Shown in pieces: positions 1 through 64,000 of a DNA stretch of 64,000 bases (position 1 is the stretch's first letter; the number at the start of each line of letters is the position of its first letter). This stretch comes from Bugula neritina (lineage: Eukaryota; Animalia; Bryozoa): NCBI GenBank assembly GCA_964035545.1, contig OZ037770.1, positions 14,126,642 to 14,190,641 on the forward strand, in the 5' to 3' direction. The notes beneath the pieces are model-generated. The model was not told the DNA's origin and did not search any database. It saw only the letters and a program-made list of their open reading frames with translations. Both the position numbers and the translations under genes were made by a program.

Positions 1-321
1 GCTACTTAGGTTTTCTATAGGCAAAAAAATGACAATATATATTGCAAAAACCGTTTTTATGTCAATGTGTTTTTTTTAAATGAGTAAATTGTTTTTTTTT
101 AACTAAAAAAAACTAAGCTTAGTTGCTACGTATGAAACTATTATGAATTTGTAAACTAAATATGATAATGATTATTTAATGCATTCAAAATATGTTATAT
201 AATTGCAAGCTTAAACCATAATATATTTTGCCGAAACAAAATTTAATGATTGCGGTTTTTCAATTACAATTACTTCATCAAAAGATAACAAAAACAAAAA
301 TTATTAAATTTTTTTACTTAC

Positions 322-1396
322 TAGATAAGGTAGGCATCTGAGGCTCAAAGAATAAAACTCCTGCAATAATGTGTACCAAGTGGACTGAACACATGGAGGC
401 CATGGCGTGTGAATATCCTAAGCTGTTGAACAGATTATTTGATATAATGGGCCACAACACAATACCGAGGAAATTCCCAATTCGACTCAGGGAAAACGCC
501 AGGTACTTGTAACGGTCAAAGTAATGAGGGAGTATTTGGGAGGTGGCAGAATAGCAGCTCGACATTCCAATGCCTGAAAGAAAAGTAATTTAAAAAACTT
601 CTCAGTATAATAGCTAAAATTTCCCTGTATGATACTTTTTGTTTTTTCTCTGCTAATATTTTTACCATGCAGTTGGCTATCACAGACCCTCATGTTGAAT
701 TTGGTGATGCAGTTATTTTATATAGTTAAAGTTTTAACTGTGAATGGAAAACAACCAACCTACTTGAAGTTTAAAAACAATGCAGTGGTTATATGTTAAC
801 ATTGACATTAAAATACCAAAATGGTAACAACAAAACTAAACTCTCTAAAATTTGAAAACAATTGCATTGATAATTTTGTTTAGCTCCACGTAAATTCTAA
901 ATAGGCTATAAATCCTTATTGCCATGGCAAGGCAGGTTATGACACCACAATATTTCTTACTATGACATCTTTATAAGCTGCTTAATATACCCATAAATTG
1001 ATATAAGGTATGACACAAACAATATATCACCTCTACTAAACTGTAGTTACACTATACCTGCAAGAACCCCAAACATTACAATGACATGCCATGGCTGGGT
1101 AGCTGTGGCCGACAGACCAACACCGAGGATGACACAGATTCCTCCAAATATCTGAGTGAACCGGCAGCCTATCTTCTTGATTAGCACGGCAGCAACAGGC
1201 CCTGCAAGTAGCAGTTAAAGCATTTCCTGCTTGCAATTGAAGTTATATACTCTAAAGGGTGTACAACAGTTTTGCCAAATATATTGTGAATGCTCCATAA
1301 AAGACACACACATACACACACACACACACACACGCACGCACACTGACACACGCACACACACACACACACACACGCACGCACGCACACACGCACGCA

Positions 1397-1428
<32 letters not shown>

Positions 1429-1720
1429 CACACATGCACGCACACTGACACACGCACACACACAACTTGAACTTTAATTTACTGAAATAAACTGAATAGC
1501 AAATATACCTACCAAAGAGCATCAAAGTTCCGATGTGCACTGATCCTATCACACTGCTATACTGTAAGTCTATGCTAAACACTTTTTGGTGAACGATGGT
1601 CAAGTTTCCCACAACTCCAAAGCTAAATCCCAAGTGCACAAACTGAGAAAATGTGGTTAACAGAAGAACTAGCCAGGCATACCCCCTGTCCTTCTCTAGT
1701 TGCGGCTTCTTGCAAAACAT
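322..1720 (-). CDS. Monocarboxylate transporter family (SLC16/MCT, MFS), first three coding exons; gene continues past position 1
   Basis: Exons 1720-1513, 1201-1058 and 573-322 are joined by phase-consistent GT-AG introns. Translation [10 protein letters not shown]...G|[20 protein letters not shown]...FGVLAG|[22 protein letters not shown] matches the MCT motifs (DGGW-like TM1, loop-2 GxR, YFxK/R). Confidence 0.88.
1303..1463. repeat. (CA)n/(CACG)n compound microsatellite in an MCT intron
   Basis: Directly visible; source of the CVCV and THTH pseudo-ORFs. Confidence 0.97.
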
Positions 1721-2205
1721 TTTGCTTATGGTCTGTTTGTCTACTGAAAAAAATTAGTGAAATATATTAGGTATTTATACTATATTTGATAAAAGAAATT
1801 ACTCATTTACTTGACTACAAACTTGTTTCGCTCAATAAAGTATAATCATTGGGTCGTTTTATATATTACATATTATATATATACACATATCTGTACATAC
1901 ATATGCACTAATAACTTAATTGCTCTTAGATCCTACATATTTTAGTACACAGCAGTAGTTAATTGCTGAAGTTATTTTAGCAACTGTTCTTCGTCACAAG
2001 TGAAACAAAGTATTGAGAAACTTTGAAGCACTCAGTTATAGTAACCAACAAAATTGCTCGGTCATAATTAACTTGGAAAATTAGCCAAGCAGTCAATTAT
2101 ACTCTGAAAACAATAGTGCATTCCTCTTGCAATACAAATCACTGAGGAAAGATTGGGTAAATGACTTGCTGTATTTTAGTTAAAGGTAATTTTAATACTT
2201 ATGAA

Positions 2206-2361
2206 ATATATATATATATATATATTTTTTTTTTCTTAAGAATGCGATGATGCGGTAAACGAAATAAAAATAAAAATATATATAAAAAAGAAATAATTAT
2301 ATATATATATATATTTTTTTTTTATTTTTTTTTCTTAAGAATGCGATGATGCGGTAAACGA
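2206..2361. repeat. Local direct duplication of (TA)n-T-run-CTTAAGAATGCGATGATGCGGTAAACGA
   Basis: The same unit is at about 2206-2262 and 2299-2361. Confidence 0.85.
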
Positions 2362-2386
2362 CACCAGGTTATGTGCTGATATGCTG

Positions 2387-2400
2387 TAAGAATGACAACG

Positions 2401-2480
<80 letters not shown>

Positions 2481-2494
2481 CGTTGTCATTCTTA
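2387..2494. repeat. Perfect palindrome with a (TA)n centre
   Basis: TAAGAATGACAACGTCA-(TA)n-TGACGTTGTCATTCTTA. Confidence 0.92.
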
Positions 2495-4687
2495 TAATCA
2501 TAAGAAAATATTAGACAAGTTACTTATATATAGTTCTTGTTTGTGCAAACAATTCGGAAATAAACAACGCAAATTTAAATGCTGTGGCAGATTAAGCGTG
2601 TTGTTTAAATATACAATGTGAGATTTGATGATGAATTTTGTATATTTTAGCAATTAAATCTTTTCAGATTTTTTTTCAAAATGTCGTAGAGTAGAATATT
2701 AAAAGATGTTAAGTTGGCAATTGAAACATTTTCAGCGTTTTAGAACACAAGTTCTGGTGACAAACCAAGCTTGAATATATATTAATTAAAATGTAATAGG
2801 AAGTAAATAAAAGTCACAAGGCTGGTAGTACCCGTCATTAAACAGAAAGCTTTCTTAAGTTCAGCTGCTATGTTGAGAGGTCAATGCAAAGCGCATAGAG
2901 ACATTAATGTAAATTTATCACTTTGCAATTTGCCTTAATTTAGTTTTTGAGATATATTGGTTGTTTTAAGAAGGTTATTTTTAATAGACTACAAAATTGC
3001 GCAGCAATTGAGTAAAATGTTAGGAATCCTATATAACAGACTTAAGATAATTTTTAATTATACATTGGAAACCTAGGCTAACATGTCTACAGTTCCTCAA
3101 AGAGACCTTACCCCACCTAAGAGATTTATAGGGCTAATCTAACAAAGAACATATAAGATATGCTAAAAGTAGTAGCCTAATGAATACCTAACACACTTTA
3201 TTTATGCATTAATAAAATATTCATATATGTTTTAGCTATAGTCATTTATATAGATTGAGCAGATATGATGGTTTACATTCTATGAATTTTAAAGCCAGTT
3301 CAGTAATTAAACTGTGTGTTGCAGCATCTAAGAATAACATGCAATGGAACCCAGCACTAATTACTATTCGTTTGATAAAACTGCACACATAAAAGCCAAT
3401 TTGAAGCAATTAGAAGTATTATTAATTGACTCAAGACGCATTTGCTCAAAGTTTAATATAAAACCAAGATTTTTGAAGATACAATACTATACATCAGTGT
3501 GTATATAGGTTATATGTACTAGTTAAGATATGTATGAAGATTTTTTTAATGCACAAATGAAGTGTGTCAAGATTCTTTAAGATTACTAACTGTAATAGGA
3601 GCTAACAAATGATTGTACGAATACTTACTGTTGATGTAACACACCCCGAGTATGGGCACCGATTCACAATGCCAGCATGCAATGTCTGACCAAACACTGA
3701 ACCTATTTTCATGATTCATTATTGCTTAATTCAACAGACTAAGCATTTGCACCTGCTTTGATATACCTTTAATCAGAAATCAGTGAAGCGTGATCGCCCT
3801 TGCGCAACTTTGTATTTTTATTACAGTGCAAAATCTTTTGCATGCTTAACAGACAATATTGTTCTGTTTACTGGTGAATTTCACCTTGAACTATGTCTTG
3901 AATCATATTAACTATTAAAAATAATAAGTTCGATACTGAAATGTTGAAAATATTGCATAGTCATTTGCTATGAAAGCCCAAGGATGGAAGTGATTGTTAG
4001 ATGTTAAATATCAAATTGATTACAGAAGAATGTTGTGATTTAAATTAATGAAATAAATCATACAATGCATTCTTACTGATGCAACGGATTTTATTATTTG
4101 ATGTTTGGAAACAGTTGAATCAAATGAAACCACATCGACAAGTTAACATAAACCCGTAACCACAAATCTATCTTTATATACAGATCCATTGAAGCAATTG
4201 AAATGGAGTGCTTTTTCAAACTAAAGCGAGCATATTACAGGTGATCTTCTGAGATGCTGGAGAAAAGTTTAAAAGCATAAAAAATAGAAGTAACGAGCAT
4301 CGTCATTGTGCTTTTTGTAAGATCCTATCTATATAATAATAAATTAAATTAAACACATTACTAAAGGCTCCTAGATTAGAAATTATTACTCAATCAAAGC
4401 ACATTTGCGTTGCCTATTAAAATGATTAACCGGTCTAATGGAAATGGTATATTATAGAGCGTAACCAAACTTGTCTGCAACTGTCTGTTTTTCATACCCA
4501 GTTACCAATACTTTTTTAGACAGGATCAAGTTCATATAATATCAATCACAAACTCTCGCAAAAAATCACAAAGCAAATTTATATGTTTTTTTCACAACGT
4601 AGGCTACTTGAGCTTAAAATAATTTATCACTAAATGCAAATAGAGAAAAATTCAATTATTTTAATATAATATATGCCTATATAAGTA

Positions 4688-4689
<2 letters not shown>

Positions 4690-4764
<75 letters not shown>
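4690..4764. repeat. (TA)n microsatellite
   Basis: Directly visible. Confidence 0.97.
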
Positions 4765-4768
<4 letters not shown>

Positions 4769-4817
4769 AATAGGTATACGAGAAACATTGTTATTTATTA
4801 CTTTATTAGGTAAAGTA

Positions 4818-4866
4818 ATTACACTGATATTTCGGGTACCACTGTACCCATCTTCAGAGTAGCAAT
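4818..4866 (-). ncRNA. Minimal type I hammerhead ribozyme (mirror copy)
   Basis: Exact reverse complement of 4899-4947 within the palindrome. Confidence 0.75.
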
Positions 4867-4898
4867 GAATGAAATTCAAAAATTTTTGAATTTCATTC

Positions 4899-4947
4899 AT
4901 TGCTACTCTGAAGATGGGTACAGTGGTACCCGAAATATCAGTGTAAT
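4899..4947 (+). ncRNA. Minimal type I hammerhead ribozyme
   Basis: Stem I ATTGC(T)ACT/AGTGTAAT; core CTGAAGA (4908-4914) plus an extra T; stem II GGGTAC-AGTG-GTACCC; GAAA (4932-4935); minimal stem III ATAT; predicted cleavage after AUC at 4939. Confidence 0.78.
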
Positions 4948-5030
4948 TACTTTACCTAATAAAGTAATAAATAACAATGTTTCTCGTATACCTATTTATA
5001 ATCAAATTGCTAGCTCGTAAAGATATATTT

Positions 5031-5318
<288 letters not shown>

Positions 5319-6430
5319 CAATGCTGCATATATAAGACTTTCAATTTATGAAATCAAGTAAATATGATATATAAAAACGAAGCGTGCATGAAAGATATTA
5401 GAAGATATTACAAAACATATAAATACAAACTACAATGATGATCACCAGGCATATGCAATAAGTGATTTTACAGCGATCTCTATAACATTATAAAAAAAAT
5501 TCTTGGTGATCTTATTATTCATGATGCATGCAATTCACTATTCATATATTTATTATGTATTCACCAAAGAGTTTTATTTTAATGTAAAGTTTTTATTGTA
5601 GCTAGAAAATCTTTTAAAAGCTGACAAATTTGTCCTATATATAAGTTATGCTATATCAAGTTAACACCTGATCTAGCTACCAAGACTACTGTAGATTCAC
5701 CACTTACCATGAGCATCCTAATTCAGTGTAATATGATTCAATGAGCGATGTTAATTAACATACCGTTAATTTATACCAAATCGAAAGGCGTTCGCCATTG
5801 ATTAACCATGACTTGGCATTTTAAATAAACAATTCAAAATGAACACCACAAATTAATCAAAAGGTTACATTTTAGAATGTAATGCCAATACAACAATGAT
5901 TACACTTTTATTATGCATATAACAAGATGACATAAATGGTAATATAACTGTTTATAATTGAACTAATTTTAGGACTAGCTCCTGCATGAGATTGCGGTTT
6001 TTACTACCTTGCACTGCCATGTAGTCCTGGAGAGAGTTTATTCTTGCAAATGTATTTTTAGTGCATATATATGCTAAAAGTGTGTTAGCAATTGTATATA
6101 GTATAGTGCTATCTTTGAATGCATGTTGCCAATATAAGTGTGATTCTTCTGTCAATTTTAGAGGTTCCTTAATTAGGTGACACAGCAAAAAAGAAATTCT
6201 CTTGTTAATTATAATATATGGTTGTTTAGCTGAAGATAGAACTTTTTGCACCCTATTCTGCTAAAAACAATAAACAGCTCTCTGTGGAAAGTCGTTGTCT
6301 TGAAATAACACAAAACAACAATTAGTTTGGGGCAAAAACAGATTCAAGTAGAGCAGTTCTACAGTTCTTCTGCAGACAGAGCTGCAATTTATGAGAGTCT
6401 ATATTTACATCCGCATGGATACGTTAGTGA

Positions 6431-9400
6431 TTAGAGCTTCCCCTGTTTGCAAAAATGAATAAATAAAGTGTTAGATATACTTAATCATAATATATAGTTT
6501 GACTAACTTCGCAAAAAGCTATTGGTATGTATCAAAACTGGTGTGCGTAATTGTTAACTGATTACCTAATGTATGTGAGCTATATATAGTTACAGTAATT
6601 TAGCATCTTAAATGTATAATATTTTTATAAGAGCTTCATAAGATAACAACACAAATAATATATCATAAGACAATGCAATATTATTTATTCAGCAGCAGCT
6701 AATAATGTGTAGTTGGTTTTTTATTTTTGACTTTAAAGTTGCCAACCAAAACTTTTTAAGTTTTCATATGTTGTAAAGTTGGAATTGGTTCATCAAAGCA
6801 TTAGTCAATATGTGTTTTATTTGGTACACATTGTTAATCAGCTAGTATAGACCACATCATTTTTGCAACAGGTTTAAAAATATCTCCCAGTGCTGCCATT
6901 AAAGGCATCATGTGAAAACATTTGGGATACAATGTATATAATAAAAACATTAGTTTTGCAGAATTGCTTTGATACCTGGTAAAAATTTTTTAATAACTAC
7001 AATTATTTAACTAGTAATCATCATTTTCTTTTGTCCGAGCGTATTTATTTTACAATTTGATATAGTAGATGCTTTCTCTTCAAATGCAGTGAACATATAT
7101 TATGACACGGGTTTAAATTATCAGATTAATTTTATTAGATGCTGTATGAAGATTATAACATAAAATGAAAAATAGTACTATAGCTATTAAAACAAAAACA
7201 ATAAATGAACAATAATTAAGAACAATGAATAAACGATAAAAGATCAATAAAAACATAATATTTTTGAACTAAATTTAAATTCTGAAAGTCATCAAATGCC
7301 AATTTGAAATTATCTTGAGACAGACAACTTTTTATTAAAATATTTTTATAAAAATAAAATGATCTTAAGATATTTTGGTAACTTTTTGTATCTGCAAACA
7401 AAAATAGTGAAGCAAAAAACTAATACCGTACAAGCAGTTATGTTATGTTTAGAATATAGGTATATTAAACACATTGATTTGAACACAGCATTTGTACTAT
7501 AGCACATTTTTTTCTTGAACTAAAAACAAAACTATGCACAAAAAAATCTCAAATCAAAATTAAAAGTTGGCTCCAATGTTTATGGGGTTTACTGTAAGTA
7601 TTTATGCTGTTGGCAAAAGTTCCTGAAACAGAAAAAAAAAAGAAATATAGAACAAATTAATGTACAGATATGAGAGAGAGAAAATGTGTATGAACATATA
7701 AACTACTTGTATGAGCTATAGAATACCTGTATAAGCATATAAGTTGTAACCTGTTTGGGCATATAAACTACCTGTATAGGCCTCTAGCAATTAATGTAGG
7801 CGTTGTTATTGTTACACATAAAACGCATGCTAATATAAAACAGGCTTCTAAAAATATCACAACAAGCTGAAGTGTTTGTCACAAGTGATGAGCAGACAAA
7901 GCTGATACACTTCATTGCTTACATTTGGCAAGTAGATGTCACTGCTGCAATCACCACCAGGGTACCTGACTTCATGTGCCACTACAGGGCCATCTGGCTC
8001 CTTGCCAAAGTCTACCAGAAACTTGTTGTTGATGGTGAGTCCTCCTCCAACAGTATCCACATCAACTTGCACCATGGCTGTTCCATTACTAGAAAACGAT
8101 AAATAAATAAGTCTGTGCTAGTACAGCACTTTTCTTTAGAAAGCTACATGAGCCAAATTTAACATATGGTTTATCGCAGTTTTATACAATGCTGTAGGCC
8201 TAGGTGCCTACATAATGCATAGCTCACACATTTTCAAATACTTATAACTTTTGAATAGTGAACAGACAGTTTTAAAGTTCTATATTAGCATATAAAAGCA
8301 ATTTGAGCAGTTGAGTGACTTCTCTGAATACTCCTAAGATAAAACTCATAGTTGGCCGGGTTTCTACTAACTAAATCATGAACGTGTTGACTACATATGG
8401 GCAATATGTCACTCGCATATACACTAGGCAGTGAACATCGTTCACTCATCTCTCCATGCAGTACCAGCCTGTGACAAGCTAATTAAAACATGACATCCCT
8501 AATTTATTGTTATGTAAATAAAATGCAAATTAAATTTTAATTTTTGACCACGCTCAATGATCGAAAAGGAATTTTACACAATACCTGAATACTAATTTTT
8601 GTCTTATAACAATGGACAAATTTGAACTCTAACTAGACCAATGGCTTTGTGGTATAAGCTAAAGACTGAGAGTCACATGACTAGTCACATGAGCTGTAAG
8701 TAGTCACATGGGTAGTGACACAAGTATTCACATGACTACCCACTTGGGTAGTCACATGACTAGTCACATGACTAATCACATGAGCTGTCACATTAGTAAC
8801 TACCTGATCAGATTCGGATAGAACTGCCTGTCCCAAGGAGTGAGCAAAGAGTCCGTCACATAGAGTCTCTTCCCGTCCAGACTGAGTTGTATCATCTGAG
8901 GTCCGCCGTGCAGAACACGACCTTGAACCTTTGCTGCTGCCGGCTGCTCACTGAGCTCCTTGTCGTCGGTGACCTTCACCGACCCTTCCTTAGTGATTGA
9001 TCCACCGAGGAACACCTGCAATAAGTGACAAACTCACTTGCAATATTGCTATTAGATGCACTGTATATCTTGTAATGAGAGAGTATAATCGAGTTTATAG
9101 TTATTAAGAAAGTATTATGCTTCAATATTCACCAAAACATATTATGATATCAATCATAGAAAGCCATAGTTTGAGTTGTACGTTTGGGAGGTGAGCCAAA
9201 ATACACAAGTTTTTAAACTGGAGAGTGATTCAGATAGTGAATATTTAGCTTTTAATGGCCTATATGAAAGAGGAATGGTTTATAAGTTAAACATACAGTG
9301 GTGTACTGCATTGAAAAATAATTGCCCCCACTAGGAATCGAATCCGAAACCTTCAGTCTTGCAAGCAAGTGTGCTACCATTACACCACAGAGGCCACTGC

Positions 9401-12400
9401 AGGGTAAACTCAACACTACATCCCACCCAGTTCTCTGAACTTCACCGGCCTATCTATACAACTCTCTCAGTCTTCAGGCACCCCTGGCCTCTCAACTCCC
9501 TTGGAGTACTACTACTACACTTCACTAAAGGCCGAAATAACTTGAAAATTATTTTGCCCAAACTGGGATTCAAACTCGAGACCTCTGGCTTGCAAGCAAG
9601 TGTGCTAACCACTACACCATTGGGACATTGGGTAAACTCAACACTACATGCATTATTAACAGTTTCTACTATTAATTGGTAATTTTTTTTATAGAATTTG
9701 AAGATTATATAACACGTCAACGAAAATATTATTCAACAGTGGAATGTTTATTTGTTGAAATGCTACATTTCATTACAGAACAACCAACAAAGGTAGTTAA
9801 GGAGAGGACAATTCTTAATTTAGTAGAAATAAAGGTGATTTAAGGTTTTCATTGAAACATCATACTTATCCAATAAGCTTTTTGACACTTTTTTTAATTG
9901 AAATGAAATTTTGAAATCATTGTATTATTAGGAATGTTTATTGCAAAAAGTCTATTCTATGAACAAAACTCTAAATTTGTGAGAATATGAAACATATTCA
10001 TCATTTAAAGCACATCAAATTTGCAAAAATTTAGATTACTGAAAGTTCGTGTCTAGTGAATTTAAATTTTAGGACAGGAAACTCTCAAATATTTTGGATG
10101 AGTTAGAAATAATATTTCTTTGACCCGGAGAAAGCTAAATGCTAAAATCACATTAGAAGATCTGAGTACATTATCAAACAAAGATTCCTGCACAACATAC
10201 GACATAGAAAATGTACTACCAAAATGTGTATGTTAACACCTATCTGCAATGGATGTGACGATTTAGACACATTTAACCCAGTGCAATTGACAAAGCAGTA
10301 TTCAGTCACTCTGAGTTAGACATATTCACTCACCTGACCAACGAGTTTAGGGGCAGCAGGATCTGTGATGTCATACTGTCGAATGTCTCCGTGCAGCCAG
10401 TTGGAGAAGAAGAGAAACCTGTCATCCATTGATATCAGGATATCAGTGATTAGTCCTGCATGGTTACATAATATCAGCATGTATATAATAATAATAACAA
10501 CACAAACAATAAATAACTATATCTAAATGTATTATAATTTAAAATGAAATATAATTGATAACGTAGTAACTAATAATTGATTTCTTGAGATTTGGTGTTT
10601 AGTATATAATTATATTATTAGCAAGTAGAAGTTTGTAATCTAGACAGAGATGAACATATTATTAATATTATACAGTTGTAGATAAGCTGGTGAAACTGAT
10701 GTGAGAGGGTATTACAGAACCAAGAGCGGATATTATATCACTTGACAGCACTAAAAGTGGCAGCAGTTGCATAGCAACCATCAAGCTTGTCGCTGTTTGC
10801 ATGGATGTGGAAAGTCACATTAACAAGTTATTGGCAAATTTGAAATTAAACTTGACTAGGATTAATTTGCTCTGACACAAGACGTAGCGCTTGAGGCATA
10901 AGAAATTGATTAAAGCAGTAGTTAGAATAATAGGTATGACATACCGGGCATGTTAGGTAAAGCCCATCCTTCAACTGCCTTTGGACTCACAGCTATTATC
11001 TTCTCAGCCTCCCATTTGCCACTTTCCTAAAAGCAGACATAAAATAATTTTATAATATGTCAAAATTCTGAACCAAAGAAAAATGTAATATATTTTGCTT
11101 CTTTGTACAGTAAGCGGTTTCAGTCACAAAGAATATTCAAATCAAATCAAATTAAAATGGATCTTTCTCTAATTGGATAAGAGCAGACAGCTAATATGTT
11201 TTATTACTGTGTAGGTAAAAGTATGTGTCAGAATTATGGACTAAATAAAACATTTAAATAGTTTTTTGCTTATTTGTACAGTGAAAATAACAATACTATG
11301 TTTATCAAATCGAATTAAAAGGTTTCCCATGTCTATTGAATAAGAGAAGACAACTAATACATTTCACTTTTCTGAATATAAAAATTATTTGTTGGAAAAC
11401 TTAATCAAATAAAACACATGAAAGGAACCTAGTGGAAGAGAGAAGACAACTAATATATTTTATTTTTCTGGCGACAGAGTGTTGTAGACTACTACGTATA
11501 GTAGGACTCACTTGGTTCAGTTCAAACTTGAAGATGGTGCTGGAAAGAGCACAACCAACAAAGCCGACTGGTTTCTCAGGATTGTGGAGGAACCGGATTT
11601 CCAGAGGGATAAGACCCTCCTCTCCTAGGGGCACTGAGTACTGGTACTTCCTCTTGTTGAAGTCCCACACATGCAGAGAGGTGCCATAATCTGTCGTCAT
11701 AGTAACAAGATAACAAATAAAGCATACTGCATACAGATATAAAAAGAAATGAATAGTTGCAACCATATGGTGTTGTTCAAAAACCTTGAAGCTGTCCAGA
11801 ATACTGTCAGGTACTGAGAAAAGACAACTTCACAAGACAACCCTCGTTCAATTAAATACTTTATGTGTGTTAAACTGTGTTAAATAATGCAGGCAGCATT
11901 CATGAATGCTGAATTTTGAGTGGAATGTGTTTCGTTTGATGTCTGAACGGCTACTGATATCAATCCAATAAGCTAAAAATTGGCAACAGTGCAGATACAT
12001 CAAAAGATTATAAAAACTGCAGCAGGCAATATTTGCTTCAACATAGCTGTGAAATACAGCCAAGTTTTATTTTGAATATTGATTGAAGATAGTCTACCAA
12101 TGCATTGATGCATTCCACCACCAAACGGGCAAATAAATGAAATTATATCAAACTGTAGAAAGCTATAGTCATGCAACTATGGTCAGCTCTTTCTAATAAC
12201 AGCAATATTAGTAACTCTCTTTAATTTAGTATGCATGGCTGATGCTGAAAAAGAAACCATTTTAAACTATAAGCTTCGATAAGATAGGCAACTGGTATAG
12301 TAAATGTGACAAACAGATAAGAAACCTCATAAATAATCTTTTAGAATTTAACCTCAATTCATTAACCTCCTATAAAAAATAACAATAATTGACAAGCAAT

Positions 12401-15400
12401 TAAATTTATTACCCACTTATAATGCCAAAAAGCAAACATCTCACATTCATTACAGAAATTTATGTTCATTTTATTGCATCTAGTGAAATATGCAATAATA
12501 TTAAGTAGTTATTTTTAAATCTGTAAGAGAACCAACTTTAGTACAAAATAGACAGGAATCATCAAGCCACTTACCAGTTGGTACATCGGCGGGGTTGAAA
12601 CACTTCCACCATCTGCAGGGTGAACCGAATTCGGAACTTATCATGACATTGAACTTGTACTGGTACCAGAAGTCATAGCCAAATGGAGTTACATCATCTT
12701 CTGAATTCCATGAGCCTTTTATCTTCCATGTTTGTCCATCCAGTACCACAAAACCACCTATGATGACGGAAACATTTACCATAACAAAACCACCTATAAT
12801 TTTATTCCATGCGAAAACAACAAAGACTTTGTAAAATAGCAGTCACTAAGGAGGTAGGTGCAGTAATGAAGAAATTGAGAAAAGCCTGTGTTCTATATTA
12901 AAAATATAGCAAAGGAAATTATGTTCTCGCAAGAGTTTCAACCCGCATCCCAAACCAAAATTTATAAAGAAATTTACAGAACTTAGACTATTTCAATATC
13001 TCCACTGTATACTGCTCCTAATTGTCACTAACACTTCTATATGCAATTCACACATCAAACCACTTCACACAACACCTTCACATATGCAGGTCTGATTAAA
13101 GGAAAATGATAGTTACTAGTGAAAAGCAAAACATAATTTATAGCTGTTATTATAATAAATCATTCATAGAAAAAGAGAGACTACATTATATTATATTATA
13201 TTATATTGGAATAGAGTCTAGAACTCTGTTTGAAGTTTCTCCAGTTCTAGTTTCAGGCGCATGACTTATAGTTTGACTTTAATTTGGGCTTTATTATAGA
13301 CTGATAATCTGCGAGAGGGTTAGGTGAAATATATATAACTCATTTACCAAAACATTTTGAGTGTCAAAAATTCTGCCAAAAAATTCAGCATTCTTCGATT
13401 ATATTGGGGGGGGGGGGGAATAGAGTTAAAATATCTATTAATATAAAATGCCAATAAAGTAATTAGTCATATCTAAAAAATCCTATGTAATATATGTTGG
13501 TATTTAACTTGCAGTAAGCTCCAGGGTGTAAATAGGCCATGCAGTATATGCATCAATTCATCTCAGAGGTTAACAAATACATTCTTTAAATTTTATTGCA
13601 AAAGAATAAAATTCATAATAAAGTTAGATGGTATGATATTCTCCCAGGATGAAGATTATGAGTTTTGAAATTAAATTGTCATGACTGGTTTCCAATTGAA
13701 TGTAATAAATAACATGCATGTCTGTTAGGAAATAGTATACTACATGTATAGATGTGTAATATGACCTTTAAAACACCTTGCCTTATATCTCCCTTCCTAT
13801 TTCTGCCCACTATTCCATAAACTAGTTGCTGGTGAAATAACAGGCACTTCAATATAAGTGAGAAAAGCCGCAACTGGTATGATTTATGTTGTAACACAGC
13901 TATTTCAGCAATTTTAGTCAATTTATTTTGACGAAGATAGCTACGAAGAGCTAAAAGCTGCCGTGGTTACAAGATATTAGTTTCCAGCTCTGCTGTAAAA
14001 AGCTCTAGACCGCTAGACAAATAGCTCATAATAGGAGTTTATTCAAAACCATTTAAATTATATAAATTAAATTTGACTACCTATAAAAGGGAAATATGTC
14101 AAGTTCTGACAGTAACTGTTATTTAGATTGCGAAAGTTATTTTTCTAGTTGTAATGGAGTATAGACAAATTTATTGTATTCAGCTGCATTGTCATTGCTT
14201 TGAATTATGGTCCTGCAACTATAAGTTAATGCAAACCCCAACCACAAATCTATCAGCCATGCAGATCCACATGGATCCATTCGAAGCAATGGAAAGGGGA
14301 GTTGCTTGCAGTAAAGTTATATGAATTATATATGCCCATATATGACAGGCTGTAAATAACATATAATACATACCTAAGTTGGTTTATAACCACAAGTTCA
14401 GCAAACTAACTAGTTTACTCAGGACATGTGGTAATGCAAGAGATAAATTGAATACATATGTTCAAAGGCAATGAGTAGCATAAAAGAAACCAAAGTAATG
14501 ATAAAAAACAACGGGTAGCAAAATTTAATACATTGCAGAATGTATTAAACTTACAACTAGTTTCAAATACAAGAACAGCTACTTCACAATAAGTCTCATG
14601 TATCAAGTTTCAACTCGCAGTTTAGCATAGTTTTGAGCAAATATTTGTTGAATGTTGCATAATATTCACAAGTGTATTGTAGTACCTATAACACCTGTTC
14701 TCCCACTTCAAATGACTTTATTACCTCAATAAAGAATCAAACTCAGTGCTTTCACAAGCTATCGTATACTACTGAACCTGCAGCATGCAGTAAGGGTTCT
14801 AGTAAAGAAATAGCAGGAGAGAAACATTCTTCTCTCATAGCTTTACTATATGAAACAAATTCACAAAGATGTCTCCAACCAGCTGGCACAATGTGCCACA
14901 AAATCTTTAGGAATTTAAAGCTATGGAAGCCAAATGTCAGTCTCTGGTTAAACAAATCTTTATGGTCCAACTTTGCAAACTATGTCATATTTCAATATCT
15001 TTAAATAGATTTTTCAGGCATGGATAGCTATAACTATTTGGTAAATCTTCAAAGCAAAGTTAGATATATGCTAAACAAAACTGTGTGCCATCAGTGATAA
15101 TATTTAGTTTCGTATCCCTTGCAGTGATATATACTACTGTAAAACATACATGATTTGGAAGGAATACAGCATGCATGTTAAACCAGAATAAATTACAGGA
15201 CCCTACCCTTTGCTCCATCATTTTCATCACCCATCATGCTAACTATGACGTCACCTGACTTCATACAATGACTGGTGTGGGGACGGCTATATCCCACAGC
15301 TTTTAGGTCCTCAGGCTCCACAACCTGCAATCCATAAACTAATTAAGCATGTTTGTGGGAGCGGAGAACTAATGCCCCTATATATGTATCATTCAAGTGT

Positions 15401-17922
15401 GAAACCTAAGTTTAAAATTATGGTAAATTCATTTTCACTTGCAATAGCTGAGGCTGTAAAAGTAGATACAAGTACAAAAACATCTAAAAATCCTGTAACC
15501 AATTAACCTGATTATAAGCCAGTTGATATTTTACTTTGAGAGGAAATTCACTGGTCACATGAGCTGTGTTGACCTCTAAACCATTGAATGACACAGTTTA
15601 CACAAACCACATGGTCTGTTCTCTATACTCACAGCATGGTGCTTGGGTTGGGCAGGGTCACTCATATCTATGATGTAGATACGGCTAGAACCCAGGCTGG
15701 GAAGAATGAGCTTATCTCTTGTTGATTTCTCGTCTCCATGGCAACTGGCACAAGTATTCCAGCCTGAGTGATGCAGTTCATCATTCTCATGCGGCATGGG
15801 GAGTCTATGAACCACCTGCAAATTTCAACAACACAAATGGGTTTTGGACTATATTTGTGCCCATGCAGGTGTGTGTTTGACTGCCCGCTAGTTCAAGATA
15901 ATGCATTTTGGGTATACAACAGCTAGATTTATAGAACACAGCTTTGTTTGTGCTCTAGAAGGATAACTTTCAAGTGTGGCTTGAAGATCTAGTAATAAAG
16001 GATTTGGGAGAACCCTAGATGGAGAATATAGTGGAAGCAAGTTGCTGTTTTTGCAAAAATTTCAACCTCAAATTAAAATTTATCAAGACAATTAAAAAGC
16101 TGAAGCTATTAAAGTGTCATCTTTTTCTGCACTTTTACACATTGATGCACTACATGACTCCTTTGTAATTGACAAAGAGGCTATGAAAGGAGACTGAAAG
16201 TTAGAATGCTTAAAAGCAGATTTCTTGTCTTGAATAATAAACCTCAAAATGGCTAATCTCTTGCAGAGAAGGTAAAAATATAATTAAAAGGCTAGCACAA
16301 TGTTTTAATGGGCATAAATTATACTAAATTTGTTTGATTATCTAAATTATAATGAACAAGTTAAATTAAAAGCTTTATGTTTACTAAAGAGATTTTAGAC
16401 AAACATGTTAGCAAAATTGTATGCCGAAACCAGTAAGCGTAGGGCCACACGAAGCGTTTTAAACGCATGTGGCGTGCGAGAAAATCCGTTTGGCCTAAAA
16501 ATGGGACGTTATGTGCAGAATTTTCATGCTTCTAACATGCTGAGCGAGAAGTGCGGCAAGTTCAGGCGTAAAGCTTTATTGTGCAACTAAAGTGTCGTTT
16601 TTTAATATTCCTGCCAGCCTATGCCACTCTTTTGTGCAAAGTTTGACTGAATGCTCTGAGGATTAAGAAGATGCGTAAAGAAATATACATGTTGCATATC
16701 TTTAGTTTTCTTTAGAATTTTCATCATTATCAATTGAATTCAGCCAAACAGGTGAACAAAAGGTGTGTATAATACGATGTGTACATTGCAGGGTTTAGCT
16801 TGAATAATACAACTTAAAAACAACCACATAGAAATATTGATATCGATTTTACAAAACTAACAAGTATATTTACTAGCTCTATAAGTGATGCTACATGATG
16901 ACCAAGTTTCAATCATTATGTTTCCATAAAACTTTCAATCTACAGGTTTGGAAGAAGTTGCATTGAATGAAACCACAACCTTAAAGTTCATGTGAACCGC
17001 AATGACAAATTCAGCCATATGAGCATTTTGTCTCACAATTTGAATGGGAATACAGTTAATTGTTTTATTGTAACCGCAACAATTTAGTGTAAAATGTGTA
17101 CTGTAATACTATAGTAATATCTGATATTGTTAATAGTAACATAGCAAACTGTATAGCTTTCTTTTGGAGTGCATTGAAAACGATTTAGACTCCAATAAAG
17201 AAAAACTATTATAGCAAGATAGGCATTTCGAAGTTGTCTACTTACTTTGGAATAATCAGGGGAATCTGGATCCACACAGACAGTGGCAAGGTAGTCTTTC
17301 CGCCCTTCTACAGTCTGTATACAAGGAACATAGACCAACTTCTCTCTTGGCCCTTTAGCCATAGCATCAGCAGGGCTGGCATAGCCAGGACCCTTACAGC
17401 AACTGCCATCTATTAGTATATGGAGAATCCAATAATTTGAGGCTTATTGCTGTCCAGGATGTTAGAAGAGTTACCAAAACACACTCTTAGTAGAATGATT
17501 TGACACATATGTGATCAGATAGATATAAATATCACTTAGACAGAAAAAAAAAAGTATTTAATTCAAGAAGTTTTATTTACAACTGCCACCATTGTCAACA
17601 GAATGATGCTGATTAGAACTATTATAAGTCTAAGCAGCAAAATTGGGATGAACATGCATTTCTTACTTATAGCGAAAACAAAAGAAATGGCTACAGTATT
17701 TAAAAGCTTTCACTCTATCTACTATATTATTATTAGTGTTGCTGTAAAAAACGTTAATTCCAGTGATATTTTTCAACCCAACAAAATCATAAGCAAATAA
17801 AGAACTTGAAAGCTCTGCACAGCTGAATGAAACAGCTGTTATAGATACACCAAAGAACCCTTTAAACCTTTAAGAACCATATAATTGAATCCACTATACC
17901 ATTTACCTGCAGGAGGTGCCAT
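6431..17922 (-). CDS. SELENBP1: Selenium-binding protein 1 / methanethiol oxidase, about 478 aa
   Basis: Exons 17922-17907, 17409-17246, 15815-15633, 15324-15207, 12757-12575, 11690-11512, 11026-10945, 10455-10334, 9015-8804, 8088-7923 and 6442-6431 are all GT-AG and in phase (1437 nt). Hallmarks: [92 protein letters not shown]. The last micro-exon is less certain; if unspliced, the frame stops at 7857. Confidence 0.95.
8672..8792. repeat. Degenerate 11-bp tandem repeat (TAGTCACATGA)
   Basis: About 8-9 imperfect units immediately beyond the SELENBP1 exon-9 donor. Confidence 0.85.
9312..9648 (-). mobile_element. TRIM (miniature non-autonomous LTR element) with a tRNA-like sequence in each LTR
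   Basis: LTRs 9648-9543 and 9420-9312 run TGTAG...TTTTCA on the minus strand; 122-bp internal part; purine-rich GAGAACTGGGTGGGA abuts the 3' LTR; 5-bp TSD TGCAT at 9307-9311 and 9649-9653; A-box (TGGTGTA(A/G)TGG) and B-box-like motif in each LTR. Confidence 0.85.
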
Positions 17923-20900
17923 CTCAGCTGTATCTTATAGTTCAACTGTAGCTGTCACTTTGTCACTATAATAAGTCAATCTCATCAATAATGAATACAG
18001 GAGATAAATGACCGCAGCTTTGTACAATAACTTGGTATAAAGTGTCATTTATAAGGAAATGTAAGCTGATTGGTTGATATTTCTAAATGAAAGGCCAACG
18101 TGAGGAGAGGCGATATAATTATTTAGGTGAACATTTTTCACAACTACTGCAAATTGTAGTTGAAAGTCTGTTGAGACAAGCTATAGATTGCGTAATCTAA
18201 AGCATAAATTAAACTTTCAAACAAGTTGATTATGGAAAATTCCTCAAAGCTATGTGAGATTTGAAAGTATAAAAGCAAATTTTAGACTGAGTATAGACAA
18301 TTACTGTCAATATGGTCTTTTGATGTGTTTTGTATAAAACAACATTAGGCAGTTATACATATAAACTATAATTATGCGCTATAAATTGCCAACTTACCAA
18401 CTTACAACAATATTCCTGTATAATTTATGCAAAATTGACTGAATATATAAAATTGATAGGATAACTCCTAAACTATTTGGAATAGTACATATTATAGTGC
18501 AGCAGGTCTTGAATCAGCATGCACTTTAACCAGTGTTGGCATTGATGTTTAAAAGGCATATATACCATAACAGGTTGTGTATTGTATTAACTATATTAGT
18601 ATTTGACTAACCATATCAAAGTTACTTAAGTTTCTTGAAAGAAGTTAGCCAGATTGCACACCAAAAATTCTATCACAGAATGTAAAGTAGACAGAGCAGT
18701 AAAGACTTTCAAACAAAAGTTACCAAAAATAGCAAACAGATGTGCATTGCAAACAGGATAATATTTTTGTATGCTGATGCCAGCTACAAGTGATTTGCAT
18801 AGTTTTTTAAAAAAATCACTTTTTTTCCAATTCTCTTCTGCTTGGCATCCATCTCTTTCATCGCTTATAATGTAATTATTAATGCCTTTAATTTTAACAA
18901 AAAGTTTATAAGATTATAAATTTCCTTATACAAAACTCAATTCTTTCTTGTATAAATATTGTCTAATAATCATAATTATATTAAACTGATCTATTAACTG
19001 CACTATAAAAAACATCATGTCATAGTAGAGTTTTAATATACTACTGTGAAGAAAGATTAAAATTTAAATGGTGTGCAATGCAATCTCTAGTAAATTGGAG
19101 TTATGTTTCCAATAACTTCATTTAAATAGGATCGCTATTTTTTACATGATACGCAATGTTAAGATTATATTGATATGTACTAGTTCTGTTTGTTTACTGG
19201 ATATAACCAATTTCATTAGTATGATATGAAGTTGGCATACATTCAATTTAAAGTTTATCAGTTGACTAATTTCTGTGTCTTGGCTTCATCAAAATTAATA
19301 ATTATAATTGTGTTATTTATGAGTCCATGGCAACATTGAAGGAGTTGTTTTTGCCTTTCTTTCTTCGAGTATAATTTTTAAAACAAGTAACATTTTTAAA
19401 ACAAGCAATAATTATGTTTACAAAATTTATAATTTTTTCAATTGTATATTTTTATAAATACATTAAAAAATAAGTAGCAAATAAATAATTACAATCAACT
19501 ATTTTTGAGCGAGAGTACTAACAAATATACAGCGCATCAAATAAAGTCCTTAAATTCAAAGTTACGGTTCAAATGGAAACCTGAACGACTACCATAACAT
19601 TGACGTAGACTGATACTATAAATACAAGAATTTTTTATTTTTACATTACCATGATCATCATATTCGTATTGAATATGCATAGCAGTAATTTGATTTATGC
19701 AATTAATGTTAAATTAAGAGATATTTGTATATTTAAGTAATTTTTTCGCAGTAACTGACTAAAAGTAAAAGTAAAACTTTCCTTTAAATTTAGGGTTTAA
19801 TTTTATTTAGTTTGAGTTTGAATTTCTTGTAATTATATTTGTAAACTTGCAATTGTATAATTATCTTGTTATATTTATAATATACACAAATTGAAAATGA
19901 TGATAATAATTATAAATCTAATAATTATTGTAAATCTAATTAACTTTAAAATTTAAATAATTATATTCAAATTCATATTCATGTTGAATCAGTATGCCAC
20001 TGAAGTGATTCATATTCTAATTCAAGGTAATTTACATTGAATTTGATATCTACGTGATATTGCTCTTTACTTTTGTTTAAGTTCAATTCTAACTTCGGTC
20101 TCCAAGTTTACGTTTAAATTTGTATTTCACTCACACTCAATCTGACTCAATAGTTATTTTACTATTCACACTGGCTTTTGTAAATTTAATATATTAAATT
20201 TATTATTGACTATTTGAAAAGTAAACCATTTGAATTTAAAAGTAATTTTCATAATCACCAAGGCTATGAGTTGTTTTCAAACAAAGTTTTTTTTTGTTTT
20301 TCAATAGTTTAACGACAAACTGCCTTATATTCATAGCTGTTATGTCTTTTTAACAAAAACTGAATGCATCTGTTGCAGTAACATAGCACTTATAACTAAT
20401 AATACAATGACGGTTGCATTAATTGGTTTTTCTATATTTTCCTGGACAATATTATATAAGACATAATTAAGTTCCATACTACAACACTAAAATTTACCCA
20501 GAAACTTCAGCCATCTTCATAATATCAAATTGTGAAGTGATATTTACTTTTTACTCTGGCACTCTAAAGATGACTCAAGGCTTTGAGTAACAAAATTAGT
20601 GTCATTTTTAAGAGAGCTCTGAGATCGCCCTAATGTATTTGTTTATATATTTGAATATCGTTCTAAATAAGTAATTTATTTGCCTGCTTTTATTCAAGTT
20701 GCTTGCAGTTTAATAGAGGCAATTAATTTGATTTTTTAGAGTTTAGTTTTTTTAAAGTCTGAAAAAAATTCAAATTGTCAGTATTTTAGTGGTTTTAACT
20801 CAGGAGTTTCTAAATAACATGTTTCTCACTTAGAGTTAAGTTATAACTTTTAATATAACCTGTGTTCATTAGTGTGTATAGTTGTGTTGTGTTTTAGAAT

Positions 20901-21324
20901 ATAGAACTCCAATATAGTGAATATAATAACAGTCATTGTATTGATAGTAAGGATAAATTCCTATTATTATTGCTTTTAAGTTTTAACACAAAATTATTGT
21001 TTCTGAAGTGATTCTTTTATTCCACTCTGCTAGAAGTAGATTCCGAGAGTGTTGGCAGGAAGTTGGACAGGTTTTATCTAACATAAAGCATCGCTGACTT
21101 CTGTACAGTCATTACATATGTAGGCAGCAGTACTTTAACTCTAGCTAGTTTAATACTGTAATTTTAGACGTTTATCAAGATTGGAAGGTGCTACTTCATC
21201 TAATTGATAAAAACCAGCCAGCAAGATACGCAATTCACCAGTTTCTAGTCTCCGATACCATTTGTTGCTGTAATCTTTGGTGCTATTGTTGACGTCTTTA
21301 CCCGCGTATCTATAACTCCACACA

Positions 21325-24300
21325 ATGGAAGATATACACAGAAAGGTTCTCCAAAAGAACAGACCTTTCCTAATGAAGGAAGTGGTGTTAGACACACTTT
21401 GGTCTCATCTATTGGCCAAAGAGATCTTCACAGATGAAATGATTGAGCATATACAAGTACTGTCAGCTTACACAGTCATGCTGGTGTTTCATTTAGGTGC
21501 AGTAGTGGAGGAATTGAGATAGGCTAAATCCTTTAATTTTCTCAATAAATTTTGGTTTGGGGCGCAACTTAAAATTCTTACAAGAATAAAACTTCTTTTG
21601 CTACATTTGTAATCTAGAACAAAGGTTTTTCTTGATTTCTCCATTACTACACCTACAACTGTGTATCTAATATACTTTCAGCATATTAACCAATTAGGTT
21701 CACACGCAGCTATGTAGTTTTAGTTAACAAATTTCTGTATTTATATATAGGTGATTCCATTGCAACCACTTCCATCTGTCTGGAAATAAAAAGTTTTCTC
21801 TAGCCTGCTTTTAAACACAAGTTGTCATGCAATAAGTTTATTAGAAATATGATAAAAGTTAGAGTTAACTCTGCTGATGATAGCTGTCAATTTACAGCCA
21901 ATGGTAATCAATAGCTCTTAAATAATAGTAAACTGGTACTTATTTCAAGCCAATCGCGTTGATTCTTACATAACCAGTTAAACATTTAGGCAACTGGTGC
22001 TAAACCCTCCCAGATGCAGAGATTGTTGTCAGATCTGACTAGAAGAGGCCCTACTGCCTACGCAGCCTTCCTAGAGTGTCTGGTAGAAACAGAACAAGAC
22101 CATGTGGTGCACAGGCTACAGGCCACAGAGAAAGCACTGGGGGAGAAAGAGCCCAGGTTCTTTACACCTATAATGAATGTGAGTTGCATCCACTCCTCCC
22201 ACTCTCTCTTTCTGAGGCTAATATGGTATCCCAAGTTGTATTTCAATGAAAATTCATTACAAATCAATTTCTATGTATACTTAAGGTTAGCTTTTAGTAT
22301 TGGAAGTGAATGAGTGTGCTTGTTTTGTCTGTTGTGTTGCCTAGCAACCAGCAATGTGTTGTATACGTTTTCTTAATGTAACTCCTTTGGCACATGCCTG
22401 AGGAGTAAATTCTTTATACTTGATACACTCAGTTCAGCTTGCATGGGGCCAGTCAATGGAATCTGTCAACTCTTTTGTACTGAGCCTTTTGTGTCTGGGT
22501 TATTATGAAAACAACTTTTGAGTGCTGTTGTTACACTCAGTCACTTTTCCATGATGACTCTTTTCTTGTATGAATTATGTAATTCAATTACTTTCAGCTG
22601 AGATGTTTACTTCACCTGAGCTAGCCACAACACCTTGTTTTTGTATGCAGCAGCTTCAATTAATCTGATACCAATTCGAAGTCTAAGTAGTCTGAGAGAG
22701 TTGCAACCTGTTGATTTTTTTTAATTTTTGGGGCTAATTTTTGACTGCTGTTGACTATATTATGTTCAACTATTGCTTGTTGTATTTCAACTGTTTCCCC
22801 CCCTGCATTGATTAGTAATTGTAGGTTGTTGTAAATTAGCCAGTTCTAAAATCATTCTTTGATTTCATGGCAGCATAGCATTGCTTTCAATATTGAAAAC
22901 ATTTTAATCATCATAAGAAAGTTTTAACCCGCCATGTCTTTTAGTTTGTCAGGAACTGAAAAGTTGTTGCTAGAAGTAATTCTATTCTGTTGGTGTCACT
23001 GACAGTAAACCCAGGGTTGTCTTCTCATTTCCTTTCACACTGAAGATATGGAAAGTGAATACTGTACCTAGTTGTTGTATTGCAGACGCATTTGCATACC
23101 ATATCAAAAGAGCCTTCAATATATTTATTTTATGACAACTTCCTGTATAACTTCAAATATTTTATACTTTTAGTCAACGTCTGTTAAAGATTCTGACGTG
23201 CCGATGGGTTTGAAGTTTAACCCAGTGTCAGCCAATCATCACCCAGAGTTTAGTCTTTTCTCCGCCCCCACAGCGCAACCCACATTCCCGGGTAAACTAT
23301 CATTCTCAGCTGCTACGACTTCCGTCAGCCATTCTGCTGCAACCCTGCCACAGCTACATCAGCCAGCCAATAGGAATGCAGATAGAGTTTCTCTCCCGCC
23401 TCATGATACAGTTTCTTTGGAGAGAAGTAAACCAGGTGAAGTACACCTGGGTGGAAATTTTCCCAGAATTTCATCAACAGTTTTCACAGTCTGTTATACA
23501 TTCCCTTTCAATTTTTCATTGTGGGCTTTTCTCTAAATCTGTTGGTATTTTTTTTATAAAAGAAAGGTTATAAACCTCTCTTGAATTCACAATCCTATTT
23601 ACTTGCAGCACGGACTGTGACACTCATGGACGCCGCGACCTCCAGCTCGACGCTGCCTTCTAACTCCACGACTTCCAGCAGACCTACTATGTCCTTCCCC
23701 TTGCCTCCGGTTTACACATCTGGAGAGATAACTCCGCCGCAGTCTATTATTAACGGGTCTTGTAACCGGGACCCAGCGCGACGCAACCTGAGTAGCTTAT
23801 TTCAGTAGGTTCTCTGGCTATTTTCATTTGTCTGTCTGTCCAGTACGTGCCATGCAGCTTGCTATCAAAATGATAGTCAAAGATTGTCATCTGTTTTGTT
23901 TCACATTAACACTTCTCCGCTTGTCTCCACCTTAGTTGAATACTCTACCAAATAAATTGCCACGCTGTAGGTCTCCCGTCACACAAACTGACAATGGGGA
24001 TGGCATAGAGATCCCTTCGCTCTCAGACAGCATGCCTTCCCGAGGAATACAGTCTACGGACCACCCACAGGCTGTGGATATCAACCCCTACCCTCAAGTG
24101 CTAGGTAGACTGTGGTTACTTTTCATCTCTAGATAAACTCAAAGTATAGATCCACTAATAATAAACTAGAGTAGTAGCATTGTTTTTCTGAAAAATGAAA
24201 TTAGTTCAAAAATAGAAAGTTTAATGCAAAAGACTGTATACATTAGTGGCTAAACTGTGAGAAATAGCTAAAAACTAGAAATACATAGTGTGTACTAACT

Positions 24301-27300
24301 TACTAAATTAATTAAAATGATTCACTTAGTTTGAAAATAAAAATAATATTACAAATATTTTATCAAGTTGAACTTTTTTCGGCAAACAATGCTTTAAGGT
24401 TATTTTGTTACTGTTGCTAATAATAAAATGATAGAATTGATAAAATTTTCAATGATATTAAATGCAATAGTTTTATAATTTGCATCATAAGACAATAATT
24501 GTGTACCATATTTTATGCGAATAAGTTTGAATTGTCTTCCCTCGGAATATCTAAACTTTGCTAATTACATAACTATAAGATTGCTAAGTTACCTTTTAGG
24601 CACACTATATTACAGGAACATACAAAAACTGTGTTTTATTATAACATCATTCCTGAAAATAAACAAATTGGAAACTACTTGTTGATTATTGAAAAATTAA
24701 AAAGGTAACATTACTCCAATTTTATTGTGAAAGTGGGGTACTTTTTTTAAAATTATTCTTTGAATTATTCTACTGTTATCCATATTCATAATATGTTGAA
24801 AGAATAAAATTGCGTTGCAAAAATATATCTATTTCCACTAGTTTGTAGCTTTTTCTTAATGTATAAGAAAACAGCAATCATTGTGACTCTAGTTACGAGG
24901 TATATAATATTTTTCATTTATGATTTGATTCGAAGCTTTTTATTGGGCAGTTTACACGTTGGTTTTGTTTCCTGTATATAATGTAGCTCACTTCCCCTCA
25001 GTCAATACACACTGTATATTATATTATCTTGCTTAAACCCACAGGCATTCCAAAGACCTCTGGTAGGATGAAACCCCCTGCAACATCAAGCTATACGACC
25101 CAACTGCCTGCTGGTGATTGGAGCTCTATGTATAAGATGACCTCTGACCCCAGGGGTTACTGCATCATTATTAACAACAGATATTTTAGTGGTGAGTACA
25201 TTTCTATTTATTACACATACATGTAATATATTATATATTATGCATGTGTGTATGCTTGTGTGTACGTATATGTATATAATATCCATGTAAAAATTTTAAA
25301 ATTAATGAGTACTTGTGTTGATGTTTCATTTTTACAAAACATTAAGACAATATTTGCAAACTTGTCATTTTACGCATCATTGAAAATTGGTTCAACTGAT
25401 CAGACAAATTTGGAGTTGCTTGTCCCTGATTATTTTGGGCAAAAATTGTTATTTTGGCTTTCTATAAAATTAAGAATATGAGGTTTTGGCTTTACAATAT
25501 TTTTTCATTTAATGAACTATGGATATACAATGTTAAAGGGCCTGACAACTATATTCTCACTGGATAGTTAAACTGAGGCTGTATTCATAATATTATTGCC
25601 ATTACATCATTTATAATTAGTTAACTTCTGGGGTTGTCTATCTTAGAATTGTTAATTTGCTTCTGATAGAACTTTTCAATTAACTGTCAAGTACTACTCT
25701 AATGATTTATCTGTGTTCATGCTCATGTGTCTGTAATAACGTACATTTCCTTAGCTTGTTTTTAAATTGCTTTCTTAATTTCTCATCATGTATTAAAAAA
25801 ACCTATTAAAACTAAGGTCATTGTTTTAAACCTCATTGTAAGCGCAGATTACAATTTAATTGAACATAGATTTAATAGAGTGGCAGATAGGATCAGTGAT
25901 GAAATGTCTTTCAACAAGTGACAGGGTTTTGTGCTGTGAAAAGTATTAATTTTCTCGCTCACCTTTTGTCCCTACGACGTGTAACCGAATAGTATCAACT
26001 CACTGGAAGACATTTCAGCTAAATAATTTTAGTTTAACTCCTTGATAAAAATAAACAAATCTATTTTAGAGGCATGCTGATTATTTATACAATTGTTTCA
26101 GCCATGTTTTATGTTCTATTTTAAAATGAATAAATACAATTAAATCAATAAATATTCAAAGGATGTTCAGCGGATGCAACTGAATTTAGCTCTCCCTGAC
26201 TGTCCAGCTGCTGTTGCTGCCGTTTCAAATTGCTGCCGTTTTCTAGGTCATCTGAAAGAGAGGCTGGGGACGGATGTTGACAGAGATAATTTATACGTGC
26301 TGTTCAGTCAACTGGGTTATAAGATATGCATACAGGAGAACCTTACAGGGATGGTATGTGTGTCACATGTCGTCTAGTGCATTAGACTAGTTCCTGTGTT
26401 TCAGCTAGGGACGTCGTACACGTGCCCCTGTGTAGTATGATATCAGCCTCAGTAACTATTGCTACCAACCTTTATTAACAGCACCTAGCAATTAGAACTG
26501 GTGAAGTTGTCCCCACAGGGTATCTGAGTTGAAGGTTGTGGGATATAGATATTTCATAGTATTAAAGTAATATGCACTTGTGTGTCGGTCAAAACAACAA
26601 AGTTTATTTAGGATTTATTCCCCCTAGAATTGCTTTATTTCACTCCACCGCACTCATCCAATATACAAGTCTTTGTTCAACAATAACCAACTTTTTGCAG
26701 ACGGCATTTTTTACTATTGCTGATTTTAATTACAGGAAATGCTGTTGACTTTAAGAGACTTTGCCCAGTTACCTCACCACAAATCAGTGGATAGTTGTGT
26801 GGTGATACTGCTCACCCACGGTCTAGACGGCCAGGTCTATGGATCTGACGCTAAGCTGATCAACTTGTCAGAAGTTTTGAACTTCTTTGATGGGAACGTC
26901 TGCCCGGGTTTACAAGGGAAGCCTAAGTTCTTCTTAGTGCAAGCCTGTAGGGGAGGTGAGTGTAGAGCGTTGTAAACTATGACATTTTATTGATAGTGCA
27001 AATACTTGTGTCAATACAAGACTTGTTTGTAGTTATCAATATCAGTTCAGGACCTTCATTATTACATGCTATTCGCTTAGTACTAGTTATGGTCGATTTT
27101 TCATTTTCAACACCACCTACTTCAAAGAAGTACCTAAGCTATTAAGCCTTTTGGATAGTTGCTAAAATTAAAAATCTCCATTAAAATTTATGCAGTTGAA
27201 CATGCTTTGGCAAGCATTTCAAACAAATGTTATTGTGATTCCTAAACCAATCTAGTTGGCAGTCTCAAGTGTGAAATATTAATTTAAAACTTGAAACTAT

Positions 27301-29055
27301 CTTTAGCTTTCAAAATCATCAAATCGTTTAAACTTTTTCTTTGCTATTTCCAAATGGTGGTCAAAAAAATAAATTGCCAAATTGACTAGATCTTATTTTT
27401 GTAGCCTTTCTTTTCAGAGAGTTTTGACCTTGGGTTCGACATGCCAGACAATGGCGAGACGGACATGTCAGCTGTCGGCCCCGCCTCCCAGGTTATAGCC
27501 CAGGTTCATCAACAGGCGTCTCAGGACATCGACTCTATGAGCAAGAAACTTCCCTCTGGCTCTGACTTTCTCATAGCCTATGCTACAGTTCCCGGTAGGT
27601 AAATGTAAGGGACATACCCATTGGTCATCTGGATATGAGCTTTGTAGTGATTCGCTAGGATTTTAGTAATTCTAACTTTAAATCTTAGTAGGTTTTAGTA
27701 AGCAGAAACAGTAATGTAGCGATACAGGTTATATAAGTTATTTGTATTTAGTTATTTGTATTTCTTTAGAATAAACTTATGTTTTATATGCTGGAAATGC
27801 AGTGATTGAGATAGCATGTTTGAGTATTAGCACAGGTATAATTTTGGTGATTCCAAAAAGGTTTAAAAGCAGAAGGATTATGATTTGTAGCTTGTTATAA
27901 AATGCTAGAATGTATTATTACAATATGGTGCTCTTGTTTATATAATATAGTTTATATCATAGTTTAATGTCTTGTTGAAAGCTAAATGAATAATGAAAAA
28001 TAGCAAAAACATATTTGTGTGTTTCATTCTATTGGCTATTTGTGCTATATAGTATATTGTGTTCTGATATATTTACTATTTCATATAATATATATACTTC
28101 ATCATACATTTACCTTATTAGATAGATATACCTTTTCACATATGTTGTACTGTCATAAAAGTAGTATTGTATAATATTTCAAATAATGTATCACATGACG
28201 TATCATATGACGTATCACATGACGTATCGCATAACGTGTCACATGACGTATCACATGACGTATCACATGACGTATCACATGACGTATCACATGATGTATC
28301 ACATGATGTGTCACATGATGTATCACATGTTTCAGTGTATTAGGTTCCGTTGTTGTAGGGTTTGTGTCATGGAGGAACTCTGAGCAGGGAAGTTGGTTCA
28401 TTCAGGCCATGTGTGAGGTTTTCCTTAACAAGTATAAATATGAAGATGCCCTGAACATGTTGGTGGAGGTATGAATATTGTCTCAGTGTGTTACACGTGT
28501 TGTATGTAACTGTCTAACTCACTTTATTGCTTCATTTTATAATTCGTATTACTTGCATTGTATTACTCAAATAATAAGCTATACCTTAAGTATAACATTT
28601 AGTAATATATTTATTATGTAATGTTTAAATTTTGTATTTGTGGAACATGCTACATTTTATTATTGATATTTATCGGTGCCATTTTTATACTTGCACTAGA
28701 TTTATAAAGCTGCAGCTTTAAAGTGAGTTTTTTTAAATGTTTTTTTTGCAACTCATTAGGCCTCCAAAAAAGCAATAATTGTATCTGGTTATATAATCAA
28801 GTAGATATCCGCTAGCATCAACTCTTTTTCATTTTTTTCAGGTTTATCACTGAATAGTTATTAACCCAAATAAGCATATAATATAACTTTATTTTGCCTC
28901 TTCTGATCAGCATAGATATTAATACACTTTCCTTCTTGCAGGTTAACAACAAAGTGGCTACTATCTACGAATCAGCCACCAAACACAAGCAAATGCCTTC
29001 ACCTGTGGTGCTACTTCGCAAAAAGCTGTACTTCCTACCATTGGCTGAATCATAG
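21325..29055 (+). CDS. CARD-domain initiator caspase (caspase-9/2-like), about 595 aa
   Basis: Exons 21325-21456, 21990-22178, 23174-23435, 23609-23804, 23971-24104, 25045-25191, 26247-26353, 26736-26955, 27418-27594, 28359-28468 and 28942-29055 (1788 nt, in phase). N-terminal CARD (LWSHLLAKEIF..MIEHIQ...LTRRGP.AY), PRGYCIIINN, RLGTDVD, catalytic LTHG and QACRG, p10 GFVSWRN..GSWFIQ and KQMP...LRKKLYF. The linker exon boundaries are less certain. Confidence 0.92.
28187..28330. repeat. 12-bp tandem repeat (GTATCACATGAC), about 12 units
   Basis: Directly visible just upstream of the caspase exon-10 acceptor. Confidence 0.93.
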
Positions 29056-30859
29056 CTTTTTATCCAATAATATTCTCTCTTTCATAGCTTTGACATACTT
29101 TTTATTGCCATTAATACTTGGTATAATTTTTATAATCGTATTGAATTAAGTTTTTACTCATATTTTGTTGATATGCATATTTATGTATCTATATAGTGTT
29201 ACTGCTACCATAAAGGTAGTTTTCCCCGGTATGTTGCGCCGTATTTTGTTAAATTTTTCTGCGGTATCTCAGCTGGATGACGCACTGATGAAGAGAATTA
29301 ATTACGCTGCATATAAATTTCTACGTTACCTCTATATACACTATTTTATTTAATTTTTCTAATAATTGATTTTTAGCTAGTTAAATGCAAGCATTTTTAT
29401 GTTATTAACTGTAAATTAGAATTACCATGTTTTTTGTCATAGTGCTATTTCATCGTGTTATATACTATATTTTGTACATAATAGCTGCATAATGCACTAA
29501 TAATTTTTTTTATTTTTATGGCCAATTTTCTATCTCAATTTAGCTTTTACTAAATAGCTGTAATAGTGGTTATTGAAATGCGTAGTTGAATAAGTATGTT
29601 TAGGTTTTTTAATTAAGTTGTACTTTTCAAATTGTAATACTATTGTATATTTCAACTTATTCAGGAGTTATCTCTCTCTCCTATCATACACTACATCAAT
29701 CTGTATGCTATTTTGTTGTAAATAAAGAATTCACATTATAATTATTCGGTAAATCAGTTAAATCCCTAGTAGTAGCTTGTTTGTCACAGACTCTGCATAA
29801 TTATAGATATACTTACAACTTAAATTGCATTTGCAGGGCTAAAACAGTTGAAGGGAAGTAATAATTGACATAGCATTACTCTATTGCAGAATTAGAATCT
29901 TTTTCTGCAGTGGAGGTGAACCCTTGACTAAACTATTGTAACAACCAGAGAGCTAAAGGTTGACATAATTTAATTCATAAAAGCTTTCATTAGCAGGTAG
30001 GGATTCCCTTTTCTGCAAAACTGGGCATATAAGGAAATGATTGAAATATGAGCTCTTAGTAGAAATATCGCTAGAAGCAGCACTAACTTGGGGGTGACTA
30101 AGGACAATATTTCTATACGCGTGGTGTGAACTCCAAACTGGACCCAGTCGACTCTAACTCCGTGCTGCTTCAAGTGACTTTCTCTAAGTAAACACATTGC
30201 TTAGCCTTCCTTCCAGGATTGGTTATAACGCTAAATTAAGCTTTCAAACCTCATTGGTGGTATGCTTGTTAATACTGTATTATTCAAATTCTTTGGTTTT
30301 CAAATGTAAAAGCTAATTGCAAAATATAATAATGAAAACTTGTAATTAATACATTCTTTTAGATGGTCAAGTATGCTACGGCCATATATTAAGCACGACT
30401 GAGTTGTACAGTTTTTGACCCAAGTACAGGTATCTTGGGCATAGCATCACTATAGACTAGAGTCTTCTATAATACAGGTTTAGATTATTTTCGTGGGCTA
30501 AAGAGAATTAGCTTTGCAAATTACACATTATTTTAAGTACTTAGTAATAAAAAACATGATGTGTTATTTTATCAATATTTCTATTTAAAATTAAGTATGA
30601 TGTACATCTCATCAACAATTGATTGCTATAATTTTAAAGGTACAAGTTTTTTCAGTTGGCATTCTTCTTTTTTTGTCACAACGTAATACAAAATATATTA
30701 TTAAAAACCTTAAAATAATATTTAATAATCTAATGCAATACTAGCACCCAACAAAAACACAGTTGCTTTGTAGTTGTCTTTAAATCAGTTTAAATCAAAT
30801 AAATTTTATTATATTCAACTTTTAAAGCTAAATTTAAGCAAATTAATAGATTGTCAATT

Positions 30860-31816
30860 TTATGCAGTGGCGGCTGATCTCTTGGCTGGGGCTACCTTTG
30901 CCAGTATTTGAGGTTTAGTAAAGAGATTCTTAATGTGCAGCCGATAACCAGGGGTCATGTAGACATACAGAAGTGTGTTCAGGGCTCCGTATAGTGACTG
31001 AACAATAATGGCCGCCCATCTAGTAGCCGATATCACTGCAGATGAAATGCCACCCACGACGTCCAGAATTACCGCCACAAATGTGGGAACGTAGGAGATG
31101 TAGAACAGTAAGCATATTAGCAGAATGTACTGAGCTGATCTTTTAATCGTGCCATCATCTTTTGTTACTGCGTGTCTGTTTTGCATCTTGTTCAGCTCTT
31201 TCAACACTTTGTACAGACAGATGGTGCAGATGAAAGAAGTGATGGAAATTGATACACTGAAAATGACTGTCGTTTGAATGTTAGGAGATGGTGGCAACGA
31301 CCCAAACTCTCCAAAGCAATAGCCTGCAGTGTTGGTGGCTACTGATGCGGCCATTAAGCCCAAACAGCCAACCCAAATGGCTAAAATGCAAAGTCCTAAA
31401 TTATTAATAACTTTATTACTGTCAAGGTTTAAGGGATGACATATTGATGCAAACCTTTCGTAACTTCCCAAGGCGAGAACTGAGTTTCGAACTGTTGCAG
31501 TTGTCAAGCCAAATGTGAAGAAAACAATTTGCAGCCCCCGAGCGTGCGCTAGCGGCAAGTTGACGATGAGATTGTTCAGACCGCAGTTGATCATCAAAAT
31601 GTAGGACAGACTCGCAGTTATGTCAGAAATCCCTATGTTGATGATTATCCAATAGTACGGAGTCTTTTTAGATTTGTTCACTGTACTCAACACACACAAA
31701 TTTAGAATGTTAAGCAAAATGCTCACCGCATTGAATGAGACGTATGCTGTGGATATGGTAGAGCAGGCGCACAACTCTGTGTCATTGCCTCTGCTGCAAA
31801 GCAATGAATTTTCCAT
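30860..31816 (-). CDS. Intronless rhodopsin-like (class A) GPCR, 318 aa, orphan or chemoreceptor-like
   Basis: ATG at 31816; seven hydrophobic segments; N-glycosylation site NDT; TM1 Asn; TM2 ISD; DRY variant SYERF.SICHP; TM6 ISYVP; TM7 LNTLLYVY. Confidence 0.85.
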   Translation of the reverse strand: MENSLLCSRGNDTELCACSTISTAYVSFNAVSILLNILNLCVLSTVNKSKKTPYYWIIINIGISDITASLSYILMINCGLNNLIVNLPLAHARGLQIVFFTFGLTTATVRNSVLALGSYERFASICHPLNLDSNKVINNLGLCILAIWVGCLGLMAASVATNTAGYCFGEFGSLPPSPNIQTTVIFSVSISITSFICTICLYKVLKELNKMQNRHAVTKDDGTIKRSAQYILLICLLFYISYVPTFVAVILDVVGGISSAVISATRWAAIIVQSLYGALNTLLYVYMTPGYRLHIKNLFTKPQILAKVAPAKRSAATA

Positions 31817-33721
31817 GTTTGTACTGCTTGAATGCAGTTGTGGTGTAAAGAGCAAGTTGAAACGTACTTTGTTAAAAGATCAACAATATTTTGTGACTTG
31901 CAGCACACCGCATTACACACGTCAGCTAAGATGAAGCCAACAAAAATGAATAAACACACTATGTAGACATGCATAAGCGAGTTGAAGTTTCTTAAATGCT
32001 ATTGGCCAATTCAAAGATGATTTCAATTTATTTTAAGGAGTTAGTAGGTGTATGGTATATACGCATAAATTATATTTTATATATAAGGAAAATTGAATTA
32101 TATTGTAGTTTATATAAATTGCATAAAAATATTTAATATTATGCGGCTTAAATTATTGTAATTTACATTATGAAACTGCTGTGTAAATTCTCAATATATT
32201 TGTTATATAGTTTTTGAGCACAATGTTTTGCTAAAATCAGATATTAAATTGCTAATTAATGGTATATGGTATATTATAGTGGTATATTTATTGTGTTCAA
32301 TTATTGCTAATTAAACGAAAGAATCACATTCTCAGTCAAAATGTGTATTTGCTATTTTTGATAATAATAAATTAATCTATAATTCTTCAGCTCCATGCTC
32401 TATAATATATTGCTAAAATAAATTGGATGATAAAAAGGTTCACTGTGATTTAAATAAAATGTTTGTCTATAGCAAGCGAACTCTGTTTAAAACTCATTTC
32501 TGAATTTTATTAGACAATATTATAGCAAGTTGAAAGCAATGCTTTATTGCATAATATGCATCATGCGATATTTCTACTAGGAGTTATCTTCTATATCTAT
32601 GTTTAAAAAAGAAAGAAATATTATTTCACTAAATACTATTAGTGTGCATTGAAGACAAATCTGAATAGTGTGAAAGAATTGTTTTGTAAAATTCCATCGT
32701 TAAAATAAGACAACACTAAATAGTAGTACGTAAATATTTAGCTTAGGACGTATTGGGTTGCTAAAATAATAATTAATAATCAATGCTATGATGACATATG
32801 CTAAAAGCAGAAATTAAATAAATGTGCCTAAATTATGTAACCCACTCATGTCAATGAATAAACTAAGACAGGAAGTTTATTTGAATGTGTAATAGGCTGT
32901 CAATGTGGAAGAGTTTCCAGGTCATTATTTTCAGGTTGTTCAGTTGCAAAATTTGGAGTTATCTGCTCAAATAAAACGTATGATTGAGTAGGTAATAAAG
33001 TAGTTGCTGATAACCATTCTAACACAATCTTTATTCAATTTAGCACACAACACTCTATAATCAAAAAAGGACTTTAGAGTAATACATGTATACAAAGGCA
33101 ATGAGTAAGATCTAAATGAGCAGAAAAAAAGCAAAAAAATGATCAAAGCACATTTTATCCCTTGGTGATAAAATCGTTAAGACTGTTATTTCAATAGCAA
33201 GCAATTTAGAGCTGTCCAATTTAAAATATCTTCACAAATATCAGAAAAACAAACTAATTACATTTTATAATATACATGAACCGTATAACTCTCACAGTTT
33301 AAATATTTTCCATAAATCTCACACATTAATCTATATCAAAAAAACAAAAACATATTTAATTATTATACCACCATGCAATAAAAGTAGATATTTTAAACAG
33401 CAAAACATGTTTAAAGCAAGAAAGCTTTTACTGCATGGAGCTTACAAATTACAATTTTTTATATTTTAAACTTTTTTTAATTATAAAATGCATGACAAGG
33501 CATATATCCTAGCACATTATGAGAACAGAAGTTGAAAGAAGTAAAACAATTTTTTAAAAACTTACCAATTAAGGTGTTTAAAGAATAAAGTTTTTGCACA
33601 GCAAGTTTTGAACAGTTTAAGCAATGAAAATGTGTGAAACTTTGTAAAAATTTAGTTCTTAAATTATAGTTATTATAAAAAAACTTTCAATTTCTTATAA
33701 ATTACTCTCGTATTTTAAAAT

Positions 33722-35732
<2,011 letters not shown>

Positions 35733-36110
35733 TATCTTAGGATCCCGCAAGCCCTTCTCTCGCATAAATAACTTTACATAAGTTTTAGAAGTAATTTGAA
35801 AATGCTCTGCATAAAAAAATCAATAACAGAAATGTTAATAGCTTGGGAAAAGTAAACCAAGCTGTACATTATATAATATTATACATTATGAAAATGTGTT
35901 TCTTTGATTTAAGCTTGGAAGACCATTAAAGTAATTACAATTTCATGAGACTAGGACATCGCACTTTGCACATAAAATATCTTAAGCTCTAGATTTGCAA
36001 TGAAATTCTAATTCTGTTAACAGAACTTTTGACCAATTGTAAAAAAAATCTAATGAATACAATTGCAGAGTTTTGCCTAACACCGCTTTTTCACAAACGT
36101 AGATCTATAT

Positions 36111-36208
36111 GATGATGCGTTTCCTTAATAGTTTCAAGGATGAAACTATTAAGGAAACGCATCATCCTATACTATTTCATCCTATACTAATAGGATGAAA
36201 TAGTATAG
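36111..36208. repeat. Two abutting perfect hairpins (26-bp arms with a 4-nt loop; 19-bp arms with a 4-nt loop)
   Basis: 36111-36136 pairs with 36141-36166, and 36167-36185 with 36190-36208, as exact reverse complements. Confidence 0.92.
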
Positions 36209-37131
36209 ATAGTTTTGTTCGCATGAACATACAGTTGGGGTTTCATTAGATAAAACTGTTTCCAAACATCAATGAACAATTCTTTTGCATAATCCAAAGC
36301 TTAGACACATATGTATAGATGTTTTTCAACAAAAATTTTTCATAGCATATTATAAAACAGTTATTTCATATATTATATCATAGGTCACTAAAACAACTAA
36401 TACATAACAATTTATTGCAGTAAAACATTAAAAACACTTGCTGATTAGGAAACAGTTTTTTATTGATTAATACAATATTATTTTCTGTAGACATAAACCT
36501 ATAGCAGGCAGTGACCAAGATAAATGGGATCATGCTATTTTGATAGCAGTTATACTTCGAATTGACACAAAACTTTCAGGGTACTCAAGTAAAACAGTCT
36601 TTTTCTTCGTAAATTGGACATGTTTAGGTATAATAAAAGAACATAAACTCTGGTATTAAAAATGTTTATTAGGAGAAAAGTTTAAATATAATTACTCATC
36701 TGCGATAATTTGCACAAATTTTTTTTACAAGAGTACCAGTTGCTATAACTTGGCTTGTCTGGATAACATTTTTTTTCACACACATATTTAGGAGTAGATA
36801 AGTGTTTTGAACATCAACACATGCTGAAAGCAAAATATCTTCTACTATGACAGGTTACAAATTACAATGTCTAAATATTTGTTTGCATTTTATCTTATAC
36901 ACGGTATGACATCCTAACACATTATGAGAACACAGTTTTAAGAAGATAAGACAACCTTCATCATCTCGGAGAAAAATCCTCAAAAAAGTGTTTAAGGGAG
37001 AAAAATTCTACAACAAAAAGTTTTAAGCAGTTCAAGCAATACAGATATATGTAAGACTTTTCAAATAAAGGTTATCACAGAAAATTATTGCAGAATGTTC
37101 CTTTAACTTCTTTTTCATGAAACATTTTTGT

Positions 37132-38807
37132 TTAATAGCCATGGACTTCAACTTCATACAAGTTTACTACAGTAGTTGCATTAAACAGAATCTGAACAAA
37201 TCGGCCTCTGATTGGTTGATCACATGTAATCAGAGTGTAGTATTGGTTGAGATAGCCATCAACATATTTACACAGAACTTCTCGGTTAGATCCAGTAAAC
37301 TCTATATCTTCCTCTACTATACTAACTGTTACTTCTGTGTTTACTGATCTCTGAAACCATGCTTTCCCTACAAAGTATGGCGCTCCTCTTATACATTGAA
37401 AAAGAGAGTGGAATAGCCAATACATAATAAACATAGTATTGAATAAAATTGCTATAAACTTATATATATATAACATGAAAGTAATAAAGCAAGCATATCT
37501 TACTATTTAGAATGTTCACAGCCCAAACGCAATGAGTCTCCAAAAGATCCACTCTCCACCAAGGTCTGTACTGTGTCTTGGAATGAGCCATTGAAATTTC
37601 AGGGTATGAGTCATTGTAAACACCATCTACAGCTAGCCCAGCTTCGCATACCAAGTGAAATGGTGTAACTTGGATAGAAACAATCTTTGCCGGTTTACCT
37701 GCGTAAATGACAAAACTTATATATGAAACAAATGCATGACTGTGATGCTTTCGGTGGTTATAAATAGCATTTGAATTGTGAGACTTCTGCATTGTTTATA
37801 TATCATATTACTAATGCTTTTTGAAATGAGATCGTTATCAATCATTAAAGTTAAATTTAATTCAAAAAATTCTCAGCAAAGAATCATAAAAGTAACAAAA
37901 TGTAGACTGAAAAAGTATTCAGATAAACGATAATGATACCTCTAGCTAAAACTTTACTCAATTTGGGTCTAGCATCTTTTGCCACGTAGAAATCATGCCC
38001 AGTTCTTCGTCCTTCAGAATATAGATTGAAGTCGACACAAGTTATATAATAACACTTCTTGGTTAGCCAATCATATGCAAGTCCTTGACAATCTTCCAAT
38101 TGGTTACATTGTAGAGCACAGTGACTGGTGGAGGGGAATGGCTCAGAGTCATGTGACGTCAGATCCGTTATAGAAGAGTTCTCAGGTAGAACGTAACTTG
38201 TGTAGATAACTGTTCGGTGGCCAGATATGATCAAAGGGAGTAGCCCACCAATGAGCACTCCTGAAACAAAATACAAGATATTTGTTGCATGTGATGCTAA
38301 TTTGTAACAAATAAAAACAGCTAGAACTAGTGTTTGTTTTCTTTTGCAAACTCGATTCTAAAGTTTCTAAAACACAACTGTAGCACGCTTTCGAAATGAG
38401 TGCAGTTACACCTGGTACCAAAGCCTGATTACATAATATGCTATATAAAAATTATTTTGTAGGTAAATTGTCACAAAAGACAAAAATTAAGACGGATAGA
38501 TCAATTAAAAAAGATTTATTAAAGTGAATACAAACTTACATGAGATCACTCCAGACTAATACATTTTACAAAGTTTATAAACATTATAATAAATAAGTTT
38601 GTCAAAATAATTTACATCTGTTTGATAAACATTCCATGATACCTGTAAGCACTCCTTTATTGTGAAGCACTCCTGATTCTTTGAGAACAAGGAATCAGGG
38701 GTATTGTATTGTATCTGATAACACAAGTCACCTGCCACTTTTATATTAAAATGCTTTAGAAAAACTTAAAAATATTGTGACTTACCATAAAGGTTTAATA
38801 CATTCAT
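37132..38807 (-). CDS. Secreted PAN + F-type lectin, copy B, 257 aa
   Basis: Exons 38807-38786, 38260-37940, 37698-37504 and 37367-37132, in phase; same motifs as copy A. Confidence 0.85.
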
Positions 38808-39677
38808 CACCTTGGACTTTGTAACCTCTTCTGCCATATATATTAGTTTATTTGAATTTTAAACGAGCTTTGAAGCCGCAATAGCATAGAAAAAATCAAT
38901 AGCTAATATATAATTGCGTAACAAAAGCGAACCACCTTTTCCAATTGATTTAGGTTCTAAACGGCAATAAATAAATTACACTGTTATAATACTATAGCTA
39001 GAACATTGAACTTTGCACATCAGAATATTAAGATATCTAAATTTGAAATGAAATTTAACTTATGTTTGAAATTTTGATGAGAAAGTTAAAGAGAATTGGC
39101 ACTAATATTATTTAAGTGGAACATTTTTGTCATCCTTTTATAATTACTATCGATTGTTTCTAAGAAATGCAAAAGAGAATAATAAAACCATAGTATAAAT
39201 TACCGCAGTATATATATAGGAATATATATTTATTATAATCTCAACAGATCTATATTAAACTCCAACAACTTTTCTAAGTAGTAAATGTATGTATAACAGC
39301 TATTTAATATATTTTATATAAGGCACAAAGCTTTTGATATGCTGTCAACCAAATTAAATTATTATTAAAAACATTTGCTGAGTAAGAAGTACTGTTTTTA
39401 TAATTGCTTGATATACACCATATCTTATCATCATTGATGAATTGGCATAAATTGTCACCAAAAAATTGCCTAATATTATCAAAACAAAGTGTCTCACTTG
39501 TATAGCATGCAGTATATGCTAGCAGCAATTGGTAAACTGCAAGGAATCCCTTTTCAGCTCATCTTGTTTGTGCACACAACTCCAGTTATTACAGCTTTAA
39601 ATTCATTATAACTATCAAACAACCCATTAAACAGATTAATTATGATATAAAAGTAGTTTGAAGCCAACACATCTTAC

Positions 39678-41013
39678 TATTAGAATGTTCACAGCCCAGA
39701 CACAATGAGTCTCCAAAAGATCCACTCTCCACCAAGGTCTCAGCTGTAGTTCGGAATGAGCCATTGAATTCTCAGGATATGAGTCATTGTAAATACCGTC
39801 TACAGCTAGCCCAGCTTCGCATATCAAACCATAAGGTGTTACATAAATAGAAACCATCTTAGCTGGTTTACCTGCATAGGCAGCAGAGTTACACAATGGA
39901 TGTATAATGACTGTGATACTTTCTGTGGTTATAAATAACATAATTATTATTTGTGAGACTTTGACAGTGTTTATGTATTACTAGCTTTTTATTATAGAAA
40001 AAAACAACTTTTAACCAATAAAGTTAAATATTTATACATAAAATACTCAGTGCTAAATATGACAAAATATAAACTCCAGTATTAATATGCTAAACACTGA
40101 CTGTCATAATTACTTCTAGCTAAGAGTGTGTTCGATTTGGGTGTAGCATCTTTTGCCACGTAGAAATCATACCCATCTCCTCTTCCTTCAGAATACAGGT
40201 TCCTGTCAATGTACGTTTTCAGAGAGCACTTCTTGGTTGACCAATCAAATAAAAGTCCTTGACATTTTTCCATCCGGTTACATTGTGGAGCACAGTGACT
40301 GGTGGAGGGAGATGACTCTGAGTCATGTGACGTCAGATTTGTTATTGAAAGATCGAGTTCTCAGGTAGAAGATAACTTGTGTAGAGAACTGTTCGGTGGC
40401 CAGATATGAGCAGAGGAAGTAGCCCACCAGTGAACACTATATAATGAAGCAAAAACTATACATATTTAAGGAATCACTGACAATGATGCCAATTATTGTA
40501 GGAAATTGTAACAATTAATGGAATTATATTTTATTTTAGCTTTTTGTTTTTCTGCATTTAAATTTTTAACGTGCAGCCTTTCAAAATCAATACAGCTACA
40601 TCCGGTACCAAAACTGATTTACATATGTTAGACAGCAATTATTTTGTAGTTGAAAAACTTTACTAACTATGAAAAACTGCAAGATTAAAAAGAATTCGAT
40701 TCAATCACTAAAATATATCAGCAAAAACACAAATTTGCATTGTGTCACTTCAGACTAATGTTTTTCACTTCAATTACATATCAGAAATATAGAAAATAAA
40801 TTTGCTAACATAACTTAACCTATCACAATATCACGAATTGCAAAAGTTTTTATGACTGATGCTTGCCTCAAAACAAAATAAAACTACTATATTATTATAT
40901 TGACTTTGCTTGATCTCAAAATTTCTCATGAAACTACCTAGCATTATTATTTTGAAAAGCTTGATAGAAAATTAAAGAATAATATGTGTTTTACCCCAAA
41001 GTATGGATATCAT
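39678..41013 (-). pseudogene. PAN + F-type lectin copy C: last exon missing, two frameshifts
   Basis: Exons 41013-40995, 40436-40114 and 39871-39678. A +5-nt insertion near 40350 leads to TAA; there is a 1-nt deletion near 39681; exon 4 is absent because the duplication junction lies at about 39644. Confidence 0.82.
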
Positions 41014-42350
41014 ATTCTTAGGATTCCGCCAGCTCTTCTGTTGCATAAATAACTTTATACATAAGTTTTAGAAGTAATTTGAAGATACTATGCATAAAAA
41101 AATTAATAACAAAAATGTTATAGCTGCTTGGGAAAAGTAAACCAAACTGTACAATATATAATAATAATATATACATTATGAAAATGGGTTTCTTTGACTT
41201 AAGCTTTGAAAACCATTAAAATAATTACAATGTCATAACATTAGGACATTGCACTTTGCACATACAATATCTTAAACTCTAGATTTGTTAACGGAGCTCT
41301 TGATAAACCACAAGGAAAAAATTTATTAAATACAATCACGGGTTTTGCCTAATACCGCTTTTTCACCAACGTAGATCTACATAATGATGCGTTTCATTAA
41401 TAGCTAGATTTAAATGGGTTTGTAAAACATTAAAGTATGGATAGTTTTGTGGTTGCAGTTTGCATAAACTACAGTTGGGGTTTCATTAGATGCAACTGTT
41501 CCCAAACACCAATGAAAAATTCATTTGCATAATTCAAAGCTTAGACACGGATGTATATAAGTGTTCTTCAAAAACAATTTTTTATAGCATATTATGCAAC
41601 AGTTTTTTCATATATTATATTATAGGTCACTAAAACGTTTAATACATAACAATTAATCGCAGTAAAATATTAAAAACATGCACTTGCTGATTAAGAAGCA
41701 GTTTTTTTATTGTTTGATAGAATATATTCTATAGACATAAATTCAGCAAGCACTGACTATAATGATTAATGGGATCATGCTATTTTGATATCCGTTATAT
41801 ATACTTCAAATTGATACAAAACGTTCAGGGTAAAGTCAAGTATAACAGTCTTTTGCTTTGTAAACTGGACATATGTTTAAGTATAATAAGTCAACATAAA
41901 CCCTGGTATTAAAAATGTTTATTAGGAGAAAAGTTTAAATATAATTACTTATCTGCAATAATTTGCACAAATTTTTTTTACAAAAGTACCAGTTGCTATA
42001 ATTTGGCTTGTCTGGATAACATTTTTCTCTCACATGCGGCAGCACCCCATTCACGCAGCCTAAGTGCTTATCGAGCATAAGCCAGTGATTGGCACAACAA
42101 CCCACGCTGTGTACAAGAGGCTGGTGACGGTTTCACCCAAACATAAACGCTGACCATGTCGTCACTCCTGCCATCTACATCATTAACCTTTTGTGTGTTG
42201 GCATTAAAAGTTTGTCGTGCAGCAGAAGCATTAAAAAATCTGAATCTTCTTTGACATCTATAACAAACTTGCTGGAGTGATTCTTTCCTTCTCTGCAACT
42301 TTTTTGATTGTTCTGTGGTTTTCCCTACAATCCTATTGCTGCTCAACTTT

Positions 42351-42632
<282 letters not shown>

Positions 42633-43593
42633 GTTCTATAAAACATTCTATAACTAACAACGCTAGTTATAGAATGTGTTTGTAGACTGTTGAAGTTCAT
42701 TAAACAATAATAGGTTAAAAATGTGACTCTATTATTATATATATTTGTTTGCCATTTTCCTGACTGGAGTTGCCTTCTATATTTACCAGCATCAATGATG
42801 TTTGTGTTGGAAAGAGAAAGTAATTTCATCAAGTTAAATGCTGCTAGTTTGTATAGAAGACAACTTTTACTAGCTAGTGTAAACGAAAAGTTTTATAACA
42901 TATAATCAATCCTTGAAAGTAGACAAATAGTAAATATCCAGCTTAATTAATTAATACACATCTTGATATTTAATTATTAATTTTTACAATTACAAATGCT
43001 TTAATAGCAAAGGCTAAAAACAGAAATCATGAAAATATATTATAAATGTGCCAACATCATGTGATAAACCCATGTGAATGATTAAACCATAAATATAGTA
43101 AAATAGAAAGTCTTTTTCAAACGTGTCACATAACTTGTCAATGATGACAGAGTTTCCAGGTCATTTTTTTTCAGATTACAGAATTTTAAGTGATCTGTGT
43201 AAATAAAATGATGCTTTTTGATTGATTCAATAATTTACAGGGTAGATATAATTATTTTAACACATGTTTATTTGAATTAACGCAAAATGCACTCATAAGT
43301 AAAAACAGATATGGAAAAATACATGTGTGTAGAAAAAAAATTAAAATGGAAATTAGCAGAAAACCATGCAAAAGAAATATATTCAAAGCGCATTCTTTTT
43401 TGCTTAGGCAAAAACTTTAGCTGCTATTTATTCCAATATGAACAGGTCTAGAAAAGTCAAACTAAAAATACCATTACAAAGCTCAAAGTAACATTCTAGT
43501 ACTCTTATCATAGTAATCAAAATCTCATAATATAAGATATTTCTCATGAAGCTTGACTTAAGATTTATGGTAAAAATAACAAACACATTTCTA

Positions 43594-45608
<2,015 letters not shown>

Positions 45609-45979
45609 GGAGTAAATAAGTGTTTGGAACATCAACACATGCGGAAAGCAAAATATCTTCTACTATGACAAGTTACAAATTACAAATTATAATGTTTTAA
45701 TATTTGTTTGCATTTTATCTTATACAGGATATGACATCCTAACACATTATGAGAACAGAGTTTTGAAAAAGTAAGACAACTTTTATCATCCAGTCAGAGA
45801 AAAATGATCAAAGAAAGTGTTTAAGGGATAAAAATTTCTATAACAAAACATTTTTTGAACAGTTCGAGCAATGCAGATATAATTTTTAAATAATTAGTTT
45901 TCAAAAGGAAGTTATCACAGAACATTATTGTATAATATTTCTTCAAATTCTTTTTTATGAAACATTTCTGTTCTGAAAT

Positions 45980-47544
45980 TTAATAGCCATGGACTTCAAC
46001 TTCATACAAGTTCACAACAGTAGTTGCATTAAACAGAATCTGAACAAAGCGGCCTCTGATTGGTTGATCACATGTAACCAGAGTGTAGTATCTGTTGAGA
46101 TAACCATCAACATATTTACACAGAACTTCTCTGTTAGATCCAGTAAACTCCATATCTCCCTCTACCATAGCAACTGTTACTTCTGTGTTGACTGATCTCT
46201 TATACCATGTTTTTCCTACAGAAAGTGGAAATTATTTGGTATATATTGAAAAAGAGAGTGGGATAGGCAATACATAACAAACAAAGTATAAAATAAAATT
46301 GCTGTAAAGTTATATATTATGAAAAGGAAAAAAGCAAACACATCTTACTATTAAGAATGTTCACAGCCCAGATAAAATGAGTCTTCAGAAGATCCACTCT
46401 CCACCAAGGTCTGAACTGTGTCTTGGAATGAGCCATTGAAATCTCAGGGTATGAGTCATTGTAAATTCCGTCTACAGCTAGCCCAGCTTCGCATACCAAA
46501 CCATAAGGTGTAAGAAGAATAGAGACCATTTTAGTTGGTTTACCTGCGTAAATGACAAAATTACGCAGTAAATGTGTAATGACTGTGTTAACTTGTGAAG
46601 TTATATGCAACACATTTTTGTGAAACTTTGACAGTGTTTATATTTTATCAACTTTTTATAAAAAAAGACAATTTTTAATTATTAAAGTAAAATATTGCTC
46701 AAAACATTCAGTGCTAAAATGATAAAATACAAGCTACTGCATGGTTATGCTAAACCCTAATTTTTTATAGATACCTCTAGCTAAGAGTTTGTTCGATTTA
46801 GGTCTAGCATCTTTTGCCACGTAGAAATCATATCCATCTCCTCTTCCTTTAGAATACAGGTTCCTGTCAATGTACGTTTTCAGAGAGCACTTCTTGGTTA
46901 ACCAATAAAATACAAGTCCCTGACATTCTTTTATCTCGTTACATCGTAGAGCACAGTGGCTAGTGGTGGGGGATAACTCAGAGTCATTTGACGTTACATC
47001 CGTTAATGAAGAGTTTTCAGGTAGAACGTAACTTGTGTAGAAAACATTTTGGTCGCCAGATATGATCAAAGGAAGTAGCCCACCAATAAGCACTACTAAA
47101 ACAAAAAACATACGTATCTAAAAAGTTGTTGCATGTGATGCTATAAATTGTAACAAGCAAGAACTAATTTTTGTTTTCTTCTGCACTTTCAAATCTAAAG
47201 TTTTTAAAACGTAACAGCTGTAGTTAAAAGATTACAGAAACGAAAAACTAAACCAATCATTTGATCACATAAAAATTTTATAAAATAAGTGCAAACCTAC
47301 ATTAGATGACCTCAGACAAATTTGTTTAGAAAAAATTATAAATATATAAAGAATGTATAGGTTTGCCAAAATAATGTATATCAGCTTGCTAAGAATTTCA
47401 TGTATAAAGCATGCACTGCCGTAATGTGAAGCCATTCTGATAGCAAATTTTTGAGAAAAGAACAAAAATTATTTTATACTGTATTGTATTTGATAGAAAA
47501 ACTTACAGATACTGTAACTTACCATAAATGTTTAATACGTTCAT
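45980..47544 (-). CDS. Secreted PAN + F-type lectin, copy D, 257 aa
   Basis: Exons 47544-47523, 47095-46775, 46543-46349 and 46215-45980, in phase. Confidence 0.85.
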
Positions 47545-49658
47545 CGCCTTGGATTTTGTAAGCTCGTCTGCCGTATAAATTAGCTTATTTGAATTTTAAA
47601 AGCACTTTGGAGCTGCTATAGCATAGAAAAAATCAATATCTAATATATTGCTTAGCTAAAGCAAACCACCTTATTTGCTATATTTTTCTTTGATTTAGAT
47701 TCTAAACAGCAATATAGATAAATTAAACCATTATAATACTATAAGAACATTGAACCCTGCACAAAAGAACATATTATTTAAAGATCTAAATTTGAAACGC
47801 AATCAATTAATTTGTGTTTAAACTTGTGATGAGAAAGTTGAAAATAGTTGGCAGTAATATTATTCAAATAGAAATATTTTGTCACACTTTTTAACTATCT
47901 TGCTTCGGAGAAATGTAAAAGAGAATAATAAAAGTATAGTCAAATTTTTATAGTAGGTTATCAGAGTAGAAATATATATTTATTATAATCTTAACAGATC
48001 TATTAAACTCTAACAATTTTTGTAAGTAGTAAATGTATGTATAACAGCTATTTAATATATTCTATATAAGGCACAAAGCTTTTGATATGCTGTCAACCAG
48101 AGTAAATTATTATTAAAAACATTTGCCGAGTAAGAAATATTGTGTTTAAAATTGCTTGATATACACCATATCTTATCATCATTGATGAATTGGTATAAAT
48201 TGTCACCAAAAAATTGCTTAATATTATCAAAACAAAGTGTCTCACTTGTATAGTATGCAGTATATGCTAGCAGCAATTGGTAAACTGCGGGGAATCCCTT
48301 TTCAGCTCATCGTGTTTGTGCACATAACTCCAGTTATTACAGCTTTAAATTCATTATAACTATCAAACAACCCATTAAACAGATTAATTATGAGATTTTA
48401 TGTTATTTCGCATAAACATCTCATCAGCATTTCACAATAACATCCTAATCAGGTACCTATTCACTAGATTATAAGGCATTGTGGGTATTTCTTATTGCTT
48501 AGCATGATAAATATGTTTAAAGGTGCCCACCTGGGTCCACCATATCAGAAGCAGTGATATATACAACCGGTCTTGCAACTAAATTTATTCAGTAAAAGAA
48601 ATTTTACTGTAAGCAGACAAATAGTATTTTAATAAATAAAATTGTATGATAAACCTGCATAGTTTTCCAAATTTTTTTTTCATTCATATTTTTATGATTG
48701 CATGTGGTTCAGAATTAAAAAATATATCCTTATTTAAATTAGGCTTCCAATATTTTATTTGGTTGAATAAAATCATAAAGCATTCTCTCTATTCAACTTG
48801 CCAACTATGAAAAAGATTATTTATTAATCTGAACATAAAACTCCTATTAAACATTTATAGCTGTCACCAATACTACAACCATAACTAATCATCCAGATTA
48901 TGGTAACAACCATTAACAGGAAAAGCTACACGGTTGAGCGGTTACCACACTCAATGAGTCAGTTCTTACCAGATTGTATCAGTGACTACCCACAGGTGAA
49001 GGGTAGTAACCAACTTGTGGGACGTATAGGTTAGTTGTTTATGTTTGTGTTGTTATTGGGATTACACATATAATTAAGTTAACTCACACACAGAGGAGGT
49101 AAACAACATTGTCTGATATTGGCTACTGTAATCAGGTATATTAAACAGTTTTATATATAACACTACTCTTGTAGAATGATGTATGTATTTTGCTTGTATG
49201 TATCTTGTAAATTCACCAAATGTATATATAACATTATAGCTACAGTATAGGAATACTTGTTAAATGGTAATAAGCTATGTTTTGTTTACATTGTTTACGT
49301 TGTGATAAATCATTAAATGCAATTACATGTCTTCAGACTGATTAGGTTTAGTGAGAATGATTCTTAGACTTTATGATTGTGTTATAGTACACTACTATAG
49401 CACATACTTAAAATAGTCTATCTCCAATAATAACTTGACCAATAACTACTACGTTGCTTTTATACCTTCACGATTAAACCTAATGTCTGCTGTTGATTAA
49501 AATCAATTTATTCCGAGTAGTCATCACCCTAAAAGTCTTGATCTATATAAATTTTAGCTATTCAAGTAAAGTATCAGACTTTGAGTAGTCTTTTTCAATA
49601 ATTGTTGTGTCACAGCTTAAATTATCAGCAACAATTAATTTTTTTCAGATTCTGTATA

Positions 49659-52600
49659 ATGATTTGGATTCATGAATATGATAAACTCATTGTTCTACTA
49701 GTCATCGCTGTGGGTAAGTTATAGTTGAATCAGTGAAATGAACCAGCGATTTAGTGCTATTTTAGTTTCTTACAGTATTTGTAGTTGGACTATAGTTGTA
49801 TTTTGCTGTATATAATTTGACTATGTTTTGCAAATGAACTTTTACATAACAGCTAACAGTAGTTTGTGATTAGTTTTTTGCTAAAGTGATGACTGGCTTG
49901 AAAATCACTCTGAAGCTAGTTTTAATGGTGTTTATTATTCATTTGTTTAAAATCAAACAAAATTATTTTCATTGATATTTGAATTGCATCCTATATACTA
50001 TAACTCTATATTAATAGAATGGAAATCATAAATTTACAAAGCTTATGTAAAGAGATTCAAAGTATAATAAGTATGTTTCAATTACTGTAGGGGTGACAAT
50101 ACAGTCAAGCTATGCAGACCAGGTTCAAGCATGTCTTTTGAGAGAAGACCTCAAACAGAGGGAGATATCTTGTCCTGACTCAGACACAAGGATATCTATA
50201 GAACGCGTACAGACGGCCTATGCATCTGACAACTGTGGCAATCGGACATGTCCCTTCTCTATTAGCTCTTCACATGTTTACTACCAACACATCAATGCTA
50301 CTTGCGGCAATAGAGCTTCGTGTACCATAGATGCACAGCAACTAGCTGACAATTTTTCTAATTCATTCAGAGATTGCAACAGCGGAGGAAATAGCCGGAA
50401 TTTTGTAACAATCGTGTTCTCCTGCATTTCAGGTATTTCTAGTGTGTTGTATCTTTTTAGCATTAATAAGAAATCAGAGTCACATATAAATTGAGGTTTA
50501 CTTCAAACCATATGTTCTTTTATTCTGCCACAGTAAATCTTCTTCCTTCAAATATTATATGGCAATACATGTATGCTCATAGTTACCTACTACTATAAAT
50601 GATTGTTGAAAAATGTCAAAAAATGCTGTAACTAACATAATCAAAACATTACAGCTACGCAATTACTTAAAAGCTTTCATGAATTTTATTACTTATTATT
50701 TGTATTTAACTCTCTGTGGTATACACAGTAGATGTACATTTTCTTTAAAGGCATGTAGTAAAGCAGTTTATTCAACAACTTCTTGCACTGTTAAATCAAA
50801 CACTTAGCATAAGTTAGATGTACAAAAACTAGTTCTACTACACCGAGCCAATATTGTATAGTGGCGGTTTAGTTGAAGGCTTATAATTCAGCTTAAATTA
50901 AGCTGCATGTAGAGATGGCTAGCCTAGTAGAATCTGCTAGTTGACTATTTAGCATAATCGATGACTCACCTATACTGTGTTTATTCAATAACATTTTGTT
51001 AATATATTAGCGGTTGTCATGGAAATGAATAACTATGTTAGGTTTTCCTTGTTGAGCAACACTGTATTGAATACATTAAAGTGAGCTCATTTAATGAACT
51101 GAGCTATAACACATTTATAGCAATATCACCTGTCATTTGGCGATACTTTGAAATACAATTGTCACTTAAGAGATAAAATGAATAACTTCTAAAATGAACT
51201 TATTATTGTTTCTAGGAAATAGAAGCTAGTTTATTATTCAGATTTATCAAGAGTGTTCTTTTTTAAAAGATACTATGATAAACCCCTTTTATATATTTGA
51301 AATGACAGTTGGGTTTTAAAAATAACTGGTTTATTGTAAAAAGATAAAGCTTTACTCTCACCATCAAACCATTTAAGTGCAGTACAATACATGTATATAC
51401 ATACAATTACCTTATCCAGCTGTGCAAGACATTTTGTAAAACTGTTTTTTTAGAATCGCAAATTCTGTTAGCACACAACTGCTACAAAATATACCTATTG
51501 ATAATGTTTTATGTTTCAGCATCTGCTACTTCCACCACCACATTGCCATCAATTTCAGCAAAACCACAGAGATTCCTCCAAACTTTTATGAATTTTAATT
51601 CTACATTTTCTCTATTTTTTCAAGGCTTTTTGATGCCAGCCTTTATAGTTACGACTGAACCAGCTAGTTTATCAAGTAATAACTTGGAACCGAGCCAAAG
51701 GACACCGACTCATGCACCTGTGGCGAAACTACCACCAGTGAAATCATTAGCAGAAACAACCAATCAAACGCAAGCACCAGTCACGACTTTAAGCTCGAAG
51801 GAAAATATTCTTCAACCCAACACCACTACAGCTCCAAACAAGCGTGTGACTGGCATATTTGGTGAAATTGAAAATATAAAACATGAAAATGAGTCAGAAA
51901 TAACGTTGAAATCAACCAACAAGAAACAAAATGAAAGCTTAAATACTGGCACCAATGTGCTTGGCTTCCAAACCACATTTGTCTCAAATCAAGTCAATAA
52001 TGGCGATGAAATCGTAGCCTCTACACTTTCAAACGCAGGTAAAGTAAACCAATATAGTCCGTAATGAATTAGTGTATTTCAAAACAAAAAATGTCACTAG
52101 ATTGCTATTGTGCAATTCTTTTACTTGCTGAGAAACTAGCACAAGCACTTTTAGTTTACTCTATTGATTCATTACCTAGTCAAGAATACAATAATTCAAG
52201 TGAGACAAACTTCATAGACAGAAAGTTTGATAATTTGAGAAGTTGCTTCCTCTCACCATTCATGCCAAAATAATACTAGTAAAATAACTAAGAATATTCT
52301 TTCTATTTAGTTTTTAACATATTGTATGAATTTTAATGATGCTGATTTAATGATGACAAACTGTTAGGATAAAAACTGGATCATCTCTAAGATTGTTTTG
52401 TTGAATTGCACAAAGTTACCAACTCATGTCTTCTAATGTAATATTATTAAGCTGCATGATAAATAAAGTTACTACTAGATGTTGTTTTGGTTTTAGATCA
52501 GCCAATCAACACAGATAATGGAAGATTAATGGTGATCATTGTAATTTCTGTGATGTCAGTTCTAATAGTGACAATAATTTCACTAATTCTGGCGTTGTGC

Positions 52601-54347
52601 TTTGTCAAGAAACGAGGGTAAGATATTTTTTAAACTCATTTCAACAAGAAATTCAATATTTTGCTGATACAAATTTTTGAAAATATACTTATTAACAACA
52701 ATATTTTGCAAACAGTGCCATGCATATGCACTAATGCACTAGCTTTATTATAAATATCATAATCTATCATTATGTCACATTATGTTTGAACTAAATTTAT
52801 ATTATAATGTAATTAAATGATGGTAATATTTAATAGAAAACAAAGAAATATCCGGTTGACAAAGACCAAACCAATTGGGACTTTAGCTTCGTCAGATGCG
52901 TATGATATAATAGATGATGGAACACTGAACGGTATGTTTAGCAAAATACTCTTTTCTATTGTCTATTTCAATAGCATATTGAATTATTAGTAATGCATGA
53001 CATAGTTTAAATATAGAATGGCACAGTATAAAGTATATGACCTAATACATTGTTTATCAAGTGATGCAAGTACATATTGAATATTTTATTTAACCAAATT
53101 ATATATGCACTAGCCCAGGGAGCAGCCGTGGTCTAGGGGTTAGAGCGTTTGCCTAGTAAACACGAAGGTCATGGGTTCGAGCCCAGACAAAGGCCATTGG
53201 TGATGTTAGGAAGAGCATCCAGTCATAATTGCTCCTGTGCCTCATTTAAATAAGTCCTTAGCCCACTTTAACAAAAACCCTTTCTATCAGGGATTTCTCA
53301 CAGGGATAGCTACTATAAACTTGCGTGAGTATATATGTGCTAGCCCAAGATCCATACTTTGCAGGTTCTAGGATGGATGCTTATTACACCTCTCCACATT
53401 TATCAACGCCTGCAGGCTATTATATAGAAGCCACTTCACCAATATCTAAAAGCAGTATGCAATCAGGTATGCAGTTTATGTTAGTTTGCTATATACAAAT
53501 AGTAGTCGTTCCTTTAAAAATATTGCTGCCTCAAATACAGCAAGGTTTATTTATCTTTAACACACACAGTATCATGATGTTTATAAACAATTAGCAATAC
53601 TATGATAATTTTCAAATAAAGGTTTAATAAAATAGCATGATAGGATAGTTCATAGGCAAAAATATACATATAAAATATTGTAATATAGTATATATTGTAG
53701 CATAACTCATATTAGATGTTTACATATTATTTTAACTCATTACTGCTATGAAATGGCATGTTTTTGTTATCTTGTTTAATAGTGTGAGAATTTTATAAGT
53801 TGGTATACATTGTAAGGTTTTTCTAGCGTAATATGTTTTACTTTATATTTGCAAAACAGGTGGCAGCTATTCTAATTCTGTTGACACTGGTGAATATTAT
53901 GAAGCTGTTAATGCTGAAAATGCCAACTATGATATTGCTGTTAATGGTAAGTTGCTATAAGCACAAGCATGCAAATTAAAATTCATTTAAATGCGTATAT
54001 TTACACTTTTTTAAGTTTTTGCTTATTGCTAATTTTTGATGAGATTGGTTAGTGAATTCCATAATTAACCTATAAGATATATTATACAGTAATTTCACTT
54101 TTATTGCTAATAATAATTAAAATTCCTTTGTCTAGTCTGAAACTTATTTTTTTATCAATGTATAGGATATAGCAATGTCTATGCTAAAGTAAAAAAGACA
54201 CCCAAGACAGATGGAGCTCCTATGCTACTTGTTAATGACTTATATGAGCCTATGTCAACATCTAATAGAGATATACCTATGCATACTTATAGCAATGACA
54301 ATCAAACAATAATAATTGAGAATGACCTATATAATCATTGGAATTGA
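49659..54347 (+). CDS. Type I membrane receptor: SUEL/rhamnose-binding-lectin-like domain, S/T/P-rich stalk, TM and Tyr-rich tail, about 500 aa
   Basis: Exons 49659-49713, 50091-50432, 51520-52038, 52497-52617, 52837-52931, 53365-53466, 53860-53946 and 54166-54347 (1503 nt, in phase). Signal-like N-terminus; 8-Cys SUEL-like spacing; TM LMVIIVISVMSVLIVTIISLILALCFV followed by KKR. Confidence 0.8.
53118..53330 (+). mobile_element. tRNA-derived SINE
   Basis: A-box-like GTGGTCTAGGGG, B-box GGTTCGAGCCC, core TTAGGAAGAGCATCCAG; about 17-bp TSD ATATATG(CA/TG)CTAGCCCA at 53101-53117 and 53331-53347; two more copies in the window. Confidence 0.85.
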
Positions 54348-55010
54348 ATAGCTCTTCAAACAACTGTATTTTTATAATTTTGTATAAACCATTTATTATA
54401 TTTTATTTTTTTTAGTCATTTTATGAGAAACTTTCAACTATTTAGACTAGGGTATTTGCTGTAAATGGCTATGTTTTATTATATTTCTGGTGGATATATA
54501 TAATTTCAATTGATTCTGTCAATAGTTTTAGCAACTTTTACAGTTTTCATACTTTCATGATAATCCAGTATGTTTAGCAAATGTTATTTTGTAGATTAAC
54601 TTTATTTATAGATACTTATAAATAGAGGTAGGTATTTGATTTGGTATAGTTAAAATTCATTAACTTGAAACTTATTTATTTTCAAAGGTTGTAGCGATCT
54701 ACTCTTTACCTTTTCAAGCAAAAAGTTAATGCATGTGGTTATAATGGCATATATACTGCAAAAGATTAAAGATTTTAAATTAGTTTTTCAAACTCCGAAA
54801 CTAGTTAAAATATGTTTTGAATTTTTTATATAAAATAACATTATAATGATGTTAACAATAAACATATATTTTACTAGTTTCTACTTCCGAGTGCAGTTTT
54901 TGACATTTTTGGTTACAAATAAATTTTCCACAAACACTGAATAGTCCTACAATAAGCACAAACACCTCCATAAAAGATCAATCATACTTTTGTATTCGTA
55001 ATCCTATAAT

Positions 55011-55145
55011 TTGTCTATTGACAGTTGCTTGTTGCCTGTTGCTAATTGTTTATTGTCTGTTGCTGATTGCCGATTGCCATTTGCCAATTATCTGTTAGCT
55101 GTTGTTTACTGCCCATATTCAGTTGCCTAAATTGCCAGTTGCAAT
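55011..55145. repeat. Degenerate 7-bp tandem repeat (TTGCNNN-like)
   Basis: TTGTCTA/TTGCCTG/TTGCTGA/TTGCCGA/TTGCCAA periodicity. Confidence 0.7.
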
Positions 55146-55744
55146 GAATAATCAACTTTCTTTGAAGATTCAAACTAAATAAACTACTGCTTAAGCAAAT
55201 TATATTTAGAAATTAGACCTGTAATCTAACAGATTGACACTGTAGGAAATTTGTTTATGCCTAATTAGAACAGTTCTTATACAAGGTTAATGTGGGATTA
55301 GCTGTATGACCAGGAATATTTAAGTTATAGAAAAAAGTGATAATGGGCATTTTACAATTATTTTTAGAAATAAAAACTACAAAATATAGAATCTACAAAT
55401 AACTCTGCAATTAAAAAGTCAGTGTGTAACTATACTGAGAAAAAATTCAAGAATAAAGTTATATGTGGCTATGACAACTTCTGTCATTAATAATATCTTT
55501 GATATATACTATCAGATTACGTATACACACACAGACAAATGCACGCATATATATATATATACATAATATATATACTGTATATGCTGTATATGTTGTATAT
55601 GTTGTATATACTATATATAATACATGTATATGTATATATATATATAAACTCCTTATTTTGTCAATATTAATACTAAAAGTATTTATTAAGTTGCACAGCT
55701 CTGCAAATGTAATTATCCTCTATGTCAATTCTCAACGGCTATAG

Positions 55745-58700
55745 TTACACGTCACCATCTATTTTTGTTTCCACATTAGCACTTCTTCTTTTTCTCTTTC
55801 TGTGAATAAACTTCCCACACGCAGCAAATAAGATGACAATTAACTCAAATACTTCCATGAAGGATATTATAGACATTCCGATCCATAATCCAAGATGGCC
55901 GCCAATACTACCAATCAGGTCTTCCAACTAACAAATATATCATCATTACTGTTAAATTGACTGAACATTGTCACACACGAGTTAATGTAGTTTATTTTAC
56001 TATGCCTAATATCTCAGCTATGTGAATCGCTTATATTAACAAGACTATGATGTTATATTTCTATACATACTCACAGTCATACTAGCTCTCTGGATGTACA
56101 CATTATAGTTTAGACTTTCAAAGTAGAAGTCTACCGTAACCAGCTCAGACCGAATTCTTTCTCTATAGAAATTAACAAAGTTTTTAAATTTCAACCATTT
56201 TATGCTTTGTTACAATATATTCTTCAACTTCATCCTAATTTACTCAACATTTTGTGATTTAGTTCTCAAATCAAAGTTGTCTTCTCTAATAATTCAAGAT
56301 GATCAAAATAAATGGCAGTGCAACTGAAACTCTAGAACTAATTATTTGAATCGAGAACACATTTTCAATTACATATAATAAGTTATACAGAATAACATAT
56401 TTTCATTTTGAATCTCTAAACAAGTTATGTAACAGGCAAATCCAAAAGTCAAAGCTAAAACATATGTAAATTTTAGCCGAAATGCAAATCCTTAAATTTT
56501 AAATTCATATTTGCTTACTCTCTTTTTAAGAGGTTGTATTTAAAATTTTCATTTACAAAAATAAAATAATTTCTTACAAAGTATTTAAATCATTTTATAA
56601 ATGGATATTTGTTACCTTGTCCATGTAGCAGCTCCCTCTTGTATTGACTTTACACCTATCATAAGCATGGATGATCTCCAGAAATCCTAAGTTAAACAGA
56701 ATCACAGAAATTGATTCAAACACTTTGTAGCTGCATAAATTAGAGTCTAGTAAGTTACATCAATTTGTTTGTTCAAAACCCAACTTTCAACAATGGAAAT
56801 TTGTAACTTTACCTCTCATCACATTGATCATTAGTCTATAAAAGCTATAAAGCCTCATATTTGATTTAACATAAAACTTTATAGCTTATAGTTAATAAGT
56901 CTAATAAATATGCATTTTTAATTGTTATATTATATTAATAACCTGACTAAGATACACTTACCTCAAAGTTAATAGCTGGCCATTCGCTAAAAGATATGCT
57001 GTGATGGTATTGGGACTCCTGACAGGGTAGGGGACATGAACAGCTGTCTATGTCAGTTTTAAAATTGACAACGCAGTGATCTACAAGTACAAGTTGTACA
57101 AGTTATTGTTTGATGGAAATAAATATTATATTGTTATTACATACCTTACAAGTATATACATAATAACATAGTTGAGACATGAGTGATGCAGAATATAATA
57201 TTCCTAAAAGAGACAGCGTTCAAATTGGTTATGAAGATGGATGATATTGCATGGAGCAAGAACTTAGATTGAAAAGTAGGTCATTTGTAAAAAAAACTCC
57301 TTTCTATAAAATATGAGCCGGTCTCATATTGCATTAAAAATAGCTGCATGTTTTTTTTAGTCCTTAGATTATAGACACTATGCATGTCTATATACGAGTT
57401 TCAAAAAAAATTAATGTTTGCAAATATTTTAAATTGTAATATTCTAAATAGCTTTTAAATGTAAGAAATAGAAGGTTGTTTTATTACTTTGTTTTTAACA
57501 TTCATTGATAACAGTGTAGAAAGTTTATTTTTAATTCTATAAATTAAATACACATGTGTGACTAATTATTGTGATTAGGTTTTTTCTATACTCATCTTTA
57601 CGCTTATCTTATATAGTACGCACAAATTAATACAATTTTTAATTAGAAAATATTTAATTTATATGCCACTGAATGATAAATTAAGCAAATAACAATATAC
57701 TGTATATAGCAGAACATACAGTACTGGTGATAATCACAGATCACTTCGCCAGGTATAGGTGCGTATTGCATAGAAAGACAGCCACACTTCTCAACTATCT
57801 GCTTCTGTATACAAGTCATGTAACACCCCTGGAAAACCAAGTAAAGGAATAAATAGCAACATCATTGTAAAGTATTCAGCTTAAAATCTTAAAAAATAAA
57901 ATAAATCAAAAAATTAAAATTAAAAATAAAATATATGTTGCAAAAACATAAACCAAAGTAGGGAATGTTTTCTCTATAAAATTTTTTGTTTTAAACCTTT
58001 AAGTTATAGTTAAACGCAGTTGCTATTTCTACAAAACTAAACAGTATTGCATTTTCAAACTGATATAAGCAAAACATAATACAATTCTTAGAGTTGAGGT
58101 AATTTCGGAGCAGCTGTGTTTAACTAAACAGTAATAGATTACTCTGGCTTATATAATTCCTAAATCAAAATGTTGCTATACATATAGCCAAAAAGTTTGC
58201 ATCGTGAGAATTTTAACAAGAACATTACTAAACAATGACATACTAACACACTCGCTCTTATAAAACATTAGTAGTAACTAGAGCAGCCTAAAGTTTCATA
58301 TGACATTTACTGCTCAAAAAATTATATTTAAAAATTGATAAATCTGCTATATATTTAAACTGAACAAATGATATTAAATTGAGCAAGTAAAGTAGTATAT
58401 CTACAGAGAAATGAGAACCTAAGCTTAATAAAGCCAAGCAATTAAGCAATTATTATAAAATGTTGTAATATATGCAAATAGGTTGTTTGCCAACAGCTGG
58501 TATTTAAGCATTACAAAGTTAATTTATAATGCTTTTTCTATATAGGAAGTTTATTTACAATGAAAACACTTACGGTTTGGGTGTAAATTCCCGGGTAATT
58601 CCCATATTCAGAGTTTGTCTGCTTGGTACAGTTACTGTAGTTTGAGCCTTCCTGCCTTTTAATCTCAGACTGTAAGTAGAATATGGAGATTTATTACTTT

Positions 58701-61700
58701 GTATATAAGCAAACATTGTCACGCCAAAATTTGCCAAAATATAGAAAAATAACTAACAAAAACAGCAAAGAAAAGACTGCAATCAAAATTTAACATATAA
58801 AATAAAATGAAAAACTCAAAAGAGAGGATGCAAGTTGATTCAGAAAAGCATCATGCCATATAAAAGTGCATATCCGGCACTCAATTAAACAAATTATATT
58901 TTTAATTTTAGAATATATTATGTAATTAGGATTATTTTATTATATAGTGGCTTGATTTTAAAATTAAATGTTAAAATAATTTTTCTTATTAGAAAGTTTT
59001 AAATTATACATGATGAAAGATATTGCAAAATAATCCACATAAGTATTTATTTTGTGTTTTCAAAAACTTTACATAAATGATAAATTATATGTGTTGAAGT
59101 TTATAACAAACATACATAGCTAATAGCAACAGAGGTCTGAAATCCAGGTACAGCTTTAAATCCCTTTTCAGCAATCTGTGGAAACTCCCCCTGAGGGTGG
59201 AGGAGAAATGTAGCACCTGCTCGGTAGGATGAGTGGGGGTCGTAATTTGCCTGGTCAATAAACAAGGTCAGTGAAAGTCCTGCAATGCATATTCAGATGT
59301 GTAAATATATATTCCTGGTAAGGCGGTAGAATTTATACTACCGCCCTACCAAGATTTGAATCAGAGTTTTTCAATTTGAAGTCAGAGTAATATCTGTCAT
59401 ACTATTAGGGCTACAATAAAGTCTCAGCATAACATGATCTGCATTAAACTAGAATATTTTTGGCACGCTTCTGTCTCTCAAAAGATTATTTGTAATTTGC
59501 AGCATATAAACTTTTTCGGAAATCTAAATTGGAACAAATATTGCTCTATCACCAGTTCATTGTTAAGTTGTTGAACAATGCTATGCTATTTTGCTTATAT
59601 AAATTTCTTGCTAAAAATACTATTACATTTTGAACAGCTTGTTTGGTTTCTTTGTAAAATATTGTTTTATTGTGGGTTTATTGCTATATTGTTTTATAAA
59701 GTTACAATTTTTATATATACCTAATATATGTATAATACAATCTATTTATAATGTAAAGTATTTACCAATACTTTGACCGGCTTGCTTGGTTTCCTCGTAG
59801 CTGCCATTTAAACCGCTGTTATACGTGAAACAGTTACCAAATCTCCTGTCATAAAATTGGTAGAAGTCTCTATAATTAAAGAAACAAAATGATTACATCA
59901 CAAAATAATTAATCTTTTAAAAAATGTCCAGTGTAAAACTAGGAAAAGCAGCTCAGACTTTTAATTTGTAAATACCTGTTATTGCCAAGTTTGACATCCT
60001 AACTACCTTTAGAGTTCTGAATGCTCTGCAGGTTAAATCAAAATTTAAAATCATAATTATGACTAATGCAAGCTTGGGTAAAACCAAAAGGTTTTAAAAT
60101 GTTTTATTGAAAATTAAATATTTTGCATACGTTGTATTGCATTTAGCTCCATGGAAAGTACAGTCTACCAACATATCTTCCAGGGAATGCCCGCGGCCTA
60201 TAACAACATATAGAAGTACATTTCCATCAACCTCCAAGAAAATTGAAAACTAAAGATCCAATTTTTTAATTTTATTCGAGAAACTATACTTACAAACGAG
60301 TTCTTCCTGAGTTAGTGACTGAACAAGAGTGTATGATCTCAAAACCCGCTGCTGTGCCATTAATTCAGTATCTAGCAGGTAGCCAGGGTGATCTGGAGAA
60401 AACGTTGGCAGAGAGTATATTTTTTTCTGATAACAGAAAACAACTTTTAGCTATTTTATATAAATTTTTATAAAAATTATAACTAGAAGAAACCTAAATT
60501 AAATTTGAATTAATAACTTGGGTAAAGAGAGAACCTTTTCTTATATAAAGATTTAGAGTTTTGCTCAATCTTGTTTCTGTTCAAGCAAATGATTACATAA
60601 TATCATGTAAATTTTATTTATTATATAAGAGTTACCATCAGTGAATAATTATGAAAATTGTAAAATAGCTATGTCTAATATTTGTAAATTATAGTTACAA
60701 ATTTTTTCTTCAAATATATTTAAACTTTGAAGTTTCTTTAAAAAAATACTTTCTTCAGTCACTATGAATTTTCTGCAGCTCATTAAAAAGTATGTTATTA
60801 TTTTATAGTTTTAAATTTTATTTCAACTGTTGCCCTGAAATCTCATAATATTATAATTTTTGTGCTGCAGCCTCAATTATTACTTGAATTATTTGCTTAC
60901 TATAGGAAACACTTATATTAGCTGAGAAGTTTTGAAATTTTATTGTAGCCAAACTTTTTTCTATATATAGTCAAATAAAATATGGTATGGGAGAGAGAGC
61001 TTTTCGCGTTAATTTTCGATAACAAACCTTAAATATAATAACACCAAAGCATTTTGACTGTGTTTTTATCTGTAATGGTTATTCCCACTCAATAAGCTGA
61101 CCTTGCCATAGCTTTATGCTACTACACCAAGGCATTTAAATAACTAGAAGCGACTACAACCGTTTGTTTACAGTAGCAGAATAAAAAATTATAGCACTAT
61201 ATAAAATATTCTGTTTCCATTACCATATTATGATAAATATTTCAGTTGAAACGCAAAATAACAAAATTATACTTAGCTTAAGCTTGTTTTACAATAAAAG
61301 AGAAAAACTATAATGTAGGGTTGAGTTTACCCAGCAGCCCCCGTGGTGTAATGGTAGCACACTTGCTTGCAGGCCAGAGGTCTCGGGTTCAAATCCCGGT
61401 AGGGGCAATTATTTTCAAGCTATTTTGGCCTTTAGTGAAGTGTAGCACTCGTAGTAGTACTCCGAGGGAGTTGAGAGGCCAGGAGAGCTTGATGGCTGAA
61501 GGAGTAGTAGATAGGCCAGTGGAGTTCAGAGAACTGGGTGGGATGTAGTGTTGAGTTTACCCAGTCGCCCCTGCATAGTGTAATCAGTTAGCGCATGCTT
61601 GCAAGCCAGAAGTGTGTGGTTCAAATCCCGGTGGGGCCAAAGTTTTTTTCACATATAAGAGCTACCAAAACTTCATCAAACTATACAATAAATACAGTAT

Positions 61701-63465
61701 TGTATATTACCAGTTCTTCAAAGGCTGTTATTTCTTCTTCAGAAGGAGTAACAGCATAACGTCTCTTTCTGACTAGAGTGTTGTCGGTACTGTTTGTAGA
61801 GAGAGTGGAGTTACTGTGAGTCATGTTACTAGTCAGTGATACTGTGCTAGTATCAGTAGTCTCCTTCGTTCTAAAGGTTGTACCAACAGCTTCTGCCGTC
61901 GTCCAATATGCTTAAGTAGAACCACAGAATTTTCAGTCACTTCTATATATAACACCTAATGTGGTTTCAAAAGATCAAAGACTATGGCTCTTAACTTGTA
62001 GAACAATTTCTATTTACAGCAAAATAATATTTAAATTCATCACAGCATATCTATTTGGAGACATGAATTGATAAAAGAAATTTTAATTTTGTTACATAAT
62101 AATGTATACTAAGTATTTCAGTTCTAACGCAGTTTTTTTTACCTGCCAGTTTTTCATACCAAGCATCAGGTCGTGGGCAATATTTATTAGGTTGAAACTG
62201 GTTGATATTACAGAAAGTTACTGCAGGAAATTTGATGGGTCCATATTTAACCTAAACAGAGCAAAATTCTTATGGTGAAAACTGTCATTTATATAAATTA
62301 CACCAAGTAAATAGAATGTAATATACTAGTAAGATATGTTGAATAAAAATGGTGCCAGATTAATATTGTAGTCATTCTAAAGTTGTAGAACATATAAGCA
62401 TTGCAACAATTACTTTAATAACCATTGTAAGTTTTTAGCCTGATAAAGTTTGTAATTTAGGCAATTACATAAGCATATATGCTACTACTATAAAAGTTTA
62501 ATATTACTGCTAAATTAAAGCACAATTTTGCTACTCTATAAGCATAGTATAAGCATTATATAAATAAAAGTCAAACAGATAATATAGCATCAAATATATA
62601 TCATTTATAACATTATTATGCAACTTTGAATTTTGAAGCAAGTAAAAACTGTTTTACTTGTTTCAAAATTCAAAATTGCGTAAATGTTGTAAAATAATAT
62701 GTATGTGGAATCAAGCTGACAGGAACATCTTATATTGCATAATATTCTTATGTTTTTTTCTAAAATGTTGTTTTTAACAGACCTATAAAGATGCAATCAT
62801 GCACGTACCTGTACATCAGTAGTCATTTCATGTCTGTTGTATTGACTGATCAACTTAGCTGAGAAATATGTGAATGTGCAGAGTCCAGTTATAAATAACA
62901 GAAGCCAAAATATCTTTCCTATCAAATACTTGTGTCCTACAATCTATACAACATGAAGATTATCCAAGGAGAACTCATTGGTAGTTTTAGCTTAAGTCTG
63001 TAACTGCATGTGAACTCTTCTCACTGTTTTTCAGGTTTATTCATCAGCTAAGTTTGAAAGCAAAGCCAAACGCTACAAGCTTACACAAGTTTATAGTCAC
63101 TATTCCTGTGAGAAACCTCTGATGGATTAAATAGGGTTGGTTAAAACGGGCTAAAGACTTATTAAGACGTGACACAGGAGAAATTATATGACTGATTGCT
63201 CTTCCTAACATTACTAATTGGCTGTACTGAAGTTTCAACCCATGACTTCGTGTTTACTAAGCCAGCACTTTAACCCCTAGACCACAGCTGCTCAATCTCT
63301 GTCATAGTTATATTATAAGAGTATGTATATAAATAGTTTATTATACCAAATAATTCAACTCACCTTCGGTGGCCCATGAGCACTGGTAGATTCTGAAAAA
63401 CTTCGCACGACACCTTTTAATTTTGGTGCCAATGTTTTCTTTTCACGCTCAGTGTTATTAGACAT
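55745..63465 (-). CDS. DEG/ENaC (ASIC/FaNaC superfamily) sodium channel subunit, 559 aa, complete
   Basis: Exons 63465-63364, 62943-62809, 62251-62143, 61910-61711, 60426-60294, 60197-60131, 59869-59766, 59279-59116, 58669-58574, 57828-57720, 57080-56962, 56686-56616, 56162-56075 and 55927-55745 (1680 nt, in phase). Motifs STSAHG, TM1, FPAVTFCN, GNCFTYN, GLSLTL, Cys-rich thumb, SEWP, TM2 IGGHLGLWIGMS. Confidence 0.93.
59342..59411 (-). other. Degenerate tRNA-like sequence (TCA at the anticodon position) with a 3' hairpin at 59316-59351
   Basis: GCCCTA...TAGGGC acceptor stem, CTTCAAA loop, GATTCAAATC B-box-like motif; the anticodon stem pairs poorly. Confidence 0.4.
61314..61653 (+). mobile_element. 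Second copy of the tRNA-LTR TRIM
   Basis: LTRs 61314-61417 and 61544-61653 (TG...CA); 126-bp internal region homologous to 9421-9542; same purine tract; TSD TATAA at 61309-61313 and 61654-61658. Confidence 0.83.
63080..63293 (-). mobile_element. tRNA-derived SINE, same family as 53118
   Basis: Reverse complement aligns along its length with 53118-53330. Confidence 0.82.
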
Positions 63466-63760
63466 GTTTCATCCATGAGCTAGAGCAAGTAGAATGGCAT
63501 TCTTCTACCTACCATCTATATATCAAGTTTCATATAATATAATGGTACCTCAAGTACAGCTTTCACATTTGCATAACAAGTATGTTATAGGTATCAAGCA
63601 TGTCTTTCCATGAGTATGTTGCACTTAAAGGTATGTGAGATTGCTGCATGTACCTACAAAATAACTTCTGAATCTAAAAACCAATATAATTTGCGCCTCT
63701 ATTTGTAACTCAATATGGCCATGAATACTATACCAATTTGATCTTCCTTTACCAATATAA

Positions 63761-63973
63761 AAAACTCACGCAAGCTTATAGTTGCTATTCCTGTGAGAAA
63801 CTTCTGATAAAAAGGGTTTTGTTAGAACGGGCTAAGGACTTATTTAAATGAGGCACAGGAGCAATTATGACTGGATGCTCTTCCTAACATCACCAATGGC
63901 CTTTGTCGGGTTTGAACCCATTATTTTGTGTTCACAAAGCAAACGCTTTAACCCCTAGTCCACAACTGCTCCC
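63761..63973 (-). mobile_element. tRNA-derived SINE, same family as 53118
   Basis: Aligns with 53118-53330; about 18-bp TSD TCTTCCT(T/A)TAC(C/T)AATATA at about 63742 and 63974. Confidence 0.85.
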
Positions 63974-64000
63974 TCTTCCTATACTAATATATTATATCAT

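Follow-up and report, generated by a model that had tools for sequence, protein, structure and literature searches.

The window, by which we mean the whole 64,000-nt stretch of Bugula neritina DNA analysed here, carries two copies of one element, at 9312-9648 on the minus strand (copy A) and at 61314-61653 on the plus strand (copy B), each consisting of an LTR of about 105 bp, an internal region of about 120 bp and a second LTR. Both stretches are best explained as dead copies of a non-autonomous miniature LTR retrotransposon (TRIM) of the Helenus (TRIMp3) kind, which has very probably been mobilised by a lineage of full-size LTR elements carrying the Pfam domain DUF7047. The structure of the two copies is far beyond chance. 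The features of the two copies are as follows.

9307-9311 and 9649-9653: TSD of copy A, identical 5-mers, TGCAT on the plus strand (ATGCA in element orientation)
9312-9420, minus strand: 3' LTR of copy A, 109 bp, S1-like subfamily, 29.3 bits with the Rfam tRNA model
9323-9394, minus strand: tRNA-like unit of the copy A 3' LTR
9421-9437, minus strand: polypurine-like tract of copy A, ..TCAGAGAACTGGGTGGG, adjoining the 3' LTR and kept in all aligned copies
9421-9542, minus strand: internal region of copy A, 122 bp, non-coding
9531-9542, minus strand: putative primer-binding site of copy A, AGTTATTTCGGC, one change from the family sequence AGCTATTTCGGC
9543-9648, minus strand: 5' LTR of copy A, 106 bp, S2-like subfamily, 30.7 bits with the Rfam tRNA model
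9555-9626, minus strand: tRNA-like unit of the copy A 5' LTR
61309-61313 and 61654-61658: TSD of copy B, the same 5-mer, TATAA
61314-61417, plus strand: 5' LTR of copy B, 104 bp, S1-like, 46.1 bits with the Rfam tRNA model
61337-61407, plus strand: tRNA-like unit of the copy B 5' LTR
61418-61429, plus strand: putative primer-binding site of copy B, AGCTATTTTGGC, one change from the family 12-mer
61418-61543, plus strand: internal region of copy B, 126 bp
61527-61543, plus strand: PPT-like tract of copy B
61544-61653, plus strand: 3' LTR of copy B, degenerate, S3-like, 75% like its own 5' LTR

Both copies have TG..CA ends, in the form TGTAG...(T)CA, and exact 5-bp TSDs, and a purine-rich tract (..CAGAGAACTGGGTGGGA) adjoins the 3' LTR of each. 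A preliminary description had divided copy A into LTR, internal region and LTR of 106, 122 and 109 bp, had noted its exact TSD and the purine-rich tract, and had reported the second insertion with a TSD of its own; our coordinates agree on all these points. Its span for copy A, 9307-9653, also stands, except that both TSDs had been counted in. The two LTRs within each copy are 75-77% alike, which does not simply reflect old age, since they come from different ones of the three LTR subfamilies (S1, S2 and S3). The 3' LTR of copy A is 89% identical to the LTRs of a young copy, L003, and its internal region is 88.5% identical to the internal region of that copy, while the closest LTR to its 5' LTR is that of L025 (87.9%). 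The internal region of copy B is 95.8% identical to that of L005.

A first look across the whole genome yielded 1149 candidates; 40 of them were scored, and every one proved to be near full length. Among 31 aligned copies, the LTRs were 104-109 bp long, the internal regions measured 117-126 bp and contained no ORF, and the termini were TGTAG..ACA. Perfect 5-bp TSDs flanked 18 of the 31 copies (17 when counted by fixed alignment columns, 18 after the end of copy B had been placed correctly), and seven further copies matched at four of five positions. The TG..CA ends together with the 5-bp TSD show that the insertion is a product of integrase. Two copies, L002 and L003, have LTR pairs that are 100% identical, and thus the element has been active recently. 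LTR-core matches (686) outnumbered internal-region matches (about 143), and we infer from these counts alone that solo LTRs exist.

The element has two tRNA-like heads 228 bp apart, each with an A and a B box, and could also be read as a LINE-mobilised, dimeric tRNA-derived SINE, or as a SINE duplicated in tandem on the spot over 1.5 units, in either case unrelated to LTR elements; indeed, a tRNA or SINE scanner would report two heads. However, the repeat extends 23 nt beyond the tRNA-like +1 on its upstream side and invariably has TG and CA as its ends, the TSDs have a constant length of 5 bp, no A-rich or LINE-derived tail is present, and the sequence between the repeats has a primer site at its start and a PPT at its end, both of them shared with gag-pol LTR elements. 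A SINE dimer is thus extremely improbable and, for practical purposes, already refuted. The proposal of the preliminary description, a TRIM with tRNA-like LTRs whose other copies should share TG..CA ends and TSDs of fixed length, is supported by the aligned copies.

The tRNA-like unit recognised earlier in the LTRs scored above the gathering cut-off of the Rfam tRNA model (29 bits) in three of the four window LTRs. The model covers all 71 positions at 29-46 bits, and at 43-46 bits in young copies; no 5S rRNA match was found in the window, only matches to the tRNA model. Each LTR of about 105 bp is composed of about 23 nt of terminal sequence, the 71-nt cloverleaf with an A box (TGGTGTAATGG) and a B box (GGTTCGATTCC), and a short tail ending in TTTT(A/T)CA. 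ARAGORN reported an abnormal anticodon loop in the unit; for the 5' LTR of copy B, its tRNA call had an 'anticodon' of 2 nt. Runs of at least four T occur in the element at one place only, 3 nt short of the end of each LTR. With intact A and B boxes and one T4 at the LTR end, the layout is compatible with transcription by Pol III. Against such transcription, the T4 of the 5' LTR is expected to end many Pol III transcripts at a length of about 80 nt.

Genomic RNA synthesis by Pol III would start at the tRNA-like +1 of the 5' LTR, read through the weak T4 of this LTR, and terminate at the T4 of the 3' LTR. With such a start and stop, U3 would comprise about 23 nt, R about 79 nt, and U5 about 3 nt. 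Judged from the sequence, the chances that Pol III makes the template RNA appear evenly balanced. The tRNA-like module might instead be a passenger left over from a SINE that once inserted into an LTR, and template RNA would then come from Pol II or from host-gene read-through. In RNA-library contigs, which are assembled and show no transcript starts or ends, several pieces of the element run into unlike, unrelated flanks, which is what copies lying within longer Pol II transcripts would produce; Pol III transcripts would end early at the T4 of the 5' LTR; and Kojima, too, left the use of Pol III by Helenus unproven (PMC10886601). Against this, the A-box/D-arm and B-box regions are intact across the three LTR subfamilies, whereas the acceptor strand is variable (column conservation of 97% in the A-box/D-arm and anticodon arm, compared with 83% in the 5' acceptor strand). 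Moreover, other T4 runs are avoided and the sole one sits exactly at the LTR end, and the autonomous LTR contains a TATA box and an AATAAA, neither of which was seen in the 105-bp LTR. We consider a passenger module quite unlikely.

The internal region carries only the primer site and the polypurine tract. Directly after the LTR lies the 12-mer AGCTATTTCGGC, the reverse complement of nucleotides 1-12 of five host tRNA-Phe(GAA) genes; the match is exact, beginning at the first base after the LTR and stopping at tRNA nucleotide +1. A canonical TGG-type site, which would pair with a tRNA 3' end, is absent after the LTR, as had been noticed before. The comparison with host tRNAs suggested earlier gave a match, not with the 3' end but with nucleotides 1-12. 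A complement of at least 7 nt of the primer site was not found inside any LTR, which excludes self-priming of the Tf1 type. In relatives from other assemblies (L051-L054), the 12-mer varies only at tRNA positions 5-6, with GCCG..ATAGCT kept.

Minus-strand synthesis would start from the 5'-terminal 12 nt of tRNA-Phe, which would be cut after nucleotide 12, much as RNase H releases the self-primer of Tf1. The synthesis of plus-strand strong-stop DNA would then terminate by running off the tRNA 5' end, a limit that would account for the length of exactly 12 nt of the shared site. On sequence grounds, we lean slightly towards priming by the 5' end of tRNA-Phe. The 12-mer may also have been conserved for some other reason, for instance as a packaging or dimerisation signal or by pairing with an unknown small RNA, so that its match to tRNA-Phe would have nothing to do with priming. 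For a primer of this kind, the 3'-OH would have to be located at U12, within the D stem of tRNA-Phe; no such fragment was observed, and no precedent for a primer ending there was found in the literature searched. Nonetheless, such another role appears rather unlikely, given the exactness of the match from the first post-LTR base to tRNA nucleotide +1, the restriction of differences in the relatives to tRNA positions 5-6, and the lack of both a TGG site and an LTR complement. In addition, the 12-mer is the only stretch common to the TRIM and four otherwise unrelated autonomous families.

These autonomous families are the four full-size LTR families of the genome that carry DUF7047, and all four have the same 12-mer. 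They are about 4.3-5.2 kb long and encode gag-pol in the order PR-RT-DUF7047-RNase H-IN, with Pfam matches to RVT_1, DUF7047, rve and a retropepsin-type protease. One copy, L044 (579-4885, 4307 bp), has identical 271-bp LTRs, the TSD CTTGT, ends TGTAATG..CAACA, and the same 12-mer; L045 and L049 are 99.9% identical to it, and a second family, represented by L046, has the same primer site. Thus, intact, near-identical DUF7047 copies are present in the genome that harbours the TRIM. CA plus the 12-mer, followed by a base other than C, occurs at 40 genome sites, 24 of which are followed, 1.7-2.6 kb downstream on the same strand, by DUF7047 matches belonging to the four families. The TRIM and the DUF7047 elements share the primer site, TGT..ACA ends and a 5-bp TSD, and the polypurine-like tract of the TRIM resembles their PPTs, so that the search suggested earlier for autonomous elements with like termini and PPT was successful. 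The relatives L051-L054 likewise have TGT..ACA ends and 5-bp TSDs, with AGCTAT-NNN-GGC at the position of the primer site.

The association is recorded in a chimera, L047 (319-4252), in which an autonomous-type 5' LTR (92-95%) is joined to the internal region and 3' LTR of the TRIM within one TSD, ATATG, and in which the switch point is the shared primer site. L048 is a duplicate of this chimera, and their shared flanks make the two a single event, which cannot by itself tell which of the families A-D mobilises the TRIM. Taken together, these results make it very probable that the Helenus-type TRIM is mobilised by the DUF7047 lineage, whose elements would provide it in trans with the particle, reverse transcriptase and integrase. 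Copies with unlike LTRs, including both window copies, would go back to a transfer of plus-strand strong-stop DNA, at the common primer site, from one to the other of two co-packaged cDNAs. The more complete proposal is somewhat doubtful: that the whole DUF7047 lineage of small animal LTR retrotransposons and its parasitic tRNA-headed TRIM both start reverse transcription from the 5' 12 nt of tRNA-Phe, that the tRNA is cut in trans after nucleotide 12 (a Tf1-like cut on a host tRNA), and that the tRNA 5' end sets the length of the site.

Elements marked by DUF7047 are a little-studied group. The order PR-RT-RNase H-IN makes them neither Copia nor BEL/Pao, the partners that had been guessed in the preliminary description. 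Copia was rejected because the integrase follows the reverse transcriptase, which is RVT_1, with no RVT_2; BEL/Pao was rejected because no Pao-type Pfam family (Peptidase_A17 and associated DUFs) matched even at E<=10, this being a test of Pfam signatures and not a phylogeny. The order fits Ty3/Gypsy, and Integrase_H2C2 matched weakly (19.6 bits). No match to RT_RNaseH or RT_RNaseH_2 was found in the DUF7047 elements, and their RNase H is of the RNase_H/RVT_3 type. The protease matches retropepsin-like families, and the best solved relatives of the integrase are retroviral (MMTV, E=1e-11).

Helenus (TRIMp3), a TRIM with tRNA-like LTRs, was published by Kojima in 2024 (PMC10886601) with lengths of 311-1263 bp. 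Kojima argued for several origins of the group (PMC10886601), so that kinship in sequence is not required by its definition. The element is a Helenus by structure: it is short (about 335 bp) and non-coding, it lies between two direct LTRs that contain tRNA-derived sequence with boxes A and B, it has a primer site after the 5' LTR and a PPT before the 3' LTR, and its TSDs are of fixed length. Hence, its kind was already known, although we found no description of the element itself in the literature searched. Solo LTRs (here from counts), several co-existing subfamilies and a tRNA-like part that is unlikely to be a working tRNA are further likenesses. Published TSDs are 4 bp in animal families and 5 bp in fungal and plant ones (PMC10886601); the 5-bp TSDs found here fit the group as a whole but not the animal rule, a difference that had been pointed out before. 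Primer sites of animal Helenus pair with tRNA 3' ends and the partners are Gypsy, while fungal Helenus have anticodon-loop sites and Copia partners (PMC10886601). In contrast, the site found here pairs with nucleotides 1-12 of tRNA-Phe, a type not in PMC10886601, and the partner is the DUF7047 PR-RT-RH-IN lineage. The host phylum, Bryozoa, to which a Watersipora homologue also points, is absent from the published host list.

Bryozoa are thereby added to the range of TRIMs with Pol III promoters, and the published rule that animal Helenus have 4-bp TSDs and Gypsy partners primed by tRNA 3' ends is broken. About 700 LTRs in a 216-Mb genome will be wrongly annotated as tRNA genes or SINE heads, and bryozoan repeat libraries are scarce (PMC13326412). 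If our reading is true, the TRIM would be the first Helenus from an animal for which a recombinant copy provides the link to a named partner, and priming by nucleotides 1-12 of tRNA-Phe, a mode undescribed for any retroelement, would be the fourth priming way of LTR elements, after the tRNA 3' end, an anticodon-region fragment and self-priming. Such priming would be testable in this system, in which autonomous copies are intact and nearly identical, the parasite has a high copy number, and strand transfers have left their trace in natural recombinants.

The element resembles SINE2 elements in being small and present in many copies and in having a tRNA-like head that contains A and B boxes. A SINE, however, has a single head, a tail of the LINE type and TSDs of variable length, whereas the element has LTRs, TG..CA ends, a primer site, a PPT and fixed 5-bp TSDs. 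With Cassandra and Ajax it shares a Pol III-type small-RNA promoter inside TRIM LTRs, and with Ajax also 5-bp TSDs in an animal; the LTR module is derived from 5S rRNA there and is tRNA-like here. In Drosophila copia, the primer is the 5' part of a tRNA, and a cut is needed to provide the 3'-OH. Truncated-tRNA priming is known from Drosophila copia, Ty5 and fungal Copia/Helenus (PMC10886601), which resemble the mode proposed here in that the primer comes from the 5' part of a tRNA and not from its 3' CCA end. However, the sites in question belong to Copia and are complementary to the anticodon stem-loop of tRNA-iMet, Tyr, Ile or Asp, whereas here the first 12 nt would be used, with the cut in the D stem of tRNA-Phe and with IN after RT. 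In the self-priming of Tf1/sushi elements, an 11-12-nt 5'-terminal segment of the element's own RNA pairs with a site just after the LTR. The proposed mode would likewise use a 5'-terminal RNA segment of this length, freed by endonucleolytic cleavage where the duplex ends, but the 5' end would be that of a host tRNA instead of the element's own RNA, consistent with the lack of an LTR complement of at least 7 nt.

Re-reading of the two copies of the ~335-bp TRIM present in the window, copy A and copy B, confirmed the LTR–internal region–LTR anatomy and the exact 5-bp TSDs ascribed to them in the preliminary description. The interval assigned there to copy A, 9307-9653, locates the element correctly, but its bounds are not the ends of the element, as both TSDs are included in it. 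The parts of the two copies are as follows:

9543-9648, minus strand: 5' LTR of copy A, 106 bp
9421-9542, minus strand: internal region of copy A, 122 bp
9312-9420, minus strand: 3' LTR of copy A, 109 bp
9307-9311 and 9649-9653: TSD TGCAT of copy A, on both flanks
61314-61653, plus strand: copy B, with TATAA on each flank

Both copies start with TGTAG and end with (T)CA. Of the four window LTRs, three scored above the curated cut-off of the Rfam tRNA model, and one was recognized by ARAGORN as a tRNA, its anticodon loop being malformed. A minus-strand ORF at 8800-9021 of the window, about 290 bp from copy A, resembles an exon of a methanethiol-oxidase-like gene, and given this neighbor copy A may be intronic. 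Elsewhere in the window (30860-31855, minus strand) there is an intron-free ORF of 331 aa of metazoan type; its sole relatives are 38-44% identical to it and contain PF00001, the rhodopsin-type GPCR domain.

With copy B as a query against its own 216-Mb assembly we obtained 1149 first-look candidates; those that were scored were near full length in 40/40 cases and 81-88% identical to the query. An alignment of 30 fetched copies and copy A, with 40-nt flanks included, revealed sharp borders, with similarity extending from TGTAGTG to TTTT(A/T)CA. When the borders were set by alignment column, a perfect 5-bp TSD was found in 17/31 copies and a 4/5 match in 7 further ones, while the copies without a good TSD were mostly truncated or adjoined another insertion. 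The TSD of copy B was perfect after the correct placement of its slightly longer end. Across the 31 aligned copies, fixed-length 5-bp TSDs and TG..CA ends hold as a trait of the family. In one copy (L017, G000:C3:10081819-10082143) a shortened 3' LTR continues directly into the start of a second TRIM LTR in inverted orientation, an arrangement suggestive of a head-to-head insertion, either nested or adjacent.

The median identity between the LTRs of one TRIM copy was 91%, and the LTR pairs were 100% identical in two copies, L002 and L003, indicating a long period of TRIM activity that lasted until recent times. L002 (G000:C9:8506242-8506564) has identical LTRs, yet its TSD is absent (flanks ..CTTAC / AATTT..), which could be due to recombination between two copies or to an adjacent deletion. 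A conserved 20-mer of the LTR had 686 matches in the genome (up to 3 mismatches) and a conserved 20-mer of the internal region had 143, with 0-2 matches per strand for the reversed-pattern controls. These counts imply about 400 LTRs without this internal region, which probably either stand alone as solo LTRs or belong to sister families; no solo LTR was found among the fetched TRIM loci that were examined.

The 105-bp LTR of young copies consists of a terminal stretch of 23 nt, a tRNA-like unit of 71 nt and a tail (ATTATTTTACA). The tRNA model aligns with the unit over its full length of 71 positions and scores 43 bits, although the anticodon loop of the unit is shortened. In 55 LTRs the columns of the A-box/D-arm and the anticodon arm were 97% conserved, as compared with 83% for the 5' acceptor strand. 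The sole run of at least four T in the whole TRIM is located 3 nt before each LTR end. As read from the sequence, such an arrangement is compatible with Pol III transcription from the tRNA-like +1 to the LTR T-run. This would define a U3 of ~23 nt, an R of ~79 nt and a U5 of ~3 nt, and for a template RNA to be made, Pol III would have to continue past the corresponding T4 of the 5' LTR. Pieces of the TRIM were present in RNA-labelled libraries of four runs, as assembled contigs (Logan) and hence without ends or strand, and several of these contigs extend from TRIM pieces into unrelated flanks. In one run (X1, 'METAGENOMIC RNA-Seq') the summed contig depth over L003:1401-1920 was ~10,000x that of the flanks, a value that at face value is implausible as a copy-number effect and is uninterpretable from contigs.

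Directly after the LTR, the internal region opens with AGCTATTTCGGC. The matching of this sequence to host tRNAs, proposed earlier as a check, identified it as the reverse complement of nucleotides 1-12 of the host tRNA-Phe(GAA), the match spanning from the first internal base to exactly tRNA nucleotide +1. Five host tRNA-Phe genes start with exactly these 12 nt, and no other genes fit (GCCGNNNTAGCTCAGTNGG). A canonical primer site for a tRNA 3' end was rejected: as the preliminary description had noticed, TGG is missing directly after the LTR, and this is so in all aligned copies. Self-priming of the Tf1 type was excluded as well, since no complement of the own primer site of at least 7 nt occurs in the LTRs of the TRIM, of the autonomous LTR families A and D of the host genome, or of four related elements from other assemblies (L051-L054). 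The literature that we searched contained nothing relevant on primer sites that correspond to tRNA-Phe or to the 5' end of a tRNA.

A genome scan for copies of the 12-mer that follow an LTR end other than that of the TRIM yielded the autonomous LTR elements that had been sought as partners: full-size elements encoding DUF7047 and sharing this 12-mer. One of them, L044 of family A (579-4885, 4307 bp), has two mutually identical 271-bp LTRs with the termini TGTAATG...CAACA, the TSD CTTGT, the same primer 12-mer as in the TRIM after the 5' LTR, and the PPT GAGATCAAGGGGAAA. Its gag ORF encodes a zinc knuckle, and its pol ORF (1011 aa) encodes protease, RT (RVT_1), DUF7047, RNase H and integrase, in this order. 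Two more family-A copies are 99.9% identical to L044, and L046, representing a second family (5152 bp), has the same primer site and domain order. All descriptions and comparisons of the autonomous elements are based on natural copies. Beyond the 12-mer and end motifs, no BLAST similarity was detected between the TRIM and family A.

A genome search for DUF7047 gave 33 matches, which represent about four families. CA followed by the 12-mer and then by a non-C base occurs at 40 genome sites, 24 of which lie 1.7-2.6 kb upstream of a same-strand DUF7047 match. As these 24 sites cover all four families, with families B and C placed by match coordinates, the whole DUF7047 lineage of the host genome uses this site. 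At the other 16 sites, without a nearby DUF7047 match and often with T as the next base (e.g., C1:14567352, C1:21608583, C4:13365716 and C8:9123854 of G000, the assembly of the window), other elements that are non-autonomous or in decay may use the same primer site. The four relatives from other public assemblies (~4 kb, 43-57% pol identity) have TGT..ACA termini, 5-bp TSDs, a GAGATCA..GGGG-type PPT and, after the LTR, AGCTAT-NNN-GGC, where NNN is CCC, CAC, CCC and ATC in L051-L054. This site is the complement of GCCG..ATAGCT, with variation only at tRNA positions 5-6.

The preliminary guess of a Copia or BEL/Pao partner is contradicted by domain order and Pfam content: the integrase is last and RVT_2 is absent, which rules out Copia, and BEL/Pao is rejected by Pfam signature, no Pao-type Pfam family being matched even at E<=10. 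The usual Gypsy RT_RNaseH domains of Pfam are also absent from the DUF7047 lineage. The closest solved structures to its integrase, the only part with PDB matches, are retroviral integrases, and the Atlas neighbors are mixed, Gypsy-like and retrovirus-like. The 120 listed homologues of the pol, nearly all of which lack a name, include a Watersipora protein, and DUF7047 is not mentioned in the searched literature.

Two further loci, L047 and L048, have common flanks and thus represent one insertion, later duplicated. They start with a 5' LTR of family-A type, at 92-95% identity, which is followed by the 12-mer, the TRIM internal region and a TRIM 3' LTR, and one perfect TSD, ATATG, encloses the whole chimera. 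Ectopic recombination between genomic copies was rejected as its source, as a matching TSD would not be kept. A single integration in which the two LTRs differ, with the changeover at the primer site, is as expected of an intermolecular transfer of plus-strand strong-stop DNA from one cDNA to another within the same particle. An LTR element of ~3.4 kb (L047:666-4109; G000:C5, about 8190565-8194008), also present in L048, subsequently inserted into the TRIM internal region; it has the termini TGTAAT...CTACA and direct repeats of at least 224 bp that are 96% alike in L047. The L048 duplicate is ~4 kb longer, with extra repeats.

The TRIM LTRs themselves sort into three subfamilies, S1-S3. Copy A has an S2-type 5' LTR and an S1-type 3' LTR, copy B an S1-type 5' LTR and an S3-like 3' LTR, and two other copies, L011 and L022, are also mixed. 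Thus, the LTR pairs of the window copies are only 75-77% alike, with intact TSDs, as their LTRs come from different subfamilies. The same strand-transfer logic would apply among these TRIM copies. The internal regions did not sort by LTR subfamily and so do not locate the crossover in the mixed copies.

Helenus was defined as TRIMs with tRNA-derived LTRs (Kojima 2024; PMC10886601). By this definition the Bugula TRIM, with its tRNA-like LTRs, is Helenus, and it is well supported that it is a real TRIM of this already known kind. Neither Helenus nor TRIMp3 in bryozoans was reported in the searched literature; repeat libraries of the phylum are scarce (PMC13326412, a bryozoan genome paper of 2026). 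Of more interest, and reaching beyond the TRIM itself, is the putative priming of the DUF7047 lineage by the 5' end of tRNA-Phe. Fungal Helenus elements have 5-bp TSDs, anticodon-loop primer sites and Copia partners, while those of animals, listed for six phyla other than Bryozoa, have 4-bp TSDs and primer sites for tRNA 3' ends, with Gypsy elements as partners (PMC10886601). In contrast to animal Helenus as published, the Bugula TRIM belongs to a different host group and differs in TSD length, primer-site type and partner lineage.
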